Part shown: piece after piece, positions 1 to 4,371 of the stretch | How positions within the stretch are numbered: position 1 is the stretch's first letter | Layout: each line of letters begins with the position of its first letter | DNA from: a virus | Taxonomy: Duplodnaviria; Heunggongvirae; Uroviricota; Caudoviricetes | Length of the DNA: 4,371 nt | Reading direction: 5' to 3' (one strand) | IMG/VR virus record: IMGVR_UViG_2537561992_000028 | Location: 1-4,371 of that record | Position numbers and translations under genes: made by a program | Notes under the pieces: model-generated | Told to the model about the DNA's origin: nothing | Databases searched by the model: none | The model's input: the letters and a program-made list of their open reading frames with translations, nothing else

Positions 1-168
1 AACCACACGACCACAGAGACAGCACTGCCCGGCATCCCTGAGCCAGATATGACGCTTGAGGGAAACACGTGCACTGCCACTGACACGACGCTGTTCACCC
101 TTCAGAATATTCACCCGCCGGGTGTTCAGAGTTTTGATTCTGCCCGGTAACGTACGAAGCACAGCCAT
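1..168 (-). CDS. HNH endonuclease-like protein, N-terminal part only (gene runs off the left edge of the window)
   Basis: ATG at 168-166 with GAGGA 6 nt upstream. Translation is MAVLRTLPGRIKTLNTRRVNILKGEQRRVSGSARVSLKRHIWLRDAGQCCLCGRVV..., open to the window edge. The W-x-R-D stretch followed by C-x2-C is the usual start of the zinc-binding core of phage terminase-associated HNH nucleases. Not in the ORF track because it has no stop inside the window. Confidence 0.45.
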   Translation of the reverse strand, partial: MAVLRTLPGRIKTLNTRRVNILKGEQRRVSGSARVSLKRHIWLRDAGQCCLCGRVV

Positions 169-209
169 GTAAAATCCTCTCCATATAGCTTGTCACCAGA
201 GGAAAGAAA

Positions 210-395
210 ATGTCATCGAAAAACCGGACCCGCAGAACCACAATCCGCAATATCCGTTTCCCCAATCACATGATTGAACAGCTCAATATCGCCCTTGAAC
301 ATAAAGGTTCCGGTAACTTTTCAGCGTGGGTTATTGAAGCCTGCAGAAGAAGGCTGTCAACAGAGCGTTCGGGTATGAATTACATAATTAAGTAA
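210..395 (+). CDS. Small ribbon-helix-helix-like (DUF3950/YlcI-like) protein, 61 aa
   Basis: ATG at 210 with GAGGA at 199-203 (6-nt spacer). Basic N-terminus, then a predicted beta-strand (IRNIRFPNHMIEQL) and helix (NIALEHKGSGNFSAWVIEACRRR), the pattern of Arc/CopG-type RHH DNA binders. Diverges from the HNH gene; a similar small protein sits here in DLP12-type prophages (from memory). Confidence 0.5.
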   Translation: MSSKNRTRRTTIRNIRFPNHMIEQLNIALEHKGSGNFSAWVIEACRRRLSTERSGMNYIIK

Positions 396-500
396 CATGG
401 TGTTCACAGAACACACAGTTACCGGACACATCAGTTTTCCATTCGTCCCCCGGCAGTACAGGCTTCCCGTCTGACGGGATAGCCTGAAAAACACAGAAAA

Positions 501-665
501 TTATTTGTTATAATTAATATAACTTAACTCAAAAAAAAGCGACGAGAAAATCAGCATCAACGAGCAATAAGCGCCAATACGTGATAACAAATGGCAGCCA
601 TATTTATCTGCAGTATAAGCAATGGACAGGATAACCACACCAGAAACCGTCAGCATAAAATCCAT
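501..665 (-). CDS. Hypothetical small membrane protein (54 aa, two hydrophobic segments) in an AT-rich island
   Basis: ATG at 665-663 with GGGGAAG about 6 nt upstream. Translation MDFMLTVSGVVILSIAYTADKYGCHLLSRIGAYCSLMLIFSSLFFELSYINYNK. The track's 60-aa version starts at a TTG. AT-rich codons; could be spurious. Confidence 0.2.
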   Translation of the reverse strand: MDFMLTVSGVVILSIAYTADKYGCHLLSRIGAYCSLMLIFSSLFFELSYINYNK

Positions 666-806
666 TTGAACTTCCCCGGACAAAATCGACTCATCTAAAG
701 ATTTACAGCTCTTTTTATTATCAATATGTTAAAAGTAAAATAAACAGATGTTCAATAATACGAATACAAAAACGTGCTGAAAATCAATGAATCCATTTCT
801 GTGTTA

Positions 807-1061
807 TCAATTAATAGTGATAAACATCCGGCTTCTTCCACCATCGCACCGGACCAGCGACCATGAGGGGACAACGCCGCGCTCCGTTAACGCGGTAAAC
901 CCCGGTGTGTATCGTTTTTGATTATCCCCGCACACTCGCGCAGAGGATTCTCCCGGTCGGGCTGCGGTCTCTGTTAATGCAGGAATACGGCGACAATACC
1001 GCGCATGAATAATAAGGTCGCTCAACACACTGGCTGTAATGCAGCGGATACCATGCGGCAT
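807..1061 (-). CDS. Hypothetical ORF (84 aa); no Shine-Dalgarno, possibly a frameshifted continuation of the ORF at 1022-1246 or non-coding
   Basis: Open frame with ATG at 1061 but no SD-like sequence upstream. Overlaps the 3' end of the upstream ORF in a different frame. Arg/Cys-rich, GC-rich translation. Confidence 0.2.
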   Translation of the reverse strand: MPHGIRCITASVLSDLIIHARYCRRIPALTETAARPGESSARVCGDNQKRYTPGFTALTERGVVPSWSLVRCDGGRSRMFITIN

Positions 1062-1246
1062 TTAGCGGCATTCATCGTACACTCAACGGTTAGCTCTTCA
1101 TTCGTGGCATTCACCTGAAAGGTCCGGGAGTGTAATTGCGTACATTTACCACTGAACGAACCTTCAACAAGAACACGACCACGCTGCAAAATACGGAACG
1201 GAATTGTTCCCTGAAAAGGCTTTACGGTTACCAATAATTTCTTCAT
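1022..1246 (-). CDS. Hypothetical protein (74 aa from the ATG) directly downstream of Rz
   Basis: ATG at 1246-1244 with GGAGA 5 nt upstream, 23 nt after the Rz stop. Translation MKKLLVTVKPFQGTIPFRILQRGRVLVEGSFSGKC.... The track's start at 1264 is a TTG. No recognisable family. Confidence 0.35.
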   Translation of the reverse strand: MKKLLVTVKPFQGTIPFRILQRGRVLVEGSFSGKCTQLHSRTFQVNATNEELTVECTMNAAKCRMVSAALQPVC

Positions 1247-1269
1247 GCATTCTCCGAATAACAAAAATA

Positions 1270-1728
1270 CTAGTTAATACACTGAGTGCGGATATATTCC
1301 TGAAGCATTCTCAATGCTGCCTGGTCGCTGATGATTCCGTCTCTGATACCGAGAACGTTTCGTCCAGCAACCGGAGAGAGTTCGACGGCGGCATCATTGC
1401 CCACGCCGGAGGTGCCGGTGGCTTCACGCACGGTACCGGGGCAGGTGGCGTTGATCCGCAGGCGCTTACGACCAGCGGCAACATCAGCACGCAGAGTTTC
1501 ATTTTCAGCTCTCGCATCGGCTAATTCCCTCGAGTATTTTGCATCGAGCGCAGCAACATCGCGCTGGCGCACCTGCATATCAGTAATGGTTGCGTTTGCC
1601 AGATCCAGCTCACTGGCTTTTTTATCGCGCTGCGCTTTGTAGGTGATGGCGTTATCGCGGTAATGATTCAGCCCCAGACTAAGCGCACCACAGACCACCA
1701 GCAGAATAACGGTAAACGCGGAAAGCAT
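1270..1728 (-). CDS. Rz: Rz i-spanin (inner-membrane spanin subunit), 152 aa
   Basis: Translation from ATG 1728: [96 protein letters not shown].... This is near-collinear with lambda Rz as I recall it ([38 protein letters not shown]), with an N-terminal TM segment and a coiled-coil periplasmic domain. The track's 207-aa ORF is an in-frame upstream extension from a TTG with no homology support. Confidence 0.85.
1311..1517 (-). CDS. Rz1: Rz1 o-spanin (outer-membrane lipoprotein spanin subunit), embedded in Rz in the +1 frame
   Basis: [44 protein letters not shown].... Signal peptide with lipobox VSAC and a proline-rich mature part, matching lambda Rz1 (MLKLKMMLCVMMLPLVVVGC...CVKPPPPPAW). Lies wholly inside Rz, the lambda-type embedded arrangement. 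Confidence 0.75.
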
Positions 1729-1739
1729 TCGGTTTATGC

Positions 1740-1871
1740 TCACCCCAGCAGCCCCGACGAAGACAACATCATCCAGCCCATGGAAAGAAAAAGAGCAACC
1801 AGCATTAGTGAAAATGAAATGCCGACGATTACACAGAGGATCTTCGCCAGCATTATGAGTTTGTCTGACAT
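1740..1871 (-). CDS. Hypothetical small hydrophobic protein (43 aa) just upstream of Rz
   Basis: ATG at 1871-1869 with AAGGGG 5 nt upstream; TGA stop at 1742-1740, 11 nt before the Rz ATG. Translation [43 protein letters not shown], one long hydrophobic segment. Below the 60-aa cutoff of the ORF track; found by hand translation. Confidence 0.35.
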
Positions 1872-2041
1872 AGCTACCCCTTAATTGCCACAATTCACTG
1901 GGATACTACCCATAAAAAAGGGATGCTCCAGACCAGCAAAAATTTCCAGTTTGGTAATTGACTAATCATGAGTCGCAACTCCCTAATCAGTTTGCTAAAA
2001 TCAATCAAGGCAGCCTCCCATAGCTTACTGCCATAAACATA

Positions 2042-2078
2042 AAACCCCGTTTGCAACCAACAAACGGGGTTTTTACTT
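2042..2078 (+). terminator. Intrinsic (rho-independent) terminator hairpin in the endolysin-Rz gap
   Basis: Perfect 12-bp stem aaaccccgtttg (2042-2053) / caaacggggttt (2061-2072) with 7-nt loop. Followed on the plus strand by tt-ac-tttt-att, and on the minus strand by a shorter T-run. Looks stronger for rightward transcription but could act both ways. Confidence 0.6.
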
Positions 2079-2163
2079 TTATTCACTTGGGTTTTGCCAG
2101 TTCGCAGGATTTCGTGTTATCTGCCCGCGTTGGCCAACGTCATTTTTAAGCAAAATATTCTGC

Positions 2164-2697
2164 TTATCTGTCGATACCCCAGCACGCCAGCGCACTTTCC
2201 TGATCTCGCCGGGATACCTGACCGTAGCAATTATTTGAGCGGATACGGCAGTCTCTGCCACCGTCCTTAATCCACCAGCGAATCGCTTCGCAGGCACCTT
2301 TTCGATCACCTGCATTAATTCGTTTATAAAACGTCGACGGGAAACACTTACCGGGGCCAATGTTATACGGACAGAATGACGCGATCCCCGCTTTCTGGGG
2401 TTCGGTCAGCGGCACTTTGATGTTTTTCTCCACCCATGCCAGCGCCTTGTCACGTTCGATGGCGTTAACCTGGTCGCATTTTTCCTTCGTCAGTTTCATG
2501 CCAGGAATAACAGGCTTACCATCCACCCGGGTGGCTCCACGGCAGATGGTCCAGATACCCGCACCATCACGGTATGCCGTGGTGTGGTTACCTTCCTTTT
2601 CATCCAGAAACTGGTCGAGGATTTCAGGCGCAGACGCCCCTGCACCAATCAGCGCCAGAACGGCAGCCGACAGGCCGTATTTGATTTTTGCGTTCAT
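2164..2697 (-). CDS. R: SAR endolysin (signal-anchor-release lysozyme, glycoside hydrolase family 24)
   Basis: 177-aa ORF MNAKIKYGLSAAVLALIGAGASAPEILDQFLDEKEGNHTTAYRDGAGIWTICRGAT.... The Gly/Ala-rich weakly hydrophobic N-terminus is a typical SAR domain. The catalytic motif E-x8-D-x5-T (EGNHTTAYRDGAGIWT) is that of T4/P21-type lysozymes. No strong SD upstream. Confidence 0.9.
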   Translation of the reverse strand: MNAKIKYGLSAAVLALIGAGASAPEILDQFLDEKEGNHTTAYRDGAGIWTICRGATRVDGKPVIPGMKLTKEKCDQVNAIERDKALAWVEKNIKVPLTEPQKAGIASFCPYNIGPGKCFPSTFYKRINAGDRKGACEAIRWWIKDGGRDCRIRSNNCYGQVSRRDQESALACWGIDR

Positions 2698-2827
2698 GGA
2701 TATTTATCAGGATTTATCGGTTCCGAATCCCTGGATATGTTAAGCCTTCACCCCACCAGTGGTGGGCACTGGCGGGTTCTTAATTTCCCCGGATGATCGT
2801 GGATTACATTCCACCAGGAGATTACTT

Positions 2828-3460
2828 ATGCTTATCTATCCAGCGGCAGACCTCCGTTTACAGGGACGCAGAGCACAACCATGGGATAAAACAACCACTC
2901 ATAAATATCGTCCCGGTCAATATTATGACTTTCGTAAACACCCGGAACTGATCGAGACACACCTTGAGGATTTTGTTGAATATTCAGACAGACAAGCGAT
3001 TCAGACCTTTTTTTCTTTTGTTAAGTGGATCAACAGCAATTCATCTGCATTCGAGAGCACGGACTGCATGTTTTCAGGAACACCAAAGGTTGATGAATAC
3101 GCCCCGGTATTTGGTTGCACCCATGCGTCATCTGGCCGCTTCGAATTTTTGTTTCGCGATACGAAAATAAACCAAAATGAGCGAGCTGTCGGATGGGTAC
3201 TTAACAAACTATCGCTCTACCTTCAGAAAGAACGGCCCGATTTTTGTAAAGGAACCTTTGGCATCGTTCCCCTCATGACGGAATATACCGACTCCGGCGG
3301 TAACGAGTTCACCGGTTATCGTATTTGTGTCTATTTCGATGCTTACGGGAATGGAACAGAGGATACCTGGACTTCTCTCAACATCATGTTTGATGGCCTC
3401 ATGAAAGCCACCAAAAGAATGAGCAATGAAACAATCACTGGCGAGATGCGTCCCCTTTAA
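2828..3460 (+). CDS. Hypothetical protein of unknown function (210 aa), convergent with the late operon
   Basis: ATG at 2828 with AGGAG at 2816-2820 (7-nt spacer). About 127 codons (2828-3208) not shared with any other long frame. TAA at 3458-3460, followed by a short hairpin and T7 run. The track's 233-aa version starts at a GTG at 2759. No recognisable motif. Confidence 0.45.
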   Translation: MLIYPAADLRLQGRRAQPWDKTTTHKYRPGQYYDFRKHPELIETHLEDFVEYSDRQAIQTFFSFVKWINSNSSAFESTDCMFSGTPKVDEYAPVFGCTHASSGRFEFLFRDTKINQNERAVGWVLNKLSLYLQKERPDFCKGTFGIVPLMTEYTDSGGNEFTGYRICVYFDAYGNGTEDTWTSLNIMFDGLMKATKRMSNETITGEMRPL

Positions 3461-4000
3461 AAAATTATCCAGAATCTCACTATTTGCAGAGCGCTCTCTG
3501 TTTTTTTGAATACGGAAACACTCTGCGAGATTTCTGCTCATCACTTTCCGGCAATAATCGTAAAACGCCGCGAACTGCTCATCACGGCGTTTTTTTTCAC
3601 CTTCGGAAGGGATCTGCACCGACAGTTTTTTATTCAGTTCAACGACGCTGTTCTCCAGTTTTTCAATGCGTGATTCGATATCATCTTTTTCTGACTGTAT
3701 CGTGTTATATGCATTGTTAATTTGTATGGTATACCGCTCTTCTGAACAGAGGCGCTTTTCCGGCAACGGTTCGTTCCCTTCACATAACCCGGCAGCAATA
3801 TCCATGAAAAACTGCTTCGCCTTCTTTTTCGCCTCAGCTTCGTAAAACTCCAGCGGGGCACCTTCAACACGATCAAGATCAATCACCACATTTGGCAACA
3901 ACAGTGACGTATACCCACCAGTTTCCAGCGCCACAGTAACAGTAATCTTATCCGGGTAAATATTTATCCCTTTAACAACCAGTTCGTATTGTTTATTCAT
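3209..4000 (-). CDS. Hypothetical protein of unknown function (263 aa), directly downstream of and translationally coupled to the holin
   Basis: ATG at 4000-3998, 3 nt after the holin TAG, with GGGGAGAG overlapping the last holin codons. About 180 codons (3461-4000) not shared with the plus-strand ORF. Predicted beta-rich N-terminus, central charged helical/coiled-coil stretch (EKDDIESRIEKLENSVVELNKKL), and a C-terminal part that overlaps the convergent ORF. No recognisable catalytic motif. Confidence 0.55.
   Translation of the reverse strand: MNKQYELVVKGINIYPDKITVTVALETGGYTSLLLPNVVIDLDRVEGAPLEFYEAEAKKKAKQFFMDIAAGLCEGNEPLPEKRLCSEERYTIQINNAYNTIQSEKDDIESRIEKLENSVVELNKKLSVQIPSEGEKKRRDEQFAAFYDYCRKVMSRNLAECFRIQKNRERSANSEILDNFLKGTHLASDCFIAHSFGGFHEAIKHDVERSPGILCSIPVSIEIDTNTITGELVTAGVGIFRHEGNDAKGSFTKIGPFFLKVER
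3486..3507 (+). terminator. Weak terminator-like hairpin plus T7 run 3' of the plus-strand ORF (lies inside the minus-strand ORF)
   Basis: cagag (3487-3491) / ctctg (3496-3500) 5-bp stem with 4-nt loop, then ttttttt at 3501-3507, starting 26 nt after the TAA at 3458-3460. Stem is short, so function is uncertain. Confidence 0.3.
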
Positions 4001-4003
4001 CGT

Positions 4004-4210
4004 CTACTCTCCCCGCGCCGCCTTACGACGGTCCTCTCTGATTTTGAAATACAGGTTAGTAAGATACGTCAGCAGGCCAAACAGCAGACTCCCCAGCACA
4101 CCTATCGCCACCCACTGGGACGGAGAGACTTTGTCCAGCAGCTGCAGTAACCAGTATCCCGTCCCCACCGCTGACGTGGTGTATGACACACCTGTTGTGA
4201 TTTTTTCCAT
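4004..4210 (-). CDS. S: Class II holin (pinholin, phage 21 S-like)
   Basis: 68-aa [71 protein letters not shown]. Near-collinear with the phage 21 S holin as I recall it (...[14 protein letters not shown]...[22 protein letters not shown]). Two TM segments; GGAG about 11 nt upstream. Confidence 0.9.
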
Positions 4211-4254
4211 CTGATGTATGTCTCCGTCACCGCCGACAGAAAATGAAAGTAAAG

Positions 4255-4290
4255 AAAAACAAAAAAACCGCCAGTGTCACCCACTGACGG
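4255..4290 (-). terminator. Strong intrinsic terminator upstream of the holin, probably the late-leader terminator (tR' equivalent) read through by Q antitermination
   Basis: Minus-strand stem ccgtcagtg / cactggcgg (9 bp, one G-U pair, 5-nt loop) at 4268-4290, followed by T7-G-T5 (complement of 4255-4267), about 45 nt upstream of the holin ATG. The tR' assignment is by analogy with lambda and phage 82. Confidence 0.6.
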
Positions 4291-4371
4291 CCAACTCCGG
4301 GAGCCGTGATTATGGCATTCAGGCTCTGCTAAAAATGCCAGATAACATTCCGGCCTCCCCTGATTCAGGTT

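Follow-up and report, generated by a model that had tools for sequence, protein, structure and literature searches.

Lcc6 of the Shewanella phage LambdaSo is a small protein with a single transmembrane domain (TMD) that is required for pinholin-type lysis; its partner is a pinholin/SAR-endolysin/spanin system, in which the pinholin step is its presumed point of action (bioRxiv 10.1101/2024.01.23.576932). In phage Mu, the releasin gp25 (DUF2730), also a single-TMD accessory protein, is encoded a few genes from the SAR endolysin (PMC9239132). The textbook lysis cassette, comprising holin, endolysin and Rz/Rz1, is assumed to be complete. In Stx phages, the timing of lysis governs both the moment at which Shiga toxin and phage get out and their amount.

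We analysed a stretch of 4,371 nucleotides from a tailed-phage record (Caudoviricetes; IMGVR_UViG_2537561992_000028), referred to here as the window. Its endolysin and Rz genes, which are those of an E. coli prophage, are separated by a gap of ~430-435 bp, in which a first-pass annotation had reported two short hydrophobic ORFs of 43 and 24 aa, each preceded by a Shine-Dalgarno (SD) site. The features of this region are as follows:

4210..4004: holin of the S21 68/71 type (PF04971, 8.8e-33)
2697..2164, minus strand: R21-type endolysin, its N-terminus bearing a hydrophobic segment (PF00959; phrog_7), the upstream neighbour
2073..2041, scored bidirectional: HP1, a GC-rich terminator-like hairpin 33 nt upstream of TTG 2008
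2040..2009, minus strand: leader between HP1 and the start (HP2 equivalent), for which RNAfold predicts pairing between the U-rich HP1 tail and the SD region
2019-2014, minus strand: SD GGGAGG for TTG 2008
2008..1895, minus strand: nonsense-truncated allele of the phrog_6632 family, with a TTG start at 2008, 37 codons and a premature TGA at 1897-1895
1984-1979, minus strand: internal SD-like AGGGAG, 9 nt before ATG 1969
1969..1895 (stop included), minus strand: the 24-aa ORF of the first-pass annotation, an internal-ATG (Met14) reading of the phrog_6632 frame
1894..1874, minus strand: orphaned 3' end of the ancestral gene (LIVAIKG codons and TAG), downstream of the premature stop
1865..1894, plus strand (opposite strand): weak candidate promoter-like site, CTGACA-18-CACAAT with TG
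1882-1877, minus strand: SD AAGGGG of ORF43, 5 nt before its ATG
1871..1740 (stop included), minus strand: ORF43, an intact gene for a predicted 43-aa single-helix membrane protein (phrog_4906; RefSeq WP_001280927.1)
1728..1270, minus strand: Rz i-spanin gene with Rz1 embedded at 1311-1517 (PF03245, E = 9e-40; phrog_13)

We take the endolysin to be of the SAR type from its N-terminal sequence (MNAKIKYGLSAAVLALIGAGASAP) and general knowledge of R21. By analogy, Lcc6 is the best functional precedent for the two small proteins in the gap; compared by description, it differs from them in its 43-aa cytoplasmic tail and in being encoded far from the lysis genes. Mu gp25 is a 99-aa, N-out/C-in protein with a 73-aa acidic cytoplasmic domain, whereas ORF43 encodes a bare helix of opposite predicted orientation. 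A Mu-type releasin was rejected for both peptides, which at 43 and 37-44 aa have no soluble domain and do not match PF10805. An i-spanin was also rejected: there is neither a periplasmic domain nor a family match, and the adjoining gene (1728..1270) is itself Rz. The S21 68/71 holin, too, is a small membrane protein belonging to this cassette, and like its dual-start gene, the upstream gene has a pair of possible in-frame starts, both preceded by an SD. S21, however, possesses two TMDs and a charged C-terminal tail, and its starts are separated by 3 codons; the upstream gene product has one TMD and no charged tail, and its possible starts are separated by 13 codons. Both of these possible starts, with their SDs, are conserved in the phrog_6632 family, and ORF43 has no dual-start motif. 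The charged hydrophilic C-terminal tail of holins and antiholins is missing, the upstream protein terminating in KG (RWW in relatives). Pfam, PHROG and NCBIfam gave no relationship of either peptide to holins, antiholins, releasins or spanins; Pfam, NCBIfam and PADLOC returned no match for either, and PDB profile searches found none. Roles as antiholin-like or holin-modulating factors, suggested in the first-pass annotation, are neither favoured nor contradicted by these results. Aligned against each other with hhalign, the two families proved unrelated.

The reading frame adjoining Rz

A check of the minus strand places the ATG of ORF43 at 1871-1869 and its stop codon (TGA) at 1742-1740, 11 nt (1739-1729) from the ATG of Rz at 1728, so that the ORF, its AAGGGG SD and its distance to Rz are all as first described. 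ORF43 matches the phrog_4906 profile with E = 3.1e-21, residues 1-43 aligning with positions 7-49 of 49. The protein contains an uncharged run of 33 residues, with no charged residue beyond position 10, and its AlphaFold model consists of one helix spanning residues 2-38 (pLDDT 88.9). We found 119 homologues, mostly of 43 aa, and those with a named host are all from E. coli. When the alignment profile was searched against 1.8 billion representative proteins, the 27 matches all belonged to the same narrow family; with no distant relatives, there is thus no source from which a function could be borrowed.

Conservation of the reading frame, a check proposed with the first-pass annotation, was found for both ORFs: the frames are kept in relatives and synonymous change is in excess. 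ORF43 is intact in all 17 distinct nucleotide alleles, across which the summed dN/dS is 0.40, versus 0.91 and 1.12 in the remaining sense frames. The synonymous excess gives Fisher p values between 0.0004 and 0.08, the lowest being that of the most distant pair. Ten residues are invariant in 21 variants (K4, S19, F20, S21, M23, L24, V25, S30, W33 and L36). In 933W, VT2-Sakai and many further Stx phages, the block matched by blastn is exactly ORF43 (query positions 293-424), with the SD and ATG at its conserved 5' edge and its end at the stop codon. Judged by these patterns of conservation, ORF43 is a genuine gene.

The first-pass view of the peptides as small membrane components of a lysis cassette is supported: ORF43 is modelled as one helix and has an R21-like, presumably SAR, endolysin upstream and Rz downstream in 165 of the 173 sampled loci, a redundant set picked by similarity. 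The distance to Rz is 11 or 7 nt in 89 loci, and it falls within 7-11 nt in most prophages, 933W and further Stx phages among them; in 81 loci of the L092 type, ORF43 is intact though 218 nt away from Rz. The 933W ORF between ant and Rz, known as XECs191 or EDL933_1392 in O157:H7 Sakai and EDL933, belongs to the same family (peptide MGWLMISDKLITLVKSLCVLVGISFLVMLVAIFFSTAWRVLTLSGLVG). This type of ORF shares 78-80% DNA identity with ORF43 and likewise lies directly before Rz, but its first codon is ATA, with ATGs further upstream, and its upstream neighbour is ant instead of a phrog_6632 gene. For XECs191, a translatome RPKM of 12.6 and a ribosome coverage value (RCV) of 0.43 have been reported in LB (PMC5597208), a low signal from uninduced cultures. 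Two Ribo-seq papers on EHEC include the 933W-type allele in their supplementary lists, call it translated and predict an inner-membrane protein; apart from these supplements, a literature search with peptide strings and accessions found no paper.

The upstream gene and its leader

The 24-aa ORF was described correctly in its coordinates (ATG 1969-1967, final sense codon 1900-1898, stop TGA 1897-1895), translation and SD; its boundaries, on the other hand, are not natural. The frame stays open upstream of ATG 1969 and matches phrog_6632 (E = 3.1e-11), a family of 44-45 aa spread over Enterobacterales. In the window, the family start falls on TTG 2008; at that position, homologues from six other genera open with M/V-IDFSKLIREL, using GTG or ATG as start codon. 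At the 3' end, relatives have TTA at 1897-1895, where the window has the nonsense codon TGA, and then continue for 7 more codons (LIVAIKG) to a TAG at 1876-1874, 2 nt before the ATG of ORF43; in full-length relatives, the SD of ORF43 thus falls in the final codons (AAG GGG) of the upstream gene. Comparison with these relatives indicates that the 24-aa ORF is no gene by itself but an internal-ATG piece of a 44-45-aa family gene.

Among IMG/VR contigs, the TTA (read-through) allele occurs 86 times and the TGA allele 4 times. The full-length E. coli form matches phrog_6632 with E = 1.4e-13 over profile positions 1-43 of 45, whereas the window copy, in which codon 38 is a stop, has no intact 44-45-aa ORF spanning the whole membrane helix, and its best 19-residue hydropathy window is lowered from 2.19 to 1.21. 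Since the TTA-to-TGA change costs 7 helix residues, the window copy is probably inactive. The nonsense allele has spread while the rest of the cassette stayed, an observation with no bearing on a toxin reading either way.

The family itself is under purifying selection (pN/pS 0.17-0.46, p down to 3e-7), the initial 36 nt of the ORF being almost invariant between genera and the remainder reaching a pS of 0.6-0.8. Relatives in Enterobacter (P0131), Citrobacter (P0129), Klebsiella (P0133) and E. coli SMN013SH2 (WP_000459345.1) are homologous to the frame of the 24-aa ORF and share with the window copy an IDFSKLIRELRxM N-terminus, a WKFLLIW helix, an upstream hairpin and the internal SD and ATG; they differ in their full length of 44-45 aa, ending in AIKG or RWW, and several are located elsewhere than in lysis cassettes. 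All 8 sequences compared retain Met14 together with the purine-rich motif that precedes it. Seven of these have the SD motif as AGG/CGG GAG; in Symbiopectobacterium it reads CAG GGG, so that both amino acids differ and the purine run stays. Two alleles (L093 and P0135) start near ATG 1969, without the N-terminal extension. A scan of species-representative genomes added only 4 loci to the family.

In every context examined, a hairpin precedes the phrog_6632 gene. HP1 has a dG of -22.8 kcal/mol (z = -5.15), and 6 of its 12 pairs still pair through two-sided changes among 11 leaders; covariation of HP2 in relatives was judged by eye. A consensus scan, of limited sensitivity, detected no sigma-70 promoter-like site on the minus strand from 2163 to 1729, and both genes are thus presumably transcribed solely with the late lysis operon. 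On the plus strand, the weak promoter-like site together with HP1 as terminator would yield an antisense RNA of ~175 nt over the truncated gene, but promoter scans showed no consistent counterpart of this site in Enterobacter, Citrobacter or Klebsiella, and conservation of the U-tract is higher on the sense side. An Rfam search of the whole window with E up to 1 returned only VR-RNA at 20 bits versus a threshold of 100, and the window thus contains none of the known sRNAs or antitoxin RNAs.

Possible roles of the two genes

The explanation we prefer, at somewhat better than even confidence, is that the gap is an accessory slot of the phage-21-type cassette, holding genes for two tiny single-pass inner-membrane proteins expressed late as lysis accessories. 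Each protein would consist of a short charged N-terminus, predicted to be cytoplasmic, and one helix, with almost nothing beyond the membrane. ORF43 would be translated from its own SD, packed against Rz, and the upstream gene would travel among Enterobacterales phages as a cassette of terminator-like hairpin, SD-covering second hairpin and ORF, with the Q-modified polymerase, we infer, reading through the hairpin. The most likely role of such proteins would be an accessory modulation of envelope disruption through helix-helix contacts in the membrane, with the pinholin or the anchor of either the SAR endolysin or Rz as candidate partner. A more specific version is doubtful: here, the bare helices in the gap of E. 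coli lambdoid and Stx prophages would be an unrecognised class of lysis regulators, with ORF43 tuning the pinholin or the Rz anchor, and the phrog_6632 gene encoding a dual-start 44/31-aa effector/inhibitor pair, gated by the terminator hairpin whose U-tail hides the SD; the whole would be a portable timing module swapped between lysis and other late modules. If bare-helix proteins do modulate pinholin, SAR-endolysin release or spanin, a regulatory layer is missing from the cassette as it is described; if they have no role in lysis, the locus provides a clean example of tiny membrane genes colonising phage late operons.

The accessory-slot reading does not make either protein part of the core machinery. 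Phage 933W has no upstream phrog_6632 gene, and in the K-12 Qin prophage, where rrrQ and rzpQ overlap, neither gene has a homologue; thus, neither is a core lysis protein, and K-12 initiation-profiling data sets are unusable here. Other cargo of the gap between endolysin and Rz includes ant and genes of 60 aa (phrog_1115), 28 aa and 45 aa, the last of which stands alone before Rz, without ORF43, in an E. coli prophage close to that of the window. In addition, phrog_6632 genes occur in other surroundings: in Citrobacter, the gene is part of a tail module, next to a lipoprotein moron and followed by a terminator of its own; in Klebsiella, it belongs to a baseplate module; in Brenneria and Symbiopectobacterium, it comes after a 777-aa gene. 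This distribution counts against a role specific to lysis.

Such interchangeable cargo, and a phrog_6632 gene that turns up, self-contained, at several unrelated sites, are also what would be expected of morons, that is, of small membrane proteins serving lysogen benefit or phage competition (superinfection exclusion, for example) in a gap that merely tolerates insertions. We regard this as possible but clearly less probable than the accessory-slot reading. The XECs191 footprints obtained without induction fit it too, although footprints of uninduced cultures can stem from spontaneously induced cells. As to the promoter and terminator of its own that a moron has, the consensus scan of the coding strand from the endolysin stop to Rz showed no sigma-70 promoter-like site, and the hairpin precedes the phrog_6632 gene instead of following it; moreover, ORF43 was seen in lysis cassettes only, and PADLOC gave no match. 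An unlikely account of ORF43 is that it acts mainly as a coupling ORF, its translation bringing ribosomes to an Rz gene parted from the endolysin by insertions, with the peptide itself mattering little. The 7-11 nt gaps to Rz would suit this, as would the conserved end of ORF43, GGG GTG A, which resembles an SD and is located 7-10 nt ahead of the ATG of Rz, and the λ-type arrangements such as K-12 Qin in which endolysin and Rz overlap directly. Yet the amino-acid sequence is constrained, as seen in the ten invariant residues and the synonymous excess, and ORF43 persists intact in the 81 L092-type loci in spite of the 218 nt to Rz.

Still less likely is a toxic, type I-like membrane peptide encoded by the upstream gene and controlled by a leader that sequesters the SD, perhaps also by a cis-antisense RNA running from 1865-1894 to the bidirectional hairpin. 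Hok, TisB, Ibs, Ldr and ZorO are likewise small and hydrophobic, and the leaders of their mRNAs conceal the SD; in the phrog_6632 family the two-hairpin leader over the SD is conserved, the opening 36 nt of the ORF hardly vary across genera, and a plus-strand promoter-like site is accompanied by a plus-strand terminator score at 2041-2073. However, whereas type I toxins form independent transcription units, the window genes are co-directional in a phage late operon, and neither a promoter for the peptide mRNA (consensus scan) nor a cognate antisense or sRNA family was found, VR-RNA staying far below the Rfam threshold. With the antisense site inconsistent in the three other genera and the U-tract better kept on the sense side, the type I toxin suggestion of the first-pass annotation is poorly supported. 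Its suggestion of chance ORFs is rejected for both peptides: each is a member of a conserved family on which purifying selection acts, and an ORF43 homologue has been reported to be ribosome-protected. A reading as chance ORFs, or as conservation due to the opposite strand (a 73-aa plus-strand ORF at 1663-1884), is barely credible. The wobble-aligned antisense frame of ORF43 is indeed open, with a pN/pS of 0.53 versus 0.45 for ORF43, values by which dN/dS does not separate the strands; but antisense frames opposite Leu/Ile/Val-rich ORFs are expected to be open. Moreover, the conserved block begins at an SD and ATG and ends at a stop, the hydrophobic helix profile suits a membrane protein, the orientation is that of the late operon, and the reported ribosome-protected XECs191 product is the sense peptide.

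Distribution and existing annotation

Both gene families are real and were already annotated or catalogued in RefSeq or PHROG before this analysis. Some existing models differ from the gene structures described above: the 63-aa RefSeq model of the upstream gene (GTG 2086), which crosses the terminator hairpin, probably extends too far, ECO103_1198 with its 24 aa is a fragment, and 933W carries its ORF43 homologue unannotated. ORF43 is widespread in Stx prophages, and part of the 435-bp region, chiefly ORF43, is matched in 2,170 of 5,426 complete E. coli genomes, in up to 22 places per genome.

The endolysin–Rz interval and its 43-residue gene

The minus strand of the window carries a phage-21-type lysis cassette, together with further prophage genes. 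The features that concern the cassette are:

4210..4004, minus strand, class II holin (PF04971, 8.8e-33)
3209-4000, minus strand, DUF1327 gene between holin and endolysin, 263 aa, family models covering residues 1 to about 170 only
2697..2164, minus strand, R21-like endolysin (PF00959)
1663-1884, plus strand, 73-aa ORF, antisense to ORF43 and the Rz start
1728..1270, minus strand, Rz (PF03245, 9e-40), with Rz1 embedded

The endolysin is assigned to the SAR type because its N-terminus is hydrophobic. Its stop codon and the Rz start are separated by 435 bp; in K-12 Qin, which has the λ-type arrangement, the two genes overlap and there is no gap sequence. The cargo of this gap is interchangeable: ant, a 44/45-aa gene, a 60-aa gene, a 28-aa gene and ORF43 were all found there. 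Both short hydrophobic ORFs reported in the gap by the first-pass annotation were reproduced, namely ORF43 (1871..1740, SD AAGGGG at 1882-1877, 11 nt from the Rz ATG) and a 24-aa ORF (ATG at 1969, last codon at 1898, AGGGAG at 1984-1979). That annotation had also considered that they might be chance ORFs, which is excluded by their membership of the conserved families phrog_4906 and phrog_6632 and by in-frame selection on both.

ORF43 is a real gene and an intact member of its family. It corresponds to the hypothetical protein WP_001280927.1, present in identical prophages of O26, O103, O121 and O145 strains, and matches phrog_4906 with E = 3e-21. A search of 5.8 billion proteins returned 119 relatives, mostly of exactly 43 aa and, where named, all from E. 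coli; when 1.8 billion cluster representatives were searched exhaustively with a profile, nothing beyond this same narrow family came back. When the region was compared with phages by blastn, a block of homology coincided exactly with ORF43 from ATG to stop (query positions 293-424), with 78-80% identity in 933W, VT2-Sakai and more than 100 other Stx phages, the flanks being unrelated. In 933W the homologue lies unannotated between ant and Rz; VT2phi_272, P13374 (ORF53) and PhiR12_1 have it as an annotated hypothetical gene.

The first-pass annotation had proposed checking the frames in related prophages. All 17 distinct nucleotide alleles of ORF43, from 94 loci, are intact (43-44 codons), and the phrog_6632 frame is conserved across genera. 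For ORF43, summed dN/dS is 0.40 in frame versus 0.91 and 1.12 for the two remaining sense frames, and 0.26-0.48 for distant pairs (Fisher p 0.0004 to 0.08). Among 21 variants, residues K4, S19, F20, S21, M23, L24, V25, S30, W33 and L36 never change. An AlphaFold model computed with the family alignment is a single helix over residues 2-38 (pLDDT 88.9); residues 11-43 are devoid of charge and two Lys and one Asp stand at the N-terminus, which by the positive-inside rule suggests an N-in/C-out orientation. The 933W-type allele has been reported as XECs191 of O157 Sakai, a novel ribosome-protected gene listed a second time as EDL933_1392 and predicted to encode an inner-membrane protein, with, in LB, a transcriptome RPKM of 30.0, translatome of 12.6, RCV of 0.43 and coverage of 0.55 (PMC5597208, PMC4765031).

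In a redundant, similarity-chosen sample of 173 loci, ORF43 is preceded by an R21-like endolysin and followed by Rz in 165. Its stop lies 11 nt from the Rz start in 85 loci and 7 nt in 4, and in 81 loci of the L092 type 218 nt comprising a remnant of the 60-aa gene and a 28-aa ORF are inserted between the two. In these prophages (L092 1888-2141; E. coli 81009 and 80 IMG/VR loci) the remnant is C-terminal, and the 28-aa ORF MSAELIRAMAFAIRIVAIAVLVWAIRWW, a weak phrog_4493 match, has a stop that abuts the Rz ATG. A divergent homologue occurs in a cassette with a GH108 endolysin (L088). There (1511-1832; E. coli RM13745) the 44-aa homologue is followed after 4 nt by a 60-aa predicted lipoprotein, phrog_7528, in the place expected for Rz.

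A truncated phrog_6632 gene and its leader

The coordinates and frame of the 24-aa ORF are real, although not as a gene of its own: compared with its relatives, it is a piece of a truncated phrog_6632 family gene. The frame that contains it matches the phrog_6632 profile, and its codon 1897-1895, TGA in the window, is TTA in L092 (94% identity) and in L093, an O111 prophage, where reading continues as LIVAIKG to a TAG 2 nt ahead of the ORF43 ATG, thus placing the ORF43 SD inside the last codons of the upstream gene. The exact TTA context was found in 86 IMG/VR contigs and the TGA context in 4; in 80 loci the 31-aa C-terminal part is present complete and without change. The window copy is, on this comparison, a nonsense allele. 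It therefore encodes 37 aa (from TTG) or 24 aa (from the internal ATG) rather than 44 or 31. Without LIVAIKG, the hydropathy of its best 19-residue window drops from 2.19 to 1.21, and it is doubtful whether this copy forms a stable membrane helix. The piece is annotated as ECO103_1198 in O103:H2 12009. RefSeq annotation of the frame (1895-2086, minus strand) is inconsistent, being absent from some identical genomes and giving in others a 63-aa form from GTG 2086 (WP_001443546.1). The 63-aa model passes through the hairpin described below and finds no support in the cross-genus comparison.

Homologues of 44-45 aa were found by protein search in Enterobacter, Citrobacter, Klebsiella, Providencia and Salmonella, with Brenneria, Symbiopectobacterium and Dryocola joining them in a genome scan. 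Full-length homologues begin M/V-(I/V)DFSKLI, the exceptions being the Dryocola copy, with a different N-terminus, and the 31-aa alleles L093/P0135; this shared beginning identifies the family start as TTG 2008 in the window (SD GGGAGG, 2019-2014). The full-length E. coli form aligns to phrog_6632 from position 1. Across genera, pN/pS is 0.17-0.46 in frame versus roughly 0.6-2.4 in other frames (Fisher p down to 3e-7).

The first 12 codons are nearly invariant in nucleotides across genera, the remainder having a pS of 0.6-0.8. This stretch of about 36 nt (window 2006-1970, first 12-13 codons) recurs in E. coli, Enterobacter, Citrobacter, Klebsiella, Providencia and Brenneria between divergent flanks. 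Such near-invariance suggests a constraint at the RNA level; candidates are an internal SD, a small GCAA..UUGC stem and an RNA target site. Every sequence compared keeps Met14 and, 9 nt ahead of it, a purine-rich motif; in Symbiopectobacterium Arg-Glu are both replaced (CAG GGG) and the purine run is retained. Some alleles (L093, P0135) start near Met14, so that internal initiation as a second start is plausible.

In every context, a GC-rich terminator-like hairpin whose stem sequence varies lies about 33-40 nt upstream of the family start. In the window it spans 2073..2041 (dG -22.8 kcal/mol, z = -5.15), and RNAalifold on 11 leaders shows 6 of 12 pairs maintained by changes on both sides. RNAfold predicts a second hairpin (window leader 2009-2040), formed by pairing of the SD with the U-rich tail of the first, with compensatory differences by inspection (UUCU/AGAA vs UUCC/GGAA; CCUUG/CAAGG vs CGUUA/UAACG). 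The same leader precedes an unrelated 60-aa gene (phrog_1115) in O157-type prophages. The two-hairpin leader was seen in loci L175, L178, L179, L181-L183, L007, L088, L090 and L091, spanning several genera and genomic contexts; its stems covary, and two unrelated small genes, phrog_6632 and phrog_1115, lie downstream.

Possible role of the two proteins

Both genes are conserved and encode bare single-helix membrane proteins. They are already catalogued (RefSeq, PHROGs, the EHEC Ribo-seq list) and uncharacterised; the window contributes an intact ORF43-family member and a nonsense allele of the phrog_6632 family. Neither family is related to the other, and neither peptide belongs by sequence to the holins, antiholins, releasin (DUF2730), spanins, PADLOC defence proteins or solved structures. 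Our best guess, a tentative one that we rate well below an even chance, is that both proteins modulate envelope disruption. A consensus scan detected no promoter on the coding strand in the endolysin–Rz gap; both genes would be transcribed only within the Q-antiterminated late operon, and both proteins, presumably oriented N-in, may exert their effect by contacts between helices within the inner membrane. The guess draws on gene position and the precedent of Lcc6, a small TM protein that Shewanella phage LambdaSo needs for pinholin-type lysis (bioRxiv 10.1101/2024.01.23.576932). Mu releasin is not comparable in build, having 99 aa, an N-out/C-in orientation and a large cytoplasmic domain.

A general membrane or moron-type role competes with lysis modulation, and is favoured for the phrog_6632 family by its occurrence outside lysis cassettes. 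The cassette lies between GH19 endolysin and spanin genes in Enterobacter, and directly before Rz (1-nt gap, ORF43 missing) in SMN013SH2, an E. coli prophage close to the window; in Citrobacter it is in the tail module beside a lipoprotein gene, in Klebsiella within the baseplate module, and in Brenneria and Symbiopectobacterium downstream of a 777-aa gene. Less probably, ORF43 might serve as a coupling ORF for Rz, or the upstream gene might encode a toxin-like peptide under antisense control, the features of type I toxins being present only in part in the window genes. ORF43 could also be the shadow of an antisense ORF: the plus-strand 73-aa ORF is wobble-aligned and open in all alleles checked, and pN/pS is similar in the two frames (0.53 versus 0.45 for ORF43). 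Most likely, however, the 73-aa ORF is itself the shadow of the hydrophobic sense ORF, because the ORF43 SD and ATG stand at the edge of the conserved block, its hydrophobic profile suits a membrane protein, its orientation agrees with the late operon, and the XECs191 peptide, as reported, is the sense one. Two newer leads are a portable, hairpin-gated and possibly dual-start phrog_6632 cassette and the proposal that Stx-phage lysis cassettes have an accessory slot for bare-helix proteins.

Other features of the window

Two further ORFs were noted:

2828-3460, plus strand, 210-aa ORF between holin and endolysin, on the opposite strand
501-665, minus strand, short hydrophobic ORF MDFMLTVSGVVILSIAYTADKYGCHLLSRIGAYCSLMLIFSSLFFELSYINYNK, no Pfam, PHROG or NCBIfam family match

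The 210-aa ORF has no Pfam, PHROG, NCBIfam or PADLOC match, is provided with its own terminator-like site (3486-3501, plus strand), and lies in an 801-bp stretch that a different prophage of strain E2865 matches at 100% identity; it resembles a moron in reverse orientation. It is overlapped by about 250 nt by the 3' third of the DUF1327 ORF, which was probably extended or fused via the insertion. As one contiguous stretch the window is absent from the complete E. coli genomes of RefSeq (best match 84% coverage, 97.6% identity); its parts are present, 100% identical, in different prophages within the same strains, and known modules make up the window in mosaic fashion. At the place of the 501-665 ORF, related genomes annotate a 46-aa hypothetical protein, WP_000347013.1.

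What the first reader, a model, noticed from the sequence alone, without database searches (positions are those of the whole stretch)
2698..4003. Lysis cassette split by a roughly 1.3 kb cargo segment between pinholin and SAR endolysin
In lambda and phage 21 the holin and endolysin genes are adjacent. Here the holin stop (4004) and the endolysin ATG (2697) are about 1.3 kb apart. The segment carries two long ORFs of unknown function in convergent orientation (263 aa on minus, 210 aa on plus) and looks lower in G+C by eye than the flanking lysis genes, which suggests acquired DNA. Late-operon morons often carry lysogenic-conversion, defence or counter-defence genes, but this position is not a hotspot I know of, so the function is open.
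Basis: partly seen in the sequence, partly recalled or inferred. Interest (0 to 1): 0.85.

Follow-up and report, generated by a model that had tools for sequence, protein, structure and literature searches.

The report
Reverse moron splitting a prophage lysis cassette
The 1.3 kb gap between the holin and endolysin genes of this Shiga-toxin-type E. coli prophage is real: it holds a truncated YdfR-family late gene and, on the opposite strand, a self-contained add-on gene cassette of the kind first seen in phage HK97, which encodes a conserved 210-residue protein of unknown function.

Summary
The pinholin (4004-4210, minus) and the SAR endolysin (2164-2697, minus) lie 1306 bp apart. The gap has 44.5% G+C against 54% in the flanking lysis genes. 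The two ORFs exist but overlap by 252 bp.

The plus-strand 210-aa ORF (2828-3460) is a real gene:
- It has full-length homologues at 53-65% identity, with dN/dS of about 0.1-0.3.
- It belongs to a family of about 250 clusters.
- Its AlphaFold model is confident (pLDDT 95).
- It matches nothing in Pfam, PHROGs, NCBIfam or PADLOC, has no PDB sequence match, and no informative fold match.

It sits in an ~0.8 kb opposite-strand cassette with a conserved upstream element, a structured leader, the ORF and a terminator. The same leader precedes at least 14 unrelated cargo genes at R, J, L and M junctions of lambdoid phages. These include the annotated 'reverse morons' HK97 gp23, HK022 srb and ES18 gp25.

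The minus-strand 263-aa ORF is a YdfR/DUF1327 late gene. Its native 3' end is lost, and it reads through antisense to the cassette.

Verdict: a new member (new cargo, new site) of a known kind, the moron. The function is unknown; most likely it is expressed in the lysogen.

The parts
4004..4210 (-). S21-type class II holin (pinholin), 68 aa; one flank of the gap
   Evidence: Matches Pfam PF04971 at E 8.8e-33 and the phrog_9876/phrog_20 holin families. Maximum Kyte-Doolittle 19-residue hydropathy is 1.83.
3209..4000 (-). Chimeric late-strand ORF, 263 aa: a YdfR/DUF1327 domain, a coiled-coil module and a non-native read-through tail
   Evidence: Matches Pfam DUF1327 at E 7.5e-34 over aa 1-96. 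phrog_2091 (183 aa) and phrog_1085 (296 aa) match only aa 1-171. PGAP annotates only the first 83 codons, as a truncated pseudogene.
3713..4000 (-). DUF1327 (YdfR-family) domain, aa 1-96 of the 263-aa ORF
   Evidence: Pfam hit. Homology to BP-4795 YdfR ends at 3753.
3500..3688 (-). Module B (coiled-coil-like, phrog_36381/phrog_15975), aa 105-167
   Evidence: PHROG hits. In Stx2_499 and Stx2_12E129 the same module has no DUF1327 domain in front of it.
3209..3487 (-). Read-through tail, aa 172-263 plus the stop codon; antisense to the 3' end of the plus gene
   Evidence: No PHROG or Pfam match. The only database homologues are antisense ORF calls in E. coli. The codon-aligned antisense frame is open for 83-88 codons in the window and three of the four compared homologues (60 in L008), and in many further copies in the tail region. 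The sense frame is more conserved than the antisense frame in 28 of 28 pairs.
2705..2741 (+). Conserved upstream element TATCAGGAT-N15-CCCTGGATATGTT (promoter-like; putative -10 is TATGTT)
   Evidence: The exact pattern occurs in at least 119 viral contigs, always upstream of a plus-oriented cargo ORF and divergent from R, J, L or M. It lies inside the inserted DNA when compared with the empty I-J site of phage LAU1. Promoter function is inferred; the sigma-70 scan did not call it.
2752..2776 (+). Leader hairpin 1 (CCC-A-CCAGTG / GTGGG / CACTGG-C-GGG)
   Evidence: It is conserved with compensatory changes in 5 of 8 pairs, and 98% of cells are paired. It forms in the minimum-free-energy fold of the window leader.
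2791..2812 (+). Degenerate second leader segment (GGATGATCGTGGATTACATTCC), corresponding to the consensus GGGATGGCTGATTACCTC
   Evidence: Alignment of leaders. Conserved in sequence only, with little covariation.
2816..2820 (+). Shine-Dalgarno sequence AGGAG, 7 nt before the ATG at 2828
   Evidence: Read from the sequence. The N-termini of homologues align to this ATG, not to the GTG at 2759.
2828..3460 (+). 210-aa cargo gene: a soluble alpha/beta protein of an uncharacterised family
   Evidence: Full-length homologues at 53-65% identity. The family has 251 cluster representatives at E<=1e-3. dN/dS is 0.09-0.29. AlphaFold2 gives pLDDT 95.2 and pTM 0.91. No hydrophobic segment is present.
3486..3508 (+). 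Terminator-like hairpin GCAGAGCGCTCTCTGT followed by T7, 26 nt after the stop of the plus gene
   Evidence: Terminator scan. It coincides with the point where homology of the minus ORF to phrog_1085 and phrog_2091 ends.
2164..2697 (-). SAR-type endolysin, 177 aa; the other flank of the gap
   Evidence: Matches Pfam PF00959 at E 1.3e-25 and phrog_7. The N-terminal hydrophobic segment reaches Kyte-Doolittle 1.67 at residue 9.

Best explanation
**What is shown.** The gap is a composite of two convergent units.

1. Unit 1 is a late-operon gene of the YdfR/DUF1327 family. It starts 4 nt after the holin stop and carries an extra coiled-coil module. Its native 3' end, the C module of the 296-aa phrog_1085 type, has been lost.
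2. Unit 2 is an ~0.8 kb opposite-strand cassette (about 2698-3508). It consists of a conserved upstream element, a structured 5' leader, a 210-aa ORF with a strong ribosome-binding site, and a terminator-like hairpin.

This cassette belongs to a family of 'reverse morons'. Members share the same upstream element and leader but carry many unrelated cargo genes. They sit immediately upstream of late genes (R, J, L, M) in lambdoid phages of enterobacteria. HK97 gp23, HK022 srb and ES18 gp25 are annotated members.

The 263-aa ORF lost its own stop codon. It therefore reads through the cassette terminator and 252 bp of the cargo gene's antisense strand, which is open by chance.

**What is inferred.**
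- The cassette is transcribed from its own promoter, away from R, while the prophage is repressed.
- During Q-dependent late transcription, the converging and overlapping transcripts silence it.
- The 210-aa product is a soluble cytoplasmic protein with an enzyme-like set of invariant charged residues. It most likely acts as a factor that benefits the lysogen. I put host-fitness or stress enzyme at about 0.4, anti-phage defence at about 0.25, and other roles at the rest. It is not a lysis protein.
For: **Insertion status**
- S and R are adjacent in VT2-Sakai, P13374 and similar phages. BP-4795 has only ydfR between them.
- Homology to relatives breaks at 2762-2776 on the R side and at 3551-3753 on the S side.
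- Phage LAU1 is an empty I-J site for the tail-located copies.
- G+C is 0.45 against 0.54.

**The plus ORF is a gene**
- AGGAG lies 7 nt upstream of the ATG.
- Homologues of 210-219 aa share 53-65% identity and have no internal gaps.
- The family has 251 cluster representatives.
- dN/dS is 0.09-0.29, and the sense frame is more conserved than the antisense frame in 28 of 28 pairs.
- The AlphaFold2 model has pLDDT 95.2.

**Mobility**
- Homologues lie next to sodC in a Salmonella prophage remnant, upstream of the holin in a P22-like prophage, between tail genes I and J in 14 or more viral contigs, and next to tape-measure-like genes.
- In every prophage or viral context they are on the strand opposite to their neighbours.

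**Shared module**
- The element is found in at least 119 viral contigs. The divergent upstream gene is R in 96, J in 9, L-like in 8 and M-like in 3.
- The downstream ORFs fall into 15 unrelated clusters, including phrog_2411, phrog_1853, DUF1883 and a DUF6602/NucC-like nuclease.
- Leader hairpin 1 shows covariation.
- The same leader precedes HK97 gp23 ('reverse moron product'), HK022 srb and ES18 gp25. ES18 pairs its reverse moron with a late-strand DUF1327 gene.

**Chimeric minus ORF:**

**Published analogue of the architecture:** in phi80, taiEcA lies on the opposite strand inside the Q-dependent operon, with atiEcA on the late strand (PMC11364771).
Against: - The consensus scan called no sigma-70 promoter anywhere in 2500-4371. 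The -35 region of the element is not conserved, so promoter activity rests only on conservation and position.
- No transcript or protein data were available.
- PGAP leaves the plus ORF unannotated in many genomes.
- Within E. coli all copies are at least 99% identical, so there is no within-species test of selection.
- Environmental homologues sit in mixed chromosomal contexts. This argues against a role specific to phage defence, but it does not identify the real role.
Confidence: 0.7

Rival explanations
1. The convergent pair is a defence/counter-defence 'noncontiguous operon'. The opposite-strand 210-aa protein would be an anti-phage immunity protein made in the lysogen. The late-strand YdfR-family protein would neutralise it, or otherwise protect the phage's own lytic cycle.
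For: The architecture matches phi80 taiEcA/atiEcA (PMC11364771). ES18 also pairs a DUF1327 late gene with a reverse moron. One sister cassette carries a DUF6602/PD-DExK nuclease that matches NucC models. A Salmonella homologue lies 3 kb from a Kiwa system.
Against: None of the 92 family members matches a PADLOC model. Environmental homologues are not in defence islands. The same DUF1327 gene occurs with different reverse cargoes, or with none (BP-4795, Qin), and the I-J copies of the 210-aa gene have no DUF1327 partner. A cognate antidote relationship is therefore unlikely.
Confidence: 0.2
2. The 263-aa minus ORF is the only real gene across 3209-3460, and the plus ORF is a chance antisense ORF.
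For: Several phage records annotate the 263-aa ORF. PGAP often omits the plus ORF.
Against: The plus ORF has hundreds of full-length homologues, a low dN/dS and a confident fold. The minus tail has no homologues beyond antisense ORF calls. It falls outside every PHROG and Pfam match.
Confidence: 0.03
3. Both overlapping frames are functional, forming a true antisense overlapping gene pair. The C-terminal tail of the 263-aa protein would then be a selected domain.
For: The antisense frame is open over the same 83 codons in several diverged homologues. The same tail is kept in the 161-aa variant of Stx2_499.
Against: A codon-aligned antisense frame is expected to stay open often, because only TTA, CTA and TCA sense codons close it; this is established knowledge of codon usage. 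It is closed earlier in L008 and in the L045-L053 group. The antisense translation is less conserved than the sense translation in all pairs. In the tail-located copies the antisense ORF is joined to unrelated upstream sequence.
Confidence: 0.07
4. The plus-strand protein is a secreted virulence effector (type III secretion substrate), like many morons of STEC and Salmonella prophages.
For: It occurs almost only in STEC among E. coli. A Salmonella homologue lies near sodC in a prophage remnant.
Against: The family is widespread in Acidobacteriota, Myxococcota and other environmental bacteria, and in Enterobacter-type phages. The N-terminus is highly conserved and folds onto the domain in the confident model, rather than being a disordered secretion signal.
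Confidence: 0.05
5. The segment modulates lysis. Either its antisense transcript or its protein would tune endolysin or holin expression and so lysis timing.
For: It lies inside the lysis cassette. The conserved element abuts the R start codon. The cassette transcript would be antisense to the S-R late mRNA.
Against: The same cassette family sits at tail-gene junctions. The 210-aa gene also occurs outside phages. The protein has no membrane segment.
Confidence: 0.1

Closest known systems
HK97 gp23 'reverse moron', HK022 srb (gp23) and ES18 gp25 (morons as annotated in the GenBank records of these phages)
   Same: These are opposite-strand single genes inserted directly upstream of a late gene. 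They have the same upstream element, the same leader (CAGCCCGCCAGTGGTGGGCACTGGCG ... GGATGGCTGATTACCTC) and their own terminator. In ES18 and HK97 the reverse moron converges on a small late-strand moron gene, which is DUF1327 in ES18.
   Different: The cargo differs: 210 aa of an unrelated, widespread family instead of 73-95 aa proteins. The site differs: between holin and endolysin rather than between tail genes. The window's second leader segment is degenerate. The late-strand partner is truncated and fused to antisense sequence.
YdfR (E. coli K-12 Qin prophage) and BP-4795 ORF47, Pfam DUF1327
   Same: The N-terminal domain is the same (E 7.5e-34). The position immediately after an S21-type holin and before the endolysin is the same. 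The first 72 residues of YdfR were reported to bind the catalytic half of RNase E (PMC13232886).
   Different: The window protein diverges from YdfR after residue 83. It carries an added coiled-coil module and a ~92-aa non-homologous tail. RNase E binding was not tested for it.
phi80 taiEcA/atiEcA noncontiguous operon (Tai tail-assembly-inhibition defence, PMC11364771)
   Same: A gene on the opposite strand interrupts the Q-dependent late operon and is paired with an adjacent late-strand gene. The proposed logic is that it is on in the lysogen and shut off by converging late transcription.
   Different: No sequence relationship to Tai or Ati was shown or tested. The location differs: upstream of the packaging genes in phi80. 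No defence phenotype is known for the 210-aa family.
Lambda bor and lom, and the HK97 gp15 moron
   Same: These are accessory genes within late regions that differ in composition from their neighbours and are expressed from the prophage. bor is also on the opposite strand, next to the lysis genes (established knowledge; PMC3594210).
   Different: Those products are envelope proteins, whereas this one is soluble. They have no shared leader module.
Phage 21 lysis cassette (S21 pinholin, R21 SAR endolysin, Rz/Rz1)
   Same: The flanking genes are of this type.
   Different: In phage 21-type and many Stx phages S and R are adjacent. Here they are 1306 bp apart.

Membership tests
Moron (Hendrix/Juhala sense) | Extra DNA between two genes that are adjacent in related phages | tested here: met
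   S and R are adjacent in VT2-Sakai, P13374 and others. I and J are adjacent in Enterobacter phage LAU1, whereas the tail-located copies carry the cassette between them.
Moron (Hendrix/Juhala sense) | Nucleotide composition differs from the neighbouring genes | tested here: met
   G+C is 0.445-0.450, against 0.537-0.543 for holin, endolysin and Rz.
Moron (Hendrix/Juhala sense) | Own terminator | tested here: met
   A 6-bp stem followed by T7 lies at 3486-3508, 26 nt after the stop codon. This is a consensus match only.
Moron (Hendrix/Juhala sense) | Own promoter | tested here: inconclusive
   The sigma-70 scan found nothing. However, a conserved element with a -10-like TATGTT lies 87 nt upstream of the ATG and travels with the cassettes.
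Moron (Hendrix/Juhala sense) | Expressed from the repressed prophage | not testable with these tools
   This needs RNA-seq, dRNA-seq or reporter fusions in a lysogen.
HK97-type reverse moron cassette (shared leader) | Element TATCAGGNT-N15-CCNGG-(-10-like) followed by the hairpin CAGCCCGYCAGYGG...CRCTGRCG, upstream of an opposite-strand ORF next to a late gene's start | tested here: met
   The exact element is at 2705-2741 and the hairpin at 2752-2776. The R start codon is 8 nt from the element. The same architecture is present in HK97, HK022 and ES18.
HK97-type reverse moron cassette (shared leader) | Second leader segment GGGATGGCTGATTACCTC, whose GGCTGA is complementary to the 5' TCAGCC | tested here: not met
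   The window has TTCACCCC and GGATGATCGTGGATTACATTCC instead. This part is degenerate here, and in the family it is supported by sequence conservation only.
DUF1327 / YdfR family (the 263-aa ORF) | Pfam PF07041 match above the gathering score | tested here: met
   116.3 bits against a cut-off of 25, covering aa 1-96.
DUF1327 / YdfR family (the 263-aa ORF) | Full-length architecture of a described subfamily (114-aa YdfR, 183-aa phrog_2091 or 296-aa phrog_1085) | tested here: not met
   The matches stop at aa 168-171, and the rest has no family. PGAP flags it as missing its C-terminus.
Known anti-phage defence systems (PADLOC 2.0) | Significant match of the 210-aa protein or its relatives to a defence model | tested here: not met
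   None of the 92 members has a meaningful hit; the best E values are about 0.008, in single members.
Lysis proteins (antiholin, spanin, holin) | A membrane or lipoprotein signal, and conserved synteny within lysis cassettes | tested here: not met
   Maximum hydropathy is 0.46 for the 210-aa protein. Homologues sit at tail junctions and in non-phage chromosomes.

The most novel reading that the evidence does not exclude
The shared ~130-nt module may be a previously uncharacterised portable expression and regulation platform. The module consists of the conserved element, a 5' hairpin supported by covariation, and the invariant UCAGCC/GGCUGA and GAGG/CCUC segments just before the ribosome-binding site.

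Under this reading it would be a cis-regulatory RNA that controls when reverse morons are made. It would also supply the homology that lets lambdoid phages swap small accessory genes at R, J, L and M junctions.

The 210-aa cargo would be the founding phage-borne member of an unannotated family of about 250 clusters with a new fold-level function. It may work together with the converging YdfR-family late gene as an on-in-lysogen, off-in-lysis pair.
Probability: 0.3. Interest if true: 0.75.

Novelty: new member of a known kind. Interest (0 to 1): 0.5.

Why it matters
- The gene is carried, often in several copies, by about 2.5% of complete E. coli genomes, almost all of them STEC (O26, O145, O157, O103, O111). 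It sits inside Stx1a and Stx2a phages, next to the lysis genes that release toxin. A lysogen-expressed function or an effect on lysis would therefore bear on STEC biology.
- The gene is annotated inconsistently. PGAP often omits it and instead calls a pseudogene or the antisense ORF. The analysis here settles which frame is coding.
- The result links the gene to a large protein family that has no model in any of the libraries searched.
- It shows that the classic HK97-type reverse morons form a cassette family with a common structured leader and many cargoes. This gives a simple sequence handle for cataloguing accessory genes in the late operons of lambdoid phages.

Tried and rejected
- **Family searches.** Pfam, PHROGs, NCBIfam and PADLOC scans of the 210-aa protein and 91 relatives gave nothing.
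- **PDB profile search.** Only chance hits to septins at E of about 0.6.
- **Conserved neighbours of environmental homologues.** DUF1415 lies directly downstream in 2 of 7 contexts; otherwise the contexts are mixed. The literature search for DUF1415 found nothing useful.
- **Genome-contig scan** with the five-sequence alignment found no relatives.
- **Rfam** had no match in the region.
- **Known-site readings of the element.** Judged by eye only (no tool call): a LexA box and a sigma-54 promoter both fit with the wrong spacing, so I rejected them. The first block fits the IHF consensus WATCARNNNNTTR in the tail-context copies, but with one mismatch in the window; I left this as a lead.
- **HnrS.** I asked whether the prophage late-region sRNA HnrS (EcOnc10-12) is this leader. 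The paper gives no sequence or coordinates and no supplement is held, so this is unresolved.
- **K-12 Qin** has no intergenic space between ydfR and rrrQ, so K-12 transcription data cannot help.
- **The GTG start at 2759 (233 aa)** was rejected, because the N-termini of all homologues align to the ATG at 2828, which has the AGGAG upstream.
Full report
**1. The observation**

The window is the lysis region of a lambdoid prophage of Shiga-toxin-producing E. coli, read on the strand opposite to the late genes. On the minus strand lie:
- an S21-type holin (4004-4210; Pfam Phage_holin_2_1, E 8.8e-33);
- a 263-aa ORF (3209-4000);
- an endolysin with a hydrophobic N-terminus (2164-2697; Phage_lysozyme, E 1.3e-25);
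- Rz with Rz1 embedded in it (1270-1893 and 1311-1517).

On the plus strand a 210-aa ORF runs from the ATG at 2828 to 3460. The gap has 44.5% G+C, against 53.7-54.3% for holin, endolysin and Rz. The 1306 bp occur at 99-100% identity in 119 complete E. coli genomes and in eight Stx1a or Stx2a phage records.

**2. Is it an insertion?**

Many Stx phages, including VT2-Sakai and P13374, have S and R directly adjacent. BP-4795 has a 114-aa YdfR-family gene between them, and so does K-12 Qin. Other relatives carry other arrangements:
- a 183-aa protein (phage 2H10);
- a 213-aa protein plus a 104-aa plus-strand ORF (Stx2_12E129);
- YdfR plus a 90-aa plus-strand ORF (783R2).

Homology of the window to these relatives stops at 2741-2776 on the endolysin side and at 3551-3753 on the holin side. 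The slot is therefore a recurrent variable site, not a one-off.

**3. The plus-strand ORF is a real gene**

- It has an AGGAG 7 nt before the ATG.
- A word-indexed search found full-length homologues at 65%, 64%, 54% and 53% identity, 210-219 aa long, with no internal gaps.
- A profile search of 1.84 billion cluster representatives found 251 relatives at E<=1e-3, nearly all about 200-215 aa.
- Pairwise dN/dS is 0.09-0.29 wherever dS is not saturated.
- In the region that overlaps the minus ORF, the sense translation is more conserved than the antisense translation in all 28 pairs.
- With a 92-sequence alignment, AlphaFold2 gives pLDDT 95.2 and pTM 0.91. The model is a four-stranded antiparallel sheet packed against three helices, with a conserved N-terminal segment lying over the sheet.
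- The protein has no hydrophobic segment.

**4. What the protein is**

I could not assign it.
- No member of the 92-sequence set matches Pfam, PHROGs, NCBIfam or PADLOC meaningfully.
- A profile search of PDB sequences gives only chance hits.
- BFVD gives TM-scores below 0.5.
- Nearly invariant residues include R15, E47, D48, N69, S73, E76, D79, R104, R110 and N115. This looks like a binding or catalytic site, but that is only an impression.
- Environmental homologues, named as Vicinamibacterales and Polyangiaceae where a name exists, are single chromosomal genes in mixed neighbourhoods. A DUF1415 gene lies directly downstream in two of seven contexts.

**5. The gene moves as an opposite-strand cassette**

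Close homologues were found in these places:
- next to sodC in a Salmonella prophage remnant;
- just upstream of the holin of a P22-like Salmonella prophage, near a Kiwa system;
- between the lambda-like tail genes I and J in at least 14 viral contigs;
- next to tape-measure-like genes.

In each case the gene is on the strand opposite to its neighbours. Enterobacter phage LAU1 has the same I and J genes with nothing between them. This defines an inserted block of about 790 bp that starts just before a conserved sequence upstream of the ORF.

**6. A shared upstream module**

That conserved sequence, TATCAGGAT-N15-CCNGGNTATGTT, is at 2705-2741 in the window, 8 nt from the endolysin start codon. 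When each contig is oriented like the window:
- The divergent upstream gene is an endolysin in 96, J in 9, an L-like tail gene in 8 and an M-like tail gene in 3.
- A plus-oriented ORF starts 55-90 nt downstream in most.
- These ORFs fall into 15 clusters with no detectable similarity to each other, plus one IS fragment.

Five of the cargoes belong to recognised families: phrog_2411, phrog_1853, DUF1883, a DUF6602/PD-DExK nuclease that matches NucC models, and the 210-aa family.

Between the element and the cargo start lies a conserved leader with two parts.
- The first part is a hairpin (consensus CAGCCCGCCAGYGG-UGGG-RCRCUGGCG; window 2752-2776). Five of its eight pairs show compensatory double changes, and 98% of cells are paired. 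It exceeds all 500 shuffles on covariation score and clearly exceeds the slid registers.
- The second part is GAGGGAUGGCUGAUUACCUC, just before the ribosome-binding site. Its GGCUGA is complementary to the invariant 5' UCAGCC. It is conserved in sequence but shows almost no covariation.

The window keeps the element and the hairpin, but its second segment is degenerate. Rfam has no match here. The sigma-70 scan did not call a promoter. Promoter function is therefore an inference from position and conservation.

**7. Link to known morons**

A 131-nt query made of the element and leader from one cassette matches the region upstream of three annotated genes, at 75-79% identity:
- HK97 gp23, annotated 'reverse moron product';
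- HK022 srb/gp23, annotated 'moron gene product';
- ES18 gp25, annotated 'possible moron'.

Inspection shows the same element, hairpin and second segment in all three. In ES18 the reverse moron converges on a late-strand gene, gp24, which is a DUF1327 protein. That is the same pairing as in the window, but between tail genes M and L. The cassette is therefore a member of a known kind. What is new here is the cargo and the site between S and R. Whether the shared leader has been described before I could not establish, because the original papers are not in the library.

**8. The minus-strand ORF**

- Residues 1-96 are a DUF1327 domain (E 7.5e-34).
- Residues 105-167 match a second module (phrog_36381 and phrog_15975).
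- The full-length family profiles phrog_2091 (183 aa) and phrog_1085 (296 aa) align only to residues 1-171.
- The 2H10 protein ends seven residues after that point, and the 12E129 protein continues into a different C-terminal module.
- The breakpoint, near 3487-3505, coincides with the terminator-like hairpin of the plus gene.
- The remaining 92 residues are encoded by the codon-aligned antisense frame of the plus gene. That frame is open for 83-88 codons in the window and three of the four compared homologues, and is shorter (60 codons) in the fourth.
- A database search with the tail finds only antisense ORF calls from E. coli copies of the same locus.
- PGAP annotates only the first 83 codons, as a truncated DUF1327 pseudogene.

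I conclude that the late gene lost its native 3' end when the cassette arrived or was exchanged, and that it now runs on into antisense sequence. Whether the resulting protein still works is unknown. For K-12 YdfR, the first 72 residues were reported to bind the catalytic half of RNase E, and the protein co-purified with RNA (PMC13232886). That region is retained here.

**9. How it most likely works**

Shown: the anatomy, the coding status, the mobility and the shared module.

Inferred:
- The cassette is transcribed away from R from the conserved element while the prophage is repressed.
- It ends at its own terminator.
- It is shut down by converging, overlapping Q-dependent late transcription after induction.

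Exactly this logic was proposed for taiEcA in phi80. There the gene interrupts the Q-dependent operon in the opposite orientation, next to a late-strand counter-defence gene (PMC11364771).

For the role of the 210-aa protein I favour a cytoplasmic factor that benefits the lysogen. The family's wide chromosomal distribution outside phages, and the company it keeps in prophages (sodC in Salmonella; a nanS-p esterase and a TerB-family gene nearby in O26), lean towards a host-fitness or stress enzyme at about 0.4. Anti-phage defence stands at about 0.25. A lysis role or a secreted-effector role is unlikely.

**10. Verdict**

The finding is real and was read correctly in outline. It is best filed as an HK97-type reverse moron with a new cargo at a new junction, beside a damaged YdfR-family late gene.

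It is of moderate interest:
- The kind is known.
- The cargo belongs to a large family with no annotation anywhere.
- The gene is concentrated in STEC and in Stx phages: 133 of 5426 complete genomes, 200 copies, all but one of the 133 genomes at 99% identity or more.
- The common structured leader, shared by many cargoes at several late-gene junctions, is a tractable lead.

Noticed in passing
window 2705-2827 (+); loci L065-L182, L184-L186: A ~130-nt module consisting of the element TATCAGGAT-N15-CCNGGNTATGTT, a hairpin with covariation, and GGGATGGCTGATTACCTC. It precedes at least 14 unrelated small ORFs at R, J, L and M junctions in at least 119 viral contigs and in HK97, HK022 and ES18. It has no Rfam match.
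   Followed up: partly
leaders in L108, L126, L078, L128, L115; window 2793-2951 (+): The conserved ATGGCTGAT in the leader starts a mini-ORF: MADYL-stop in L108 and L126, MAASQR-stop in L078. Its stop codon overlaps the cargo's Shine-Dalgarno sequence. In L128 and L115 it is fused in frame to the cargo. In the window the equivalent ATG at 2793 opens a 52-codon out-of-frame ORF. I could not tell whether this is a leader peptide or only RNA structure.
   Followed up: no
window 4266-4292 (-): A terminator-like hairpin on the late strand (GGCCGTCAGTGGGTGACACTGGCGG followed by T7) lies 56 nt upstream of the holin start. Its stem sequence closely resembles leader hairpin 1 (CGYCAGTGG...CACTGRCG).
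   Followed up: no
window 1894-2163; locus L002 3421-3990: The endolysin-Rz junction is a second variable slot. The nearest Stx1a phages carry a 'phage antirepressor' gene and a small ORF there, whereas the window has only 270 bp. The first 56 residues of the 207-aa Rz ORF match an unrelated PHROG (phrog_3246), so the true Rz start is probably the ATG near 1731.
   Followed up: no
window 210-395 (+): Another opposite-strand small gene in the late region: a 61-aa DUF3950 (YnfO/YlcI family) ORF, matching phrog_949. It lies between the lysis and packaging genes, the position that bor occupies in lambda.
   Followed up: no
L011 9618-11257: The Salmonella P22-like prophage that carries a 64%-identical homologue upstream of its holin also carries a Kiwa defence system (KwaA, KwaB) about 3 kb away, between Q and the lysis genes.
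   Followed up: no
L046 5856-5890; L064 457-510; L184 1480-1502: In the tail-gene contexts a late-strand terminator-like hairpin (AGCCACCnnnnGGTGGCTTTTTT) lies 12-15 nt upstream of the J, L or M start codon. It is also present in the empty site of phage LAU1, so it belongs to the phage backbone. It is annotated 'terminator, putative' in HK97 and ES18.
   Followed up: partly
window 2828-3460; NC_013361 2196582-2197887; proteins P0249-P0254: Annotation of this locus is inconsistent across databases. PGAP omits the 210-aa gene in many genomes and calls a DUF1327 pseudogene. Other pipelines call the antisense ORF, at 104-161 aa.
   Followed up: yes
L015 5606-6172; L019 5633-6238; L020 1020-1628: In Acidobacteriota-type contigs the homologue is followed directly by a DUF1415 gene, either overlapping it or 14 nt away. 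This suggests a two-gene operon in part of the family.
   Followed up: partly
PMC13502914 (Sakai prophages Sp9, Sp10, Sp12): A 66-nt Hfq-binding sRNA, HnrS (EcOnc10-12), is reported 'within the late genes' of EHEC prophages. No sequence or coordinates were available, so any relation to the leader described here is unknown.
   Followed up: partly

Follow-up and report, generated by a model that had tools for sequence, protein, structure and literature searches.

The YdfR protein of the K-12 Qin prophage (103 aa) uses its residues 1-72 to bind the N-terminal half (catalytic domain) of RNase E, and RNA is co-purified with it (PMC13232886). Its gene follows that of a class II holin at a distance of 4 nt and is in turn followed by a lysozyme gene (essQ-ydfR-rrrQ). 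In lambdoid lysis cassettes, this site, with the holin on one side and the endolysin on the other, is normally the one occupied by the YdfR family. Lambdoid and Stx prophages also encode a short form (169-183 aa, phrog_2091) and a long form (287-330 aa, phrog_1085) of the protein. Alignment of the family reveals an invariant core that extends up to NLAECF and includes DUF1327, a helical stretch and the motif FAAFYDYC. Alternative C-termini follow: the short form continues as ...NFVKIFEESKSLQ, the long form as a domain of ~125 aa (SIHNDNFSD...TYLKVRI), and the protein described here as a tail read from the antisense strand of another gene. In bacteria and phages, long antisense protein-coding overlaps are a rare and disputed finding, and most claims rest on expression data from one strain.

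We analysed a stretch of 4,371 nt from a virus of the class Caudoviricetes (hereafter the window), for which the initial annotation had described an unknown 263-aa protein in the endolysin slot, translationally coupled to the holin. The frame itself (4000..3209, minus strand; hereafter ORF263) is borne out by the sequence. So is the coupling geometry: the ATG (4000..3998) stands 3 nt past the holin TAG (4006..4004), separated from it by ACG, and the GGGGAGAG Shine-Dalgarno (SD; 4014..4007) is embedded in the terminal holin codons. The 4-nt spacing between holin and next gene recurs in K-12 Qin (essQ-ydfR), at loci L077/L078 and at L075, where the same GGGGAGAG motif and spacing precede a different, standalone gene discussed below. 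Late co-production of ORF263 with the holin is very probable, as the geometry is kept in several phages and the full-length gene in a diverged lineage. The assignment to an endolysin slot does not hold: the lysozyme R is present downstream, followed by Rz/Rz1, so that ORF263 is not in the endolysin position (Table 1). Its place, with a class II holin immediately upstream and the lysozyme downstream, is that of ydfR in K-12 Qin and L077/L078; PGAP labels the two flanking genes 'class II holin family protein' and 'lysozyme'. Neither a muralytic catalytic domain (lysozyme, amidase or peptidase; Pfam, PHROG, NCBIfam) nor a transmembrane segment was found in ORF263. An endolysin or other lysis enzyme was rejected on account of the missing catalytic domain and the downstream R.

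Table 1. Features of the lysis region of the window.
Feature	Position	Strand	Basis or remark
Rz/Rz1 spanin genes, after R	1270..1893 / 1311..1517	same strand as each other	
Endolysin R (lysozyme), 177 aa, SAR-like N-terminus	2164..2697	minus	PF00959, E=1.3e-25
800-bp two-gene module (cargo + asORF)	2704..3503		blastn breakpoints against L077, L003, L075
Cargo gene, 210 aa	2828..3460	plus	SD AGGAG at 2816..2820; convergent with lysis genes
ORF263	3209..4000	minus	YdfR core (aa 1-162) in frame with putative asORF domain (aa ~163-263)
Predicted dual-coding overlap, 252 nt	3209..3460		cargo codons 128-210 in register with antisense asORF tail
asORF-derived tail, aa 163-263 + stop	3209..3514	minus	end-to-end alignment with standalone 89-107-aa asORF proteins
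Weak terminator-like hairpin + T-run	3486..3501	plus	consensus scan only; not functional evidence
Helical/coiled-coil region with invariant family core motif QFAAFYDYCRKVMSRNLAECF, aa 97-162	3515..3712	minus	family alignments
DUF1327 (YdfR) domain, aa 1-96	3713..4000	minus	PF07041, E=7.5e-34
Class II (phage 21 S-type) holin, 68 aa	4004..4210	minus	PF04971, E=8.8e-33; TAG stop 4006..4004
SD GGGGAGAG for ORF263	4007..4014	minus	within last holin codons

Nor is ORF263 an orphan free of recognisable motifs, as had been stated; it belongs to the YdfR/DUF1327 family. Its aa 1-96 match PF07041 with 116.3 bits (gathering cut-off 25), aa 1-168 span the whole of phrog_2091, and identity with K-12 YdfR is 38% over 99 aa (E=3e-20). 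The long and short forms of YdfR are near-identical to ORF263 through residue 162 and occupy the same S-coupled place (L077/L078); nucleotide identity to the long-form locus L077 is 96%. While K-12 YdfR stops soon after the domain, ORF263 goes on through the helical region and the FAAFYDYC core to a 101-aa tail that has an unrelated origin. Residues 97-162 are the last stretch shared with other family members; beyond them the family-type C-terminus is missing, and matches to phrog_2091 and phrog_1085 stop at aa 168-171. It is this departure that underlies the PGAP flag 'missing C-terminus'. The AF2 model presents the DUF1327 domain as three beta-strands and one helix (pLDDT 64-88 over aa 4-70) and drops below pLDDT 50 past residue 70 (shallow alignment). 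The coiled-coil-like centre suggested earlier is thus plausible in view of predicted helices at aa 88-182, but modelled with low confidence. Of the searches then proposed, profiles gave the DUF1327 and phrog_2091 matches, whereas the structural search of the AF2 model gave no PDB match.

The tail has relatives of its own. It is 85% identical to a 104-aa protein (P0128), 75% to P0129 and 58% to the tail of P0132, and it contains the motifs F-x-[GS]-F and IGPF[FY]L[KQE][IV] of a family that we call asORF. These frames run antisense to a second gene, here called cargo, of which we collected 41 distinct full-length homologues from phages (~210 aa, 37-100% identity, each with SD), ranging from Enterobacterales to Pseudomonas phages, that is, over two bacterial orders. 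Across the family, asORF is a late-operon gene of ~90-105 aa; it overlaps the last ~82-97 cargo codons (3´ 250-300 nt) and ends at a conserved place, cargo codon 128/124/117; in the window, the TAG stop of ORF263 is the complement of cargo Leu128 CTA. Standalone asORFs, such as the one following the holin in L075, start with ATG 9-36 nt beyond the cargo stop and have GGAG/GAGG-type SDs in most lineages. The asORF of the window has neither SD nor ATG of its own (AGT replaces the ATG of L049/L075-type genes), so its translation must begin at the YdfR start, or possibly at internal M154. Both genes have largely escaped annotation: asORF is almost never called (12 matches among 1.84 billion cluster representatives), and cargo was annotated neither by PGAP in the O26 chromosome nor in the DDBJ Stx-phage records examined.

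No usable family match for cargo or asORF came from Pfam, PHROGs, NCBIfam or PADLOC (one cargo member reached 22.4 bits against the DUF5659 threshold of 23.6), and no PADLOC defence model matched ORF263 or cargo. The AF2 model of cargo has pTM 0.74; its comparison with BFVD yielded weak matches to uncharacterised jumbo-phage proteins, from which no function emerges, and an Rfam search gave a chance-level match only. The terminator-like hairpin listed in Table 1 lies 26 nt past the cargo stop, inside the module and within ORF263 codons ~167-172. Promoter scans gave no convincing sigma-70 promoter for cargo, and its expression in the lysogen is for this reason presumed.

Comparison with un-invaded relatives shows how the chimera is built. 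Homology to the L077 locus covers window positions 4213..3504 and 2703..2160 (blastn), and the 800-bp module between them stands in for 397 bp that code for the C-terminal domain of long-form YdfR. The module took over the 3´ end of a long-form ydfR, whereby asORF, from about its fifth codon, was joined in frame to YdfR residue 162. Loci L050/L079 combine all three parts (YdfR core, asORF and long-form domain). A fused arrangement also exists in the diverged loci L082-L084, which keep an N-domain and coiled coil fused to asORF, an intact cargo and an identical 252-nt overlap, at cargo identity of 65-67% overall and 69-70% in the overlap, and at tail identity of 54-58%. The L082 N-domain may be homologous to YdfR (hhalign probability 53%, E=1.3e-4); it has no match in Pfam. 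The contexts of P0132 and P0133 were obtained by searching for contigs that encode them; locus scans of metagenomes for P0132 and of viruses for P0133 came up empty, and among viruses P0132 led only to L081, with a standalone N-domain gene.

The central question is whether the antisense frame codes. The in-register antisense frame is stop-free in 35 of 37 diverged cargo genes, as opposed to none of the 37 for every other frame or half; this amounts to 0.13 stops per 100 codons in the C-part of cargo and 4-10 in the other alternative frames and halves. Synonymous differences in cargo are reduced from 0.499 outside the overlap to 0.328 within it (10 independent pairs, Fisher P=3e-10). Antisense first positions have the composition G.35, A.28, C.21, T.16 in the overlap and.24/.29/.18/.29 outside, and the amino-acid changes induced in the antisense frame are mostly I/V, E/K, D/N and A/T. 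asORF and its upstream neighbour point the same way in 36 of 38 loci. The constraint on asORF is real but weaker than that on cargo, because the cargo frame is better conserved in the overlap (70% versus 58% amino-acid identity), and the third positions of cargo still vary most. One could object that the open frame is a non-coding by-product of cargo codon usage or of an RNA constraint on the 3´ half (mRNA structure, terminator region). Third positions in the C-half of cargo are indeed A-poor and C-rich, which removes TTA, CTA and TCA codons, and for high-GC Pseudomonas-type members the permutation test is non-significant (P 0.15-0.67). Codon usage does not account, however, for the conservation of SD and ATG outside the cargo ORF, for the conserved end of the frame, or for a composition shift that goes beyond stop avoidance and fits a coding first position (G>A>C>T). 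Further, the frame decays precisely in prophage remnants devoid of a late operon, and it is retained where cargo is inactivated. We therefore hold such a by-product to be very improbable. The comparative evidence indicates that asORF is protein-coding and represents a previously undescribed family of small proteins, and that cargo and asORF constitute a rare, well-supported case of two proteins encoded on opposite strands of the same DNA.

PGAP calls ORF263 a pseudogene, annotating its first 249 nt only ('DUF1327, incomplete, missing C-terminus'). It is conceivable that an opposite-strand moron simply cut ydfR, leaving a meaningless read-through tail on a non-functional or merely truncated YdfR; in-register antisense frames are, after all, the commonest shadow ORFs. 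Neither Pfam nor PHROG has a family for the tail, which is modelled at low confidence, and single-base indels break or uncouple the fusion in 4 of ~26 near-identical copies. The initial annotation had named frame disruption in close relatives as a sign of non-coding sequence. Such disruption does occur, all of it in homopolymer runs (A7/A8/T-A-G), and is outweighed by frame conservation in diverged lineages. What speaks against a dead tail is that it aligns end to end with standalone ORFs equipped with SD and ATG, in lineages whose cargo identity falls as low as 37%, and that the stop pattern, the synonymous constraint and the coding-type composition described above all concern its very frame. 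Moreover, asORF outlasts a broken cargo, both in L073, where it is kept beside a separate ydfR-like gene and cargo is frameshifted, and in L050/L079, and the diverged lineage has kept the full-length fusion. Family-wide frame analysis and the diverged fusions led us to reject accidental antisense read-through; the pseudogene explanation as a whole we consider quite unlikely, and the PGAP call is probably wrong.

The preferred reading, to which we assign a probability of about 0.7, is that ORF263 is a real, chimeric late gene, composed of a YdfR core and asORF, with asORF as a putative late partner or antagonist of cargo. The earlier alternative of something unrelated that is expressed late comes close to our reading of the C-terminal part.

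The initial annotation also offered a lysis accessory factor or regulator. According to this idea, the YdfR part would tune holin, endolysin or lysis timing, the tail would be lysis-related and its overlap with cargo incidental. Translational coupling to the holin is in its favour, and so is the recurrence of YdfR-like genes or of the module at lysis cassettes (Qin, L077/L078 and L075, and upstream of holins in L073, L081 and L083), with cargo adjoining the holin in L008. The region just past the late promoter is, however, a general moron hot spot, and roughly one in two distinct module copies (those of the ~53% identity tier and some of the ~40% tier) is found outside lysis cassettes, after a lambda gpI-like tail gene. 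ORF263 shows no transmembrane segment and no lysozyme, amidase or peptidase signature, and the sole experimental data on YdfR concern binding of RNase E and RNA, not lysis (PMC13232886). A role in lysis thus appears unlikely to us.

For the chimeric late gene we propose the following course of expression. The fusion would be translated from the late transcript by coupling to the pinholin gene, and cargo from the opposite strand by means of its own SD, presumably in the lysogen. With lower confidence, we suggest that the overlap forces joint inheritance of cargo and asORF and that convergent transcription renders their expression mutually antagonistic. Because the overlap would tie their inheritance and convergent transcription oppose their expression, we infer, again at lower confidence, that the cargo protein or mRNA probably has in the asORF domain a partner or antagonist of the late phase. 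Whatever YdfR does would be the contribution of the YdfR part to the fusion, the K-12 protein being a ligand of the RNase E catalytic domain and of RNA. A strict toxin-antitoxin pair is unsupported: losses are reciprocal (in Salmonella prophage remnants cargo is intact and asORF broken), there is no strict dependence in either direction, and neither PADLOC nor Pfam gave a toxin-antitoxin match for cargo or asORF. The reciprocal-loss cases are all compatible with an antidote needed for lytic growth only.

A more far-reaching and rather doubtful extension would regard the module as a new type of cassette, in which a lysogeny effector and its late counter-protein are obligatorily linked on opposite strands. 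The effector might be an exclusion, defence or host-modulating protein. As the counter-protein would use the same codons on the opposite strand, recombination could not separate the pair, and late transcription would at once silence the effector and supply its antagonist. Repeated fusion or adjacency to YdfR-like genes might then tie the switch to RNase E-dependent decay of the convergent transcripts.

The cargo/asORF overlap has comparative support of several kinds: 41 sequences from two orders, frame-specific absence of stops, conservation of translation signals, synonymous constraint and reciprocal natural knock-outs. It is experimentally tractable, as either frame can be mutated silently in the other. 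The annotation gaps touch Stx1a and Stx2a phages and ~119 complete E. coli genomes, in which a probably functional fusion gene carries a pseudogene label. The poorly understood YdfR/DUF1327 family, in turn, gains a Rosetta-stone-type fusion or neighbour partner for functional work.

Several known systems share part of this organisation. The lambda-type moron bor is antisense to the late operon and adjoins the lysis genes; it is, as we presume for cargo, a lysogen-expressed gene that opposes late transcription near the lysis cassette, but it has no embedded partner. Rz/Rz1 of the same cassette are the classic embedded pair and obtain two proteins from one stretch of DNA, as we propose for cargo and asORF. 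Rz1 is read in the +1 frame of the same strand and both products are lysis proteins, whereas cargo and asORF lie in register on opposite strands and probably serve different stages of the life cycle. In the B3-like Pseudomonas aeruginosa phage Fc02, olg1/olg2 and gene 10 overlap in antisense and have superinfection-exclusion activity (PMC9936078). There, as proposed for the window, a lysogen-strand gene of a temperate phage is antisense to a gene of the lytic operon, and the Fc02 case shows that both members of such a pair can function. The Fc02 pair lies in the immunity region and encodes proteins of other sizes; we rejected it as the same system and set it beside ours as an analogue. It is backed by expression and phenotype data, cargo and asORF by sequence comparison. 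Antisense overlapping genes have also been described in EHEC (for example PMC9927249), that is, in the same organisms and likewise as long coding overlaps. Most of those cases are restricted to particular lineages and backed by expression data, whereas the argument for cargo and asORF is their deep conservation, down to 37% identity and across two bacterial orders.

The window holds a minus-strand lambdoid lysis cassette, and its sequence matches Stx1a-converting phages and O26, O145, O157 and O91 prophages at 100% identity. The interval from holin (S) to lysozyme (R) is present at >=80% coverage in 119 of 5,426 complete E. coli genomes. The initial annotation was exact about the start of the 263-aa ORF (ORF263): the holin TAG (4006..4004) is followed by ACG and then by the ATG at 4000, with GGGGAGAG ahead of it. 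The endolysin slot assigned to ORF263 did not hold up, since the cassette carries its own endolysin, a PF00959 lysozyme, and ORF263 is thus no stand-in for one. Mid lysis operon, within the 270 nt that separate the end of R (2164) from the beginning of the Rz ORF (1893), there is a strong, symmetric terminator-like hairpin of 13-14 bp (AAAACCCCGTTTG...CAAACGGGGTTTT, 2041..2073, both strands). The same site is occupied by a frameshifted hypothetical gene in O26, according to PGAP, and by an antirepressor gene in other Stx phages.

Features of the lysis cassette and of the gene opposing ORF263
Feature	Position	Strand	Remarks
Phage 21 S-type holin	4210..4004	-	PF04971
GGGGAGAG	4014..4007	-	ahead of ORF263 start
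ORF263, 263 aa	4000..3209	-	second in cassette order, after holin
T6-A3-G4 run	~3455..3467		at cargo stop
Cargo gene, 210 aa	ATG 2828, stop 3460	+	strong SD AGGAG 2816..2820
Lysozyme with SAR-like N-terminus (R)	2697..2164	-	PF00959
Rz and Rz1			last in cassette order, after lysozyme

The N-terminal two-thirds of ORF263 are an ordinary member of the YdfR family in its ordinary place. The protein had been noted for the lack of a recognizable lysozyme, amidase or peptidase motif; residues 1-96 match DUF1327 (PF07041, E=7.5e-34), the phrog_2091 profile (183 positions) is covered in full by residues 1-168, and identity to K-12 YdfR is 38% over 99 residues (E=3e-20). Gene order in the K-12 prophage Qin is essQ, a 4-nt gap, ydfR (103 aa) and rrrQ. 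Residues 1-72 of K-12 YdfR bind the catalytic half of RNase E, and RNA co-purifies with the protein (PMC13232886). YdfR-family proteins are alike up to an invariant motif, QFAAFYDYCRKVMSRNLAECF (residue 162 in ORF263), after which their C-termini are alternative: a short end (...NFVKIFEESKSLQ), a long-form domain of ~125 aa, or the 101-aa tail of ORF263 and its near-identical copies.

The last 252 nt of ORF263 are overlapped by a plus-strand gene, here called cargo, which is real. Its homologues are full-length and of equal length at 53-65% identity, and scans of viral and genome contigs yielded 41 distinct cargo genes with identity down to 37%, including Symbiopectobacterium and Pseudomonas, with an SD ahead of the ATG in all lineages examined. 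The AlphaFold model is a compact alpha/beta fold (pTM 0.74, pLDDT 80-90 over residues 60-205). Cargo matched no family in Pfam, PHROG, NCBIfam or PADLOC, and fold searches returned only generic sandwiches or uncharacterised phage proteins. It is also present in several prophage neighbourhoods that lack a DUF1327 gene, where it typically points against the adjacent late genes. In a Salmonella prophage (L008, 7618..8660), a cargo homologue adjoins an HP1-type holin, with the Kiwa defence genes KwaA/KwaB ~3 kb away. Five loci (L012, L049, L055, L057, L064) have a semi-conserved element, GGAGG-ATGGCTGA(N)3ACCTCTG, 15-45 nt ahead of the cargo ATG. Placed just before the SD of cargo, it resembles an SD with a mini-ORF (e.g. 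MADYL* in L057) and might serve as a leader peptide or regulatory site. The corresponding ATG of the window counterpart (2790..2815) is out of frame.

We initially assumed that the tail of ORF263 is accidental read-through antisense to cargo. This is contradicted by stops, start signals, synonymous constraint, composition and operon position. The tail is codon-in-register with cargo, its TAG being the complement of cargo Leu128 CTA. In a set of 37 divergent cargo genes, the antisense frame that is in register contains 0.13 stops per 100 codons over the C-terminal part and is stop-free in 35, and all other alternative frames in either cargo half have 4-10 stops per 100 codons and are never open; the boundary at codon 128 was picked after the data had been seen, and the all-frames control is independent of its fine placement. 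An ATG is found 9-36 nt beyond the cargo stop in nearly every lineage, preceded in most by an SD of the GGAG/GAGG/GGAGG type; the ORFs that it opens, here called the asORF family, are 89-107 aa long and end at cargo codon 128, 124 or 117. Because family members are related, synonymous sites were tested on ten phylogenetically independent pairs: cargo-synonymous differences amount to 0.499 outside the overlap (413/827) versus 0.328 inside (181/551; Fisher P=3e-10). The amino-acid exchanges which cargo-synonymous changes cause in asORF are mostly conservative (I/V, E/K, D/N, A/T). Outside the overlap, the first antisense codon position is composed of G.24, A.29, C.18, T.29; inside, its composition (G.35, A.28, C.21, T.16) is of the coding type. 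In 36 of 38 loci, the next gene upstream of asORF points the same way; it often stops 10-50 nt short of the asORF ATG and is in many cases a tail gene like lambda gpI. asORF has the orientation of the late operon, and cargo the opposite one.

We conclude from these comparisons that the tail is a member of a conserved antisense gene family, and give the architecture and coding status of asORF a probability of 0.85-0.9. At the level of sequence, the comparisons show the gene anatomy, boundaries, dual coding and family-wide conservation of both frames and their translation signals. No Pfam or PHROG model matches asORF. Among 1.84 billion cluster representatives, a profile search recovered just 12 called proteins, as expected if gene callers discard asORF in favour of the longer cargo ORF. 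Amino-acid identity in the overlap is 70% for the cargo frame versus 58% for the asORF frame, which suggests that cargo is probably older and asORF overprinted.

How the tail was joined to YdfR can be read from related loci. L075 and L076 encode a 104-aa asORF, 85% identical to the tail and lacking the YdfR part, which starts 4 nt after a phage 21-type holin and uses the same GGGGAGAG. In L073, a short-form ydfR-like gene ends normally; 98 nt further on comes an independent asORF that has an SD and ATG to itself and lies opposite a frameshifted cargo. The window ECFRIQKNRERSANSEILDNFLKG aligns gaplessly to MGHNNDKSRVRLVNSEALDKFLKG, placing the fusion junction at about asORF codon 4-5, and asORF's own start is absent (AGT replaces ATG, no SD). 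ORF263 is therefore best described as YdfR(1-162)::asORF(~5-104). In its structure prediction, the alignment over the tail was shallow.

Near-identical E. coli copies encode 263/264 aa in 15 loci, 161 aa without the DUF1327 domain in four, and 385 aa in L050 (whole gene) and L079 (partial, 1..733). In the 385-aa variant, asORF is internal, flanked by the YdfR core on one side and the long-form C-terminal domain on the other (...FFLKV|DFSDQEWECNRPS...), and the N-half of cargo, its first ~129 codons, is deleted. Four copies (L014, L028, L032, L033) carry single-base indels in homopolymer runs, all in A8 (3590..3597), A7 (3501..3507) or the T/A/G run at the cargo stop; these may be sequencing errors or real slippage uncoupling the YdfR and asORF halves.

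The profile search returned two proteins, P0132 (231 aa) and P0133 (296 aa), which begin with a beta-rich domain reminiscent of DUF1327 and continue through a coiled-coil stretch into an asORF domain that shares 54-58% identity with the tail of ORF263. Pfam detected no DUF1327 in their N-domains. The BLASTP alignment of ORF263 with P0132 spans both proteins completely (36% identity, E=4e-42); profile-profile comparison of their N-terminal parts gives no more than a hint of homology (probability 53%, E=1.3e-4). In L081 (2986..3411), directly upstream of a holin-like gene and lysozyme, a gene encodes a standalone 141-aa homologue of the P0132 N-domain (69% over 79 aa), which suggests a wider family of YdfR-like proteins at lysis cassettes, invisible to Pfam. 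In the P0132 and P0133 loci (L082-L084), an intact 210-aa cargo, 65-67% identical to that of the window, overlaps the fusion on the other strand by exactly 252 nt with zero stops in either frame; the architecture is kept at a nucleotide identity of only 72-74% in the overlap. Together with the adjacent but separate genes of L073, this amounts to a Rosetta-stone type signal that YdfR-like proteins and asORF may work together. PGAP annotates only the first 249 nt of ORF263, as a DUF1327 pseudogene, and no other feature before R; given the maintained fusion and the L073 arrangement, the pseudogene call is probably wrong. DDBJ phage records include the 263-aa ORF and leave cargo unannotated.

The un-invaded locus L077 has the order S, 4 nt, 287-aa YdfR, 36 nt, R. 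Its nucleotide homology with the window is limited to 4213..3504 and 2703..2160, so that an 800-bp module (2704..3503), which carries cargo, replaces 397 bp encoding the long-form C-terminal domain. Between R and cargo, ~60 nt upstream of the cargo start, lies a near-perfect palindrome (CCCACCAGTGGTGGG, ~2752..2766, plus strand) that could be an operator-like site or module end. In a related phage (L082, 1452..2106), an inserted HicA/HicB toxin-antitoxin pair separates the Q antiterminator from the fusion/cargo module, which again points to a hot spot for cargo genes downstream of Q.

We suggest that the 263-aa protein would be made late through coupling to the holin. Cargo would be expressed from the opposite strand, plausibly during lysogeny like other morons. 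The two expression states would then oppose each other through convergent transcription and 252 nt of complementary RNA. Natural losses on either side agree with this model: Salmonella prophage remnants with host genes on their flanks have an intact cargo and a decayed asORF (3 stops, no start), and the L073 prophage, with its Q, holin, endolysin and terminase genes still in place, has an intact asORF and a frameshifted cargo. This suggests that selection might act on cargo in the host or lysogen and on asORF during the lytic programme. Our preferred reading, tentative and in itself still rather unlikely, is that the asORF domain acts late as a partner or antagonist of cargo, and that their overlap keeps the two inherited together.

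The libraries and literature searched gave no description of the C-terminal third of ORF263 with its antisense host gene. As judged by these comparisons, the combination is a YdfR-family protein with a new C-terminal domain and a case of antisense dual coding that is itself new and deeply conserved. Rz/Rz1, the classic embedded gene pair, is present in the same cassette; there, both genes are on one strand. The closest analogue in kind is the olg1/gene 10 pair of Fc02 in Pseudomonas B3-like phages, which overlap in antisense on the lysogenic and lytic strands and both confer exclusion (PMC9936078). That pair lies in another region, and its likeness to cargo and asORF is one of kind.

Follow-up and report, generated by a model that had tools for sequence, protein, structure and literature searches.

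Why should a gene lie inside a phage late operon and face against it? This question is raised by a 4,371-nt stretch of a caudoviricete virus record (IMG/VR IMGVR_UViG_2537561992_000028, positions 1 to 4,371), referred to as a whole as the window. On its plus strand, an open reading frame (ORF) at 2828..3460 runs from ATG to TAA and encodes 210 amino acids. A Shine-Dalgarno (SD) motif read from the sequence, AGGAG at 2816..2820 (+), precedes the ATG at 2828 by 7 nt (ATTACTT). The flanking genes are on the minus strand: a gene for a SAR-type lysozyme R (2164..2697; PF00959, E = 1.3e-25) with Rz/Rz1 further on past it, and, on the other side, a DUF1327 gene and, beyond it, a gene for a P21-type class II holin (4004..4210; PF04971, E = 8.8e-33). 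An earlier note on this DNA had described an ORF with its own ribosome-binding site inside a minus-strand late operon, and we confirmed its coordinates and length, the AGGAG with its 7-nt spacing, and the minus-strand flanks. An upstream GTG at 2759 would extend the frame to 233 amino acids. We place the start at 2828 because all relatives begin at the position of this ATG (with MLIYP, MLVYP, or MIVVS); they carry AAGG or AGGA at similar spacing before it.

The plus ORF matches UniProt entry A0AAN3H6X0_ECOLX, which is labeled 'uncharacterized'. Its homologs measure 209-219 amino acids and share 38-65% identity with it, all without indels, and the full-length homologs at 53-65% identity are likewise indel-free. 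Substitutions pile up at the third position of plus-frame codons (for example, 57/34/119 by codon position over the whole gene), and the same holds within the part that is overlapped by a minus-strand ORF (for example, 25/14/44). All 19 of 19 diverged IMG/VR copies are intact, at 209-213 amino acids. The wider family comprises at least 251 clusters at 50% identity (E <= 1e-3), almost all of them 200-220 amino acids long, and the AlphaFold (AF2) model of the protein is confident (pLDDT 95.1, pTM 0.91). With purifying selection in its frame, a conserved length, and a foldable product, the plus ORF is almost certainly a real protein-coding gene. Current annotation would suggest the opposite, namely that the plus ORF is a non-gene and the mere shadow of the minus-strand DUF1327 gene, as PGAP leaves it unannotated in most complete genomes and phage records annotate the minus ORF only. 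Yet homologs exist where there is no DUF1327 gene at all, including on non-phage chromosomes, the third-position bias follows the plus frame, and only 252 of the 633 nt are overlapped by the minus ORF. Comparative data, family size, and the fold model refute this assignment, to which we give practically no credence.

The earlier note had recognized nothing in the encoded protein, and sequence and structure searches agreed. Pfam, NCBIfam, PHROGs, and PADLOC returned no match to it, four close homologs had no match in NCBIfam or PADLOC, and 89 family members had none in Pfam. A sequence-profile search of the PDB with the family gave no match, and fold comparison gave no close one. Broad alignments of the family were too diverse for seeding locus searches, and a scan with one genome per species yielded no close relatives of the gene. 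We found no description in the literature of the gene, its slot, or the antisense overlap discussed below. With its roughly 210 amino acids, the product is a soluble, cytoplasmic protein of the alpha/beta type. Its invariant polar residues (R15, W19, Y32, E47, D48, N69, S73, E76, D79, R104, R110, and N115) alternate along the central strands, and on this basis we suggest, with low confidence, a cleft for ligand or nucleotide binding or for metal-dependent catalysis.

In comparison with closely related phages, the gene behaves as a cassette of its own. Phages PhiR12_1 and Stx2-86 have the same flanks as the window up to 2773 and from 3551 or 3751 on, with different plus-strand genes between about 2774 and 3551, so that the blastn boundaries delimit a cassette-specific segment at 2774..3551. 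As expected of a moron, some phages carry the plus gene and close relatives have other genes in its place. GC content is 0.41-0.46 in the cassette versus 0.54 in the lysozyme and holin genes, although the DUF1327 part is also low, at 0.43. Homologs from E. coli, Salmonella, Hafnia, Yersinia, and metagenomes occupy at least six different slots of lambdoid late operons and are antisense every time. Antisense homologs lie in the tail I-J slot in at least 17 IMG/VR contigs, in Hafnia, and in Yersinia; others lie before or after the tape measure gene, upstream of holins, or next to sodC. The homolog that adjoins sodC is in a Salmonella prophage remnant, and another one lies near a Kiwa system. Among complete E. 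coli genomes, 133 of 5426 (~2.5%) carry the cassette, in up to 4 copies; the carriers are mostly Shiga-toxin producers (STEC) of serogroups O26, O145, O157, O103, O111, and O91. There it lies within Stx1a and Stx2a phages, adjoining the lysis genes that release the toxin. More distant family members sit in non-phage, non-island contexts, and three of them (L013, L015, and L017) showed no recurrent neighbor-gene partner.

The exchanged cargo between shared flanks, the variety of antisense slots, and a promoter-like element of conserved position (below) bear out the moron layout that had been proposed from the window, and the plus gene is very probably a moron cassette of enterobacterial lambdoid prophages, Stx1a/Stx2a phages included. 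In the window and in Stx phages alike, the holin and DUF1327 genes flank it on one side and the lysozyme gene on the other, a location that could also suit a lysis-cassette accessory that acts on holin and endolysin timing and is not a lysogen-expressed moron. This role is highly improbable: the gene is on the strand opposite to the lysis genes, most relatives are found in tail operons or ordinary chromosomal contexts, and related phages lyse without it.

An independently expressed moron would be expected to carry its own signals. The best PWM match upstream of the ATG is a candidate sigma-70 promoter at 2713..2741 (+), with TTTATC as -35 (2713..2718), a 17-nt spacer, and TATGTT as -10 (2736..2741); the 5' UTR would then be about 80 nt long. 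The top matches in L006, L009, and L021 put the -10 at the same relative place as in the window (-92/-92/-91/-86). A strict consensus sigma-70 scan of 2600..3700 found no promoter, and the 2713..2741 element fails that scan. The element lies within a 76-bp stretch that is common to phages with other cargo. Directly upstream of the candidate -35 is a conserved 9-mer, TATCAGGAT (2705..2713, +), which recurs exactly, at -99 to -123 relative to the ATG, in the window, in L011/42/43, L012/53, and L044/47/48/51, and in L021 from Hafnia, and is absent in L056/57/58/64/06/09. It may be a regulator site. Past the stop codon and within the minus-strand ORF, a candidate terminator at 3486..3507 (+) consists of a hairpin (3486..3501) and a run of seven T (3501..3507). 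The hairpin and T-run noted earlier are thus present, and relatives at I-J loci have hairpins at the matching position, ~25-45 nt past the plus-gene stop, but the signal itself is weak and no better than chance: its fold of -8.2 kcal/mol has z = -0.25, and the terminator scan gave 1 terminator-like site where 0.9 would be expected by chance. A search of the window against Rfam found no RNA family.

The frame of the plus gene is disrupted in some variants, by a 1-bp deletion at 3006, by an IS3 insertion, or, in L061 and L062, by deletions, and a 113-aa frameshift allele is present on hundreds of contigs. Such frequent inactivation in E. coli implies that the gene is under weak selection in this species. 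The earlier note had held that relatives with a disrupted plus frame and an intact minus frame would speak against the gene. Such relatives do exist, and the minus frame is intact in L061 and L062, but they are minority decayed alleles, and all deeper relatives have an intact plus gene.

What, then, is on the other strand? DUF1327/YdfR proteins are small proteins encoded next to the holin gene in lambdoid prophages. In the window, a 263-aa minus-strand ORF (3209..4000) combines a DUF1327 domain, a coiled-coil-like middle, and a fused tail that is encoded antisense to the moron. The domain (PF07041, E = 7.5e-34; 116.3 bits against a cut-off of 25) covers residues 1-96 only, at 3713..4000, and the match to PHROG 2091 spans residues 1-168 only. 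The minus ORF thus shares the N-terminal domain of the DUF1327/YdfR family and follows the holin as in Qin and Stx phages; unlike in that family, its C-terminal 95 residues fall outside the family and are antisense to the moron, and in other phages this antisense tail stands as a small gene by itself. The 263-aa protein is called in GenBank phage records and in nr, RefSeq annotates only a partial pseudogene at 3752..4000, and RefSeq/PGAP usually leaves both the plus ORF and the tail unannotated.

The overlap, which the earlier note had missed, corresponds to the last 83 codons (3' 252 nt) of the plus gene. On the minus strand, it occupies 3209..3460 and makes up the C-terminal 83 codons of the minus ORF (LKGTHLASD...GPFFLKVER); example peptides from this tail are GSFTKIGPFFLK and HDVERSPGILCSIPVSIEIDTNTITGELVTAGVGIFR. 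Across 10 phage-borne lineages, the antisense frame is open over the last 82-87 codons of the plus gene. When these lineages are pooled, Leu/Ser codons of the type that would create an antisense stop number 70 of 168 upstream and 1 of 112 in the overlap. Shuffling Leu/Ser codons within each gene gave P = 0.054 to 0.00015 in 8 of 9 phage-borne lineages, and 0.19 in the remaining one (L009). The antisense ORF is therefore conserved beyond what the sense frame would lead one to expect. Divergence at fourfold sites within the clade is 30-48% in the overlap versus 65-87% upstream, and in pairs with L006, where the antisense frame is broken, 52-72% of the fourfold sites in the overlap differ. The reduction is evident in many pairs, and several deep pairs show none. 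Antisense amino-acid identity is close to sense identity within the overlap and about half of it upstream. Phage mosaicism can produce the same appearance of lower synonymous divergence and confounds the comparison, as in the pair L056/L064, with amino-acid identities of 0.87 upstream and 0.98 in the overlap.

The same frame also has start signals of its own. Relatives L011, L012, L021, L044, L056, L058, and L064 have SD+ATG starts for the antisense ORF, such as AGGAGGAAAAATG, about 30 nt past the stop of tail gene I. In the window, where the tail is fused to the DUF1327 ORF, there is no nearby SD+ATG and only a weak internal ATG at about 3541. The antisense ORF has remained intact in L061 and L062, in which the sense gene is deleted or frameshifted, and L062 differs from the window at 19 of 249 positions in the overlap versus 24 of 135 in the adjacent sense-only part. 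It is broken in L015 and L017, which are non-phage relatives, and in the remnant L006. Family searches with the antisense product gave no match, no relatives were found outside loci of the plus-gene type, and its AF2 model, built from 13 sequences, is poor (pLDDT 59, pTM 0.45).

We consider it reasonably likely, on comparative grounds, that the antisense ORF over the last 83 codons is functional. A simpler account holds that only the plus gene is real and that the tail is a non-functional shadow, the DUF1327 frame simply running on into inserted sequence and the short ORFs behind tail gene I being open by chance or by hitch-hiking. Frame -1 shadow ORFs are the commonest kind and arise readily as by-products of coding sequence. 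The poor model, the failure to find families or homologs outside the plus-gene locus, the PHROG and Pfam models of DUF1327 proteins that end by residue 168, and the PGAP treatment of the minus ORF as a truncated pseudogene all fit this account, and mosaic recombination could explain part of the lower divergence. It sits poorly with the depletion of antisense-stop-type codons in 10 lineages whose synonymous sites are otherwise near saturation, with good SD+ATG starts in six lineages, and with a frame that survives loss of the sense gene in L061 and L062 and has decayed in precisely those settings in which late expression does not matter (remnant L006 and non-phage L015 and L017). On the codon, divergence, SD+ATG, and L061/L062 evidence, we downgraded mere read-through into inserted DNA, and the shadow account now appears rather unlikely.

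Alternatively, the antisense frame might be kept open only for the transit of ribosomes on late mRNA, so that Rho-dependent polarity or decay of the message would be limited in the I-J interval or between holin and lysozyme, with a functionless peptide as product. Such a role would agree with an ORF that has a good SD and starts immediately behind the late gene upstream of it, recurs in several distinct slots of late operons, and encodes a poorly predicted product without relatives. The ORF covers only ~270 of the ~800 nt of the insert, however, leaving ~500 nt untranslated, and Q-modified polymerase is already resistant to termination, as established for lambda. High antisense identity and constrained sense-synonymous sites further point to selection on the sequence itself, and we regard openness as the sole function as improbable. 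We continue to prefer a functional antisense product. Since a conserved minus-strand ORF lies beneath the last third of the gene, the convergent arrangement seems designed, and not merely a clash with late transcription.

How might such a cassette work? As proposed here, it would consist of the promoter-like element (2713..2741), the SD, the gene, and the hairpin, placed antisense to the late operon. In the lysogen, the late operon would be silent and the moron transcribed from its own promoter. Upon induction, Q-antiterminated late transcription would cross the cassette on the other strand and would shut the moron off through polymerase collision and antisense RNA. That strand would at the same time express a conserved ORF of about 88-95 amino acids, overprinted on the last 83 codons of the moron; in most relatives it starts from an SD and ATG of its own, a short way downstream of tail gene I, and in the window it appears fused in frame to the DUF1327 gene as part of the 263-aa ORF. 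A single piece of DNA would thereby yield different products in lysogeny and in lytic growth. Our working guess is that the plus protein has a host- or phage-directed activity that benefits the lysogen and that the late antisense product is a possible counter-factor. A role in defense, with an antidote, is tentative and on balance unlikely. Still more speculative is a two-faced module, in which the plus strand would encode a lysogen effector, possibly an anti-phage or host-modifying enzyme, and the opposite strand of the effector's last 83 codons an antidote readable only by Q-antiterminated late transcription. If that were true, a prophage would neutralize its own moron on going lytic, effector-less prophages would keep the antisense ORF to guard against copies that co-resident prophages carry, and the retention of only the effector by a non-inducible remnant would be explained.

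The cassette can be set against known systems. Lambda bor and lom and Gifsy-2 sodCI are examples of lambdoid morons as defined by Juhala and Hendrix (HK97/HK022). Like these, the plus gene is extra in some, but not all, otherwise similar phages and lies between late genes with its own promoter-like and terminator-like signals and a lower GC content; like bor, it adjoins the lysis genes on the opposite strand. Its product differs from those of bor, lom, and sodCI in being cytoplasmic and of an uncharacterized family, rather than an outer-membrane or periplasmic virulence factor. The cassette also differs from them in occupying at least six slots and in having a coding sequence that is apparently partly used on the other strand. 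BstA with its aba element is a prophage defense gene with self-immunity. By analogy only, the present gene would likewise be a lysogen-active accessory gene whose coupled element, inside the gene or adjoining it, spares the phage's own lytic cycle. It differs from BstA/aba in that PADLOC found no match, the proposed immunity element would be a protein read from the opposite strand, and distant family members lie outside phages and islands. Antisense overlapping genes have been reported in E. coli O157:H7 and Pseudomonas, among them ano and oloz (PMC5960689, PMC9927249) and long overlapping genes (PMC8850804). As in those cases, the ORF is embedded antisense, in frame -1, in an older 'mother' gene and is taxonomically restricted, consistent with overprinting. 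Support in the present case is evolutionary (conservation across genera, synonymous constraint, SD+ATG starts, and persistence where the mother gene has been lost), in contrast to the expression-based support for the reported genes. The locus also differs from the overlapping genes of EDL933, which lie explicitly outside phage regions, in being in prophages, and from the reported pairs in that its two strands belong to opposite programs, lysogenic and late.

Standard annotation mostly misses the plus gene and treats the minus ORF as a broken copy of DUF1327. As a member of a large, unnamed family that has a confidently predicted fold and no relative of solved structure, the plus gene offers a well-defined target for work on its function. 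Confirmation of the antisense ORF would make the locus a rare case, in a temperate phage, of an antisense overlapping pair with evolutionary support. It would also be a warning that gene callers that forbid long overlaps lose real phage genes, and, with its strands wired to opposite life-cycle programs, a clean system for the study of overprinting and strand-switch regulation.

The window is taken up by a minus-strand lysis region of lambdoid type, with a P21-type holin gene (4004..4210), a 263-aa ORF (3209..4000) whose first 96 residues form a DUF1327/YdfR domain, a SAR-type lysozyme gene, R (2164..2697), and Rz with Rz1 embedded in it (1270..1740); a YlcI-like gene lies on the plus strand (210..395). 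A prophage of E. coli O26:H11 11368 matches positions 2035..4371 at 98.5% identity and the Stx1a phage Stx1_14040 (L002) matches 2069..4371 at 98.2%, and both are 100% identical to the window over 2700..4003. Positions 451..900 are AT-rich (GC 0.36-0.39) and hold a 60-aa hydrophobic minus-strand ORF (501..683) with no match in Pfam; a PerC-family regulator that is not conserved in the window lies between the YlcI-like and lysis protein (Rz) genes of the O26 prophage, and this stretch may be another variable accessory slot.

We found that the 210-aa plus-strand ORF at 2828..3460, which the earlier note had proposed as an independently expressed moron, is a real gene. Both the ORF and its AGGAG site (2816..2820, 7-nt spacer) are present as claimed; overlooked was that its 3' 252 nt overlap the 263-aa minus-strand ORF in antisense. 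Full-length relatives of 210-219 aa in a large protein database share 65, 64, 54 and 53% identity with zero indels, and the protein itself is already deposited in UniProt as 'uncharacterized' (A0AAN3H6X0_ECOLX). Nucleotide differences between the window and a prophage remnant (L006) fall mainly at plus codon position 3 (57/34/119 for positions 1, 2 and 3; 25/14/44 within the overlap), a bias opposite to that expected of a minus-frame gene, whose position 3 corresponds to plus position 1. Searching 1.84 billion representative sequences with a profile yielded 251 family clusters at E <= 1e-3, of which 183 reached E <= 1e-10; almost all measure 200-220 aa, and the named members (Pseudomonas, Hafnia, Obesumbacterium, Salmonella and E. 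coli) are all 'hypothetical protein'.

The AlphaFold2 model of the plus-strand protein (pLDDT 95.1, pTM 0.91; 89-sequence alignment) comprises an N-terminal lobe, four long antiparallel strands and two long helices. Near-invariant residues are R15, P18, W19, Y32, P39, I42, L46, E47, D48, F61, N69, S73, E76, D79, R104, R110, N115, G163 and G174; the invariant polar residues alternate along the central strands, which tentatively suggests a binding or catalytic cleft. The protein had been said to match nothing recognisable, and this was borne out: searches of Pfam, NCBIfam, PHROGs, PADLOC and PDB sequence profiles gave no match, and Foldseek against PDB and BFVD gave no convincing one. Its function must therefore be argued from context.

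The antisense frame was at first taken for mere read-through of the 263-aa ORF, because DUF1327 profiles end at residue 168; comparative data argue against this. The minus-strand frame facing the final 82-87 plus codons is open in all the phage-borne lineages that were compared (the window, L011, L012, L044, L056, L057, L058, L064, the Hafnia locus L021 and the Salmonella P22-like prophage L009), ending at the codon for a conserved Leu127/128; in the remnant L006 and two non-phage relatives (L015, L017) it is disrupted. Among Leu/Ser codons of the plus gene, 70 of 168 before this boundary but 1 of 112 past it are of the antisense-stop type (TTA, CTA, TCA). Within-gene Leu/Ser codon shuffles gave P = 0.054, 0.002, 0.029, 0.027, 0.0042, 0.00015, 0.007 and 0.013 in eight lineages; for L009 the value was 0.19. 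Fourfold sites within the clade differ at 65-87% upstream versus 30-48% in the overlap, and Nei-Gojobori dS is saturated upstream versus 0.65-1.0 in the overlap, with similar dN; this synonymous reduction is absent in some deep pairs, and 52-72% of overlap fourfold sites differ in pairs including L006. Antisense amino acid identity equals sense identity in the overlap (e.g., 0.71 vs 0.72) and is about half of it upstream.

Judged from these comparisons, the antisense ORF is probably functional. Loci in which the homologue lies between tail genes I and J carry the antisense ORF with its own ATG, 3-11 codons past the plus-gene stop and ~30 nt downstream of the gene I stop with a small hairpin intervening, preceded by a good Shine-Dalgarno sequence (AGGAGGAAAAATG, GGAGGCAATATG, GGAGAGATGTTATG or AGGAGCACCCTCATG); gene finders sometimes call it, for instance in Enterobacter asburiae and Yersinia pseudotuberculosis as 'hypothetical proteins' of 89 aa. 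We consider it less likely that the frame is a non-functional shadow. Several caveats bear on dual coding: shadow ORFs arise most often in frame -1, and L056 and L064 share 0.87 amino acid identity upstream and 0.98 in the overlap, which indicates mosaic recombination inside the gene. The predicted structure of the antisense product is also poor (pLDDT 59), no relatives were found outside this locus type, and the tail in the window has no Shine-Dalgarno sequence and ATG of its own and depends on the DUF1327 fusion. Still less probable is that translation of the late mRNA is the sole reason why the frame stays open.

Proteins encoded after the holin gene are modular (window 3552..4000 and 1022..1264; L061 3357..3902; L005 2951..3757), with an N-terminal domain, a shared coiled-coil segment (EKLENSVVELNKKLS...RRDEQFAAFYDYC) and variable C-termini. 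Some have DUF1327 as their N-terminal module and others a domain resembling the 74-aa ORF at 1025..1246, which has no match in Pfam.

Natural knock-outs separate the sense and antisense genes. L062 and L063 lack window positions 2724..3072, and with them the candidate -10 element, the ATG and 82 sense codons, and keep an intact 178-aa minus-strand ORF with the tail between the holin and lysozyme genes; L062 differs from the window at 24 of 135 positions in the sense-only part and 19 of 249 in the overlap. L061 lacks 2868..3069 and four bases (3104..3107) of the sense gene, and its antisense ORF is intact (104 aa, own ATG). The earlier note had held that relatives with plus-frame indels and an intact minus frame would speak against the gene; L061 is such a relative, but diverged IMG/VR copies are intact in the plus frame in 19 of 19 cases (209-213 aa). 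Hundreds of E. coli contigs carry a 113-aa sense allele caused by a 1-bp deletion at 3006, and an IS3 insertion also interrupts the gene in E. coli, both outside the overlap. Within 3002..3010 the deletion adjoins a T7 run, and the allele could mark a real slippage-prone inactivation site or be partly a sequencing artefact. L006 is the reverse case, with the sense gene kept and the antisense frame lost.

The moron reading gained support from shared flanks with other cargo, occupancy of several late-operon slots, a positionally conserved promoter-like site and lower GC (0.44-0.46 in the cassette versus 0.54 in the holin and lysozyme genes). The related phages PhiR12_1 and Stx2-86 match the window over 76 bp upstream of R, as far as 2773, and again in the DUF1327 gene, beginning at 3551 or 3751; between these flanks each carries a different small plus-strand gene. 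A strict promoter scan for the plus gene found nothing; the best candidate in a PWM scan (plus strand; -35 TTTATC 2713..2718, -10 TATGTT 2736..2741) keeps the same spacing to the ATG in the window, L006, L009 and L021, and the exact 9-mer TATCAGGAT adjoins the candidate -35 in five lineages, Hafnia among them. Window 2698..2773, which contains this candidate and the 9-mer, resembles a constant promoter stub in front of interchangeable cargo: its counterparts in PhiR12_1 and Stx2-86 (L004 2499..2610; L005 2499..2627; 88-97% identity) precede different small plus-strand genes of 86 and 104 aa with no match in Pfam. The near-palindrome CACCCCACCAGTGGTGGGCAC (2749..2770) lies in the predicted plus-gene 5' UTR and, on the other strand, in the lysozyme-gene leader region; L006 and L009 have hairpins of different sequence at the aligned place. 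Of the proposed terminator, the hairpin (3486..3501) and T-run (to 3507) are present, but the signal is weak and near chance (-8.2 kcal/mol, z = -0.25; 1 terminator-like site versus 0.9 expected).

Homologues in other slots are always encoded antisense to the late genes around them. They occupy the tail I-J slot in at least 17 IMG/VR prophage contigs, Hafnia alvei and Yersinia pseudotuberculosis, lie directly after the tape measure gene (L058) or upstream of a 212-aa ORF and the tape measure gene (L057), and occur upstream of other E. coli holins, beside sodC in a Salmonella prophage remnant, and between the Q/Kiwa region and the holin in the P22-like Salmonella prophage. The last carries a Kiwa defence system (KwaA/KwaB; L009 9618..11257) between Q and the holin, so this region acts as an accessory/defence hotspot. 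Of 5426 complete E. coli genomes, 133, most of them STEC, carry the cassette at >=99% identity and in up to 4 copies, and PGAP usually leaves the plus gene without annotation there. The genes around distant members (~30% identity) are ordinary chromosomal ones among which no partner recurs, and the phage clade thus resembles a cellular gene captured by phages.

Morons as such are known elements; our literature search found no account of the plus gene, of its consistently antisense placement in the different slots or of the late-strand ORF embedded in it. Taken together, the comparisons show a mobile cassette carrying a conserved gene that is always antisense to late operons, with a late-strand ORF in its 3' third. 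We infer that the moron is expressed in the lysogen, where the late operon would be terminated and the moron transcribed from its own promoter. Upon induction, Q-modified polymerase would traverse the cassette, convergent transcription would silence the moron, and the embedded late-strand ORF, in the window the tail of the DUF1327 protein, would be translated. Our preferred guess for the plus-strand protein, a tentative one held with low confidence, is a defence-like or host-modifying factor with a late counter-factor.

What the first reader, a model, noticed from the sequence alone, without database searches (positions are those of the whole stretch)
3212..3460. Tail-to-tail overlap of the two unknown ORFs in the same codon register
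From the coordinates, both ORFs use the same triplet boundaries on opposite strands across about 83 codons. In this register a stop on one strand corresponds to TTA, CTA or TCA on the other, so a real gene easily leaves a long open shadow frame opposite it. Either one C-terminal region is an artefact of the other, or this is a true long convergent overlap, which is rare and would tie the two genes' expression and evolution together.
Basis: seen in the sequence. Interest (0 to 1): 0.45.

Follow-up and report, generated by a model that had tools for sequence, protein, structure and literature searches.

The report
Conserved antisense gene nested in phage gene
The 84-codon tail-to-tail overlap is real: its minus-strand reading frame is a small protein gene that is conserved inside the end of an unannotated 210-residue gene on the opposite strand across many phages, and here it is fused to a lysis-region gene.

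Summary
**Observation.** Confirmed. The + ORF (ATG 2828..3460) and the - ORF (4000..3209) share triplet boundaries over 3209-3460, which is 84 triplets.

**Gene A (+ strand).** It belongs to a large uncharacterised family of about 210-residue proteins. The structure model is confident (pLDDT 92), including the overlapped third.

**The - ORF is a chimera.**
- Residues 1 to about 165 are a DUF1327/YdfR core.
- Residues 168-263 are "gene B".

**Evidence that B is a real gene, from about 40 relatives of A at 36-56% identity:**
- The antisense frame over A codons 129-210 has no stop, while A codons 1-128 carry 2-13 antisense stops.
- The frame usually ends exactly at A codon 128.
- It starts with an ATG preceded by a Shine-Dalgarno-like motif just outside A.
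- Its non-overlapping N-terminus shows coding periodicity.
- A's synonymous sites are frozen exactly where a change would alter B's motif GPFY. For example, Pro137 is CCC in 17 of 18 cases against a 16% background.
- Column-wise, antisense residues are over-conserved in 31 of 80 overlap columns against 7 of 123 control columns.

**Context.** A and B move together as an 800-bp cassette. A always lies antisense to a phage late operon and B runs with it.

**In this window.** B has lost its own start and its first 8 codons, and is read as a 263-residue fusion.

**Function.** Unknown. I infer a lysogeny/lysis antagonistic pair. Annotation pipelines lose one or both genes.

The parts
2704..3503 (.). 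800-bp A/B cassette. In compact relatives (S, a 287-aa DUF1327 gene, then R) this stretch is replaced by 397 bp.
   Evidence: blastn of the window against L012/L013 matches only 2035-2703 and 3504-4213. GC is 45% against 54% for the flanking holin and lysozyme genes.
2828..3460 (+). Gene A, 210 aa. It belongs to an uncharacterised family and lies antisense to the phage late lysis operon.
   Evidence: Full-length homologues at 53-65% identity. 227 cluster representatives at E<=1e-3. AlphaFold2 pLDDT 92.1 and pTM 0.89, with residues 129-210 at 95-98. Substitutions follow pos3 > pos1 > pos2 in this frame. No Pfam, PHROG, PADLOC or NCBIfam match.
2817..2821 (+). Shine-Dalgarno AGGAG, 6 nt before the ATG of gene A.
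   Evidence: Read directly from the sequence.
3209..4000 (-). 263-aa fused ORF: DUF1327/YdfR core joined in frame to gene B.
   Evidence: ORF. Pfam DUF1327 matches residues 1-96 with E 7.5e-34. PHROG 2091 matches residues 1-168. The family has three alternative tails after F162.
3504..4000 (-). DUF1327/YdfR core part of the fusion (residues 1 to about 165).
   Evidence: DNA homology to the compact DUF1327 loci L012/L013 ends at 3504. Protein alignment.
3209..3499 (-). Gene B part (residues 168-263 plus the stop). It is homologous to B codons 9-104 of relatives that have their own ATG. 83 of its sense codons are nested antisense in A.
   Evidence: Homology to L093 starts at 3499. B proteins P0288 and P0291 are 104 aa and 86% and 76% identical. 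Family-wide tests.
3209..3460 (.). The codon-aligned dual-coding overlap (84 triplets).
3209..3211 (-). Stop codon of B (TAG), which is A codon 128 (Leu, CTA). The position is conserved.
   Evidence: An antisense stop sits at this column in 14 of 19 representatives, p 0.0003 against synonymous resampling.
3227..3238 (.). A codons 134-137 (AAA GAA CGG CCC), which are B residues F-F-P-G on the other strand. This is the block with frozen synonymous sites.
   Evidence: In the family: Pro137 is CCC in 17/18, Arg136 is AGG or CGG in 18/18, Glu135 is GAA in 19/19, Val134 is GTA in 12/12 and Ile134 is ATA in 6/6. Background use is 16%, 23%, 69%, 21% and 35%.
3486..3508 (+). Terminator-like hairpin plus T run, 26 nt after the stop of A and inside the - ORF.
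   Evidence: One site was found in the scanned region, against 1.4 expected by shuffling, so it is weak on its own. Relatives have a hairpin at the same place.
4004..4210 (-). Holin S (phage 21 type), upstream gene of the late lysis operon.
   Evidence: Pfam Phage_holin_2_1, E 8.8e-33.
2164..2697 (-). Endolysin R, downstream gene of the late lysis operon. Late transcription must cross the cassette to reach it.
   Evidence: Pfam Phage_lysozyme, E 1.3e-25.

Best explanation
The overlap is a genuine, evolutionarily maintained dual-coding region that belongs to a mobile two-gene phage cassette.

Gene A (+ strand, 210 aa) is an autonomous gene set antisense into a phage late operon. Gene B (- strand, about 90-105 aa in relatives) starts a few codons beyond A's stop. 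It runs codon-aligned and antisense through A codons 210 to 129, and stops at A codon 128.

In this window a recombination at about 3503/3504 removed B's Shine-Dalgarno site and its first 8 codons. It joined the rest of B in frame to the first ~165 residues of the DUF1327/YdfR gene that follows holin S. B is therefore made only as the tail of a 263-aa protein translated from the late lysis transcript.

Shown here:
- A is a real gene across the overlap.
- B's frame, start, stop and residues are conserved beyond what A imposes.
- A and B move together, always in the same orientation relative to late operons.
- The - ORF in the window is a chimera.

Inferred:
- A is expressed from the prophage and B with the late genes.
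- Their convergent transcripts are mutually antisense.
- B, possibly together with the antisense late RNA, switches off or counteracts A during lytic growth.

I put about 0.3 on this functional part.
For: 1. A is real in the overlap.
- Full-length homologues occur in at least five unrelated contexts.
- Substitutions follow pos3 > pos1 > pos2 in the A frame.
- The confident fold includes residues 129-210.

2. Antisense stop depletion.
- Among Leu/Ser codons of 20 representatives below 85% nt identity, 4 of 259 in the overlap are TTA/CTA/TCA, against 105 of 365 in codons 1-127 (Fisher p 1e-22).
- All 4 are in L005 and L008.
- Per-sequence synonymous shuffles combine to p 4e-13.

3. B has an ATG with a GGAG/GAGG/AGGA-type motif 4-9 nt upstream in 16 of 17 non-enteric representatives. 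It also has AGGAGG or GGGAGAG before the ATG in the closest relatives L091 and L093.

4. B's non-overlapping codons 2-11 show coding periodicity. Differences at positions 1/2/3 are 140/70/186 and 62/61/92. The 33 nt upstream give 224/229/233 and 74/99/100.

5. A's synonymous sites are frozen on rare codons exactly where B's GPFY would change. They vary freely where the change is silent or conservative in B: CAG/CAA 11:8, AGG/CGG 11:7.

6. Column test. Antisense residues are more conserved than synonymous resampling allows in 31/80 overlap columns at p<=0.05 and 11/80 at p<=0.001. The internal control, A codons 1-127, gives 7/123 and 0/123.

7. A's synonymous-difference fraction falls from 0.586 to 0.498, with a minimum of 0.41 at codons 131-150.

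8. Mosaic boundaries respect B. L067 keeps 3216-3503 and loses the rest of A. L091/92 and L095-97 have a truncated A but an open B.

9. Orientation. In nearly all phage loci both flanks of A lie on B's strand. The contexts are between tail genes I and J, after K, after the tape measure, and in lysis cassettes.

10. The window ORF is a chimera.
Against: - There are no expression data for either gene.
- The AlphaFold2 model of B is poor (pLDDT 46.7, pTM 0.26, 15 sequences).
- Within the close enteric clade, substitutions follow A's frame more than B's. For example, window vs L091 has 5 synonymous and 20 non-synonymous changed codons in the B frame, against 9 and 16 in the A frame.
- In the window B has no start codon of its own, so it could be a relic here.
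- In L005 (a Salmonella prophage remnant) B carries three stops while A is intact. In L008 B is 4 codons shorter and has no clear Shine-Dalgarno site.
- The representatives share ancestry, so the p values are not exact. The N-terminal two-thirds of the same genes serve as the control.
- A-ending codons in general are rarer in the overlap (30.5% vs 45.5%). This could be a consequence of B rather than an independent bias.
- The proposed function rests on architecture only.
Confidence: 0.8

Rival explanations
1. B is a real gene in the family, but in this window's lineage it is a decaying relic. It lost its ribosome-binding site and first codons at the junction, and the 96-residue tail of the DUF1327 fusion is functionless baggage that has simply not yet acquired a stop.
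For: There is no in-frame ATG/GTG/TTG at B's normal start; the window reads AGT GAG ATT CTG. The window alone gives only p 0.05 for the open frame. E. coli copies are nearly identical, so they carry no information on selection. One copy (L045) has two homopolymer deletions that unlink B. PGAP calls the DUF1327 gene a pseudogene.
Against: The tail keeps every invariant B position: P38 and GPF.L. It is kept open in four diverged enteric lineages at 76-86% identity, including three in which A itself is truncated. At least two further junctions, in L095 and L067, are also in frame.
Confidence: 0.15
2. The antisense frame is kept open so that it is translated, not for its product. Ribosomes on the late transcript would protect it while it crosses the antisense cassette, against Rho, RNases or pairing with A's mRNA.
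For: B is always co-oriented with the late operon and starts right after the preceding late gene. B's model is poorly structured. Constraint on B's residues is moderate over much of its length.
Against: Residue-level conservation of B goes beyond what A imposes. That includes rare A codons fixed so as to keep GPFY, which mere openness does not require. B also covers only about a third of the cassette, leaving about 500 nt untranslated in the late direction.
Confidence: 0.07
3. Shadow-ORF artefact. Only A is a gene, and the open antisense frame and its apparent conservation follow from A's sequence and codon bias, or from a nucleic-acid element.
For: This register is the one most easily left open. 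The overlap of A has few Leu/Ser codons. P(open) is 0.05-0.2 for the window alone. Third-position A is generally lower in the overlap.
Against: The depletion holds in about 18 lineages saturated at synonymous sites, with the same genes' first 127 codons as control. The ATG and Shine-Dalgarno site are conserved, and there is coding periodicity outside A. Variation falls exactly at sites that are silent in both frames. No Rfam family matches.
Confidence: 0.03

Closest known systems
Antisense embedded overlapping genes of bacteria, e.g. ano inside ECs2385 in E. coli O157:H7 (PMC5960689), three further EHEC cases (PMC9927249), and olg1/olg2 in Pseudomonas aeruginosa (PMC8850804)
   Same: A protein-coding ORF lies antisense inside an annotated or annotatable gene, so both strands code. 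Annotation pipelines discard one partner.
   Different: By their abstracts, those cases are chromosomal and described as evolutionarily novel, and they are supported mainly by RNA-seq and Ribo-seq. Here the support is comparative. The pair is conserved down to 36% identity of the host gene, in phages of enterobacteria and Pseudomonas-like hosts. It travels as a mobile cassette. The nested gene's 5' end lies outside its partner. In this window it is fused to a third gene.
Phage morons: autonomous genes with their own promoter and terminator inserted between late genes, e.g. lambda bor (from my own knowledge)
   Same: The cassette has lower GC and sits between adjacent late genes at different positions in different phages. 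A is antisense to the operon and is followed by a hairpin and T run.
   Different: A moron is normally a single gene. This one carries a second gene nested antisense that is read with the late operon. No sigma-70 promoter consensus was found for A.
Convergent antisense-controlled pairs such as type I toxin-antitoxin loci whose transcripts overlap at their 3' ends (from my own knowledge)
   Same: The two transcripts are necessarily complementary over about 250 nt, which would make their expression mutually exclusive. The partner is kept when the other gene is truncated.
   Different: Here both partners encode proteins. No toxicity, no PADLOC match and no TA family match were found.
DUF1327/YdfR family (Pfam PF07041). 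K-12 YdfR binds the catalytic half of RNase E and may bind RNA (PMC13232886).
   Same: Residues 1-96 of the - ORF match the family. The gene sits directly after holin S, as in other lambdoid prophages.
   Different: The family's own C-terminal ends are replaced by gene B. Those ends are either a short one (169-183 aa forms) or a ~125-residue domain (287-330 aa forms).
Rz/Rz1 nested lysis genes
   Same: They are another pair of genes sharing DNA in the same lysis cassette, and they are present in this window.
   Different: Rz1 is nested on the same strand in another frame. A and B are on opposite strands in the same triplet register.

Membership tests
DUF1327/YdfR (PF07041) | Match to the Pfam model above its gathering score | tested here: met
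   Residues 1-96, 116.3 bits against a cut-off of 25, E 7.5e-34.
DUF1327/YdfR (PF07041) | Family-type C-terminal end (the short end, or the ~125-residue domain of the 287-330 aa forms) | tested here: not met
   The alignment diverges after F162. The tail is the antisense of gene A.
Functional antisense overlapping gene (dual coding) | The antisense frame is kept open in diverged homologues beyond chance | tested here: met
   4/259 against 105/365 stop-equivalent Leu/Ser codons. Combined shuffle p 4e-13.
Functional antisense overlapping gene (dual coding) | Own start codon and ribosome-binding site | tested here: inconclusive
   Met in relatives: 16/17 representatives, plus L091 and L093. Not met in the window itself, where B is fused in frame to DUF1327.
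Functional antisense overlapping gene (dual coding) | Constraint on the partner's synonymous sites, and conservation of the antisense residues beyond what the partner imposes | tested here: met
   The N-terminal two-thirds of A is the negative control.
Functional antisense overlapping gene (dual coding) | Coding signature where the gene does not overlap its partner | tested here: met
   Differences at codon positions are 140/70/186 and 62/61/92 in B codons 2-11. Upstream they are 224/229/233 (flat) and 74/99/100.
Functional antisense overlapping gene (dual coding) | Evidence of translation (Ribo-seq, mass spectrometry) | not testable with these tools
   No expression data are available here.
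Shadow ORF (non-functional open antisense frame) | Open frame and antisense similarity fully explained by the sense gene's protein and codon usage | tested here: not met
Phage moron | Inserted between adjacent genes of an operon that are contiguous in related phages | tested here: met
   The compact S, DUF1327, R loci L012/L013 lack it. The breakpoints are 2703/2704 and 3503/3504.
Phage moron | Own promoter and terminator | tested here: inconclusive
   A terminator-like hairpin with a T run was found at 3486-3508. No sigma-70 consensus was found.
Known anti-phage defence or toxin-antitoxin families | Match to a PADLOC, Pfam or NCBIfam model | tested here: not met
   No match for A or B.

The most novel reading that the evidence does not exclude
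B arose by overprinting inside the 3' third of A in a phage-borne branch of the A family, and the pair is a self-silencing moron. Under this reading A acts in the lysogen. When the late operon fires, the late transcript is antisense to A's mRNA and at the same time encodes B, a protein that neutralises or replaces A. Nesting makes the switch impossible to separate by recombination. Chromosomal and remnant copies of A that no longer sit in a working late operon (L005 and the distant bacterial members) have lost B or never had it, which fits this reading.
Probability: 0.25. Interest if true: 0.9.

Novelty: new variant of a known kind. Interest (0 to 1): 0.78.

Why it matters
Long antisense overlaps in which both frames are demonstrably under selection are rare in bacteria and phages, and their existence is disputed. 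This pair offers unusually clean comparative evidence. The same gene supplies its own negative control, there are dozens of diverged copies, and the start, stop and residues are all conserved. The mutations that would separate the two frames are also obvious.

It also exposes a systematic annotation loss. In the complete RefSeq E. coli genomes carrying the cassette that I inspected, gene A, a 210-residue protein with a confident fold, was unannotated. The minus-strand partner was called a pseudogene, labelled "hypothetical protein", or not annotated at all. The GenBank phage records annotate only the fused - ORF.

The cassette sits in the lysis region of Stx1a- and Stx2a-converting prophages, so any effect on lysis or lysogen fitness bears on toxin release.

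Tried and rejected
- **Family libraries.** Pfam, PHROGs, PADLOC and NCBIfam gave nothing for A or B. Pfam on longer members of the A family found only DUF2934 in one.
- **Structure of B.** Low confidence.
- **Rfam.** No family in the window.
- **Promoter scan.** No sigma-70 consensus in 2600-4100.
- **The search for related loci with the broad alignment.** It failed and had to be repeated with close members.
- **Pure junction by-product.** My first reading was that the tail is just a by-product of the cassette junction. I rejected it after one search showed the frame open in relatives that have no DUF1327 gene.
- **Selection test on near-identical E. coli copies.** Too little variation.
- **Literature search for DUF1327/YdfR.** It returned only the RNase E interaction study.

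Full report
**1. What is in the window**

The window is the lysis region of a lambdoid prophage, read on the - strand.
- Holin S lies at 4004-4210, a 263-aa ORF at 3209-4000, endolysin R at 2164-2697, and Rz/Rz1 further on.
- Positions 2700-4010 are 100% identical to five Stx1a-converting phages. Positions 2700-3641 are 98.8% identical to three Stx2a-converting phages.
- 119 of 5426 complete E. coli genomes carry at least 80% of this stretch.

**2. The observation**

- The + ORF is listed from GTG 2759. Its real start is most likely ATG 2828, with AGGAG at 2817-2821, and homologues begin there. It ends at 3460.
- The - ORF ends at 3209.
- Both use triplets that begin at coordinates equal to 2 mod 3, so the overlap 3209-3460 is 84 shared triplets.
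- The + gene has antisense-stop codons (TTA/CTA/TCA) at codons 11, 53, 72, 83, 101 and 128, and none after that.
- On this sequence alone that is only mildly unusual, with P about 0.05-0.2.

**3. The + ORF is a real gene (A) throughout the overlap**

- It has full-length homologues at 53-65% identity in Salmonella and in metagenomes.
- An exhaustive search gives 227 cluster representatives at E <= 1e-3, almost all about 200-215 residues and aligned end to end.
- Substitutions follow pos3 > pos1 > pos2 in the + frame. In the overlap the fractions for pos1, pos2, pos3 are 0.33, 0.20, 0.53. In the unique part they are 0.37, 0.20, 0.61.
- AlphaFold2 with a 35-sequence alignment gives pLDDT 92.1 and pTM 0.89. 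Residues 129-210 form two long strands and the C-terminal helix, at pLDDT 95-98.
- A has no Pfam, PHROG, PADLOC, NCBIfam or PDB relative.

**4. The - ORF is a chimera**

- Residues 1-96 match DUF1327/YdfR.
- Family members share the core up to "...AECF" (F162) and then carry one of three ends:
  - a short one (169-183 aa);
  - a ~125-residue domain (287-330 aa);
  - the window's tail.
- DNA comparison with the compact S, 287-aa, R loci shows that window 2704-3503 is an 800-bp replacement.
- At that point the tail looked like a read-through by-product of a junction.

**5. The frame is open in relatives that have no DUF1327 gene**

I fetched 75 loci that encode relatives of A. Together with the earlier ones they gave 54 unique sequences.
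- In about 40 of them, at 36-56% identity to A and 40-52% GC, the codon-aligned antisense frame has no stop over A codons 129-210.
- The same genes carry 2-13 antisense stops in codons 1-128, and most have one exactly at codon 128.
- In 20 representatives below 85% nt identity, stop-equivalent codons make up 4 of 259 Leu/Ser codons in the overlap (all in L005 and L008) against 105 of 365 upstream. Fisher p is 1e-22. Within-gene synonymous shuffles combine to p 4e-13.
- Distant, non-phage members (26-31% identity) do not show this.

**6. The frame behaves as a gene (B)**

- *Start.* An ATG lies 3-12 codons beyond A's stop. A GGAG/GAGG/AGGA-type motif sits 4-9 nt upstream in 16 of 17 non-enteric representatives.
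- *Periodicity outside A.* The non-overlapping codons 2-11 differ at positions 1/2/3 by 140/70/186 in one clade and 62/61/92 in another. The 33 nt upstream give 224/229/233 and 74/99/100.
- *Stop.* An antisense stop sits at the same column in 14 of 19 representatives.
- *Residues.* B ends in GPFYL[KQE].., and keeping that motif requires rare codons in A:
  - Pro137 is CCC in 17/18 (background 16%).
  - Arg136 is AGG or CGG in 18/18 (23%).
  - Glu135 is GAA in 19/19.
  - Val134 is GTA in 12/12 and Ile134 is ATA in 6/6.
  - Sites silent in both frames vary freely: Gln133 CAG/CAA 11:8, and Arg136 first base A/C 11:7.
- *Whole overlap.* Given A's residues, antisense residues are more conserved than synonymous resampling allows in 31/80 columns at p<=0.05 and 11/80 at p<=0.001. 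A codons 1-127 give 7/123 and 0/123.
- *A's synonymous diversity.* It drops from 0.586 to 0.498, with a minimum of 0.41 at codons 131-150.
- *Database calls.* Gene callers have occasionally called B: 94-116-aa proteins turn up in the protein collection, all unnamed or called "hypothetical protein".

**7. A and B move together in a fixed orientation**

The cassette is found in several contexts:
- between tail genes I and J (L053, L074, L011);
- after tail gene K (L071, L017, L083);
- after the tape-measure gene (L088);
- next to holins (L008, L091);
- here, between DUF1327 and R.

In nearly all of these loci both flanks are on B's strand and A is the lone antisense gene.

**8. State of B in this window**

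- The closest relatives have a 104-aa B that begins MGHNNDKS, with its own ATG preceded by AGGAGG or GGGAGAG (L091, L093).
- Homology to the window starts at B codon 9, which is window 3499.
- The window therefore encodes DUF1327(1 to ~165) joined to B(9-104).
- At B's usual start the window reads AGT GAG ATT CTG, with no start codon.
- Other arrangements exist:
  - a 178-aa fusion with a different linker, in which A codons 1-82 are deleted (L095-97);
  - a 385-aa ORF made of the DUF1327 core, B and the long C-terminal domain, in which A codons 1-129 are gone and the breakpoint is at 3216, right next to B's stop (L067);
  - a self-starting B next to an internally deleted A (L091/92).
- B thus persists when A is broken.
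- The reverse occurs in the Salmonella remnant L005, where A is intact and B carries three stops.

**9. Cautions**

- No expression data exist for this cassette.
- B's structure model is poor.
- Among the close enteric copies, substitutions follow A's frame more than B's.
- E. coli copies are too alike to test selection.
- The p values ignore phylogeny. The N-terminal two-thirds of the same genes act as the control and show no inflation.
- A-ending codons in general are rarer in the overlap. That is expected if B is coding, but it is not independent evidence.

**10. Mechanism**

- *Shown:* the region is dual coding, A and B travel together as a cassette with a fixed orientation, and the - ORF in the window is a fusion.
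- *Inferred:*
  - A is expressed from the prophage. It is followed by a hairpin and T run at 3486-3508, but no promoter was found.
  - B is translated from late transcripts, which are antisense to A's mRNA over about 250 nt.
  - The two products would therefore be temporally exclusive, with B counteracting or replacing A in lytic growth.
- The rival readings are a relic in this lineage, translation needed for its own sake, and a shadow ORF. They are scored separately.

**11. Comparison and novelty**

The closest known kind is the antisense embedded overlapping gene of EHEC and Pseudomonas aeruginosa (PMC5960689, PMC9927249, PMC8850804). This case differs in four ways:
- It is conserved across phage lineages.
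- It is mobile as a pair.
- It is anchored in late operons.
- Here it is fused to a third gene.

Current annotation loses it. The phage records annotate only the fused - ORF. In the RefSeq genomes inspected, PGAP calls a DUF1327 pseudogene, a "hypothetical protein" or nothing, and leaves A unannotated.

Noticed in passing
window 1270-1893 (-) and 1311-1517 (-): An Rz-like ORF contains an Rz1-like lipoprotein ORF ([15 protein letters not shown]...) in another frame on the same strand. This is the classical nested lysis pair, and so a second case of shared DNA in the same window.
   Followed up: no
L003 (phage PhiR12_1) 2610-2870 (+) and 2818-3327 (-); L067 816-1136 (+): The slot between the DUF1327 gene and R is a hot spot for different + strand genes set antisense to the lysis operon. 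In PhiR12_1 a DUF1823 gene overlaps the end of a 169-aa DUF1327 gene by 53 nt. L067 holds another 106-aa + ORF that ends 8 nt inside the - ORF.
   Followed up: partly
window 2704-2773, with an inverted repeat CCCACC-agt-GGTGGG at about 2752-2766: The first 70 nt upstream of R are shared with PhiR12_1, which carries a different cassette, but not with the compact loci. This stretch includes a short GC-rich hairpin. It may be a common regulatory or recombination segment of the slot.
   Followed up: no
- ORF residues 1-96 (window 3713-4000): K-12 YdfR, the founding DUF1327 protein, was reported in 2026 to bind the catalytic half of RNase E through its first 72 residues and to co-purify with RNA (PMC13232886). 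The window's fusion would tether B to such a domain.
   Followed up: partly
L049, L050 (A near codon 60); L045 (window-equivalent 3466 and 3507): Among about 22 near-identical copies, two have a 1-nt frameshift in A. One has two 1-nt deletions in homopolymer runs that disconnect B from DUF1327. These may be real decay or sequencing errors.
   Followed up: partly
L008 7618-8660: In a Salmonella prophage, Kiwa defence genes (KwaA, KwaB) lie about 3 kb from the A/B cassette.
   Followed up: no
window 210-395 (+): A 61-aa + ORF (MSSKNRTRRTTIRNIRFPNHMIEQLNIALEHKGSGNFSAWVIEACRRRL...) lies opposite the lysis genes. By eye it looks like a small ribbon-helix-helix DNA-binding protein.
   Followed up: no
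NZ_AP018808 (L004), NZ_AP024921 (L098), NZ_CP077481 (L099), LC567819 (L001): Annotation of this cassette is inconsistent. The - partner is given as a pseudogene, a 161-aa or 263-aa hypothetical protein, or nothing. The 210-aa gene A is missing in all four records inspected.
   Followed up: yes
A family alignment A2: Residues invariant across 35 members are R15, P39, E47, D48, E76, D79, R104 and G163, within motifs LEDF, ESNDC and GR. This looks like an active or binding site, but no fold relative was found.
   Followed up: partly
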